A program made the translations under genes and the position numbers. DNA of 64,000 bases from positions 20,708,001-20,772,000 of the forward strand of contig OX597838.1 of assembly GCA_951406725.2 (NCBI GenBank). The letters are read 5' to 3'. Shown in pieces: positions 1 through 64,000 of the stretch; position 1 is the first letter of the stretch, and each line of letters begins with the position of its first letter. This DNA comes from Octopus vulgaris (Eukaryota). The notes under the pieces are model-generated. The model was not told where the DNA came from and made no database searches. It saw only the letters and a program-made list of their open reading frames with translations.

Positions 1-1286
1 AGAATGTTAAAGACCTTGAAAATGCCACTAAACATTTTACCTGGGGTGCTAACGATTCTGCCAGCTTGCTGCCTTAAATAATAATAATAATAATGACGAC
101 AATGTTGATGGTGATCTTTTTTACTATAGGCACAAGGTCTGGATTTTGAGAGATGGGGGTCTAATTGATTACATCAACACCAGACTGATAGTTATTTTAC
201 TGACCCTGAAAAGACGAAAGGCAAAGTTGGCCTTAGAATTTTATTAATGTGGACTAACCATTATAGTTGCAATCAGGTTTAGTGTTGTTGTCTGTTGTTT
301 AGCATCAGGTCAGCCCTGATCAAATGACCCCATTTTTAATCTCTGTCCTTGTGTTGTTTCAATTTAACTCTGACCATGCAAATAGCCCTGATCAAGCATG
401 CACCTGTGGTTCAAAAGTCGAGGTCCTTCTGTGTTACAGTGTAGTGGTCTATGTTCTGTTTTCTCCTTTGGTCTACCCCCATCTATCAAGGTTTTCTGGT
501 TGTTGCATCTCTGGTCCAACAGTGTTTGGAATAAATTAGGTTATTGATTCGTGTGTGAAAGTGTTTTGTTTCAGTCCATGGATTGTGGCCATGCTGGGGC
601 ACTGCCCTGAAGAGTGTAGTCAAACAGATCGACCCCAGTGCTTATTATTGTTTTGTTTTTTTTAAAGTGTGGTACTTATTCTGTAAGTCTCTTTTGCTGA
701 ACTGTTAAGTTATGGGGACTGTAAACAAACCAACACTGGTTGTCAAGCAGTGGTGGTGGGGGCAAAGATAGAAGATGTATACATCTATATAAGATAGGCT
801 TCTTTCAGTTTCCATCTACCAAATCCACTCACAAGGTTTTGGTTGGCCTAGTACTATAGTAGAAGATACTTGCCCAAGGTGCTGCACAGTGGGACTGAAC
901 CTGAGACTGCTTCTTACCCACACAGCTGCGTGATGAGTTTTATTTTTGTTTAGGGTAACAGGGGTAACAGGTGACGTAGTGTACTAGAGATAGGGGTGGT
1001 AGTTTACTGGACATAGGAAGTGGCCTTGGCTGTGTCTTGTAGGTAGAGAGAGAGTAGTGGTGGTAGTTGTATTTTGGAGGCGGGTAGGAGTGGTGGTGGT
1101 AGTTGTATTTTGGAGGTGGGTAGGAGTGGTAGTGGTGTATTGGGCAGCTGATCTTTCATCTTGTTTGTCATCACACTACAGCCATGCTTGAGCACCACTT
1201 TGAAGGGTTTACTCAAACAAATCAGACTTGTACTTATTCTGTCGGTCTCTTTTGCCAAATTGCTAAGTTACAGACACACACATACA

Positions 1287-1321
<35 letters not shown>

Positions 1322-1357
1322 ACCTCAGCACAGCATGAAGCAAGATTTTAATACCAC

Positions 1358-1459
1358 AAGGAATTGACAGAAGGTCATCATCTTGTGAAGAGCCTGTGGC
1401 TTAATTTGACTCAATACAGGGGAAAGCTCTCTTGGTTAGGACACAGGTAGGATTAATAG
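1358..1459 (+). pseudogene. Degenerate 18S rRNA fragment
   Basis: AAGGAATTGACAGAAGG...GAGCCTGTGGCTTAATTTGACTCAATACAGGG...GGACAC.GTAGGATT.A.AG follows the conserved eukaryotic SSU rRNA segment AAGGAATTGACGGAAGGGCACCACCAGGAGTGGAGCCTGCGGCTTAATTTGACTCAACACGGG. Several changes are CpG-type; no flanking rDNA is present. Confidence 0.8.
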
Positions 1460-3644
1460 TGCTGCCTTCAATAGTAAACGGTGCCTTATCCCATGGTACC
1501 TATTGACTTCTATGCAGAAGTGAGCCATTTACCAGGAAAACAGTATATTAGGCTTTAATCATTTATTAGGAACATAGTACAGTTAAATAGACTGTTATGT
1601 TCCAGGAACAGAAAATGAAGTATTAGTACTAATTTGGTTGGTCACTAGTCTACAATAACGAGAGAGCCTCTGCGTCAGGCATGAATAATCTTTTCCAAGA
1701 AGTGGGCCACATGAATCCTGGTTTGTCGTTAGGCAGGCAGTACTATTAAAAATAAACTTTTCATTTAGGCATGTCTTTCAGGAAGCAGACCACAGGTTGC
1801 TTATTACTGCTCTATGTGGTGGCTCAATCTGCTAGAAATAGTAGTAAAGTCCCCCCCTTCCTAAAAAAAAAAATGAAGGCTCACATAGAATAAAGTGCAG
1901 GATATTGCTAAAAGGACAGATCGGTCATGGCTAGAATGTTTTTGATAAGGCGGCAAGCTGGCAGAAACGTAAGCACACCAGGCGAAATGCTTAGTGGTAT
2001 TTTGTCTGTCGTTACGTTCTGAGTTCAAATTCTGCCGACGTCGACTTTGCCTTTCATCCTTTTGGGGTTAATAAATTAAGTACCAGTTATGCACTGGGGT
2101 TGATATAATCGACTTAATCCCTTTGTTTGTCCCCTCTATGTTTAGCCCCTTGTGGGCAATAAAGAAATAAAATAAGAATGTTTTGGGTCTAAACAGAGTG
2201 GAATGAATGGGAATAAAAGTTCTGAAAATTCCACCTCAGCATCTAACTACACCAATCCAACAACCCTATGGTAAATTCTATGAAGCTATTAGATCTTTCC
2301 TAACCTAATTTCACAGGAGCTGAAACTGGTTTAAGCATCTCATAACTTTTAGAAATTTTTGGGTAATTTTCAGAAAGTTTTTTTGAAAATTTGTGTTCTA
2401 CACATGAGAATTTGTATGATTATGGAAAAAAAAAAATTTTTTTTTTAAAGTTTTAATCAAAAAGTTCCACTTGTTTAAAATACAGACAGTCCAAATTTTT
2501 TGCTTAAATCCCAGCAATGGCCCATTCTTGGGTGGTGCATCATCATTCAATTAAATGTGTTTATGGGGAGAAAAATATTGAAAGACATACCTCAGAGTGA
2601 CAAAGAAATGAGGAAGATATCAGGTGGTCGTGGGATGTGCTAAAAATAACTGTTAAATGACACACACACAAATCTTTTTTTTTCATAAATATAAACTCAC
2701 AAAAATTTTCTGAGAATTCCAAAAAAATAAAAAAGTTATGAGGGGTTATATGGGGTACTTAAACCAGAATTATCCCCTGAAGCCAGGTCACACGGTTGAA
2801 TCTACACTCATTTATTATTATTATCTATATTTACTACACACCAATGTGTGTGTGTGTGTTATCAGCATTTAACATCTTTTATCTTATCCTTGTTTCAGTC
2901 ATTTGACTCTGGCCATGCTGGAGCACCGGCTTAAGTGGAATAAATTAACCCCAGGACTTATTCTTTGTAAGATTAGTACTTATTCTATTGGTCTCTTTTG
3001 CCAAACCACTAAGTTACAGGGATGTAAACACACCAACATCAGTTGTCAGGTGACGGTGGACACACACACACACACACACTTCTTTCAGTTTCCATCTACC
3101 AAATCCACTCGGAAGGCTTTGGTCGGCCCGATGCTTGCCCAAGGTGCCAGGCAGTGGAACTGAAACTGGAACCATCTGAAAGGATGAAAAGCAAAGTCGG
3201 GCTTGGTGGAATTTGAACTCAGAATGTAAAGATAAACAAAATACCACTAAGCATTTCACCTGGTGTGCTAACATTTCTGCCAGCTCACTGCCTTTGGGCC
3301 ATGGCTTATATTCTTTTCTACTCTAGGCACAAGGCCCACAACTTTCAGGGATGGTGGGGGCCAGTCAATTAGATCAAGCCCAGTATGAACCCGAAAGGAT
3401 GAATGGCAAAGTTGAACTCAGAATGTAAAGACAGACAAAATACCGCTAAGCATTTCGCCTTGTTAACGTTTCTGCTAGCTCGCTGCCTTAGAACGTACAT
3501 ATGTATATTGCAATAACTGCATTAAGGGTTTCTATCCAATGCAAACAATTCTGAATATTACGCTTCTGTGCTCAAGAACACAATGCAATGCCTAGTCTGC
3601 GAATCAAACCCATGATCTTGCAATTGTGAGTGCAACACCTTAAC

Positions 3645-3680
<36 letters not shown>

Positions 3681-3690
<10 letters not shown>

Positions 3691-4076
3691 AAACAAGTCA
3701 AAAATAGAAAATGCTAAGATAATTTTATAGTGAATCTTTCAGTACGGTTTCGGTCATTTTGAGACCTTTTCAACTGTAACGATTAAATAATTAAATTTAG
3801 AAAAATTAGAAGAAAAGTTTTTTTAAAGGAATATTTCTATAGTAGTGTTCAGATATAAGTGCAAACAAGGGAGTCAGAGAAAGGCAGAATGCCACTTATA
3901 TCTGAACACTACTATAGAAATATTCCTTTAAAAAAACTTTTCTTCTAATTTTTCTAAATTTAATTATTTAATCGTTACAGTTGAAAAGGTCTCAAAATGA
4001 CCGAAACCGGTACTGAAAGATTCACTATAAAATTATCTTAGCATTTTCTATTTTTGACTTGTTTTTTCATATATAT
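3681..4076. repeat. About 180-bp near-perfect inverted repeat (Penelope-like inverted pLTR fragments) in a (TA)n tract
   Basis: 3681-3861 is the reverse complement of 3893-4076 with a spacer of about 31 nt; (TA)n flanks both sides. Confidence 0.85.
3975..4018 (+). ncRNA. Minimal type I hammerhead ribozyme, U3-A8 variant
   Basis: CAG-TTGAAAA-GGTC tcaaaat GACC-GAAA-CCGG-TA-CTG: stem I CAG/CTG, stem II GGTC/GACC, palindromic stem III ACCGGT. A mirror copy lies on the minus strand at about 3737-3779 with a 1-nt deletion. Confidence 0.65.
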
Positions 4077-4102
4077 CAACTCGTGTGTTCCTTTCCACCC
4101 TT

Positions 4103-4144
<42 letters not shown>

Positions 4145-5838
4145 TTATCATCGTTTAACATCCATTTTCTATGCTAGCATGGGTTGGACGGTTTGACCGG
4201 GGTCTGGGAAGCAAGGAGGCTGCACCAGGCTGCAGTCTGATCTGGTAGTGTTTCTACAGCTGGATGCCCTTCCTAACACCAACCACTCCTTGAGTGTAGT
4301 GGGTGCTTTTTACGTGCCACCAGCTTAGGGGCCAGAGGAGGCTGGCAAACAGCCATGCCCGGATGGTGCTTTTTACGTGTCACCGGCACGAGAATCACAA
4401 CTACAATTTCCATTTGACTTTTATTTTGATGTTGATGTTGACGTACTTGACTCAATAGGTCTCCTCTAGCAGAGTGGGTCACTCTACGATCCAAGGTTAG
4501 CATAGCAGGCCGTCCTGCGAGCCATGAACTCACTTCAGTTGTCGGGTCTTTGTAGTCACAGCATATCTCTGAGGTCTCGGTCTTTCGTCATTTCCTCTGT
4601 GAGGCCCATATATATATTTTTTTACACACACACACACACACACGTATGCATGCGTGTGTGTTACTGTCTTCTTGCCTTGACTTCACGTGCTAGTTGTAAA
4701 TGAGTGCCACTGTCATGCAAGTGGTGCCCTTCATTTCCAATCTTCCATAAAAGACATATTTGGCCATGGAGAAATATTACCTCACTTGGCAACAGGAAGG
4801 GCATCTGACTATAGAAAAAAAAAATCTGCCTTAGCAAGTTCTATCCGACCCATAACAGCATGGAAAAGTGGATGTTAAAGCAGGGGTTGGAGACATGCTT
4901 AACAACAACAGTTGCAACCCTGGTATCAAATCCCTTTAAAAAGTAATCTTATTCAGTTATCTTCCTTCCTTAAAACTCCAGGAGGCCCTAGACCTGTTGT
5001 GAACCTCACACACCTATTCTCTTTCCATAACTCCATGAGGATATGATGTCCATCTGAGCCTCCATTCCCAATCACAATACAAAAAGTGAGCCTCTGCATG
5101 GTCACTTGACCTGCTAGAGATAGCAGCTGAATTTTTCTCAAATTATATATTTTATCTTTTATTTTTACTTGTTCCTGTCATTTGATTGTGGCCATGCTGG
5201 GGCACCACTTCGAAAGGTTTTAGTGGGACAAATCGATCCCAGGGACTTTCTTTTAAAGCCTGGTACTTATTCTATCACACTTCTTTTGCCGAACTGCTAA
5301 GTTATGGGGACATAAACACACCAACACAAGTTTTCAAGCAGTGGTGGGAGACAAATACATGTAAAGACACAGACACACAGATATGTCCATATATGAGAGG
5401 CTTCTTTCAGTTTCCCTCTACTGAATCCACACACAAGGCTTTGATTGGTCTGAAGCTGTAATAGAAGACACTTGTCCAAGAGGGTAACTTTCTAGGTGCA
5501 GTCCCATAGTCTGTTATGACTAAAGCGGGGTCTTGACCCTTTTTTAAGTATGTGAAGGGTGAATGGCTTAGTGATTAGGGTATTTGGTTCATGATCATAT
5601 GGTTGGGAGTTCGATTGCTGGCCCTGATGGTCCAGTCCACTCAGCTGGACAGAAACGAGTGGTACATGAAATCTAAAGGGTCAACCATGTCACATTTTGT
5701 ATCCTGGTAAATCTTCTTTTTTTTTAATCTTTTTTTATTCTTTTTTAAAAATTTTTTTATTCTTTTTTAAAAATTTTTTTAATGTTATTCTTGTTATTTT
5801 TCTCCTGTATCTCTTTTGGCAATTTTTTTTGTTTGAAC

Positions 5839-5858
5839 TCCTTAACCACGAAATGTAG
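5839..5858 (+). promoter_or_regulatory. U12-type (minor spliceosome) branch point and 3' splice site
   Basis: TCCTTAAC at 5839-5846, ending 12 nt before the end of the AG acceptor, with no polypyrimidine tract in between. Confidence 0.75.
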
Positions 5859-5998
5859 ATATACACAGAATGGAATTCTCCATATGCTTGACCGCAACCG
5901 GAGAATAAAACAGCGACCTGAGCGGTTTCAAAATTGTCATGAACAGTTTGATGTGATAGTATCGTGTGAAGAGAGAGTATATGACCAGATTCTAGAAG
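5859..5998 (+). CDS. SSU72: Ssu72 RNA polymerase II CTD phosphatase, internal exon (140 nt)
   Basis: Encodes YTQNGILHMLDRNRRIKQRPERFQNCHEQFDVIVSCEERVYDQILE, a hallmark Ssu72 sequence. AG at 5857-5858, GT at 5999-6000. Upstream exons were not found in the window. Confidence 0.96.
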
Positions 5999-6578
5999 GT
6001 CAGTATGAAAAATATTCTCATTTCTCTAAACCATAGGCAAAAAATGGTTGAGAGCCACTGCTTAAAGCAGTCTGTTAGTTCCTTGCTTTAAGCACGTTAT
6101 TGTCTGTATATATGTATGAGTATATATATATATATATATGTGTGTGTGGGGGGGGAAAATGGCCATGTGGTTAGGGCAGTGGACTCGCGGTCATAGGATC
6201 ACGGTTTTGATTCCAAGACTGGGCATTGTGTTTATTGAGCGAAAACAGCTAAAGCTTCATGAGGCTCCGGCAGGGGGTGGTGGTGATCCCTGCTGTACTC
6301 TTTCGCCACAACTTTCTCTCACTCTTTCTTCTGTTGGCCGGCTCGCTTAGCTAGCAGGGTGGCATCGTTTGAAGGGCAAAACAATGCGAAGCGCATTGTG
6401 ACCATCGATGTGTAGCAATATCTGCTAGCCTAGTCGGTCACGGTGATATATATGTATGTACCATGCCAGAAAACTGGACGTGAAACGATCAAGTGAACAG
6501 GTGTGTGTACATACCAACACATACACACATTCATTTGATTAGCTCACATGCAGTTTTCCATGCTTGCATGAATTAGAT

Positions 6579-6887
6579 CAGTGGTTCCCAAACTTTTTTG
6601 GGCTGCTGGCCCCTTGACACCCAGGCTACATTCCTACTGCCCACACCCCAACTAACCATCACAAACATAAACCTCTTTCTGGAGCAAATTCAAAGCAACT
6701 GTATTTCACAAATAAAGCTTAACCTAATAAACCCATTATTTTGTTGTTTTTACATGAATTGCCACCCCATTATCACCCTAATTTCTACACGAATCACTAC
6801 CACATCATTGCCCCACTTTTCTTCAATGCCCCTTCTGAACTTTCCACTGCCCCCAGGAGGCAATACTGCCCACTTTGAGAACCACTG
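6579..6887. mobile_element. hAT-type MITE
   Basis: TIRs CAGTGGTTCCCAAA / TTTGAGAACCACTG with an imperfect 8-bp TSD xxTTAGAT. Confidence 0.8.
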
Positions 6888-7833
6888 GGTTAGATGAATA
6901 AATATCATTGTGGAATTATTTTATAGCCTGTGGTGCTTCCTTTCACTAACCTTTCCCTTTTTATGAAGTTAGAGATCTATTATCCCAGTTGAGGGCTCTG
7001 AAGTCTCTTGCTCAACAACCTGCACAGATGGTTTTGTTTGTAGTGATCCAACGTTTGTGCTGTACACGAGGTTGTTCCATCCATCAAATCAACATCCCAT
7101 ACAGGCACACTGTGTGTGCCATGTGTCAGATGTTGAAGTGATGGCTGAGCAGCATGAAATGAAGTGTCTTGCTCAAGAACACAATGCATTGCCCAGTCTA
7201 GGTATTGAAACCACAATCCCGAGTGCAACACCCCAACCACTAGGTCGTGAACCTACGCACACAAACACATCAAAACACACATCTATATATTCACTCATAT
7301 GACAGGCTTTGTACACTTTAACAGCTATCATATTGACTCACAGGGCATTAGTCATCCTGGGCTTAGATAAGAAAACATTTTACTAAGAGTGCCATGCAGT
7401 GGTTTTGAACCCAAAACCACATGGTTAAGAAGGGAACTTTTATATGCACATGGTTAAGAAGTGAACATGTAGCCATTTTTCTATGCTGGCATGGATTGGA
7501 CAAGTTTTGTCACTGATTGCATTCTACAATATCTTTACATATAGTGACAGAAAAGAAAGGGAATAAAACTTGCCTACTTTGTTAAATACATCTGACAGTG
7601 TGGGCTTGGTGCACTTTCTCATGCCAACAGCATTTGGAGCTCATCACACACACACAGCCATAAGCTGTAATGCAGCACACCCACATGTGTACAAAAGTGC
7701 TAGGCATGGTCCCTACATGAATGCAAGTTTACTCACATGTACAAATGTATATGCACGTACTAAGTGACTCAGATATCCACAAATTACCCACGTGCCGTCT
7801 TGAGTTAAACAAAAGCATCATGCAGCTTAGTGA

Positions 7834-9100
7834 CCTCAGAGAGGTTTAGTGTGACACAGAATGGCCCTTTGAAATTAGTGTGACAAGGCTGGCCCTTTGA
7901 AATACAGGTACTACTCATTTTTGCCAGTTGAATGGACTGGAGCAACATGAAATAAAGTGTCTTGCTCAAGAACACAACATGCTACTGGATATTGAACTCA
8001 TGACCTTATGATCATAAGTGGAATACCCTAACCATTTAGCCACATGTCTTCATTGTGTCCAGAATAATCTGAATGCTCAGTTAGTGACCGTCTTGAATTC
8101 TAAAATGTAAAATAATGATGATAATGGTTTCAAATTTTAGCACAAGGCCTGCAAGTCCAGAAAGGGAATAGTTCAACTGGTATTTATTTTATCGATCTTG
8201 AAAGGGTGAAAGGCAAAGTCGATCTCAGTGGCATTTGAACTCTGAACATAAGGATGGATGAAAAATCTTAAATATTTCCCAAAGAAAAACAGGCGTGGCT
8301 GTGTTATAAGAAGTTTGCTTCTTAACCACAGGATTCAGTCCCAAACAGAAGGACTAAAATCCCTCCTTAATTTTTATCAGTAATTAGCATCAGTTATTTG
8401 TATCAGTTATTCAGTCAGTATTTTTAATTACTGACCAAAAATCTTCATAAGTCTTTCTTCCACTTGATCACAGCCTGTTGAAGAAGACTGCTTTGTTGAT
8501 GAGGTCTGATGAGACTGAAACATGTATAACCTTTGCCTTGCTCGCTTACAAAAACCAGATTTTTTTTTACCCACTCAACACAAATATTCAGTTTTATCCA
8601 AAAACTAATAGGTCTTGAAATTATCTCCCCTTGCCTTTACGACCCACTAATGATTACTATTGGTACTTTGTTTATTTTCTGCAACTGAGGGACAAGTTTC
8701 AATTAATTTAGAATGTTTTTGCTTTTTATTTAGCAATGCGTGCACACACACAAATACCAACACTCACTGGAAGAGTTGAACAAAGCATTTTTAATTAAGA
8801 AAGCACCTGTCAAATTTAGAAGGAAACCTCTGATGTTTAAAGTAGTGGGTTGTTCCTGCTTTCAGCTAGGTGGACTGAGCAATTTTGAGAGTTAACCCTT
8901 TAATATTTGAACTGGTCATATTCAACTCAAACATTCTACTCGTCTTATGTTCAAACTGGCCAGATCCAGCCTTTCACACTTACCCTACAATGTCTTACTA
9001 AAAATAAACAATCGTATCATCAAAATTTCAAAGCTATACCATAATGTGTGATTGAATCAAAGCAATGAGTAAATAAACATTAGACAGAATAATCTGAATG

Positions 9101-9146
<46 letters not shown>

Positions 9147-9756
9147 CAACATGTGATCTCTTGAGCACCACCAGCAAAAATATTTTTTTCCTCTGTCTTC
9201 CCTTCTCTGGATCTTTCCTTCCCTTCTTTCCTGAGCGTCAAATAATACTTTAATTGTTCCACGTCCTTGCGTTGCTGTGTTTTTTTTCTGTGTTTTCTTG
9301 TTTGGATTAACTATATATATATATATATATACACATCCTTAAGTTCTGAGTTCAAATGCCACTGAGATCGACTTTGCCTTTCACCCTTTCAGGATCAATA
9401 AAATAAGTACCAGTTGAACTAGCTCCCTTCTAGACTTACAAACCATGTGCTAAAATTTGAAATCAGTATTATCGTTATTTTACATTTTAGAATTCAAGAC
9501 GGTCACTAACTAAGCATTCAGATTATTCTGGACACAGTGAAGGCATGTGGCCAAATGGTTAGGGCATTCCACTTACAATCATAAGGTCATGAGTCCAATA
9601 TCCAGTAGCATGTTGTGTTCTTGAGCAAGACACTTTATTTCACGTTGCTCCAGTCCATTCAGCTAGCAAAAATGAGTAGTACCTGTATTTCAAAGGGCCA
9701 GCCTTGTCACACTAATTTCAAAGGGCCATTCTGTGTCACACTAAACCTCTCTGAGG
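7834..9756. repeat. About 420-bp inverted duplication (arms 7834-8256 and 9334-9756)
   Basis: The arms share two different SINE pieces and the unique junction between them (CAGAATAATCTGAATGCT..TTAGTGACCGTCTTGAATTCTAAAATGTAAAATAA); roughly 90% identity by eye. Confidence 0.85.
8492..8530 (+). ncRNA. Decayed minimal hammerhead ribozyme motif
   Basis: TTG-TTGATGA-GGTC tgatga GACT-GAAA-CATG-TA-TAA; the layout is canonical if three C>T changes are reverted. Confidence 0.4.
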
Positions 9757-10094
9757 ACTATGTTAAAGGTACATATGACTGTGGAGTGCTCAGCCACTTG
9801 TATAGGTTCTTCCATTGAGCGGATCAATTAGAATACTTGTCTTCATAACTGGCAGAGTGCCATTATAATTATAGACATAATCCAATGCCATCAAGAGGAT
9901 ACAAACAGTTAACTCCTTGGCTATTTATCCATTACCCTGTTCTCCTGGATATCCATGCACTCTATATCCCACCTTTTCAAATTGAATATATACATTGGAA
10001 TATAAATATACTCTGAATGTTCTGAAGAATTGCTGTTGTTGGACATGAAGTAGTTGGTTACAGTGGCTACACCACATACCCCAACGGCTACACA

Positions 10095-10520
10095 ATGTAC
10101 CCTGGTGGCCTTGCAGCATAGCCCCGGTTGCCTCTCAGCATACCTCCAGTGGCCTCTCAGCATACCCCCGGTGTCCCCTCAGCATGCCCCAGTGGCCTCG
10201 TAGCATACCCCCGGTGGCCTCGCAGCATACCCCCGGTGGCCCCTCAGCATATCCTGGTGGCCCCTCAGCATAACCCCGGTGGCCTCGCAGCATAACCCCG
10301 GTGACCTCGCGGCATACCCCCGGTGGCCTTGCGGCATACCCCCGGTGGCCTCGTGGTATACCCCCGGTGGCCTCGTGGTATACCCCCGGTGGCCTCGCGG
10401 CATAACCCCGGTGGCCTCGTGGCATACCCCCAGTAGTCTTGCAACAAACCCCCGGTGGCCTCGCAGCACACTCCGATGGACTTGCAGCATGTTCTATTGG
10501 CTTCACAGCATACCCTGGTG
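10095..10520. repeat. GC-rich minisatellite, about 21-22-bp unit GCAGCATACCCCCGGTGGCCTC
   Basis: About 19 imperfect tandem copies; the source of the repetitive minus-strand ORFs at 10135-10633. Confidence 0.9.
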
Positions 10521-10597
10521 TAGCCCCAACAACCTATATCCTGGTGCACAACATACCCCAGCAATGAATATAATTTGAGTTCTGTTGTTATTTCCAG

Positions 10598-10716
10598 AGC
10601 TGGAAAGTCGAGAGAAAGAGGACAGTTATCCAACTCACATCATTAATATTGACATTCAAGACAACCATGAAGAGGCCACAATTGGCGCTTTTATGATCTG
10701 TGATTTAATTTCAAAG
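10598..10716 (+). CDS. SSU72: Ssu72 penultimate exon (119 nt)
   Basis: tttccag|AG CTG GAA...TCA AAG|gtaag encodes (E)LESREKEDSYPTHIINIDIQDNHEEATIGAFMICDLISK. Phase is compatible with the previous exon; contains the DIQDNHEEA motif. Confidence 0.96.
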
Positions 10717-11333
10717 GTAAGGTAACTTTGTAGTCTCTCCTCATATCACTGTCTCGTCTGCACTTTCACTACGAAGGGTTGCTGCAAAGTTCCTGGTAAC
10801 TTTTCTGTTTGTTTGTGTTTACGTTGATTATTGTTACTGTTCAGTAGCATTTTTTTTTTGTTTGGACCATATAGAGACTCACTGATTAGCTTGTGTGTTT
10901 GCCAGCTTGAATATTCTACATTTCAAGTTCAAACCAGCCAGATTTGGCCTCTCATACTTACTCTACAATGTCATTCTAAAAAGAAACAATCACATCATCG
11001 AAATCTTGAAGCTAAGATACTGCGTAATTAATTCAAAACATTGTGAATAAATAAGCATTGTAGTTGACAGAGTAACCTGAAAGCTACAGGGTTAACCCTT
11101 TCGTTTTACTGTATTTATTTTGGGATGCTCTAAGATATATATATATATATATATGACTGGCTTCTTTTAGTTTCCATCTACCAAATCCACTCACAAGGAT
11201 TTGGTCAGCCTGAGGCTATAGCAGAAAACACTTTCCCAAGGTGTTGCACAGTGGAACTGAACCTGGAACCATGTGGTTGGAAAGCAAGCTTCTTCCCACT
11301 CAGTCACACCTGCACCTATATATGTATATATAT

Positions 11334-11574
11334 TGGCACGTAAAAAGCACCATCCGATCGTGGCCGTTTGCCAGCCTCGTCTGGCACCTGTGCCGGTGGT
11401 ACGTAAAAAGCACCCACTACACTCACGGAGTGGTTGGCATTAGGAAGGGCATCCAGCTGTAGAAACACTGCCAGATCAGACTGGGCCTGGTGCAGCCTTC
11501 TGGCTTCCCAGATCCCCGGTAGAACCGTCCAACCCATGCTAGCATGGAAAGCGGACGCTAAACAATGATGATGA

Positions 11575-11578
<4 letters not shown>
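11334..11578 (+). mobile_element. Short retroposon with (GAT)n tail (family D, representative copy)
   Basis: GGCATTAGGAAGGGCATCCAGCTGTAGAAAC...CCAACCCATGCTAGCATGGAAAGCGGACG..AAA(TGA)n. Copies at about 4143-4560 (-), 17150-17500 (-), 53070-53550 (+) and 56725-56980 (-). Confidence 0.75.
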
Positions 11579-11621
<43 letters not shown>

Positions 11622-11962
11622 CTTTTGGTCAAACTATTGTATCTCCAGCTGCTTCAGATGCCAAGATATGAAAATAGTCAAAGTGTAGTACAACGATTTA
11701 GCATTTTTCAAAAGTGTAGTAAGTCCCACATATGACAGTTTTGCAAAAAATATTTCTGATTGAAAATATCATACATGCATGGAGTTATTTTATGCACCCA
11801 ACAAAGCATTATTGTTAAGCTGAAACTGTTGCTATTGTAAAAAACGAAATGGAATGGTGAAACTATTTTTTCCGTTTTCTGAAAATGCATTTTTTTTTCG
11901 GACTTACGACACTTTTGCATAATAGCAATGATATGATATGGTATGATACGGTATGTATCAAG

Positions 11963-12464
11963 CCGTAAATCCTCGAGTATAGTCCGCCCTTGAGTATAAT
12001 ACTCAGGGGATTTTTAGGGGGATGTACCTCTGAAAAACCTAAACCTTGTGTGTAATACGAACCCCTTCTCTAACTTGAGTCAAGGAGGTCTATATAACGT
12101 CCTTGGTTTGTAAAAATGTATACGGCAATGTCTTTTATTTATTATTGTATATATAACATAATGCAAACGTGTAGCTTTTTTGTGCATTTTGTTTGCAGAA
12201 AATAAAGAAATAACAGTAATAACGTTTAATAAATGTTGCTTACTGCAAGTTATGGATGTTATCATTGCTTTCAGGCTTAGCCTAAAGTATTTTCGCGCCC
12301 GACATCACAAAATGCGTCTGAATAAACATTGCCGGACAGCGAACAGAGACTCGGACATTGCTTAGAAAATATTTTTCATTTTTAACCTCGTATATAGTAC
12401 GCACTAGGGATTTTGACCTTTAAATTTTGGGGAAAAGATGCGGATTATACTCGAGGATTTATGG
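11963..12464. mobile_element. Tc1/mariner-pogo-type MITE
   Basis: TIRs CCGTAAATCCTCGAGTATAGTCCGC / GCGGATTATACTCGAGGATTTATGG, followed by TA. Confidence 0.75.
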
Positions 12465-12495
12465 TATATATTTTTTTTTTTTTTTTGCTTTTTAG

Positions 12496-12597
12496 CTGCA
12501 TCAAAGTGATGACATTGATAATGATGTTGATGAAATTGTGCAGCTATTTGAGGAACGACTGCAACAACCAATTCTACACACCATGGCTTTCTGTTGA
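12496..12597 (+). CDS. SSU72: Ssu72 last coding exon (102 nt including stop)
   Basis: Poly-T tract and tag acceptor, then LHQSDDIDNDVDEIVQLFEERLQQPILHTMAFC-TGA, matching the Ssu72 C-terminus. An A/T-rich 3' UTR with AATAAA/ATTAAA motifs follows. Confidence 0.93.
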   Translation: MHQSDDIDNDVDEIVQLFEERLQQPILHTMAFC

Positions 12598-13450
12598 ACA
12601 TCATCATCTCTGACTGACTGACTGAAATAGTTTGAAGGAGGAGGAAGAAGTGAAAGAAGAAGAAGAAGAAGAAGAAGAAAATCTGGATTGATACCAGTTT
12701 TTATGTCATTTTATATTTAAAAAAAAAAAAAGAAATTAAAAAAAAAAAATAACCCAGACCATGGTAATGGGACTCAACAAATGGATATATCAAATAAAAA
12801 AAATAAAACAAATTAGCCAAAGAAAAAAATAAACAAAAAATAAAATATATACAGAAATGAGATATTAATACATCTCCCCCCCTCTACCTTTGTTTTGATT
12901 TTTCTATATTTGCAAGTCCAAGACATTTTTTGTTTCTGTTTTTTTTTTTTTTTTTGTTTTACAGCAAAAACATTGCTTTGATTAAATTTGAAAAAAACTT
13001 CCAGTCAATTTTTTTTTTTTTTTTACTTAATTTTCATGTCTTTCTTTCCATCTACCCACCCACCCACCCATTTTCCACTCCTTTTCGTATTTTTGTTCAG
13101 TAATATATTTTTTCCACTCTGCATCCTTCCCGAACCCCCCACCCACCCACCCACCATATCTACCCAAATTACAAAAGATGTAATGTTTTGGTGAGGAATT
13201 TAAAATTGTGAGAAAATACTCAATATTAAAAAATTGACTTTTGTTTTGTATTTATTTTGTTGTATGTATATGCTTTATTAAATTTATCAGACAATATCAC
13301 ATTTGAGGGGTCACAGCACTTGCACTATGGACATGTGATTAGATTAGGGTTTCTCAACCGGGTTCCATATAAGATTTTGGTGGGTCCACACAAAATAATA
13401 AACTGTGGATCCACAATAGTATATTAAAGGTCCATGAAAAAGTTTTGCTT

Positions 13451-13680
13451 AAGGCGGCGAGCTGGCAGAATCGTTAGCACGCCGGGTGAAATGCTTAGTG
13501 GTATTTCGTCTGCTGTTACATTCTGAGTTCAAATTCCACCGAGGTCGACTTTGCCTTTCATCCTTTTGGGGTTGATAAATTAAGTACCAGTTGCATACTG
13601 GGGTTGATATAATCAACTTTATCCCTTTGTCATTGTTTGTCCCCTCTATGTTTAGCCCCATGTGGGCAATAAAGAAATAA
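13451..13680 (+). mobile_element. tRNA-derived SINE with Nin-domain-like core (family A, representative copy)
   Basis: GGCGGCGAGCTGGCAGAA (A box)...GAGTTCAAATTCC (B box), then GACTTTGCCTTTCATCCTT..GGGGTCGATAAA. Other copies at about 1948-2170, 33856-34088, 48667-48880 and many fragments. Confidence 0.85.
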
Positions 13681-13683
13681 CAT

Positions 13684-14083
13684 AGGCGCAGGAGTGGCTG
13701 TGTGGTAAGTAGCTTGCTAACCAATCACATGGTTCCGGGTTCAGTTTCACTGCGTGGCATCTTGGGCAAGTGTCTTCTGCTATAGCCCCGGGCCGACCAA
13801 TGCCTTGTGAGTGGATTTGGTAGACGGAAACTGAAAGAAGCCTGTCGTATATATGTATATGTGTGTGTGTATATATGTTTGTGTGTCTGTGTTTGTCCCC
13901 CTAGCATTGCTTGACAACCGATGCTGGTGTGTGTTTACGTCCCCGTCACTTAGCGGTTCGGCAAAAGAGACCGATAGAATGAGTACTGGGCTTACAAAGA
14001 ATAAGTCTCGGGGTCGATTTGCTTGACTAAAGGCGGTGCTCCAGCATGGCCGCAATCAAATGACTGAAACAAGTAAAAGAGTA
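13684..14083 (+). mobile_element. Full-length CORE-like tRNA SINE with internal (TA/TG)n (family B, representative copy)
   Basis: GGAGTGGCTGTGTGGTAAG...GGTTCAG...CTTGGGCAAGTGTCTTCT...GCTCCAGCATGGCC..AATGACTGAAACAAGTAAAAGAG. Minus-strand copies at about 560-925, 5165-5480, 35399-35727, 52418-52780, 57945-58330 and 59085-59482. Confidence 0.85.
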
Positions 14084-14908
14084 ACATAAATATGTATAAA
14101 ATATTATTAAGGTTGCAAGCTGGCAGAAACGTTAGCACGTCGGGCGAAATGCTTAGCGGTATTTCGTCCGCCGTTATGTTCTGAGGTTGACTTTGCCTTT
14201 CATCCTTTCGGGGGTCGATAAATTATAGTTTCTTCAAGCCAAGCCAACCAATAGAACACTTAGGGGTAGACCAAGAATGAAATGATTGGATGATATCCTT
14301 GGTTTCAGGTGGTCATGTTTGAGAATCCAGCCAGAAAGAGTAATGATGGTTGCTTCTGACGAGACGCTATCGAAGGGGGTACCTGAGGACTCTTCCAGGA
14401 ATAGTGGCGGGATAGATACCTTATTAGAGAGTGTGAGGCAGCTTTATGCTTAGCGACAAATAGTCAAATTTTTCAGACCAAAAAGAAGTAGATCGACTTA
14501 TACATCAAAGGTATGGATGTGGGTGGAAATATTTTGTTCATAGATATTGCATAATTAGATCCAACTTCGGGACATACTACTACTACTGCTGCTGCTACTA
14601 GATATATTTACATACTATGCTTGGCCACCATCATATTTACCAAACCCCTCCTCCACCAAAGTCACCAGCACTCTAGTTATTATTAGTACTAGTAATGCCA
14701 ATGCCATTAATAAGGTTAACAAGGCCACCACAACCACCAACAACATGACCTACAATTACTAGTTTTTGTCATTACCTCTTCAATTTTGGAGAACCAAAAA
14801 AATAGTGATGTTTGAATGCTTACACTACATACTTGGTCGACTTGTATACCTGAAAATGGGGTAACTGGGATGACAGGGTACTCCTGTTGGACCTGTACAT
14901 AGTCATGA

Positions 14909-15279
14909 GGAGGCGCAATGGCCCATTGGTTAGGGCAGCGAACTCGCGGTTTCGATTCCCAGACCGGGCGTTGTGAGTGTTTATTGAGCGAAAACACCTA
15001 AAGCTCCACGAGGCTCCGGCAGGGGATGGTGGTGATCCCTGCTGTACTCTTTCAGCACTACTTTCTCTCACTCTTACTTCCTGTTTCTGTTGTACCTGTA
15101 TTTCAAAGGGCCGGCCTTGTCACTCTCTGTGTCACGCTGAATATCCCCGAGAACTACGTTAAGGGTACACGTGTCTGTGGAGTGCTTAGCCACTTACACG
15201 TTAATTTCACAAGCAGGCTGTTCCGTTGATTCGGATCAACCGGAGCCCTCGTCGTCGTAACCGACGGAGTGCTTCCAAC
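14909..15279 (+). mobile_element. tRNA-derived SINE (family C, representative copy)
   Basis: GGCGCAATGGCCC..TGGTTAGGGCAGCG...GTTTCGATTCCC head with shared body AAAGCTCCACGAGGCTCCGGCAGGGG. Related copies at about 6160-6445, 61600-61897 (-) and 62670-62960. Confidence 0.8.
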
Positions 15280-17606
15280 ATAGTCATGAGTTCAAATCTT
15301 GCTATTTTTTTTTTGTTTTTGCTGCTTTCATGGATTCCCATGATTCTTTGTTGCCATCCAATTCCATTATTATGAATTTGAATTGGGAGCTTCTGTCATA
15401 CTGAATCTTTCATAAGCTGATTACACTCCATACTGGAGTATTGCCTTGAAGAATTTTTAGTCAAATATATTGACACCAGTGCATTTTTTTTTAAAGCATG
15501 ATACTTATTCTATCAGTCTCTTTTGCTGAACTGCTACGATACAAGGATGTAAACAAACCAGCACCGGTTATTAACATGTGTAAACATATATACTTACACA
15601 CATACATACATGGGCTTCTTTCACTTTCTGTCTACCAAATCCGCTGTCAAGGCTTTGTTCAGCCCATGGCTATTGCAGAAAACATTTGCCCAAGGTGCCA
15701 CACAGTGGGACTGAACATGGAAGCATGCTTCTTCTTACCAGATAGCCACACTGGCTTCTCCATGACCCTGCTTATATCAACACAATCCTAGTGTATTCTT
15801 ACAAAATTTGAAATTTGCTTTGTTTCATCTATGTATCCAGCTTGGCATAGCTTTTACAGGAATTTCTCTCTCAGACTTGCAGAACCATCATCATCATTAT
15901 CTAAAGTTATTTTTCCATGCTTGCATGAGTAGGACAGATTTTCTATGGTCAGATGCCCTTGCCCTGTCAGTAACCCTCACCTGTTTCCAAGCAAGGTAAT
16001 ATTTCTTCATGGCAAGACATGTCCTTGCAGAATATTGGGAAATGAACAACACTGCTTGTGTAACAGTGACACTCATTTACAACAATCATGTGACTTCAAG
16101 ACAAAGCGATACAAACACATGATGGGCCCCATTCAGTTTCTGTCTACCATATCCACTCACAAGGATTTGATCAGCCTGGAGATATGGTAGAAACACTTGT
16201 TCAAGGTTCCACACAGTGGGACTGAACTCAGAACCATGTGGTTGAGAAGCAAACTTCTTACCACACCATCTATATAACAATTTTAGCATTAATTACTCAT
16301 CTTGAATAAAGAGCATCATCATCATAACCTCTTTTCAAGTTGGCATGGATTGGACAGATGGTTACATACCATGTCAGTTCCTTTTAGAGTTATTGCCCTC
16401 TTAGACATTTTAGGGGATCACTTCTTGCCCATTCTTTATATTTTGCCATAGCCTCTCGGGCTGGAAGTTCTTGCTAGCACCAATATGCAATCTTCAGCCA
16501 TTTAGCATTTAAAATGGCCAAATAAACTCACTGTTTTCTACACATACAGGCTTGTTCTTTCGGGAGCTGGTCTCACTTATAAGAAAACCTGTGCCGGTGG
16601 CATGCAAGAAGTGCCTAGCGCACACTGTAAAATGGTTGACATTAAGAAAGGCATCCAGCCATAGAAACCATGCCACAACAGACAGTTGAAGTCTGAAAAG
16701 CTCCTTGCTAGCCACCTCCATGTCAAACTGTCCAACTCCTGCCAGTATGGAAAGTGGACATTAAACGATGAGGATATCTAGCCCGTATCTTCTGTATCAT
16801 GTTTGAACCAGCCAGATTTAGCCTATCACACTTACCCTACAATGTCATTCTAAAAATAAACAATCACATCATCAAAATCACAAAGCTGCATCATTTATTC
16901 AAAACTATGTAAACAAATAAGCATTATGCAATCTGAATGCCAAAGGATCAAACAGCCAGTTGAGATGAAATTAAATGGGTTTTAGCAGTTAAACTGGCCA
17001 TATATTCTGCACCATGTTTAAACCAACCAGATTCAGCTTCTCACACTTGTCCTACAATGTCATTCTAAAAATAAACAATCACATCACTGAAATCACATGA
17101 TCGATTCAAAACTTATTAAGATTAATAAGCTTTACATTTGATTAAGAAATCATCATCATCGTTTAACGTCCGTTTTCCATGCTAGCATGGGTTGGACGGT
17201 TCGACCGGGGTCTGGGAAGCCAGGCTCCAGTCTGATCTGGCAGTGTTTCTACAGCTGGTTGCCCTTCCTAACGACAACCACTCCATGAGTGTAGTGGGTG
17301 CTTTTTACGTGCAACCAGCACAGGTGCCAGGGGAGGCTGGCAACGGCCACGATTGGTTGGTGCTTTTTATGTGCCACTGGCACGGAAGTCAGTCAATGCG
17401 GCGCTGGCATCGGTCATGTTCGGATGGTGCTTTTTTACGTGCCACCGTCACAGGTATCACAACTACAATTTCCATTTGATTTTTTGATGTTGATGTACTT
17501 GTCTGAAAGCTAAAGGGTCAAACAGCCAGTTGAGATGAAATTAAACAAGTTTTCAAAAATAAAAACAAAAGACAAGCCCAGAATCCCGATTATTATTATC
17601 TGTACT

Positions 17607-17612
17607 TTTATT
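17607..17612 (-). terminator. Probable enolase polyadenylation signal AATAAA
   Basis: AATAAA on the minus strand about 160 nt after the stop codon, followed by GT/T-rich sequence. Confidence 0.6.
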
Positions 17613-17773
17613 AGTACCCGTGCATTACATGAGTTCTAAAAGATGTATATATTCTGGTTATACAGATATTACAAATTAAATTTACAAGATACAGTAAAAA
17701 TTGACCTGTTCTTTTTTTTAAATCAGAGTCAAAAGAATGATGGAAATAGAAGAGAGGAATTTCATCACACAAT

Positions 17774-17926
<153 letters not shown>

Positions 17927-18969
17927 TCAAGTATTTTATAAGCATAGACAACTTCACAAATAGTTCAAATGTCAGCAAAAAAAAAGAAAAAAGAAAACCC
18001 CTTAGGGCTACTTATTGATAAAAGGGCAGGATTTGAACTTAAAATATTGAAAGGTGAATTAGTAACTAAATACTGCAATGCAATAGATTTCATGCTTTGC
18101 TGAATCTGTACCTAACCATCCTCAATGATATTAAAATAATCGCTAACAATGGCAGAAAGGCAGTAATTGAAGGGAAGGATACAATCAATTATAACATTCT
18201 AGGCATCTGACAAGTATTTTTATTAATGTTATCAACACTAGAAGGGACGAAAGGCAAAGTTGACTTTGGCAGGATTTGAACTCAAAACATGAAGATCCAG
18301 AAGAAATACTGTAAGGCATTTTATCTAACACTGTAAAAATCCTACCAATCTATTGTTCTATAAATGATAATTGTATCTAAATGCAGCACGCGCCCAGCAG
18401 CCTAGAATGTAAAGACCTGGGAGAAATACCGCAAAGCATTTTTACTAATCCTAAGGATTCTACACATCCACTGCCCTCAGAATGTAAAGACAGACGAAAT
18501 GTTGCTAAGGATTTTGTCTGGCATGCTCACAACTGTCAGCTTGCCATCTTTCACCACCTTAATAGTAATGATAATAAAAAGGACAAAAAGGGTAAAGACC
18601 CCCTTTGGTCATGAATGACCATGGGATGCACTTAGAAAAAGTTACTCTCTGAGGGACAAGTCTGAGCAAGGTTGTTTTTACGGAAGACCAGCAATCGCCC
18701 ATGCATGCCAGCCTCCGCTCTCCACAGCACTGATGTTATCCAAAGGAAAGGCAAAGGCTGATACAGCTAGGCACCAGTGATGTTGCATCTCATTTCTACA
18801 GCTGAGTGAACTGGAGCAACATGAAATAAAGTGTCTTGTTTAAGAACATAACACACAGGCTGGTCCGGGAATCTAACCTACTACCTCATGATTTTAAGCC
18901 TGATGCTCTAACCACTGAGCCATGTGCCTTCACCATAATGAATAGTAATAACAACAAAAATATGCTTAC

Positions 18970-19078
18970 CTGTCCAGTGCAAAGACCAACAACCAAATCA
19001 GCAATGAAAGTATCTTCAGTCTCACCACTGCGGTGAGAAACCATCACACCCCATCCTGCATCTTGAGACATCTTGCAG
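18970..19078 (-). CDS. ENO: Enolase exon (109 nt)
   Basis: [36 protein letters not shown] with the SHRSGET motif; AG and GTAAGC boundaries. Confidence 0.97.
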
Positions 19079-19702
19079 CTATTGAAGAAAGAAAGTGAAT
19101 AAAGTTTAAGGAGGAAGCATAAAATACATACCATATATGCCAGCATATGTAAGACCGGCTTTTTCTCATTCTTCAATATAACAAAGAAAATTACCATGCA
19201 TCTAATATAACTGTATTATAGAGTGGGTACTGAGTGTATGTGTATGAGTTGTCATCATCATTTAATGTCCATTTTCCATGCTGGCATGGGTTGGACAGCT
19301 TGATGAGAGCTGGTATGGCCTGGGGCTGCACCAGTTTTCATAGTCTGTTTGGCTTGGTTTCTATGGCTGGGTGCCCTTCTTAACATTAACCATTCTGTAG
19401 AGTGAACTATGCACATTTTATGTGGAACCAACACCAGTGCCTTTTAAATGGCACCAGCACCAGTGCTTTTTATGTGGTACCTTGGTTTTAGGATCTCAAT
19501 TCCGTTGTGGTGGGCATGTCTTCTCAAGTACAGCAATAAAAAAAATTCAATTTTTTTCCCCCGGCTAAATATACCAGTAGAGTGAGATTGCATCTTAGGC
19601 AAGATTGTGTGTTATACACCAACAAATAAAGCATATCATCATCATCATCATCATCAAGTGGTTAAAGATGTGAGGGGAAAAAAATGATTGTGTAATACTT
19701 AC

Positions 19703-19819
19703 GCTTTGATGGATTCAGTAACTGAACCAATCTGGTTAACTTTAAGTAGTAAGGCATTAGCAGCCTTGATATCAATTCCCTTCTGAACTCTCTTGGGATT
19801 GGTGACCAAAAGATCATCT
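19703..19819 (-). CDS. ENO: Enolase exon (117 nt)
   Basis: [39 protein letters not shown], containing the enolase signature with the catalytic Lys; AG and GTAAGT boundaries. Confidence 0.97.
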
Positions 19820-20564
19820 CTGGAAAATACAGATTGACAAATTAGATAATAACATTCATAAAGATTCAATTAGATTCTAACATTCTTATACAGATTGACA
19901 AATTTGATTCACTGACTTATCTCTTAATGTCATAACAACCACCACAACAACTGTTCATTGATGTGATAGAGAAATAATTCCACTAATAACATGAAAACTT
20001 GTGAGGTTACTTGATTTGTTAGAAAATGCAACAAATTTCCCTCAAATCATGACATTGGTTTACAAAAAATTAGAGACATTGGGAAATGTAGTCTAAGATA
20101 TACTATCCTAAAACAAAAACACATGATTTCTACAGAGGCATTTATTGCCTAAAGGACACATCCCTATTTATTCAAGGTCCAGAAAAAAGAAGTGATTCTG
20201 GATGATACATGGAGTGTGAAAGTTGGATTATACCACAATACCTTTCTTTTACTTAACCTTACACTTATAACTAGTATTGTTCATGTAAATTGCTTGCGAT
20301 ATTTGTTCCAGCTATTTACAAAGTTAAAATCTTGCCAAGATCAACCAACATTGCAAGGTTGATAAAAGTCAGTCATTCAAAACAGCTGGCCTACTGTTTA
20401 TATTAGAATCAATTATCAAAATAAGATAAGCAAAGCCAGCATAGAAATACTAAAAACTTGGGAAAGAGGCATACACACACTGATGTAGTTCATACAATAG
20501 GACATATGCTTCATGGCACACACAACTGCCCTGACCAACCACCACATAAACATGTATTACATAC

Positions 20565-20704
20565 CCAACAATCTGGATTGACATTTCTCCAGTAAACTTA
20601 GAGTAAGCTTCCCAATCATCTTGGTCAAATGGATCCTCAATTGAAGTTACAGGGTAATCCTTGACAAAACCCTTATAGAGATCAGCCAGTTCATCAGAAG
20701 TTAA
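20565..20704 (-). CDS. ENO: Enolase exon (140 nt)
   Basis: [47 protein letters not shown]; AG and GTATGT boundaries. Confidence 0.97.
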
Positions 20705-21092
20705 CTGCAAAGAAAATTAATTGAACATAATTGGCAACATATCATTTTGACTGTATTTCAAATGAAACGAGCTGCTTGTGTTAGGTTAATAAGTTTTGAA
20801 ATTAAGAATTAAAAATTTTAGTAAAATAATGCTTTCACTACTACAATGATATTTAGAAGAAAATATTCATGCATACAGTTATGATGGAAGAGTTAATTTG
20901 AAATATGGACAAAGAGGTTTTATCAGGACCAAGAGGCCTCAGGTAGATTGGCATCAAATATGTGAAAAGTAGGGCAGGTAGCCACTTGCTGTCTCCCCAC
21001 TCAAAGACTTCAAATGAATACCAGAATGGTTAAGCAGATAGGATAAAACTTCAGTATGGTAAGTAGGGCTTGCGATATCAACATTAAGTTGC

Positions 21093-21379
21093 AGAGAGAG
21101 CGGACGAGCGAGCGAGAGAGAGAGCGAGAGAGAGAGAGGGCGAGCGAGAGAGAGAGAGAGAGGGCGAGAGAGGGGGTGAGAGAGAGGGCGAGAGAGTGAG
21201 TGAGAGAGGGTGAGTGAGAGAGGGTGAGTGAGAGAGGGCGAGAGAGAGAGAGGGCGAGAGAGAGTGAGTGAGTGAGAGAGAGTGAGTGAGTGAGAGAGAG
21301 GGCAAGAGAGAGAGGGGGCAAGAGAGAGAGAGAGAGAGAGTGGGCGAGAGAGAGAGAGAGAGAGAGGGTGAGAGAGAGA
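21093..21379. repeat. Compound (GA)n microsatellite next to an enolase splice donor
   Basis: About 290-nt purine-rich tract on the + strand. Confidence 0.9.
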
Positions 21380-21384
21380 CTTAC

Positions 21385-21587
21385 CCATTTGCTGGAATCA
21401 GAATTAGGGTTCTTGAAGTCCAGATCATACTTCTTTTCTTTACAGAACTCAGATGCAGCCACATCCATACCAATCTCAATTTTGTCAGAGTAACCAGCAT
21501 TAGCAATGGCAGTTTTTAATAATTCAAGACCTTCTTTGTTGTCTTGAATATTAGGGGCAAAGCCACCTTCATCTCCAACATTGCAGG
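21385..21587 (-). CDS. ENO: Enolase exon (203 nt)
   Basis: [67 protein letters not shown]; AG and GTAAGT boundaries. Confidence 0.97.
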
Positions 21588-22559
21588 CTGGACAAGAGAA
21601 AAATCAACGTAAGAAAGTAGCTATTTTATATTAGTAAATGTCAAGTAGAGTTGTGTGTCTTGCTTAAGGACTTCAGCAAGTAAAGCGTTGTTTTGCTTGA
21701 AGTCTTTAGCAAGTAGAGGTATGTGGCTTGGTATTTAGCCTTTTAGCATTGAGACCAGCCATATTCAGCCAAGGTGGAGGCGTGTTTCTTAATGGTTAGG
21801 ATGTCAGCATCATGATCGTAAGATTGTAGTTTCGATTCCTGGACTGGGCGATGCGTTGTGTTCTTGAGCAAAACACTTCATTTCACGTTGCTCCAGTCCA
21901 CTCAGCTGGCAAAAATGAGTAACGCTGCGATGGACTGGCATCCCATCCAGCTGGGGAACATATACGCCATTGAAACCGTGAAAACAGGGCCATGAGCCTG
22001 GCTAGGCTTTAAAAGGGCGCATTTATTATTTTTTTTTATATTTATATTCAGCCAAACTATTTCATCTGTTTCATGTTCAAACCAGCCAGACCTAGCCTCT
22101 TATGCGAAACCTCAGTGTTATTCCAAAACTAAATGATCACATCAAAATCTCAAGGCTACACAATAATGCAGGATTAATTCAAAACAAAGTGAATAAATAA
22201 GCGCTACATTTGACAGTAATCTGAATGCTAAAGGGTTAGGTCAGGTTTCATTCATGAGAGGGTTCAAAATATCTCATGAGTTCAAGACAAAAGGGGAGAC
22301 ACATGGACATATTCCATCTAACTCTAGCATAGCTGCTCAATATAGGAAAGTCTTTGCTGGTCACTGCTATCATGCTGAACAATAGGCCATATTAGATCTC
22401 TCTTGGAGGCCTCAGCACTAATTGAGGATGAAGACCCCTTAACTACATAGATGTTACTAATAGAGACTAACAACATGAAGTTCAGGCTCTACTAAAGCTA
22501 ATAGAAATTGCTTTTGTGGTGTGGTGAAATGCTTCTGTTGCAGCCACTTGAAGAATGCT

Positions 22560-22930
22560 TTTAGCAAGTGGAGTTGTGTGTCTTGGCCAAGGTCTTTAGT
22601 GAGTGGAGCTGTGTGTCTTGGCCAAGGTCTTTAGTGAGTGGAGTTGTGTCTTGGCCAAGGTCTTTAGTGAGTGGAGCTGTGTGTCTTGGCCAAGGTCTTT
22701 AGTGAGTGGAGTTGTGTGTCTTGGCCAAGGTCTTTAGTGAGTGGAGTTGTGTGTCTTGGCCAAGGTCTTTAGTGAGTGGAGTTGTGTGTCTTGGCCAAGG
22801 TCTTTAGTGAGTGGAGCTGTGTGTCTTGGCCAAGGTCTTTAGTGAGTGGAGTTGTGTGTTTTGGTTAAGATCATTAGAGAGTGGAGTTTTGTGTTTTGGT
22901 TAAGGTCTTCAGAGAGTGAAGTTGTGTTGG
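22560..22930. repeat. 35-bp minisatellite GTGAGTGGAGYTGTGTGTCTTGGCCAAGGTCTTTA
   Basis: About 10 tandem copies with a 35-nt period in an enolase intron. Confidence 0.9.
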
Positions 22931-23013
22931 CTAATTGTAATAGATTGATTAATTAAAACAGAGATAGTTAGTGGTCAAAACTGCTAACTAAAAATAAAAG
23001 TTAATTTATTTAC

Positions 23014-23103
23014 CATCTTGTCCGTATTTTTTCTTAATGACAGACTTGAGATGATGATAAATCTCTGTACCCATTTTCATAGCTTCAGTGAATGATTTGG
23101 CAC
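23014..23103 (-). CDS. ENO: Enolase exon (90 nt)
   Basis: [29 protein letters not shown]; AG and GTAAAT boundaries. Confidence 0.96.
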
Positions 23104-23280
23104 CTGGAAAATATCATACAACATACAATAGGTTAGTGAGTGGGGAGAGGTGGAGGGATGGATGTCAGTAAATAAAGGTGAGGAGTATGGAGCGAGAGAG
23201 AGAGAGAGGATAAGACAGAGAAAAAGAGAAAGGGGTGAAGAAAACAAGAAAACAACAAAATGGCTAGAAAAAGTAGTTAC

Positions 23281-23422
23281 CGGTTGGGAGAATCATGAAC
23301 TCTTGCATGGCCAGTTTATTACCAGCGTGGCTACCACCATTGATGACGTTAAAGGCAGGGACTGGAAGAATAACTTCTTTGTTACCAGCCAAATCAGCAA
23401 TATGGCGGTACAGTGGAACACC
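23281..23422 (-). CDS. ENO: Enolase exon (142 nt)
   Basis: [47 protein letters not shown]; AG and GTAACT boundaries. Confidence 0.97.
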
Positions 23423-23619
23423 CTGAAAATACAAATATATTCAGTCTATATATATTTATATATATATATATATATATATTACGGAGATGTACTCGCATAG
23501 CAAGTAATTTGATCTGAGATCGTGTGCTGAAACGAAAACAATTGCAGCGTGGAAGGTGTTTATAAGCCATTTAAGAAACACACAAAAGCCGTTCGATTCA
23601 CTTCAACATTTAAGTTTAA

Positions 23620-23669
23620 TTTGTCAAAATATTTTCGTCGCTAAAATCCGCGACCTGTTCACTGACAAA
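23620..23669 (-). ncRNA. Minimal type I hammerhead ribozyme, G3-C8 variant
   Basis: Minus strand TTTGTCA-GTGAACA-G-GTCGC ggatttta GCGAC-GAAA-ATAT-TT-TGACAAA: 7-bp stem I, 5-bp stem II, palindromic stem III AATATT. Confidence 0.65.
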
Positions 23670-23685
23670 GTCCGTGCTGCATCAC

Positions 23686-23727
<42 letters not shown>

Positions 23728-24199
23728 TATAATAAGGGTGAGAGAATTATATATCTTTTACTTGTTTTGGTCATTAGACTGTGGCCATGCTGGGGCACTG
23801 CCTTGAAGAACTTTTAGCTGAATGAATCAATCCAAGGATTTATTTTACTGAAGCTTGGTACTTATTCTATTGGTCTCATTTGCTGAACCACTGAGTTATG
23901 GGGATCAAAACAGCAACACCAGTTGACAAGGCTTCAGTTTCCGTCTACCAAATCCACTCACAAGGCTCCGGTCAGCCCAAGGCGATAAATATACTATTAA
24001 ATTAGTATCTAATTCTCTCACCCTTATTAATTAATTATAATTATGCTGCATTTATTTCTAAATGCTGTATTTGTTTTCCGTGTGAGTTTGGCGCGCTGTT
24101 GGTTGGGGCATTTGAATTATAACGTCCGATGTAAAATCAATTGAACCGCACGCGTATTTATCGTTATGGTAAAATCTGGCGTGTGATTGAGTGGATTTC

Positions 24200-24299
24200 A
24201 TCCAGATAGTCTTGGCTGAAGAGCTACAAATGGATTACTGTAAGTAATATTACATTTAATTCATTAATAGCGAAACAATTGTCCCAAAATAATCTGTAT
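24200..24299 (+). ncRNA. Type I hammerhead ribozyme, canonical core, copy 1
   Basis: TTGG-CTGAAGA-GCTA...TAGC-GAAA-CAATTG-TC-CCAA with a GUC cleavage triplet (cut after 24283). Extended stem I (ATCCAGATAGTCTTGG/CCAAAATAATCTGTAT) and long stem II (AATGGATTA/TAATTCATT, TGTAA/TTACA). Confidence 0.85.
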
Positions 24300-24732
24300 T
24301 TTTGTTATTTTTTATTTGCCCTGTCCGTGTGAGCTAACAGTCGTACTGGCTTTCATGGGAAACATGTATTTTCGTGGTTGAAACATTCTGGATTAACTGG
24401 TGCTAGAGTGATCAATATAGTGACCACTCTCTTATATTTATTTTGTGAAAATATTATAATATGTTATAAAATATTATAATAATCCAGGTTTCTCGTAGCA
24501 CTAGGCCACTTGGTGTGGAATAAATATACTATTAAATTAGTATCTAATTCTCTCACCCTTATTAATTAATTATAATTATGCTGCATTTATTTCTAAATGC
24601 TGTATTTGTTTTCCGTGTGAGTTTGGCGCGCTGTTGGTTGGGGCATTTGAATTATAACGTCCGATGTAATCAATTGAACCGCACGCGTATTTATCGTTAT
24701 GGTAAAATCTGGCGTGTGATTGAGTGGATTTC

Positions 24733-24832
24733 ATCCAGATAGTCTTGGCTGAAGAGCTACAAATGGATTACTGTAAGTAATATTACATTTAATTCATTAA
24801 TAGCGAAACAATTGTCCCAAAATAATCTGTAT
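24733..24832 (+). ncRNA. Type I hammerhead ribozyme, canonical core, copy 2
   Basis: Identical to copy 1, offset 533 nt; predicted cut after 24816. Confidence 0.85.
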
Positions 24833-24971
24833 TTTTGTTATTTTTTATTTGCCCTGTCCGTGTGAGCTAACAGTCGTACTGGCTTTCATGGGAAACATGT
24901 ATTTTCGTGGTTGAAACATTCTGGATTAACTGGTGCTAGAGTGATCAATATAGTGACCACTCTCTTATATT

Positions 24972-25019
<48 letters not shown>

Positions 25020-25370
25020 ATCTTTTACTTGTTTTGGTCATTAGACTGTGGCCATGCTGGGGCACTGCCTTGAAGAACTTTTAGCTGAATGAATCAATCC
25101 AAGGATTTATTTTACTGAAGCTTGGTACTTATTCTATTGGTCTCATTTGCTGAACCACTGAGTTATGGGGATCAAAACAGCAACACCAGTTGACAAGGCT
25201 TCAGTTTCCGTCTACCAAATCCACTCACAAGGCTCCGGTCAGCCCAAGGCGATAAAAACCTTGCCTGAGGTGCCACATAGTGAGACTGAACTCAGAACCA
25301 TGTGGTTGGGAAGCACACCTCTTACCACACAGCCACATCTGCATCTACACACACACACACAAATTGTGTA

Positions 25371-25420
<50 letters not shown>

Positions 25421-26311
25421 ATCTTGTTTACTATCTACTTTTCCATGCTCACATATATTGGGTGGAATTTCTCAAGGAAAATTTTCTAAGGCCAGATGCC
25501 CTTCCTGTCACCAAGCTTCACCTGTTTCGAAGTAAGCGGTAATATTTCACTATAGTCAGACAGGTTTCCACAGAAGATTGGAAACAAATGCGAAACTGGT
25601 GCAGGAAGCAGCCATGAACTCACATTATTTGTCAGGTCTTTGCAGTCACAGCATATCTCCAGAGATTTGGAGATGTGATCCAAATCACATCTGATCATTT
25701 AATGTCTATGTTGGCATAGGCTGAAGTCTAACACAATGATATACAACTACATTATCGCATAGCCTAGTGTCTGGTTTGGCATGGTTTCTTTTGTTGGATG
25801 TTTCAATTCCTAGACCGGGTGGTGCATTGTGTTCTTGAGCAAAATACTTCATCTCGTGTTGCTCTACAATCACTGACATCTAATGTGTGGTATACATTGC
25901 ACCTGTTCAGACAATGTTGATTTGATGAAGAGAGTGAGCTAATGTGTAGCACAAACATTTGATCGCTATAAGTCGTTTGGTAAAAGTTGAACACTCATAT
26001 ATTGTCTTTGACAAGAGAGCCCGTCATATTTTAACCAATGGACAGAGAATATCAATTATCTATCAAGTTGCTTTGTCAATTAGTAAAAGGAAAAAAAAAT
26101 GGCAACTTGAGTATTAAGTAACATTTATTACATTTCTTCACAAATGTTTGAACTATTCTCAAATGCCAGATAATGTGGTTGCTACATAAATGCTTTTGAT
26201 TGTAGGAATGTCAACCGTGTCAAAGTTGATTCAGGACTAAACAACAATCCAATTTTTGTAATAAATAAAATATAAAAATGAAGGCTAAATGAAGTAGAGA
26301 AAAATTCATAC

Positions 26312-26381
26312 TTTTATTTTCAGTTCCATCCAGACTAAGCAAAAATTCATCAACAGCAGTTTGATCTTTCTCGTCCATATG
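26312..26381 (-). CDS. ENO: Enolase exon (70 nt)
   Basis: HMDEKDQTAVDEFLLSLDGTENK; AG and GTATGA boundaries. Confidence 0.94.
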
Positions 26382-28006
26382 CTAAAAGAAAAACAATCAA
26401 GTCCTTAATGAGTTGTGTCAAATAGAAAAGACATGTCATGATAAAAACTGAATCTTCAATATGAATAGAATAAAAAAAAAAAAGGTTTTGTAGAGTTAGG
26501 GTAAAATCATGATGGCATGGGTTAGATGGTTTGACAGGATATCAACAAGCAACAGACTATGTTGATCTCCAATGTCAGTTTTGGAATAGTTTCTACAATT
26601 GTATGGAATGGAGAAGTGGCTTTATGTCAAATATTGAGAGGCCAAAGTATGATAGAGGAACAAAAGTCACTCTCATAGCCTAGTGGTTACAGCGTTGCAC
26701 TTACAATCGCTAGATTGAGGTTTCAATTCCTAGACCGGGTGGTGCATTGTGGTTTGAAGAACTAGACAAAATAGCTATTTCTTTACTACCCACAAGGGGC
26801 TAAAAACAGAAGGGACAAACAAGGACAGACAAACGGATTAAGTCGATTATATCGACCCCAGTGCGTAACTGGTACTTATTTAATCGACCCCGAAAGGATG
26901 AAAGGCAAAGTCGACCTCGGCGGAATTTGAACTCAGAACGTAACGGCAGACGAAATACCTATTTCTATTTCTTTACTACCCACAAGGGGCTAAACACAGA
27001 AGGGACAAACAAGGACAGACAAAGGGATTAAGTCGATTATATTGACCCCAGTGCATAACTGGTACTTATTTAATCGACCCCGAAAGGATGAAAGGCAAAG
27101 TCGACCTCGGCAGAATTTGAACTCAGAACGTAACGGCAGACGAAATACCGTTAAGCATTTCGCCCGACGTGCTAACGTTTCTGTCAGATCGCCACCTTAC
27201 TTAATTTTATTTACTTCAAAAGGATCAAAGGCAAAGTTAACCTCAGTGGTATTTGAAATCAGAAGACAAAGGGCTGGAAGAAGTGCTGTTTGTTAGATAC
27301 ATTAAGGATTCAGCCAGCTCACTGCCATAACCCTTTAGTATTCAGATTAATTTATCAAATATAATGCTTATTCATCCACATTTAAAAAAAAATTGATCAT
27401 ATATTGCCTTGTAGCATCAAGATTTTGAAGATATGATTGTTTATTTTTAGAATGACATGAGTGGTTGGATCTGGCCAGGTTTGACATAAAACTTGAAGAA
27501 TATTGAGGCCAGATATGGCTGGTTTAAATGCTAAATAATCTTTCCTACTGTAGGCACAAGGCCTGAAATTTTGTGGGGAAGAGGGGACAATCGATCGCTT
27601 CAATCCCAGTACATAGCTGATAATTTATAAACCCTGAAAGGATGAAAGGCAAAGCTGACCTTGGCGGAATTTGAACTCAGAACGTAAAGACATGAAATGT
27701 TGCAAAGCATTTGGCCCAGCGTGCTAACAATTCTGCCAGCTTGCCACCTTAGTAATAATAACAACAACAATCCTTTCTATTAAAGGCAAAAGGCCTGAAA
27801 TCTGGGGTGAGGGGTCTAGTTGATTAAGTACCAGTGCTTAACTGATATTTTATCAACCCTGAAAGGATGAAAGGTAAAGTTGACCTCAGCGGAATTTGAA
27901 CTCAGAATGCAGCGATGAGCAAAATACTGCTAAGCACTTAACCAGGTGTGCCTATGATTCTGCCAGCATGTCTTAATAATAATAATATTCAATACAGAAA
28001 GATTAC

Positions 28007-28065
28007 CTTGCCCGGAAGTTCTTTTGCAATGATTTTATTCACATTGTCAACGGCTTTAAAAACAC
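28007..28065 (-). CDS. ENO: Enolase exon (59 nt)
   Basis: VFKAVDNVNKIIAKELPGK; AG and GTAATC boundaries; phases fit both neighbours. Confidence 0.93.
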
Positions 28066-28185
28066 CTAAGAGAAAAACAGAAGAGATAATTTTGTTAGAG
28101 AGAAAAAATATATATAAACCAAATTTCTAATAAATTCTCAAACACTTATATTTTGAAATAGAGAAATATCAAACGAAAACACTTA

Positions 28186-28395
<210 letters not shown>

Positions 28396-28946
28396 CTATA
28401 GAAGAAAAATATTTATATATCATATAAAGTTGATTGCTTTCCATCACCTCTTACTAAATTTGGGGATTGCTGATTCAGCAAGAAACTTGAAGTAATGCAA
28501 CAAGTCAATTTTAATCTTTAACAATTACATGCATACACACATAATACATGAGAATACATACATAAAACATACAAATCTGCACATACATACATATAAAAAA
28601 ATACCCTGTTGTTGATGTTGAGATTCCAATGAAGGTGCCTTGGATCTAGGTTAGAAACTGGTTCTTTCTCTATTGGCAAGAAATCTTGAAATAAACTGAA
28701 TAATGACATGCACACATATACAAATTCATATAGGTGTACATATACACAAGCACACACAGTTTTACTTAAGATACTCCATACCATTTTCTTCCATTTTGTA
28801 AATGTACACAACATTCATGTATAGGGAAATGTTTCGTAAATCCCAACTTACACAGCATTCAAGTATTTACAGCATCAACGTTTATATAGTCGCAGTATAT
28901 GTAAATGCAAAGTCAGTTTTAAATCAAAAGAAGGAATATTACCAAC

Positions 28947-29031
28947 CTTTGTCAGTCCACAAATCAACTTCAACCGTGGGGTTACCACGGCTATCAAAGA
29001 TTTGGCGACCATGAATCTTTTTGATAACCAT
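28947..29031 (-). CDS. ENO: Enolase exon with the canonical start Met (exon begins at acceptor 29047)
   Basis: [28 protein letters not shown], the DSRGNPTVE enolase N-terminus. A ttcag acceptor lies 16 nt upstream of the ATG; GT donor at 28946. Confidence 0.96.
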
Positions 29032-29831
29032 ACTTGCAGATTTATAACTGAAATTAGAAAAACAAAAGACAAAATTTCATTAATGTCATCGAGACAATTA
29101 TTTCTGGAAACAAACAGTTCTACTCTTAAATGATGTGCCCTAGAGCCACTCATTGTACTCATCTCCATGATACAGAATAGAAAAATATTTAAAATTGTTT
29201 TAACCAAACTCTTCCTAATGAAGAATACCAACTTGTCACTACTTTGGACAAAAACAACATTAATGACCACCAAACTCTTGAGCTAATAAAGAAGTGCCAA
29301 TGTATTTGATCGACCTGTGAGAAATAACTATCACATTCCCTCAAATTATATACACCTTAAAAAATTTACCCCACCACTCCAGAATAGATAAGGTTTCTGA
29401 TATATAAAAACTGGTCGTAACTGGAATATCTTGATCAATGGTCAGATCAAAAAGGGCTGAACTACAGTATCTGAACTGCACATACTTGGTACATCTTCCC
29501 CTAAACTATCCCCTTTACTACACACAGCTCACCCATTTTGCATACATGCGTGCCTTGTATGAATATACTTCTGATTGCTTTAAACCAATGCTGATGGCTT
29601 CAACAAAATCCCTTCTATTATACTACTCAAACACTATAGCCCAGAGTTAGCCCCCTATACTCAGCAAACTCTTTAATCTTTCCCTCATTACAGGTATAAC
29701 ATGTTATAGTGTGTCCATATCCAGTGCTTTGCCTGCACTGCCAATATCTTGAATGGAATAGGGGCAGACAGCTAGGAACAATTTTCTCATCAAACTGAAC
29801 CTGATTTTACAATACAAACTACTTGTTTTAA

Positions 29832-30058
29832 CCCAGTAAGTCCCAGGGTACTTAAATTTCTGAATATCACTTTAAAATTTTTACAGATGATTAAAAATAG
29901 GTTAAAATGAAAAAAATAAATAATTATTAAAACTCCTTTACTTCAAGTAGAAATGGAAATACTCGGTGTCCTATAAATAAGATACTAAGATAATGTGATA
30001 TAGTTTATTTTATGTTCTCATCTAGTGTCCTATTTATAGGACAATGGGACTTAATGGG
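29832..30058. mobile_element. Second piggyBac-type MITE family
   Basis: TTAA|CCCAGTAAGTCCCA ... TGGGACTTAATGGG|TTAA. Confidence 0.75.
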
Positions 30059-32049
30059 TTAAAGTAGTCTAATTAAAACCTTCCATAAAAATTTCAGCTT
30101 AATAACAATGCTATTTGATTAAATAATTTTTTTTAAAATTGACAGAAAGAAAGGCAGTATATTTCATTAAAAATATGGTAATGAAAAGGTTAATGTTCTC
30201 CAACATTCTAAATGTCTCTCTCTCCTAAAAGACCATCAGAATGGCTCCCACAAAGCCAGATCTACTGGGAGTCTAATCTCCTAAGTCACCAACAAATGAG
30301 ATCTTGTCTTGGAGAAATTTGGTGAAAATAAAGTTGTTACTCATCAACATTAGCAAAGCTTTTGACCATATTGGACAATATAGTATTACATACACTACAT
30401 TAGGAAATAAAAGACAGGGTGGTCATGACTAGGTCTGTTGCTTAGTCTCTGGGCTGAAAAGGAGGTAAACAACAAAAACACTCCGTAGGTCCCCATTTCT
30501 TCTTAGTTACCTCCATATATTTTAGGTCTTTTTCAGCAAAGGTAAATTTTTTAATATTTTTTGCATATGTGAAACAGTTTGCCCCAGTTAAAGAGGATGT
30601 TGTGGCAAAACACAGAATGCTATGTTATTTACCATGAAAGAACCTCTCATATGGACTTGCAGTGCATAAAAGCACTCCTGTCTTTATCATTGGCAGGTGA
30701 TAATCATCAGCTATGGCTGCTGGAACTGCCAGATCACATGATTTTGGCCTTGCTTGACCTTGTCAGTGAAAGACATCCACAGCTAGTCATAGCAGCTGAC
30801 TCCCCCACCCGCAGTGATATAAATAGAATTTGTCTATTCAGGCACTTGTGTTGCAAATAGCCAATTAAGCAATTTGCATTGTTAATCAAGCCTTTACTAC
30901 CAACATAAGTCTTTTGCTTTTTATCATATCTTACTATTTTTTTTTGTTTAATAGATACTCCATAGATACCAACTGCTAGTTTTACAACACAAGGTTTCAA
31001 ATTTTGAAGTGGTTTCAATATTTAACTTAACCCTTTAGTGTTCACATTATTCTGCCAAAATTAATCCTTTTTTATCCACATTGCCTTGAACTAATTACAG
31101 GCATTAAGATCTTGAAGATATGAGATTTTGATGAGGTAGCTGTTAATTTTTAAATCAATAATCAATAAGCATTATGTTTGATTGAATAATCTGAACACTA
31201 ATGAACTCCATAGATACCAACTGCTAGTTTGAACATAAAACAGGCAGAATACTTTTGGCCGGATATGGCCGGTTTAAATGCTAAAGGGTTAAATATAATT
31301 TCAAGAAACTTAAAATATATTTCAAGTAACAATGAAAAAGTTATTTCATTAAATCTTTTCAAATTCTTGATAATTTTCTAAGTTAAGTGAAAACATGGAC
31401 ATTAAGTTTATGCAATGGGCTAAAGATGTGGCCAATAATTTTATTCTTGTCTTAGATATCTTAAGTAAAATAAAAGTTGACCTGGGGCTAAACAACAATA
31501 CAGGTCTTTTTTGGGGCGGGGGTGGGGGTGCTTTGCATCTATTATCTCATATCAAAGACTGACCATCTTTAATGTGGATGCATCGTTTCCCTAACAGTAG
31601 TGAAGGTGATAAGACTTCTTCCAAATTACAACTGACCAAAGGTGTAAATTCATAAAATCTGTAACGAGCATGTTAGTTACCTTTCAATGATACATATGCT
31701 ATAATTCTACATTTTCTCATGGAGTCATTTTGTCTGGAGACAGGTAAATGCGTTGAATTACATTTATTACCAACATCATTAAATAATTTTTATGAATTTT
31801 AGTATTAAAAAAAACACACACACACCTGATTAAATATAACTTCAGTCTACACAAATAACAAATACTAGTAAATTTTTGCAGTCTTTTTTTTTTTTTTTTA
31901 AACAAAATTGTACTGCATGAATTCTAAAAGTCGGTGAATAGATTAAGTACAAATTGAAAAGCAACTACTACTATATTTAAGCTGAAGCATGCCAAGGAAA
32001 GGATTTTGATTAAGATATTTTCTCAAACTCAGATATATTTATATTTACA

Positions 32050-32545
32050 TTCTGAAGCAGGAACAGCTGAGTAATCCCTTACTGATGCAGGTGCAGTCCA
32101 CAGCAGCCCCGTACTGAGGCAGGTGCAGCCCCGCACTGAGGCAGGTACAGCCCCGCACTGAGGCAGGTACAGCCCTGGACTGAGGCAGGTGCAGCCCCAT
32201 ACTGAAGCAGGAGCAAACTATGGCAGCCATATAAAGCAGATGCAGCTCATAGTAGCTCCATACTGAGGTAGGATTAGCCCACAACAGCTCCACACTGAGG
32301 CAGGGGTAGCCCACTGCAGACCCATACAGAAACAGAAGAAAAAAATACAGCAACCCCAAACTGAAGCAGGAGCCATACACAAAGCAGGTGCAGCTCACAG
32401 CAGCTCCATATGAGGGAGGAGCAGTCCACTGTAACACCTTACTGATGGAGGGGCAGCCCACAGCAGCCTCTTACCAAAATAGCTTGTAGAAATCCCTTAT
32501 CAAAGCAAATACAGTTTGTAGCTATCCCTTACTGAAGCAGGCACA
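32050..32545. repeat. Degenerate 21-bp minisatellite ACTGAGGCAGGTGCAGCCCCR
   Basis: Tandem units with conserved ACTGA(G/A)GCAGG; the source of the 32045-32461 ORF. Confidence 0.8.
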
Positions 32546-34207
32546 CCTAGCAGTAGGTAAACCTAATTTGCATTAGTTACTAGTTTATGCTAATATTGTA
32601 ATATTAATCCCATTCTGAACAATTTTATCATCAGCCTCACAATTCTGATTCAAGAAATTATGATTGTTTCAAATTATAATTCTGTATGGCAAAGGTTAGA
32701 ATTAAAATACAGTGCAGTGGGGGTCAATAAATGTTAACTAAGAAAACAGTTAAGAGAAAAGGATCATTGTTTCAATGATGAAGTTTGCAGAAGGAAAGCA
32801 AAGAAGACAATCCAGATGTAGCCATCAAATCGCAACCAACTCTTTTGGAAAACGAAAAATGTACCTAGTGGTTGGGAAGGGCATCCAACCATAGAAACTG
32901 TGCTAAAAGTAGATCATTCAAATCAGATGTGGTCCTTTAACCTGTCTAGGCATGCAGTAAATCTGGATATGATCTATCTGACCAATATCACTATGGAAAG
33001 CAAACAAAATATGATGATGGTTATGTATATAATATACATTAGTAATTGACTAATATTTTCTCACCAGAAAATAATTTAGCTGGCATTTTCTTAATGTCCC
33101 ATGCATTAAATATGTTCACAGGGATTTACTCCTCATCCATCATAAATTTAGAATCAGAGAAATAATGAAATTTAGGAGCAATTCCTCGATCCTTTGTCAT
33201 AATCTCATCAAAGAGAAGAAACCTTCAAATTTTGGCATAAAGCCAGCCATTTCTAGGAAGGGGGATAACTCCATAAAATTCAACACCAGTGTGCAATTGG
33301 TATTTAGTGAAGCGACGATGGTTGTGCCGTTGTAGTGGTGTAATTCTGGTGATGTAGTTTTGGTTGTGTGAGGTATATAAATGAGATACAAAGATGGTTT
33401 TGGTGAATAAAACAATGGTAGCTTGAAATAAGATGGTAGTGGTAACCGATCTCTAATCAAACCAAAGAAACTAAGTACCCATTTTTTTTTTTTTTTCCCC
33501 ATTGCTAATACTATTTATCATTTCTAACTCCTGACAGAAATGTCTTTTTTATTTTTTTTTTTTTGGCACTCGTGACGAGAAATTTGAACATACGAAGCAC
33601 AAAACTGGAACAGACAACACAGAATATCCTGTACAATAGTCTAACAGTTCTTGACAGTTAATTACCTCGGGCATAAGCTTTATCAACCCTTTGAAAAGAT
33701 GAAAGGCAAAAATCGACTTGGCCAGTATTTGGACTCAAGAGTGCAGACAGACATTCAGGACAAACACTGCAAAATATTCAACATTATGCTTTAACAACTA
33801 ACAAGTGAGGACGATGGTAACACTTGCTTATAAGTATCACATGATACTTATATCAGGCGACGAGCTGGCAGAAACGTTAGCACGCCGGGCGAAATGCGTA
33901 GCCGTATTTCGTCTGCTGTTACGTTCTGGGTTCAAATTCCGCCGAGGTCGACTTTGCCTTTCATCCTTTCGGGGGTCGATAAATTAAGTACCAGTTATGC
34001 ACTGGGGGTCGATGCAAGCGACTTAATCCGTTTGTCTGTCCTTGTTTGTCCCCTCTGTGTTTAGCTCCTTGTGGGCAGCAAAGAAATATATAAGCATCAC
34101 ATGATGTCAAGATGAGGAAACAGTCAGTCAGATACATACACACACACACACACTCGATAGGCTTCTTTCAATTTCTGTCAACCAAATCCATCTACAAGGC
34201 TTTAGTC

Positions 34208-34408
34208 CAGTGGTTTTCAACCAGGGTTCCGCTAGTACAGTCCAGGGGTTCCGCAAGAAGTTACAAAACTGCTAAAACCGGCAGTAATTTTTAATTCTCC
34301 TGTGCAGATATGTGTGCATAAAACTATTAAATTATTGCACAGGGGTTCCTCGAGCCAGTGGAATGTTTCCTTGGGGTTCCGCTCCAGCAAAATCTTTGAA
34401 AAGCACTG
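34208..34408. mobile_element. hAT-type MITE inserted in a family B SINE
   Basis: TIRs CAGTGGTTTTCAA / TTGAAAAGCACTG with a perfect 8-bp TSD CTTTAGTC (34200-34207 and 34409-34416). Confidence 0.9.
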
Positions 34409-37295
34409 CTTTAGTCAGTCTGAGGTAATAGTAGATGGTACTCGTTTAAGATACCATGCAGTAGGAATGAACCTGAAATCATGTGGTTAGGAGACAAAAC
34501 TTCTTACCACAGACATATCTGCACACACATGCACACAACCAACAACTTGGAATCTACAGAAAAGACTTTCAATGTTATAGGAATGCTGTTGCATCTCTGA
34601 AAAACTTACAAATTCATGATGACCCTCATAACCACCCTTTCTAACTTTTGGATACAGTTAGGTGTTGTGAAGACAGATTTTTTTTTTCATGTGCCTGTAT
34701 TAGAATATCAAGAAATAGTGTAAATGAGAAGTATCAACAGCTTAAAAATATTAATATAATAAATGAAATCTATATCTGGAATCGATTTTTGTAATTTTTT
34801 CAAGACTTATACACGCCCTAATACCGTCAGTATTTACATATCAAATTTAAGTGCAATTGGATGGAGGATGCCCGAGGTCCTAGAAGACCCATACACACAC
34901 ACACACACACAGAATGGATTATATATATATATATATAAAGAAAACATATGTAAGACTTAGTTAATGTTGTCAAGTAGGACAGCCTTGCTAAACTAGGCCA
35001 TTGACCAAAGACATTACAGTCATGGCTATCCGTTCTTTTTATATATCCAAGACTTCTTTAGCTTAGATGCATTTTTTTTTTTTTACAATGGTAGGTCTGA
35101 TTAAAGAGAAATTTAGCTACTGTTTCTAGCAGGTCAAGTAACCATGTAAAGGGTTCCTTGATGGCTTGGTAGTTAATGTAGTTGCTGACCAAGGAAACAT
35201 TTCAAGCCAACTGATATGCGATATGTGTATGTATGTATGTGTACACTTTCATAAATATCCCACATTATCTTGTACCGACTAAGGATTATTGCTGAGATGT
35301 ATGAAACTATTGGTAACCATTGTATGAAATGCATAACACATACACACATACATACATACTATTATATAATTACATGGTGTCATCAACATTTATATATTCT
35401 TTTACTCGTTTCAGTCATTTGACTGTGGCCATGCTGGAGCACTGCCTTTGGTCGAACAAATTGACTCCAGGAATTATTCTATCAGTCTCTTTTGCTGAAC
35501 TGCTACATTACGGGGACATAAACACACCAGCATTGGTTGTCAAGCGATGTTGGGGGGGACAAACACAGACACACACATGATGGGCTTCTTTCAGTTTCTG
35601 TCTACCAAATCCACTCACAAGGCTTTGGTCGGCCTGAAGCTATAGTAGAAGACACTTGCCTAAGGTGCCACGCAGTGGGACTGAACCCAGAACCATGTGG
35701 TTGGTAAGCCAGCTACTTACCACACAGCGCGGTCATTAGCCTCAAATCGCCAGGCCTGGTCGGCGTTTGTGAGAGATGCAGCACTGAGGATGAATGAAGC
35801 CAGCTCAACCCACCCCGGGTGAATGCTGTCAAGTCAAGTCAGTCAGTCATACAGTCAGTACTGTGCCTATATATTAATTATTTAAGGTTACTTTAATTAA
35901 AAAGTAATTAAAATTTCAAAACCCATTGGTGACTTTTGAACTACTTTACATTTGGCTTATTTGTAGTTCTAAACTATATACCTTTCACCTAATTAGTTTT
36001 TTTTTTCCAGGGCAGAATAGAATTTTTGGTGCTGCTTTAGCATGTGGTCCACTGCAATGCCTGTAATTTATGCTGAGATGACCAGGTCTAGTTAAGTATT
36101 AGGGTTAACGTTTAGGTTTGGGTTAGACTGCACACTAACATGTAAATCATGTAAATGGCCAAGATGCTAAGGAGGCATTTTTTTTGTTTTTGTAGACCTA
36201 ACTCAGTCACAACCACAAAGTTGTGTCACACATCACACTAGCTCTCCACCTCAAACCTATATTAACGACCACTAATAGCACTGCTCATTGTATACATCTA
36301 TCTGCATAGTGGTTCTCAACCGTCTTTCACCTATGAATCCCTTTGATTCTTATTTTACTTGATTGGACATCCATTGCCACTTGATGTATGTATATATAAA
36401 TCTTACTACATAATTAAATATCATTAAGAATTCTATAAAAAGAGTAAAGTATTTTGTGTATTGTGGAAGTATAACCAATTTATTGTACATAGATTTGAAC
36501 AAAATCTTATGAGGGCCCCCAAGGCTCTGATGGACCTTGATCGAGGACCACTTATTCATGCACCCCAGCTAATTATTCGTTACGCCAGCAACATTCTGGA
36601 ATTTACTGCAGATAATATTGCAGTTATTGGAGCATAATAAATGCAATTATTATCTGCAGTAAATTCTAGAACTTTGCAAGTTCATATCCCGTCTAGGCCG
36701 ACTTTGCCTTTCATTTTTTCAGGGTCGATAAATAAGTGTCAGTTGAGCAGTAGGGTTGCTGTCGTCGACTGTCATATACCCCAGAAATTGCTGGTTTTGT
36801 GCCAACATTTGAAACCAACATTGCAGTCAGAAATTCACCAAAGTCACGTATAACCAAGGTGCACTAAAAGCCATCAAGGGGTTTGAAATTTCAATGACCT
36901 TTCACTAACCTTAACCAATCTACTAGGAAAAAAAAAAAAATTTGAAAGAAATCAATAACCCAAAATACTATTGATGTACTAACTGAATATCGATGCTTGC
37001 TATTATCGAATTACATTTTGTAAGTTATATTATTTATAATGAATAAAATATTTACAACCAGAAATATGCCTTTTTATTTTAGCCCCTTGGTGATTTTTTT
37101 GGGGTCACACACCTATACTTTTAATGAAAAATAAATTAAGAAAGATATTTTTTTAAAAAATCGTTTCCATTCGTACGGAGTAATAAATTCGTTAAAAAAA
37201 ATGCAAGCATACAAATTTGTAAAAAACCAAAACGGTAAAATATATATATATATATATATATAAATGATCAGAAAAGTGCTTCGTTAGATGTTCAC

Positions 37296-37384
37296 CTTAA
37301 ACGACGCCGCCGCCGCAACACAATATCAAGGTCAAGGATGAAGTTGAAGGCTGTTCGCGATCTGAAGGTCATTACAGCTTGCAT
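37296..37384 (-). CDS. ENO: Putative enolase first exon carrying an in-frame upstream ATG (N-terminal extension)
   Basis: CpG-richer unique segment ending in a donor AAG|GTGAAC. Splicing to 29047 gives [40 protein letters not shown] with no stop. The exon call is an inference. Confidence 0.5.
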
Positions 37385-39291
37385 TATTACAACTACACAA
37401 ACTTGTCGAAATACGTAACAGGATATGGAATCTAGCAGATAACAGTCGTAAAAGCAGGGCCGCCAGATCACAGAAAACCACAAAGATTAAACATAGAATC
37501 ATTACATACTTTATCATAAGACATTGAAACTATGTATGAAGAAAAGATTCGTATGTATGTACTATGTGCATGTCTAATTCCTTCAAACTACTCATTTCTG
37601 AAGAAACTTAATAGCACTTGAATCAGCAGCAGCGGCAGCTAGTGAAAATGGGAGAAATAGGTTTTAAACAACCAGCAAACATAGCAGGTATTGTCGTCTC
37701 TAAAGGAAGAGGTTGTGTGGCAAGTGATGGGTGCGGAGATATGCACTGTTATTACAGGTAGCATCTGCAGTAGAGATAAAGGAACGGAATCTAGGCATCT
37801 AGCACTATCCCAGTAAAATATAACCAAAGAGTACCGAGCAAGGACTAGCATAAATTATCATTCAGAGTTGGCACAAGAAATCAATAAAGCAAAAGCGGTA
37901 TCAATGCGCTAAATGAGCACCCCATATCAACGGACCATGCAGTATACATACGCACATACATATACAGGCACAAATAGATTTCTGCTTTACGAATCTTTAT
38001 ATGAGTGGGGTGGAAGAAATGATAAAACTGTGCCGTTCATACTACCATTTCTAATATCAGTGGCGACTTCTGTTTCGCGATTTCATCTGGAAATCGAAAC
38101 CATACCCTATGACATAGACGTTCAGCCGCACGTCCAACAAACAGATAGTCAGCGGCGCCGTGACAAGAGCGATGACATTGACATTATAAAAATGTCACAG
38201 CCTTATAATATAAATACAATTTTAGTCGAGTCAGTCTCTTGCTACTCAGAGTTTCACCCATATATAGGTGCCCAGGATCTGTAATGCAGAAATTGGTGAC
38301 GTAATGGTCAAATGCAGATTTAAAAAGTTACCCAATTATTGCTAGTTAAATCAACATTCCGAGGCTATTTGCTATTATCATATAGTCATCAGGACCGCCA
38401 ATCCAAAGTAATTTATATAGCAACGCAGCTTTAACAACTAAATATTATAAAATAATAGACAGACATTGTTTAAACAAGGCAGTTTGACAAGCCTACATCA
38501 CACTTCCCTTTTCATCAAATACAATTTGAAACTTTTTCTTCCATATCTAAGACCCGTTATACTAGTCCACAGTTGATTTTCTAAGCGGGTTAACTTCAAA
38601 TACTTAATATATTACCAAGGATAATATATTATAAATGAATTAACTAACACTCTCAATTTGAAGTACCTTAAAGATATTTTAAGCACCAATTTGAGAAAGT
38701 CCCACAAATGTCACTAAAATCACAGTTTTAAAATCATTTTTTAAGATAGTACTTTGGACAGATGAGGTCTTCAACCTTTTTTAATTGATTAAAAAGATTT
38801 GGGTCATTATCTACTGAACAAAATAAGATAAGACATAAACAGTTGATAAATTTAATACACGTCTGATGTAGAAACACGTACAAGAAATATATTTTTCTTT
38901 AATCGCTCTTAGAAGACAGCTGTAAAGATTGTTACCACCAGTGGGGGTTAAAAAAAAAAAAAAGTGACATTATTGATGAAATCTTAACACCAAAGTTTAA
39001 ACATCATGAAATGCAGAAAGAAATTTGGAGACGGTTTATATCGCGTCTCCTTTTTGAAACATTGGTTTTTTTCCGAGATTTATATATTTGGGTGATTGAC
39101 TTGATGTGTATATATTGTGAGAGGAACCTACAATTGTTACATTGTAATGTAGATCAATGTAGCGAAAAATTAATATATATCCCTGTCGGTCGAAACAATT
39201 AGTTGAACTGCACTTTATATATATATATATATAATTATATACAGACACACTTAACCGTGGTTATTTAATATTCGGTTATTGTATGCTTTGA

Positions 39292-39369
<78 letters not shown>

Positions 39370-39889
39370 GCTGAATATTCCATATACGCTTGTACCCTTA
39401 ACGTAATCCGTCTTCCAGCACGATCAGGTGATTAGAGTCGTGTGTAGCAATCGAATTACAGGTAACAGAAGTTACCGGAGAGGTAACTAGTTTTTACTAT
39501 TTTACTAGTTTCAGGGAATCAGGAGGGTGGGTGGGGTGGGGATAAATAGATACACACACGGCCCTCAATATCTTACTGGTACTCATTTGGGTCGACGCAA
39601 GGGACAAAGAAATATGTAGCTCGCCCCCCCCCGTCCCCGACCCCAAACCCACCAGGATTTGTGAAGCTAAAAGAAAATTAAGGATTAAAGTGTGCAAAGC
39701 GAAATATTGAAGTTAAATAGTCAGTTTCACGAATATCATCGATGACGTCACTGATTCCGTGATCAGTGGTATTCGATATATATATATATATATTGCAGTA
39801 GAAGAAATAACCAAATTTTTGGCTGCTATTTCTAAAAAGCTCGGTATGTGGTAAAGCAAATTATTTTACTTTACCCTATCTTTATAAAG

Positions 39890-39927
<38 letters not shown>

Positions 39928-40337
39928 TTAATTATGCATATAACAATGATTTATTTGGTGTATATAGCACCATATATATACATACACACACACATTAATT
40001 ATGCGTTTATTAATATTAAAGTTATAACACATTTGTGTATAATTTATGTTAGTCTGCACATATGCATCTGTGAAGATTGAGCAATATATATATATATAGA
40101 TATTTGGTATAAGCACACAGAGTGACTCGAGGATCGAGAGTTTCGTGCGTTGGCACTTACCATAATAATATATTAAAATGGACAATATATAATAATATAT
40201 TAGTCTTATAAAGTGTCAACGCACGAAACTATCCGGCCCTTGAGAGTTACTCTCTTGCTTCTGCTAAATATTAAATAAAACAAATATGCAAATTACTCAG
40301 ATTTTAAATCTTTAATATCCTGATTGCACCATCGAAC

Positions 40338-40386
<49 letters not shown>

Positions 40387-40501
40387 TGTCCTAGAGGGTG
40401 ACAAGGTGACAACTTGAAAAAGAAGCTGTCTTGCTACAAAGTAGAAAGATGACTCTGAAGGTGAAAAAATATTTAATCCATAATCGTTAGTCCAACATCT
40501 C

Positions 40502-40536
<35 letters not shown>

Positions 40537-40553
40537 AGCATACATACATTGAT

Positions 40554-40590
<37 letters not shown>

Positions 40591-42050
40591 CCTAATATAT
40601 TTATACCCATGCATGTATAATTAATATAAGCATGTTGAGTGTTTCTAATAATATTAGCCAATGTCCAAGACATCTGCGAATATATACAGAATTTATCAGA
40701 CAGAAACAAGAGAAGACAAGAAAATGAAAATATCTATTGTGCTACAAAAAAATAGCTAATGGTTTCTCTTCAGTTTTTCTTCTTTTTTGTTCGTTTAGTT
40801 TAAATTAAAAGCCAATAATTAGGGGGAAAAAAAGACAAAAAAAAAAAAGGTTTTTCTTTTCTTTAAAATTATTATTAATCAGTAACAGAAACATAGAATG
40901 AAATGTAAAGTATAAAGCCTGAAAAATATCACCTTCAAGGACGTTGTGTCAAGGACACCAAGTCAAGGTCATAGGAATGGAGATTATATATATATATATA
41001 TATAATAAGAGATATTACATATTCATTCGTGTTTAAAAGCTTATTAAATAACATTGATAGTGCTGAAGGCTTTCAGGTTTAACAACAAAAAGGGTGAGAG
41101 GTTAAAGGGATTGCAACTAATAGGGGTGATATAATAAGATTTTTTACCCTTTGTCCTTAGTTAAGATGAGGATGTGCTCAAAGTGACGGCTTCAAGACGA
41201 AGACGCTGTGGTTGGGATAGATAGTTATATATATATAGTTGTATAGATTGCTCTATGTACATATATGGGCATAACTCGTGACCACGAGAACTGACACCGC
41301 AAAAAAAATAATATTTATTGAATATATTTTCGAAATTACAAATAAGATAAATGTTTGTTTAGCAAATAAATTCTGTTTAATTAAAAAAGTTTTGTTGTAT
41401 TTTAGTATTTAGTGTAATATTTTTTTTTTTTAAATCGGAAATATAGAGAAAATAGCGATAAAAAAATATTAATAGTGTCGTGGAGTGTCGTTCGTGGTCG
41501 GTAATTTCCGTCTTGTTCTCGGTAATGTACGCCACCAGCTCCGTTAATCATCTAATGCTGCTGCTGCTGTAGCTATTGCTACTACTTGTTAGTAGTGCTG
41601 CTGCTGCTGCTACTACTTGTTATAGTACCGCTGCTGCTGCTACTACTTGTTAGTACCGCTGCTGCTGCTGCTGTTTACTACCGTTAGATAGTATAGCTCG
41701 GTGTTTGTGATTCACAAGTAGTAAACATGGAAGTTGGTAGATAGGCTTAATATTTATATTTCACGTCAGTGACAGCCAACAACAACCCCGACGGAAATCA
41801 TTCATTTAAATCCAAATTAAGACCAAATTAAAACACCCCGCCTTCTCTCTCTATCTCTACAATCACAACCAAAAATTTATATCAAGTTTTTTAAAGGAAT
41901 CGTCAGTGCGTTATGTCATGGTGATCTGTAGACAACTGTGTTGGCTTCACTAACTTTTTTGACTTTTTTTTTTTACCCACTGCTGAAACTTTCCAAAAAA
42001 AACCGACAACAAAACTTAATCAAAACCATTTTTTTCTCTCAACACAAACT

Positions 42051-42103
42051 ATGAGACCCGTCATTGAATTTAGGGAATGTCTGAAAGACTCACCATACTT
42101 CAG
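42051..42103 (+). CDS. ACAP: ACAP/centaurin-beta family ArfGAP (BAR-PH-ArfGAP-ankyrin), first coding exon
   Basis: ATG...TTC AG|GTAAGT encodes MRPVIEFRECLKDSPYFR, matching the ACAP N-terminal motif (xDFEECLKDSPRFR), with a consensus donor in phase 2. Later exons were not found in the window. Confidence 0.85.
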
Positions 42104-45100
42104 GTAAGTCAAGATTTATTGCTTATCGCTTTTTCCTAAACCGATCATTCTTTCCTTAAGTTATTCTTCTCAGTTTCTTTCTTTCTTTATTTGTTTCCTT
42201 CCTTCTTTCTTTCTTTGCCTTTCTGTCTCTTAAACGCCTATTTTTCTACCTGTCTGTCTATCTGTCTCTAAATACCTGTTTAATAGTCTATCTATCTGTA
42301 AATGTCTGTCTGTCTATGTATCTCTGAATGTCTGTTTATCTATCTATCTGTCTATCTATCTATCTATTTATCTCTCTCTATCTATCTATTTATCTCTCTC
42401 TCTAAACGCCTGTCTCTCCCCAAATGTCTGTCTATCTAACAGTCTATCTGTATCTGTCTACCTGTATTTAACTCTCTATCTGTATCTGCCTGTCTATTTT
42501 TACCTGCTTACTTATCTATCTGAATCTATCTAACTCACTGTCTATCCGTATCTATCTTGTTATCTATCTATCTGTCTATGTCTACTCTGATCGATTTGTC
42601 TACGTCTTCGAAGAATTCCTTTCCTTATTTTTCGAAACCTCTATCTTTCAAATAGTTTCCTTTCCGGAATTAACCGTGTCTATGACAGGGGTGGGAGTGA
42701 AGAAATGAATACAAAAAAAAAAAAAAACGAAAATATATAAATAGCAACACCTAATTGTTTAATGAGAAAATAAACTACCACCAGGACGATTCGGCAGAAT
42801 TTGCACACAAAATACCGGATAAAATGTCTCGCAGTAATTTCGCCTCGTCATTCTATGTTCTGTACTCAAACTCGGCCCTTGGTCGAGTTTTTTAACCTCC
42901 TTTTGCGTATTCATTTTTTCCAAGTTTGATAATTTAATCTATTACACACTTCTGCTTGTAATGTCGCTCAACCAATGCCCTTGTGACAATAAATTAATCA
43001 TTGTTATTTATCGTCATGATGATTTAATATTATTAAAATAAGCGCCCGTTAAGTAAGTACTGCCGGGGCAGCTTAATTGGCAGCATCTCCCCCCCGCCTC
43101 GTCCTCTTAGATTCGTGGCCTTTTGCCAATGTTATAAATAATTTTTTTTCATTACAGGAAGAGAGCCTCGTCCGAAATGCCCTGTATTTTTTTACGTTCT
43201 GAATTCAAATCCCGCTGAGGTCAGCTTTGCCTTTGATCCCTCCGGGGCTCGATAAAACCAAGTGTCAAACAAGTATTGAAGTTGATATAATCGATTGTTC
43301 CCTTTCCCCCCCTCCAATTTCTGGCCTTGTGCCTATCTCAGAAACTAATTCGACTGTTCCCCCTTTCCACAAATATTTTTGTCTTGTACTTATGAAAGAA
43401 ATGTTTAAGGGCAATGGATTAGTAGAATCGTTAATTGATTACTTCGCAATAATTTGTTCTAGCACTTTACGTTTATGACCCCGAATCCTGTCGAGGCCCG
43501 AGATCAACCCTGCCTTTCACTCTTCTCGGGTCCGACAAAATGCTAATCAGATGTGGAATCGACATTAATCGGAATATGGCCCTCTCTCTCTCTCTCAAAA
43601 ATCTGTGTCCTTGTGCTTTCTTTACGCTTAACAGATCATTGCAGATTCCAATTTTAACTTTTATCCTTCTGGAATCGATTAAACTACGTACCAGTGAACT
43701 ATTTAGTCAATTGATATGATCAGCTGGTCTTATCCACCCTCAGAATTTGTGTCGTTTTGTATAATTTTGAAAACATAATTACTACTCTAAGCTAGCCCCA
43801 AATAATTGAACAGATGTCTGATCAAAAGTGTTTCAGACGCAAACCCCCTTATATTTTTTAGAAATATGTAGCACAACATCTACATTTATCTGAATATCTT
43901 TCCGCCCCCATCTATTTTTTTTTAAACTGTGCGATTTGTGGGAGATTTGACTGCTATTTGTATTAAGTCGAACGAATTCCTTAAGAGCCCCCACAATTAC
44001 GTGTCTGCTTTTAATGTTGGTTCTCGTGTGTTATAAAGCAGGCTAAACACTTTTTCCTCATTTCCTCTCCCGCAGTGACTAGATATTTTAGGTTTCAAAG
44101 TAAGGAACGGCTCGCGTAATTAAACCTACACCAAGAACGGAAGAACAACCAGAGGACCTCTATGGAGTCTCTCGACATGTTAAACGTTCAAATTTCCTTT
44201 AAAGTTCCTTAAAAATATACCCCTGTCGTTTTAAAATGGAGTGATACTAGGGACAACGTAGTTCTTGATATATAAGTTAAAAGACAGGGTGGTCGTGGGA
44301 GTGATTGCCTTTCATCATTGAACCAGACCATTACCAAGGAAGGAACCTCTATGTGGTCGCACGACTTGCTAGAAATAGCAGCCAAATCTCTAAATTACAC
44401 TATCCGCCAAAAAGGCAGGATGGTCATGGAAGGGAATTCCTTTTTATCATCGAACAAGAGCATAACCGATGAAGGAGCCTCTCTATGTGGCCGCTCGAAT
44501 TTGTAGAAATAGTAGACGGATCTCTGAAATTACTCTCTACCGCCAAGAAAGCAGGATGGTCACGATAAGGAATAACCGACGAAGGAACCGCTGTGCGATC
44601 GCTCGAATTGCTAGAAATAGCATCTATATCTCTCCATCTCTTTGAAATTACATTCTACCGATAAGAAAAGGGTGTCACACACTAGATAACGCAATCTCAG
44701 GTACTCAGACTTCCGAAGATAGAATAGAATAGAATGGAATGGTTGTAACAGCTTTGAGCGCAGCTTCGCTCGTTCAGGACTGACCAGTAGCTTAACAACA
44801 AGATAACATTATCATCCATTAACGATTGCCGCCTCCCCTTAGGTTTTTGTTTCGTTCTCCATCCAAAGAGGGAAATTTCATTTAGAATTTTCTTCTTTCG
44901 CCTGGGTTCATTATTCAGTCCATCGCCACCTACCTTTTTTCTGTCATAAAAGTTGTTGCCATTAAGTTTAAACTGTTGTTTCGTCTCAATTCATGGCCGG
45001 AAGGTGTCCCAAACACGACCACCTCTCTTGTTTGCTACTATGTCTATCTATGACTTCATCGTCCAATGTGTGTCTGTTCTTCGTTTCGAATACAGTAGAT

Positions 45101-45481
45101 AGTGTGATTTAAAGGGAGGGATTTAGGTTATTTCTAGCGGGTCGAGCGACTCGCGTTGGCTCCGTTTTACCATTTAATGAGGTGTGTTCGTGCCTATGCC
45201 TGAGTGGAATGCATACATGTGAGGGTTGTATGTATGTCTGTAAATGTATGCGAGTAGATTGTGTGTGCATTTGTGAGTGGAGTATGTGTTGTATGTATGT
45301 TTGAGTGTGAGTAAACTGTGAGTGGAATGCGTGTGTGTATGGTGTATGTATGTCTTTAAGTATAATATATATGACTGCCAGAGAAAACGATGTGTGCATG
45401 TGTGTGTGAATAAAAGAAAGCTTTAAAGTAGGAGCAAGGGAATGTGGTAGAGTGTGCTTGTAAGAAATGCACGATTGTGTG

Positions 45482-45517
<36 letters not shown>

Positions 45518-46269
45518 TGTGAATGTGTAAGTGCGTGTTTGAAAACATGTGCCTGCGAATAAAAGAATGTGTGTTATTAGCGAGACTAAGTGAAAGAGTT
45601 TAGCGAACTAATAAGTGTCTCTCTGTGTGAAAGTGAAAGATAGTGAATAAATACTACAGACGAGTGAAAGGCAAGTGTGGGTTAAATAGAAAACCCGAGT
45701 AAACCGAGTGTCGGCGCAGGTTTGTGTGTAATACAAAAAATAGAGCGACATGACAGCAATTTAAAACCGAGGAAATAATTGAATAGATAAAAGGACAAAG
45801 TACGGTGTTTTATAAGAAATTGGTTGGTCGTGTTTTAGCGGCTATGGAGTTTATTGTTACTGCTCTTTTAAGTGGGGCGACCTGTTTTGTTGTGCTGGTG
45901 AACCCTTGCAGTTTATTCTGGTGACATAATGACAACTGTTCCATTTTGGTAAAGACTATTAAAGCGACGAACAACTGTCCTCCTTCCTTGACAAAAAACA
46001 TGTTTCCTTAAGAGACATTTCCGAGACATAATTAGCCCCACATGGGTGTGTGTGTGTGTGTGTCTACATATGCTTACTTGATATTAGTAATATCAGATTA
46101 TTATTTTTGTGGTTATTGTGGCGGTATGCATTATACAAGAATACGGCATGCATTATACAAGTAGCATGCATTATACAAGAACGGTTTACCCGACTCTCGC
46201 TCACCATGCATTCGTATAGTAATACGCTTCATATACTTATCAATACATACTGACATCTGTTACGCACAC

Positions 46270-47483
46270 GTGTATATGTGTACATACATACATACATGTA
46301 CATATATTTATATACACACGCATTACACTTATATTTACACATACCCATACATAGATACATGTATATATATATGTATGCACGCAATCGTGTATGTATATAT
46401 GCATATACATACCTGTAGGTATATGTATATATATACGTGTATGTATATATATATGTGTGTATATAGACATGTATATATATATATATGTGTGTATATACAG
46501 ACATGTATGTGTATATATGTATATACAGACATGTATGTGTATATATGTATATACAGACATGTATATATATATATGTGTATATATATGTATATATAGACAT
46601 GTTTGTATATGTATGTATATATATAGACGTGTGTATATGTATGTATATATATAGACGTGTGTATATGTATGTATATATAGACATGTGTATATGTATATAT
46701 GTATGTATATATAGACATGTGTATATGTATATATGTATGTATATATAGACATGTGTATATGTATATATGTATGTATATATAGACATGTGTATATGTATAT
46801 ATGTATGTATATATAGACATGTGTATATGTATATATATATGTATATATAGACATTTGTGTCTATGTATATATAGACATTTGTGTCTATGTATATATAGAC
46901 ATTTGTGTCTATGTATATATAGACATTTGTGTCTATGTATATATAGACATTTGTGTCTATGTATATATAGACATTTGTGTCTATGTATATATAGACATTT
47001 GTGTCTATGTATATATAGACATTTGTGTCTATGTATATATAGACATTTGTGTCTATGTATATATAGACATTTGTGTCTATATATGTATATATAGACATTT
47101 GTGTCTATATATGTATATATAGACATGTGTCTATATATGTATATATAGACGTGTGTATATATGCATATATAGACATGTGTGTATATATGCATATATAGAC
47201 ATGTGTGTATATATGCATATATAGACATGTGTGTATATATGCATATATAGACATGTGTGTATATATGCATATATAGACGTGTGTATATATGTATATATAG
47301 ACGTGTGTATATATGTATATATAGACGTGTGTATATATATACATGTATATATATGTATATATATATATATATATAGACATGTATGTATATACAGACAGGT
47401 ATGTATTAATGTATATACATACATGTGTATGTATACCCATATATACATGTGTGTGTGTGTTTACACACACACATACATACACA
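46270..47483. repeat. Complex TA/TG-derived minisatellite including a 24-bp unit ATATATAGACATTTGTGTCTATGT
   Basis: About 10 perfect 24-mers at about 46845-47100 flanked by related units; generates the spurious long ORFs. Confidence 0.9.
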
Positions 47484-49769
47484 CAATAGTACTGTTGAAC
47501 AACAGCTGTGATATTATATAGACGGAATAATCTATATAATAACAGTCGCCATATTTGTGCCCAAATCTGTCTTTGAGACTAGCAAAGATAGAATATTTAA
47601 GTGGTTATTCTACGTTTGTCTGCTAGAAGACTTTGTCTTGCCTTAACTGTCATCTCTTCCCATCTCTGCCACGCCCATTTCATCTTTATTTCTTCCCTGC
47701 TATGTGTGTGTGTGTGTGTGTATGTATGCATGCGTGCGTGTTTCTTGTAAGCTACTTGTAAAAAAATAAACCTAAGTAAAACTATAATTATGAATGCCTA
47801 TGTAGATACACATATACAGACTTAATCTGTCTCTCTAGTGTATAAATGCATGCATGCATACATGCGTGTTCATATATACGTTTATGTATAGGAGGTGTGT
47901 ATACTCGCCGACGTGCCTTATATGTACGAAAATGCATGTGCATATGCAACTCTAAGCTTTGCACTTCACCTGCAAGTGTGCATCATACACGCATGCATGC
48001 ATAGCCTTATTTTTAGTTTGTGTATCTGAGTGTGCATGTGTGTGTGTTGTGCGTACGAGCAATACATTCCATGACAGAACACGGAATCCAGTATCTTTGG
48101 TAATTTCTGTTTTTAGCGGTAGACATCTGGGTTCAGATCTCGTCGAGGTCGATAAATAATCCTCACCAACACACACGGGGGGAGTCGGTCGATTACATCT
48201 CGTTTACACTGTCCTTATTTCCCTACAAACACTAAACCAGGTCGGCTTTCATCAGGTCTTCGTTCCGAGTTCAAACCCCGCCGAGGTCGACGTCACCTTT
48301 CAATCCTTTCGGGGTCGATAAAATAAAATAAAATAAAATATCAGTCACGCATTATGGTCGGATACAATCGTCTTGTCCTTTCCCTCCAATTTGCTGGCCT
48401 TGTGTCTAGCAGAATCGTCAGCACGCCGGATAAAAATGCTGAGCGGCATTTCGTCCGTCTTTCTGAGTTCTGAGTTCAAATTTCGCCGAGGTCGACTTTG
48501 CCTGTCGTCCTTTCGGGGGTCGATAAAGTAAGAACCAGTCGAGTACTTGGGTCGATGTATTCTTCTACCCCCCATCTTTCAAAATTGCTGACCTTGTGCC
48601 AAAATTAGAAAGAATTGTTATTTATACTAGCAGAACTTGAATTTGGAATGTTAAGCGAGGTATTAAGGCGGCGAGCTGGCAGAATCGTTAGCACGCCGGG
48701 CGAAATGCGTAGCCGTATTTCGTCTGTCGTTACGTTGTGAGTTCAAATTCCGCCGAGGTCGACTTTGCCTTTCATCCTTTCGGGGTCGATAAATTAAGTA
48801 CCAGATGTAATCGACTTAATACTTATGTCTGTCCTTGTTTGTCCCGTCTATGTTTAGCCCCTTGTGGGTAATAAAGAAATAGGTATTAACTCTCGTTTTT
48901 ATGGCGATGTTAATAATAATAATAATAATTTAAGTATTAATATTTGGTAGCTGGGGAGAGGTGGATTTGTAAAAATGTAACCTATGGCCAATGTAAGTAA
49001 CCATTTGCCTGATGTTTCCAACCCTTCACTTTCTGAATTCCTTTAAATCCCATCGGAATTGATACGGTGGGGTAGCATTGAGGCAGACCTAGGTCGATCT
49101 TTCTCAACAATACTTATTGTATATTAATTACCTCCTCGCTTCCACTACCCACCGCCAGTAATGGGTGGCCTTGCGTTTTTGTTAGACTTTATTATTATTA
49201 TTATTATTATTAATATTTGTGTTTTCCGTGCCAGGCTGCGTTAGGTGACACAAGTGTTGAAAGATGTCGGTTTGAGGTCAACAGTACTTAACAACATAAA
49301 GCTCGTAAAAAAAAAATATATATTAAAAATAGGGGGTGAAAAAACAACAAGAAACCCAAACTCATCGCGGCAAGTCTTCCTGCTTTTCAGATGACACATC
49401 AGTCGTGTGTGTCTTTTTGTCTTTGTCTCTCTCTCTCTTTATCTCTCTCTATCCCAATTCATGTGTAACAGGACCCACGATCAGCTGAAACTGATGATGC
49501 GTTGTTGATGATGACAGCTCACACAACCTCGTACAGTCACTCTCTCGCTCGGCGGCTCTGATATCTTCGTATTATCATTTTTTGAAAAAAATTAAAACAA
49601 TTTCTCTGCCGCGTTTTCTACATAATTTATGTAGTGCTATGTGTGTAATTATGTATTATGATGATGTTCTAATCATTTCGTTATATGTAATTCCCAACAC
49701 TTAAATGTTTTCTACGCATTGCTTCGCCTCACCCATCGCCCTGGTGGCAAATAAAAGAAATCATTATTA

Positions 49770-50590
49770 TAATAGTTCAAATTCTGCCTAGGTTGATTTT
49801 GCCTTTCATCCTTTCGGGGTCGAAAAATTAAGTATCATTTGAGTACTGGGGTCGATGTAATCAATTTAACCTCTCCTCAAAATTTCAGGCCTTGTGACTG
49901 TAGCAGAAAGGATTATTATTATTAAGGCGGCGAGTTGGCAGAATTGTTAGCACGCCGGACGAAATGCGTAGCGGTATTTTGTCTATCTTTACGTTCTGAG
50001 TTCAAATTCCGCTGAGGTCGACTTTGCCTTTCATTCTTTCGGGGTCGATAAATTAAGTATCAGTTGCATACTGGGGTCGATCTAATCGATTAGCCCCTCC
50101 ACCAAAATTTCGGGTCTTATGCCTAGAGGAGAAAAGATTATTATTACTATTATTATTGAGGTGGCGAGCTGGCAGAATCGTTAGCACGCCGGACGAAATG
50201 CTTAACGGCATTTTGTCTGTCTGCACGTTCTGAGTTCAAATTCTGCCAAGGTCGACTTTACAGTTTATCTTTTTGGGGTCAATAAATTAAGTACCAGTGA
50301 AACACTGAGGTCGAGGTAATCGACTGGTCCGCTCTCCCCAAATTTCAGACCTTGTGTCTTTAGTAGAAAGGATTATTATTATTAAGGCGCTGAGCTGGCA
50401 GAATCATTAGCAGACCAAATGAAAAGCTTAGTGATTTTTCTCCTGTTGCTATGTTCTAAGTTCAAGTTCCACCGAGGTTGACTTTGCCTTTCGTCCTTTC
50501 AGGGTCGATAAATTAAGCATCAGTTGAGTATTGGGGTCAGTGTAATTGACTTAACCCCTCCCTTTAAATTCAGCCCTTGTGAAAGGGTTA
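49770..50590 (+). mobile_element. Head-to-tail array of about 4 family A SINEs separated by (ATT)n
   Basis: Heads at about 49925, 50158 and 50385, period about 230 nt. Confidence 0.8.
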
Positions 50591-53021
50591 TTATTTATTG
50601 TGCATTAATGCAATATATGTTTGTAGCTTGTGTGTGCAGATCCGATTATATTGGAATTTAGTGCGCAAAAAGATTTTCAGAGGGTGTGGAGGGGAGTTTC
50701 AGTGAATTCACACGAGCTGGCTTTGTTTCCTCATAACTTTCAGAAAAATGGGTATTTCTTATCGAAATTTGCTGCAAATACCCATTTTTCTGAAACAAAA
50801 TGGACTTGTGGGAATTTTCCAAAACTCCTCTCACACTCTATAAAAAGAAAAACAAGAAAACTTTCGCAGCAAATTCTAATATAATCAGAATCTACACCAT
50901 CTGAAGTGCGTATATAGAAAATTCCATTAAAAAGTACTCGTTTTTCTGAAGGTTATGAGGAAACAAAGTCAGTGGTGGTAGTGGTGGTGGTGGGGTGCCT
51001 GCTGATGTTAATATACGCACACAAATGCATCATAGGAAAATTAGAAGATGCGGTGTGTTATGTGCATAAATGTTAGTTAATGATACACTTTAGGCATTAA
51101 AGTATAGAGTATTAAACTTAGTTCACTCTCTCTCTCTCACAAGCACGCAAAACAAAAATGGGCTTCTGCTGTGTGTGTGTCTACTTTCCAGGTGTTCTGG
51201 ATGGGAATTCTTGGCAAACTGCAAATTTTTATGTAGTTGTAATTGCGTGCGTATATGTGCATACTTATAAAGTAGCAAGGGTGTGGAGGGAGAGAGAGAA
51301 AGAAAGAAAGCAAGCAAGGGGGGAAAGTGAAGAGGGAGCAGGGGAGTGTTCATTATTTTGTGGTACATCCTGAATGAAATACTTGAGAGAGAACGAGAGC
51401 TCTTAACAGTGCAAAATGTAAAACAGACCTAGTTTTAATTATATTTAACAACTGTGCCTCGTGCTGCCACACTGTGGCTAGAAACAACAGTGAATTTATA
51501 AATAGATCTAACAGCAGAAATCATGCAGGGCAGAGAAAGGGAGAAAGGGAGAATTTAGGAAAGCAAATAAAAAATAAAAAAAAAGATATCTGGGCCTCAA
51601 CCTAGAGATATGTGATATCATGAAAAAATTGTATTTTAAGATTAAGATAATGTTGGCAAGCTCTGGTTGAGCGGACTCATAATCACAAGTCTAGCCATGA
51701 CCATCATGTCTTTTTTCTATATCAGGGGCCATGTTTCTCCTCTACTGTAACCTATTTTTTATTGAAGCTTGTAGCATGTTATTTGAGGGAGGTTTGGCTG
51801 CTATTTCTAGCAGATTTAGTGACTTGACTTGTTGGACTGAAGTGCGTATAAAATTGATGTATTGCAAATCCATTGATCTGTCCCAGTAGGTCAGAAAAAT
51901 AATTAAAACTGATTGTGTTGCTGATGATAATGATGTAGAAATACTAGTTATTATAAGAGAAGTTTGCTGTCTAATCATATGGTTCTGGGTTCAGTCTCAC
52001 TGCGTGACACCCGAGTCAAGTGTTTTCTACTCTAGGCCCAGGGCCAACCAAATCCTTGTGGGTGGATTTGGTTGGTTGAAACTGAGAGAAGCTTGTCATG
52101 CACACACATATTCTTTTCTACTCTAGGCACAAGGCCTGAAATTTTGGGGGAGGGGACCACTTGATTAGATTGACCCCCAGTACATGCACCCATATATTTT
52201 CACATGACAGGCTTCTTTCAGTTTCCGTCTACCAAATCCACTCACAAGGCTCTGGTCGATCAGAGGCTATAATGGAAGACACTTGCCCGAGGTGCCACGC
52301 AGTAGGACTGAACCTAGAACCATGTGGTTGGTAAGCAAGCTGTCTGATGAATGTCTAATAGGAAATTCTTTACATTACTATCTAACTTGTAAATGTTTGT
52401 AGTTCCTATTACTTTCTCTTTTACTTGTTTCAGTCATTTGACTGTGGCCATGCTGGAGCATCGCTTTTAGTCGAGCAAATCAACTCCAGGACTTATTCTT
52501 TGTAAGCCTAGTACATATTCTACCGGTCCCTTTGGCCGAATTGCTAATTTACAGGGACCTAAATACACCAGCATCGGTTGTCAAGCGATGTTGGGGGGAC
52601 AAACACAGACACACATACATATATACGACGGGCTTCTTTCAGTTTCCGTCTACCAAATCCACTCATAAAGGCTTTAGTCGGCCCGAGGCTATAGTAGAAG
52701 ACACTTGCCCAAGGTGCCACACAGTGGTACTGAACCCAGAACAATGTTATCGGTAAGCAAGCTACTTACCGCACAGCCACTTTTTCCAAGTGTGCATTAG
52801 GAAATGGAACCCGTGTAATGGAGAGTAAATAATACCAAAAAATTTTCAATTTCCTGTTTTTTTATGCAATAACTCTGCAGATGATGTTTCCATAATTCTC
52901 AATTTTAATATGTATTTTAAATAACATACTGAAGCGACTATGGACACATTGATTGTTAAAACGGAATTAGCAGCTGTACTTTAAGAGGAAACAGCTGAAA
53001 ATTATCCTAACTAACTATATA

Positions 53022-53070
<49 letters not shown>

Positions 53071-54169
53071 TGTGACTGAAGACCCGACAAATGAAGTGAG
53101 TGCATGGTTCGCAGGATGGCCTGCTTTGCTAACCTAGGATCGTAGAGTGACCCGCTGTTCTTGAGGAGTCAAGTATGTCAACACCAACATCAAAATAATA
53201 ATCAAATGGAAATTGTAGTTAAGATACTCACGCTGGTGACATGTAAAAAGCACCGTCCAAACGTGGCAGATGCCAGCGCCACCTGACTGGCGTCCGTGTC
53301 GGTGACACGTAAAGGCACCAACCGATTGTGGCCGTTTGCCAGCCACCTCTGGCCCCTGTGCCGGTGGCACGTAAAAAGAACCCACTACACTCACGGAGTG
53401 GTTGGCATTAGGAAGGGCATCCAGCTGTAGAAACACTGTCAGATCAGACTGGAGCCTGGTGCAGCCTCCTGGCTTCCCAGATCCTGGTCGAGCTGTTCAA
53501 CCCATGCTAGCATGGAAAGCGGACGTTAAATGATGATGATGATGATGATGAAGGATTTTAAAATATTCATTGAAGAAGTGGCAGATACAATGTTCAGTAA
53601 CATCTGGAATAGGTCAAAAGGCTTTTCAAAGTTTGTGTCATGAAAAATTGAAAATTTACACTAACAATAGTGTTCATTTGTTGAACAATATCAATTTTAT
53701 TTATTGTTTGACTTCATCATCATCATCAATGTTGTTTTTATGTTCACTTTTCCAAGTGTGCATGGGTTGGACAGATTTTGCTTTGTTAGAGCTTTCTATG
53801 ACTGGATGGCATTCCTGTCACCTATCATCATTATCTGTTTCCAAGTAAGGTAATATTTCCCCTGAGCAGATGGGTTTTCGCTGAAACTTGGAAATAAAAG
53901 ACACCGCTTGCGTGATGGTGACACTCATTTACAACTATTATACAAAGTCAAAGCAGTGAGACAGTAACACACGCATACACAAATGCAACTATCACTCCAT
54001 CGGTTACGACAACAATCCAATCAACGGAACACCTCACTCATGAAATTAACATGTATGTGGCTGAGCACTTCACAGATATGTGTACCCTTAATGTAGCTCC
54101 GAGGGAGATTCATTCAGTGTGACACAGAGTGTGATAAGGCTTGTATCAGAGTGTGATAGAGATTGTATT

Positions 54170-54760
54170 TAAAGCTCTTTAAATACAAACCTTTGACTCT
54201 GTAACACTGTATATAAATTCTCTACTGGGAATGACCAAGTTTAAAAATCTGCTCGATCTCACTCATAAGGGAATCTTACATTGCTTATAAACTCTATATT
54301 TGGAAGGACACATTTTAAACTCTGTTGGACTTTTGGACTTTACTCATAGGATATTGGAATATTGCATATATACCATTATGCCTGTAAAATGGATTTACAA
54401 CTTCAATACCCATACGTTTCTTGCATCTATTTTCTTTCCTCCACCTCACTCTCTATTTTGTGTCACATCTAAACTAACTATGACTTAGCTATCCTTTCAC
54501 ACCGTCTCTGATGAAGGGATATTATTAATAAATATCCTAGAAACAGCTGTAAGACCTATCTATAAATGCTCTAATATCTACACAGCCTTGGTTTTTTATC
54601 TTATTACGCAAAAAAATTCTTATATACACATGCTGACATAGAACCAATGTTGAACCCTTTATTCACAATATTACTGAATCTGGAACTTAACTATGGTCTG
54701 TCTATAGCACTTATTCAGCATTACCTGACACCTTTGGGTCTCAATGACACCATTATCTCC
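54170..54760 (+). mobile_element. Probable Penelope-like element 3' end/pLTR remnant
   Basis: Non-SINE segment containing a minimal hammerhead and ending at a (TA)n tract; boundaries approximate. Confidence 0.45.
54503..54556 (+). ncRNA. Minimal type I hammerhead ribozyme
   Basis: GTCT-CTGATGA-A GGGATATT attaata AATATCCT A-GAAA-CAGCTG-TA-AGAC; palindromic stem III ACAGCTGT and a GUA triplet. Confidence 0.75.
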
Positions 54761-54791
<31 letters not shown>

Positions 54792-54989
54792 TAAGTTCAG
54801 CAAAATTTAGATTCAAATGAATATGGTACTTAAGTTAGATGCACCAGAATTTTGTATGGTGTTATCCATATAAATCCATGGGGTAATTATAATCAAAATA
54901 AGCAACATATATATATATATTCAAATAAACACTCGAAAGAAATGTAAACAGGATGTATTTCCTGGACTAAAAAGTTCATTGGTTGACCA

Positions 54990-55350
54990 AGATACCTTCA
55001 TGGAATGTGAGCAAAGGAGGTTTGCAGTCCACACACTTCTTACATCAGTGTTTGGATCCTGTTGGTGAAGGAGCTTTCATCCTGTTGTTCAAAAAAGTAG
55101 TCAACAGCTGATTTGACGTAACTATCACTTCAACACTGGTTTCCAGCAAAATGTTTTGGACCCTTGGTAAAGCAGGAGCATCATCCCCTAATGTAGCAAC
55201 CATGTCAGCATGAATATTATTGGGAGCTAAATCCTTTTCTGCAGGTCCTTGATAACCCCACAATGCCAAATTTTGTCAATTTTTCAAGAGAAGTTACTAT
55301 TAGTTACTTTTGAAGTTTTCTTTGAACACTGAGATATGAATTTACCTGGA
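54990..55350 (-). mobile_element. Internally deleted mariner transposase remnant
   Basis: Minus-strand peptide NIHADMVATLGDDAPAL..VQ resembles the mariner N-terminal HTH region, joined to a C-terminal ..KKCVD-like segment. Confidence 0.6.
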
Positions 55351-55589
55351 AAGAAACGAGAGGTATTAATAAGAAGCATTGAAAGATTTTAAAGGAAGCT
55401 GAGCAAGTGATAAGAATTAGAGTCCTATCTCTCTGACCTCTCATGTTAGCAAAGCCATGGCATACATTGTCAGAAGAAAATGGCTGGAACTGTCTGTCTG
55501 AATCCTATTAATTAGCACACAATTTGACTTCTTTCCAGGAAGGAATTGCCTTAAACAGTTACTATAGTATTATGACTGGGTACTGAAAC

Positions 55590-55940
55590 AGCTCAACCAT
55601 TCAAATGTGGATGCATTATATCTCACCTCTGGCAAGGCCTATGACAAAATTTATCATGAGATGATTTGTCACAAACAATATGACCTTAGTTTTGTTACAA
55701 AACTAGGTGAGTAGTTACATGGTTTTTTCAAAAGACAGGATTCAGACAGACAGTTCCAGCCATTTATTCTTAGTGGAATCTCTCAGGAAACTGCACTAGG
55801 ATTGCTACTGTTCATTGTGGCTCTCTTAGACATACAGTCAACCACTATCATCAGGTATGCTAATGATACAAAAGTATAACAAACAGTCAAGGACCTTGAT
55901 GATACCTCAAAATTACAGAAAGATCTGAATGCTGTATTTT
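55590..55940 (+). mobile_element. CR1/L2-like reverse transcriptase remnant
   Basis: Degenerate motifs VDALYL..KAYDKI.H, SGISQETALGLLLF, YANDTKV and LQKDL in order, with stops and frameshifts. Confidence 0.65.
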
Positions 55941-56006
55941 TAGAGGGCACTTCAGCTCACAGTCTATAATCAGAATATACAAAACTATAATCAGAATACA
56001 CAAGAA

Positions 56007-56598
56007 GGTGGCAAGCTGGTAGAAACGTTAGCATGCCGGGCGAAAAGCTTAGCGGTATTTCATCTGCTGCTATGTTCTGAGTTCAAATTCCACCGAGGTC
56101 AACTTTGCCTTTCGGGGCGATTAAATAAGTACCAGTTATGCACTTGGGTCGATATAATCGACTTAATCCATTTGTCTGTCCTTGTTTGTCCTCTGTGTGT
56201 TTAGCCCCTTGTGGGTAGTAAAGAAATAGGTATTTCGTCTGCCGTTACGTTCTGAGTTCAAATTCCGCCGAGGTCGACTTTGCCTTTCATCCTTTCAGGG
56301 CGATTAAATAAGTACCAGTTATGCACTGGGGTCGATATAATCGACTTAATCCATTTGTCTGTCCTTGGTTGTCCTCTGTGTGTTTAGCCCCTTGTGGGTA
56401 GTAAAGAAATAGGTATTTCGTCTGCTGTTACATTCTGAGTTCAAATTCCGCCGAGGTCGACTTTGCCTTTCATCCTTTTGGGGGGCGATTAAATAAGTAC
56501 CAGCTATGCACTGGGGTCGATGTAATCGACTTAATTCCTTTGTCTATCCTTGTTTGTTCCCTCTATGTTTAGCTGCTTGTGGGCAATAAAGAAATAAG
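56007..56598 (+). mobile_element. Family A SINE with internal tandem triplication (about 183-nt period)
   Basis: One head followed by three B-box/core/tail units; a similar doubled element is on the minus strand at 26775-27197. Confidence 0.8.
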
Positions 56599-57288
56599 AA
56601 TGTACAAGACCAAGGTGTATTGCAATCTCTGAGTCAGTGCCCGACCTGGGAGTCTGCATTTATTGTAACATCATTCTGCACGCATGTTATTAACCCTTCA
56701 GCATTCAGATTACTGTGTCAAATGTCATCATCATCATTTAGCGTCCGCTTTCCATGCTAGCATGGGTTGGACGGTTCAACTGGGGTCTGTGAAGCTGGAA
56801 GGCTTCGTCAGGCCCAGTCAGATCTGGCAGTGTTTCTACGGCTGGATGCCCTTCCTAATGCCAACCACTCCATGAGTGTAGTGGGTGCTTTTTACGTGCC
56901 ACCCGCACAGGTGCCAGACAGAGCTGGCAAACGGCCACGAACGGATGGTGCTTTTACGTGTCACCGGCACAGGGCCAGGCGAACGCCTATTTATCTATAT
57001 TGTTTGCAATTAATCATGTATTATCTTATAGCTTTTGGATTTTCGATGTTGTGATTGTTTACTTTTTGAGTGACATTATAGGGTAGGTGTGAGAAGCCAG
57101 ATCTGGTCACTTTTAACATAAAACCGGTAGAATATTTGGGCTGGATATGGCCGGTTTAAATGCTGAAGGGTTAAGATGGCTACAATATGCAGGTAATTGA
57201 CTGGTTGGATTCTGAAATCATTCGGAACATAGAAAAAGGAAACCATGTTGTTCCTATGGAAAACATTTCTTCTCAATCATCTGAATTA

Positions 57289-57728
57289 AGAGGGGGTGCT
57301 GAAAAGTTCAGGGCTTTGGGTAAAAGAAAATACAGGGAGATCAGTTAATTATTTTATTCAACATATTCCCCTCTCAGATTCACACACTTATTGCAGCAGT
57401 CCTTCAGTTTTTCTATGGCCTGTGAAAGAACCTGGAAGGTTGAGCCTCCAGCCAGGCCTTTGCTGATACTCTTAACCCTTTAGCATTTAAACCGGCCATA
57501 TCCGGCCAAAAGTATTCAGCCTGTTTTATGTTCAAACAGGCCAGATCTGGTCTCTTGCACTAACCCTACAATATCGTTTTAAAAATTAACAGCTACCTCA
57601 TCAAAATCTCATAGCTACAAGATAATGCTTGATTAGTTCAAAACAATGTGGATGAAGAAGCATTAATTTTGGCAGAATAATTTGAACACTAAAGGGTTAA
57701 AGCCAGGAGCTTTTCCGCATCCCATTGT
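57289..57728. mobile_element. Mariner-type MITE (host of the piggyBac MITE)
   Basis: Degenerate TIRs GGGGGTGCTGAAAAGTTCAGGGCTTT / AAAGCCAGGAGCTTTTCCGCATCCC. Confidence 0.6.
57476..57696. mobile_element. piggyBac-type MITE (TTAA TSD) nested in a mariner-type MITE
   Basis: TTAA|CCCTTTAG...CTAAAGGG|TTAA. Related copies at about 8896-9100, 31031-31288 and 56693-57170. Confidence 0.85.
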
Positions 57729-58978
57729 ACTGCTCCCCATTATAGCTGGCATAGAGTTTTGAATTAACAGCAGAACTGGAGGCAATCCAGTGCTACTACA
57801 GCAAAAAGGTTGCTTTAGTGCCACAGACAAGCTACCAGCAGATCTAAAAGAGCTTGACCCTCTATGGCACATTATTGAAAGCAAACTGCTTAACCAATAG
57901 GCTATGCACCTCCACTTGTATGATGGGTAACACTCCAGTATCTTTTGACTTTCACTTGTTTCAGTCATTAGACTGTGGCCATGCTGGGACACTGCTTTGG
58001 AGAATTTTTAGTTGAATGTATTTGTGACACCATTATTTGTTTTTAAAGCCTTGTAGTTATTCTATCAGTCTCTTTTGCCAAATTGCTTAGTTATGGGGAC
58101 ATAAATACACCAACACCAGTTGTGAAGTGCTGGTGGTGGGGACAAGCACAACATCACACACACACACACACACACACACATGTATGCATACATATATGTG
58201 ACAAGCTTCTTTCAGTTTCTGTCTACCAAATCCACTCACAAGGCTTTGGTCGGCCCGAAGCGATAGTAGAAGTCACTTGCCCAAGGTGTCATGCAGTGGG
58301 ACTGAACCCTTGAGCTATGTGGTCGGGGAATCATCTAACTTCTAACCACACACCCACGCCTAATTTTCATTGTTAATATCGTTTGTTGTTCCCATTGTTT
58401 TGTGGTTAATAAAACAAACAAAAGACAGCTTAATTATATAATGAAGGGAGATCGGATAGAGTGGAGGGGTTACTACAGCTAAAGCCCAAACAGGTGCAGC
58501 AGAGGGAGACAATGGTGTTGTAACCGAAAACCAGCTGGATCTTAAATGGCACACAAAGGAACAGGCCTGCATGTGTGTGTGTGTGTGTGTGAGCATGTGT
58601 ACACACACGCACACAGTGGACAGATACGTGTGCACATATGTAGATCTTGACATACATACACAAACACTTGTGTGCAAGAGCAGGAGAAAGGGGTTCTAGA
58701 AATTAATCTTTCTAAGCAATTAATTAGCAGTCATTTTTTTTAGATGTGTGTGTGTGTACATGTATGTATATGAACATATGAATATGCGTATACGCATAAA
58801 TTCATTCCATTCAATTTATTGTATATGAAACAAACTGTATATTCATCAGTGTAGATTCACTTTCCCATGGTGTTTTATATATATATATATATATATACAC
58901 ATACATACATATATATATGTATATATATACATACATATATATATACATACATACATATATACATACATATATACATAC

Positions 58979-59009
<31 letters not shown>

Positions 59010-59528
59010 CACATATATATATATATACATACATATATATATATGTCTATGTATGCACATGTATGTTGTTTACTCTTCCTCCCTCTTTTACTTGTTTCAG
59101 TCATTTTGGCTGTGGCCATGCTGGAGCATCGCCTTTAGTCGATCAAATTGACTCTAGCTCTTATTCTTTGTAAACCTAGTACTTTTCCTATCAGTCTCTT
59201 TTGCCGAACTGCTAAGTTACGGGGACGTAAACACGCCAGCATCAGTTGTCAAGCGACAAACCCAGACACACAAACATACACGCACACATACATGTATATA
59301 TATACACACTCATATACATATATATGACAGGCTTCTTTTCAGTTTCCGTCTACCAAATCCATTAACGAGGCTTTGGTCAGCCCGAGGCTATGGTAGAAGA
59401 CACTTGCCCAAGGTGCCACATAGTGGGACTGAGCCGAAACCATGTGATTGGTAAGCAAGCTGCTTACCACACAGCCACTCCTACGCTGTTTGTATGCATA
59501 TATATGTGATTGTGTGCACATACATATT

Positions 59529-59586
<58 letters not shown>

Positions 59587-60184
59587 TGCTTATGTGTAGC
59601 ATGTGTATGTACACATGAATATAATATTTTCCTGTGGGTGTTAACTCTGGAGTATAACTTATCAATCTCATCCACAGGTCCAGGTTATCAAAGGAAGAGA
59701 CTGAATCCAGTGCAACAATAGTAAATTCATATAATAAACGACCATGCTTACTCCATTCTGCTTGTTTATAATTTTGTGTGTGTGTGTGTATAAATGTATA
59801 TATCTGTCTATACATGCAAGTCTGTATGTGTTAATGGTGAATTTATACCCTTACATACACACACGCACAAATGTACATTTGTATACATTTGTATGTATGT
59901 GTGTATGTAATTGGCACTCTGGCCAATTTCCACGATGTTTTTAATAGTGTTAGTATAGTTCTTTTTAGAGTTTTATCTAAAATGGTTACTTTAGGAAGCT
60001 CGCCCCCCCACTTCTTGCTTCCCCAGTCTTTGCCTCCTACTACACACCTACCCTGTTACCAGAGGTTTCTGGTGGTAGTCCAGACATAAGTATTTCTTTG
60101 TTAGTCACTGTTCTTTGAGTTCTCTTTTGCCAAACTCCCAACCCAACCCACTCCAGTACACCTACACTCATACTCACTTTTACA

Positions 60185-60820
60185 TTTGTGTGTGTGTGTG
60201 TGTGTGTGTATATATGGATGTATGTATGTATGTATGTATGTATATGTATGTATGGATGTATGTGTGTGTATGGATGTATGTTGTGTATCTATGCTTGTAT
60301 ATATATATATATGTGTGTGTGTGTTTTCTTTGCACTCTATATACACATACACACATGGATATATGTGCATATTTAGTCATGTATATATACATGTATGCAT
60401 ACACAGCTGTTTGTCAATGCATATATATATATACACGTCATGTGTGCATATATGTATGTGTGTGTCAGTGTATGTATGTATATATGTATGTATATGTATG
60501 TATGTGTGTGTGTATATATATATATATATGTATGTATATATATATGTATGTATATGTATGTATGTATATGTATGTATATGTATATATATATATGTATATG
60601 TATATATATATATGTGTATGTATATATATATATGTGTGTATGTATATATATATATGTGTATGTATATATATATATGTGTGTATGTATATATATATATGTG
60701 TGTATGTATATGTATGTATATATGTGTATGTGTGTATGTATGTATGTATGTATATATATATGTATGTATATATATATATTATACACACACATATAATGTG
60801 TGTATACATGTATCCACACA
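60185..60820. repeat. Complex (TA)/(TG)/(TATG) microsatellite
   Basis: Low-complexity tract; a similar tract lies at 58875-59060. Confidence 0.9.
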
Positions 60821-62974
60821 TAGTTAATGGTTTAAATAATTGAAGCTGTTGTTTTCAATGCAGGTGGGATTGAAATTAGGAAATTGGGTTTCTTTTTGTT
60901 GTTGTTAAAACTGACCAGCTTTTATATGGTGGTGGTGGTGGTCGTGGCAGCGTTAATAATGTTGATGGTGGTGGTAGTGGTGGTGATGGTTTTAGTACAG
61001 TGTTTATGTTGTTGGTGGTCATAGGAAGTGGTCGTTGCAGCAGTTTGTATTGGAAGTAATACTTGTTGTTGAGCTGAAGGTTGATTAAAGCAGATCTATG
61101 ATCAGTGACATTCTAGGCATGACCATCTCGTCTTTCATTAACATCATTTTACGTGGCTGTGTGGTAAGTAGCTTGCTTACGAACCACATGGTTCCAGGTT
61201 CAGTCCCACTGCGTGGCACCTTGGGCAAGTGTCTTCTACTATAGCTTCATCATTGTAACCAATAAGTTGACATGGAGTATTCTAGCCATCTGATCAGCAA
61301 TGGAGCTCTGTACTCATTGCATTATATGTAAACGGCTGAGTATCTCACAGACAGTAGTACCTATAGTGTAATCATCAGGCAGAATCTGTGACCCTTTAGA
61401 TCAAAGCTCTAATTTATTTTAGGAGTTTCCCTACAGATTTTGCTACCCAATTTCACCCCCAAGTTTTGGGTCAAGTCAATGGTAGAAAACACCTGAAGGT
61501 TCAGTCCACTGAGATGAACCTGAATTCTCATGATTGCTGAGTATACTTCTTAACTACTGTGCTTTCCAGCACACAAATTGATGCAGTCTATAATTTTTAT
61601 TTATGTGCCCTTTTCAAGCCTAGCCAGGCCCATGGGTCCGGTTTCTATGGCATATGTGTTCCCCCCAGCTGGACGGGATGCCAGTCCATCGCAGCGTTAC
61701 TCAAGAAACAGGAAGAAAGAGTGAGAGAAAGTTGGGGTGAAAGAGTACAACAGGGGTTGCCACCACCCCCTGACGGAGCCTCATGGAGCTTTTAGGTGTT
61801 TTCGCTCGATAAACACATACAACGCCCGGTCTGGGAACTGAAACCGCGATCCTCCGACCGCAAGTCCGCTGCCCTAACCACTGGGCCATTGCGCCTCCAG
61901 TATTCTATAATGCAAGTATTCTATTACCATCTCTATCTTTCCAAACCCTGCTGTACTTCATATGGAATCTTTGGTCTACCAAAATTGCCTTGGTGAATAA
62001 AGTAACCTATCTTTATTTTGGCTGTAAATTTTGGTTTGAAAATTTCAACTCGCATGCCAGAAAATATGGTACATGGCTATGCCCTTCACCACACACATTT
62101 GAAGTTATGAACTTGTGTGGTGTTCTTGGGTTCACGGTTCTCATTGAGCTGTTTATGATTGTCCTAACCTCAGTGAATTTATGCACACTTTCCTCTCAAC
62201 CTTCTATATCTAATCACTCAAAAACTGCCATATCACAAACAGAACTTATAATGGCAAAGTACCAAATTAAATATAATTTTAGCTCTCAAACATCTGTGTC
62301 ACAATTGAAGCTTTATTGATCATCTCTTTGCATTTTATTGATCATCTCTCTTCATTTAGTTGGAGCCAGTTTAAATTTATTAAATTGATAAAGCTAGTGT
62401 TTTTATAGTAAGACCTGTCTTCTTGCATTTAAGACCAGTCTGTTCTTCATTATTGCCATTCTCTTATTGTGTAACCTATTTTTATGAAGTAGTATTAGTC
62501 TGCCTGTGATGATACCCTCATCTTATGCTAAGACCAGTCTGCACTTGATGATTGTCATTCTCTTATGGTGTAACCTAGTTTCTTGAACTAAGATTAGAGA
62601 ATTAGTGTTGTAAAGACTGAGACATTGGTCTTCTTAAGAAAGTTTTCGCAGAGCACTCTGCATATTCGTGGAGGCACATGGCCTAGTGGTTAAAGCAGCG
62701 GACTCGCGGTCGAGGGATCGCAGGTTTGAATCTCAGACCGGGTGGTGTGTGTGTTTATGAATGAAACACCTAAGCTCCACGCGGCTCCAGCAGACGGTAA
62801 TGGCGAACCTCTGCTGACTCTTTCGCCACAACTTTCTCTCACTCTTTCCTCCTGCATCTTGCAGCTCACCTGTGACGGACCAGCGTCCTGTCCAGGTGGG
62901 GAACCTGTACGCCAAGAAACCGGCCCTTATGAGCCAGGCATGGCTCGAGAAGGAAGGAACAAATGTTAGTGGGA

Positions 62975-63948
62975 CATTGCTGAAACAAGTGGAGATGTAT
63001 CTCAGAGCTGTATTCTTGAGAGATGGGAAGCAGGGGGCTGAATTGGATGCTTAGAATTGCAGGTGTTGGCACAGTGATGCGTCAGCTCCACCATTCAGTC
63101 CTCAGAAAAGGAGAGGTTGGTAACAAAAAGGCAAAACTTGCAATTTCCCATTTGGTTTCGATACCTATCCTCACCTATGGTCATGAAGGATAGGTAATAA
63201 CCTGAACGAGTGCAATCATGAATACAAGCAGCTGAAATGGGGGTTTCTCTGGAACAGTGGTACTCAACCATTTTTTCTCTGTGTAACCCCTTGGTTCTTA
63301 TTTTACTCTACTGAACCTCCATAGCCATTCAATGTTTTAAAAATCCTATTGTATTTTTATAATGAAATATTATTCGGAATTGAATCAAAGAGAAAAGAAG
63401 TTAAAATAATCTGTGTATTGTAGAAGTGTAACCAATTTATTGCACATAAATTGGAAAGACAAAATCTTATATGGACCCCCAAGGGCCATATGGACTCCGG
63501 TTGAGAACTGCTGCTCTGGAGGGTCTCAGAAGTAATGTTACTTGACAAGGTGTATAACTCGGAGATCAGGGAGTTTCTCCCAGTTGAGTTGCTACTTCTT
63601 TGCATTGAGGGTTCACAACCCTAGTACTATTGGCTGGGTCATGCCCTCCGTTATCGACCAGGAGAATTCATCTACGAAGCAATTGCCCCAGCTCCCCTTC
63701 AGGGTTGGCGAAAGCGATGTGGTGGACAACAAAAAACTTGGCTGATGACAGTCAAGGCTGATCTGGAACCCAACCTAGACCCCCATATCTACGGCATTCG
63801 CCGCTGGAATAAGGAGTGGTTGGAGATCATGCGGTCGTTAGCCTCAAATCATCAGGCCTGGTTGGCATTTGTGAGAGATGCAGCATTGAGGATGAATGAA
63901 GCCAGCTCAACCCACCCTGGGTGAATGCTGTCAAGTCAAGTCAGTCAG
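62975..63948 (+). mobile_element. RTE-like LINE 3' remnant
   Basis: Degenerate PILTYGHE...IQAAEMG.L...DKVYNSEIR...LGHALR, ending in GTCAAGTCAAGTCAGTCAG. The same 3' tail occurs at about 35729-35850. Confidence 0.7.
63255..63513. mobile_element. hAT-type MITE inserted in a LINE remnant
   Basis: TIRs CAGTGGTACTCAACC / GGTTGAGAACTGCTG, TSD CTCTGGA(A/G); a related copy lies at about 36308-36552. Confidence 0.8.
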
Positions 63949-64000
63949 ATGAGAATGTTGCAGGAAAGAATCACAAGACAGATTTTTTTTTTGCTGAGCT

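Follow-up and report, generated by a model that had tools for sequence, protein, structure and literature searches.

The locus and its host gene

The window, by which we mean the whole 64,000-nucleotide stretch of Octopus vulgaris DNA that was analysed, carries on its minus strand an enolase gene, confirmed by spliced joints and by one exon whose translation is identical to named Octopus enolases. Between two of its exons lies a plus-strand array of 1.86 tandem copies of a non-coding unit of 533–535 nt, which belongs to a family with two fixed 3′ ends, here called long and short. The parts of the locus, in window positions, are as follows.

23273..23423, minus strand: host enolase exon, residues ~126–174, lying 3′ of the insertion when read in the direction of the gene
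23688..23724, no strand: (TA)n tract, left half of the target site
23718..23749, minus strand: short inverted arm, whose end is the long (“tailed”) one of the family; 23731–23749 equal unit positions 26–44, an exact 19-nt match
23748..23989, plus strand: 242-nt exact copy of the right flank (25015–25256), between the arms
23985..24519, plus strand: unit 1, a complete 535-nt repeat unit, non-coding
24200..24299, plus strand: predicted type I hammerhead 1, with stem I (24200–24215 with 24284–24299), core (24216–24222), long stem II (24223–24271), GAAA, palindromic stem III (24275–24282) and a predicted cut after 24283
24284..24816, plus strand: cut-to-cut monomer of 533 nt, a prediction only
24445..24574, plus strand: the “tail”, ~128 nt between the two fixed family ends (unit position 460 and position 55 of the next copy)
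24520..24977, plus strand: unit 2, 458 nt long and finishing at unit position 460, the short family end
24733..24832, plus strand: predicted type I hammerhead 2, identical to hammerhead 1, with a predicted cut after 24816
24978..25021, no strand: (TA)n tract, right half of the target site
25015..25256, plus strand: right flank, source of the duplicated 242 nt and head of a common SINE-like repeat
26313..26381, minus strand: host enolase exon, residues 81–104, lying 5′ of the insertion when read in the direction of the gene

The initial annotation described two near-identical direct repeats of 460 nt. Their near-identity is borne out, as 458 of 460 positions match between 23985–24444 and 24520–24977 and the sole difference is a 2-nt indel, but their extent is not: the 75-nt spacer belongs to the unit, so that the array consists of 535 + 458 nt of tandem unit. 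The insertion also reaches further left, to ~23718, through the short inverted arm and the 242-nt flank copy, which is joined to the unit via a 5-nt microhomology at 23985–23989. With (TA)n at both sides, the locus thus has a two-ended design in which the long-end arm is stunted. As the annotation had stated, the unit holds no ATG-started open reading frame of 60 aa, and the longest stop-to-stop frame wholly inside the track is 63 aa; the 24001–26000 tile has a G+C content of 36%, so that the array is low in G+C and non-coding, as retrozymes are.

The array had further been placed inside an enolase intron and called antisense to that gene. There are indeed minus-strand exons on both sides, but the “intron” spans the place of a missing exon. 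Residues 105–125 of enolase, encoded by a 65-nt exon, are absent from 23424–26312, and two degenerate patterns match nowhere in the genome; the exon is present in the O. sinensis and Argonauta proteins, and its loss would shift the reading frame. An O. vulgaris enolase entry in the database, of 269 aa, starts after this gap and may not be independent. Either the assembly is defective here or the allele carries a deletion, for which the insertion may be responsible. The orientation stands: the ribozyme lies on the strand antisense to enolase and is therefore unable to cleave the pre-mRNA of that gene. The neighbouring enolase intron contains a 35-nt minisatellite of ~10–13 copies at 22507–22959.

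The hammerhead motif

Both copies of the unit carry CTGAAGA (at 24216 and 24749), a 49-nt stem II region, GAAA, the palindrome ACAATTGT and GTC, with the two GTC triplets ending at 24283 and 24816, 533 nt apart, exactly where the initial annotation had predicted cleavage. Its account of a canonical hammerhead in each repeat, with a stem I of ~16 bp and three mismatches, a long stem II and a tiny palindromic stem III, likewise agrees with a direct reading of the sequence, in which stem I has 16 positions and 3 mismatches. A descriptor combining the core, stems I and II and the palindromic stem III matched the 64-kb window at just these two places and had no match in 30 local shuffles. Judged by sequence, the motif has what defines a type I hammerhead, namely the core CUGANGA / GAAA / NUH and stems I, II and III with stem I open. 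The Rfam search that the annotation had proposed as a check nevertheless returned no hammerhead match, either at the gathering score or at E values up to 10; the long stem II is a likely reason. Two DapZ matches from Rfam (E 9.8) were rejected as chance.

Conservation of the pairing was assessed in an alignment of 24 sequences from just three related subfamilies and therefore few independent events. Across these sequences, stem III and the core are invariant, the latter apart from N7, and 94.5% of 696 cells in the stems are paired, compared with 24–40% in slid controls. Six pairs show two-sided changes, five in stem I and one in stem II. Of five covariation measures, three beat all 500 shuffles and two do not (55/500 and 476/500). 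The alignment thus suggests that the hammerhead stems have been kept by compensatory changes across the three subfamilies, with two of the five measures not rising above shuffles.

In predictions of folding energy, a lone hammerhead fold (−19.5 kcal/mol) lies 1.9 kcal/mol above a competing fold (−21.4), and the window haplotype has a C–A mismatch at the fifth pair of stem I. Stem III, unfavorable as a hairpin (+2.4 kcal/mol), is predicted to be stable as an intermolecular duplex of two copies (−6.4 kcal/mol). Such sharing of stem III between two copies is the dimer arrangement described in PMC4209133. The predicted 533-nt monomer has a circular fold of −142.7 kcal/mol, with a z-score of −5.4 relative to 40 dinucleotide shuffles. 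The hammerhead in every unit is predicted to cut itself. The published hammerheads of Penelope-like elements (PLEs) are reported to cleave poorly in vitro (PMC4209133), and among nine Xenopus retrozyme dimers, eight did not cleave and one was active (bioRxiv 10.64898/2026.07.22.740005).

A dispersed family of retrozymes

A DNA search of the octopus genome with the unit gave 819 candidates, the best 40 of which were scored and yielded 244 matches; identity among the 150 matches listed is 96–100%. A ribozyme pattern covering the subfamily of the window (A) and its sister (B) has 821 exact matches genome-wide, and its reversed control has none, which answers the copy-number question raised by the annotation: the unit is multi-copy. 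Subfamily B is ~77% and the older subfamily C ~70% identical to A, and both are collinear with the unit and non-coding. We examined 60 loci of A, 10 of B and 30 of C, the A loci being the top DNA matches and most of the pattern clusters on contig 1, a sample biased to young, long copies.

Hundreds of units that are 93–100% identical are dispersed through the genome in tandem and inverted arrays of up to 12.6 units per arm. Together with insertion ends of Penelope type, this supports the view that the element is a young, non-autonomous ribozyme retroelement. The arrangement is that of retrozymes, which form dispersed multi-copy families and occur as at least two consecutive units, as does the dimer in the window. 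The neighborhood of the cut site matches one of two common forms in 253 of 257 cases. Because the haplotype in the window is the same as that of another locus (L195), its insertion is recent. We are highly confident that the family belongs to the animal non-LTR retrozymes and behaves as a non-autonomous Penelope element. The retrozyme class itself is already known, and the present family extends it to cephalopods; we found no report of cephalopod retrozymes in the literature, and ribozymes, hammerheads and retrozymes go unmentioned in the main text of an octopus repeat annotation from 2026 (PMC13282606). The genome has many other hammerhead families in which a long stem II is combined with a palindromic stem III (ACGATCGT, ACACATGT and others), e.g., at L038, L039 and L060.

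Insertion ends, arms and target sites

On the ribozyme strand, the 5′ ends of the arms are scattered, and the 3′ ends lie at unit position ~55 (the long end) or ~460 (the short end), 128 nt apart round the unit; a few are shifted (e.g., in L011 and L183). Ends were called arm by arm, since an end-motif regular expression run over whole loci gave false short/short calls from background. Two-armed, head-to-head insertions make up 41 of the 60 A loci, and every one of the 41 pairs a long end with a short end. The remaining 19 A loci are one-armed, nine with the long end and ten with the short end, the window locus with its hidden mini-arm being among the latter. The same pairing is seen in subfamily B at all six loci where both ends are defined (one end is undefined at a seventh) and in subfamily C at five of seven, the exceptions being L146 (short/short) and L133 (long/long).

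Each of the two family ends is preceded by a hairpin and then by CTTAT and an A/T run. In predicted folds, the two ends are 2–41 steps apart, a distance that varies. A (TA)4 or longer tract lies beside 94 of 100 family 3′ ends, compared with 57 of 609 background tiles. Most arm junctions have overlaps of 0–6 nt, and clear short target duplications are rare. A copied flank like that of the window occurs at a second locus, L112, where it measures 105 nt. Two insertions lie outside (TA)n, L168 and L179, the latter with a 13-nt target duplication.

PLEs are marked by an inverted arm that is truncated and by a tail at one of the ends (PMC8557442, PMC3846280), and in vitro the tail equals the distance between two RT start sites, with both strands being extended (PMC11167929). 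What characterizes EN+ PLEs is largely present here: a 5′-truncated inverted arm in head-to-head arrangement, a tail on one arm and an AT-rich or microsatellite target. Their tail length of 30–40 nt is not, as the tail measures 128 nt in A and 103–104 nt in B.

The probable Penelope-like partner

Which element, then, could have moved the unit? A scan for the GIY-YIG family (best 150 of 6,136 candidates scored) and three protein searches revealed at least four young autonomous PLE families in the genome, with intact frames of 775–781 aa, in which Pfam recognizes an RT in four of four and GIY-YIG in three of four. Both ends are readable in 7 of 15 inverted copies of these autonomous elements, and all seven have a tail of 26–37 nt, on one arm only, at (TA)n. 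The unit had no significant match by blastn or nhmmer to 48 PLE-containing loci (38 + 10), which represent the four intact families and several decayed ones.

The link to Penelope RT or GIY-YIG open reading frames that the initial annotation hoped to find by genome search thus failed to appear: none is joined to any copy examined. Its alternative of a Penelope pLTR fares no better, as no RT or GIY-YIG open reading frame lies between the repeats here, where a pLTR–ORF–pLTR arrangement would place it. PLE fragments beside L099 and L112 were considered as a link and rejected as separate insertions, with (TA)n and unrelated DNA in between. Since none of these autonomous families shares detectable sequence with the unit, mobilization by a PLE is deduced from its footprint and not from homology. 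On that footing, the unit was likely mobilized in trans by the RT and GIY-YIG nuclease of a Penelope-like element; the 128-nt tail, far longer than the 26–37 nt of the local autonomous families, counts against this.

The most abundant young autonomous family (noted at L152:4222–4898 and L153) has a 775-aa open reading frame in a 4,271-nt tandem unit, and the hammerhead-like motif in its 3′ region reads CCGAAGA instead of CTGAAGA. Canonical PLEs are described as single-ORF elements. In several autonomous families (L055, L152, L155 and L156), a separate frame of 450–490 aa lies upstream of the RT frame and overlaps it; the one such frame that was scanned has no convincing Pfam match.

One circle or a longer RNA as template

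The length and homogeneity of the arrays bear on the RNA from which they were copied. Of 82 arms, 60 are longer than one unit, the longest reaching 6,736 nt, and 5′ ends are not clearly enriched near the cut, with 8 of 101 falling within positions 290–315 compared with 4.9 expected. Cut linear monomers were therefore not the template. Units of one arm diverge by 0.15%, the two arms of an insertion by 0.17% and different loci by 1.7%. Among 54 loci there are 29 haplotypes, and in 218 of 227 minor-allele cells the variant is shared by every unit of the array. Arrays that are nearly uniform while loci differ imply that new variants pass through a one-unit bottleneck, which is expected if one circle is read over and over. 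The template was thus likely a circular monomer RNA. Circular templates for PLE tandems were proposed, not tested, in PMC4209133, and retrozymes are reported to make both linear and circular RNA (PMC7229834).

One locus, L184, bears on the two arms jointly. In both of its arms, the unit copied second has the same 3-nt change at its cut site, which favors a single RNA shared by both arms, but one of several units, either an uncut linear RNA or a dimer circle. In an in-register comparison of both arms, the result is clean in L184 only and partial in L117, and 67 singletons are unshared. The change at L184:3761–3769 is the reverse complement of a second CAATTG-containing site (unit positions 147–156), which is also the L184 arm junction. 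As the changed letters match its own arm junction, a local templated change is possible.

Proposed mechanism and alternatives

We consider it probable, as a full mechanism, that the locus is a recent retrozyme insertion, moved in trans by a Penelope-like RT and GIY-YIG nuclease from a circular monomer template. A read-through transcript of an array would be cut after each GUC, more efficiently when two motifs share the palindromic stem III, and the released 533-nt monomer would be closed by a host ligase. A Penelope-type protein would then cleave a (TA)n tract on both strands, and the two DNA ends would prime reverse transcription on the ribozyme-sense RNA, one at each of the fixed sites. Each polymerase would run round the template for 0.1 to 12.6 units before the two cDNA ends were joined head to head via microhomology. 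At the window locus, the left arm would have aborted after ~30 nt, switched to the right flank and copied 242 nt of it, and this copied flank would then have been joined to the 993-nt right arm at the 5-nt microhomology.

A bolder version of this mechanism, which we hold tentatively and as somewhat less than an even prospect, is that a Penelope protein dimer sits on one ribozyme-made circle at two fixed hairpin sites 128 nt apart and carries out an obligate, twin-primed rolling-circle retrotransposition that may also have deleted the missing exon of enolase, an essential gene. Two reverse transcriptions, one per strand of the cut (TA)n, would proceed at once, chasing each other round the circle, and the exon could have been lost through priming at two separate (TA)n tracts. 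If this is true, the 41 of 41 pairings and the one-haplotype arrays would be its genomic record, and the 533-nt RNA would provide a ready test substrate.

The circular template has to be weighed against a linear one, and the retrozyme as a whole against three other readings. The same Penelope-type mobilization could have used an uncut linear read-through transcript of an array, with a ribozyme that is weak or protein-helped and no circles involved in the spread. In vitro, an anole PLE inserted mainly from uncut RNA (PMC11167929); the non-cleavable variant of L184 stands in the same register on both arms with normal units around it; and young, homogeneous source arrays would also yield homogeneous daughters. 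Against it, unit-specific mutations are common (125 heterogeneous sites in two-armed loci, with the 67 singletons not shared in register), yet family variants are fixed over whole arrays in 2,263 of 2,276 cells, which requires a repeated one-unit bottleneck. Repeated 5′ truncation would moreover shorten arrays over the generations, and the arms still reach 12.6 units. We regard the uncut linear template as unlikely, though worth keeping in view.

Growth in place, by which single pLTR remnants would have become a minisatellite through unequal crossing-over or DNA rolling circle, is a route discussed for retrozyme tandems (bioRxiv 10.64898/2026.07.22.740005), and concerted evolution can yield homogeneous arrays. 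It predicts neither non-integer arrays, random 5′ truncation and two fixed end points nor inverted second arms that are as similar to the first arm (0.17%) as are units within an arm (0.15%), and we find it very improbable. Even less credence goes to the idea that an autonomous Penelope element was deleted and left the two repeats as its pLTRs: the palindromic-stem-III hammerhead, the inverted arm and the tail are pLTR features (PMC4209133, PMC8557442), but the whole unit is collinear and non-coding in three subfamilies that are 23–30% apart, the PLE coding fragments near L099 and L112 are split from the unit by (TA)n and unrelated DNA, and homology to the four autonomous families is lacking, so that this reading is already largely refuted. 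An assembly error behind the dimer and the 242-nt duplication would fit the microsatellite flanks and the enolase exon missing from the same interval, where local assembly may be faulty. Against it, the locus has the same two-ended design as 41 others, its two units differ by an indel, and the unit–unit joint recurs in four independent read sets; such an error is very improbable, and the family is real whatever happens at the window locus. The circular monomer template, moved by Penelope-type proteins, thus remains our preferred account.

Comparison with known systems

The animal non-LTR retrozymes of coral, mussel and axolotl (PMC7229834) and of vertebrates (bioRxiv 10.64898/2026.07.22.740005) share with the octopus family non-coding, low-GC tandem units with a type I hammerhead, dispersed as dimers to multimers, and a proposed PLE origin; amphibian motifs that depend on dimers have a short palindromic stem III, as does the octopus unit. 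At 533 nt, the octopus monomer exceeds the 170–400 nt of characterized retrozyme RNAs, a descriptive range, and falls within the 51–972 bp of the vertebrate survey in the 2026 preprint. Unlike characterized animal retrozymes, the unit combines a 49-nt stem II region with the lack of an Rfam match. Insertion ends, inverted arms and (TA)n targeting receive no analysis in the passages drawn on here from PMC7229834 and bioRxiv 10.64898/2026.07.22.740005. With the minimal pLTR hammerheads of metazoans (PMC4209133), the octopus motif shares the type I topology, the palindromic stem III, the G10.1–C11.1 pair and predicted dimer activity, but its stems I and II are much longer, and stem II is not preceded by an unpaired base.

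The EN+ PLEs (Penelope/Poseidon, Neptune and Naiad; PMC8557442, PMC3846280, PMC11167929) share partial tandems, the inverted 5′-truncated head-to-head arm, the one-arm tail, microsatellite targets and a hammerhead upstream of two RT start sites. The octopus unit differs in having no open reading frame, a tail of 128 nt (103 in B) against 30–40, no sequence link found to an autonomous family, and a strict one-of-each pairing at 41 of 41 loci, where passages in the EN+ PLE papers say “often” or “optional”. Non-autonomous elements of Chlamys such as MRC1 (PMC8557442) are PLE passengers that likewise form multicopy head-to-tail insertions. The Chlamys elements, however, resemble autonomous partners at their 3′ end, and their clade is said to lack canonical hammerheads (PMC8557442), whereas the octopus unit has a hammerhead and no recognized partner.

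The octopus family bears on how PLEs build their tandem, inverted and tailed insertions and on the role of their hammerheads. Its youth, short length and hundreds of copies allow the ends to be counted, and two regularities, start sites that are never the same in the 41 two-armed cases and the one-unit descent of arrays, make sharp predictions for the existing in vitro Penelope system.

Presence in RNA contigs

Contigs of three sequencing runs (X3, X7 and X10) cover the whole unit and the unit–unit joint; no run that holds the unit is recorded as RNA, and these three are shown to be RNA by their spliced enolase joints. The contigs show neither strand, ends nor circularity, and a 24816–24284 junction in RNA is by itself not diagnostic of a circle, since tandem arrays in genomic DNA have it too. 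Runs with other organism labels contain the unit as well, and one of them (X9) has a 359-nt contig with five substitutions. Low-depth contigs carry A>G changes at 24368, 24395 and 24396, where G occurs in none of 285–290 genomic A-type units; this hints at editing of the ribozyme strand. Similar changes at 24337 and 24345 were dropped as candidates for editing, as they equal alleles of subfamily B or C.

An adjoining second element

An unrelated young element of ~205 nt adjoins the insertion on the minus strand (window positions 23480–23687). From 1,246 candidates, the best 40 were scored, and the full-length matches are 100% identical and lie in (TA)n. Its inverted arms end ~58 nt short, it has a 5′ hairpin, and none of 12 loci extends further 5′. 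The element carries a minimal hammerhead-like motif whose core pair is swapped to G3–C8 and whose predicted stems I and II fold as expected. Natural hammerheads are reported with U3–A8 (PMC4209133, PMC3088659), and G3–C8 is an engineered rescue in PMC11167929.
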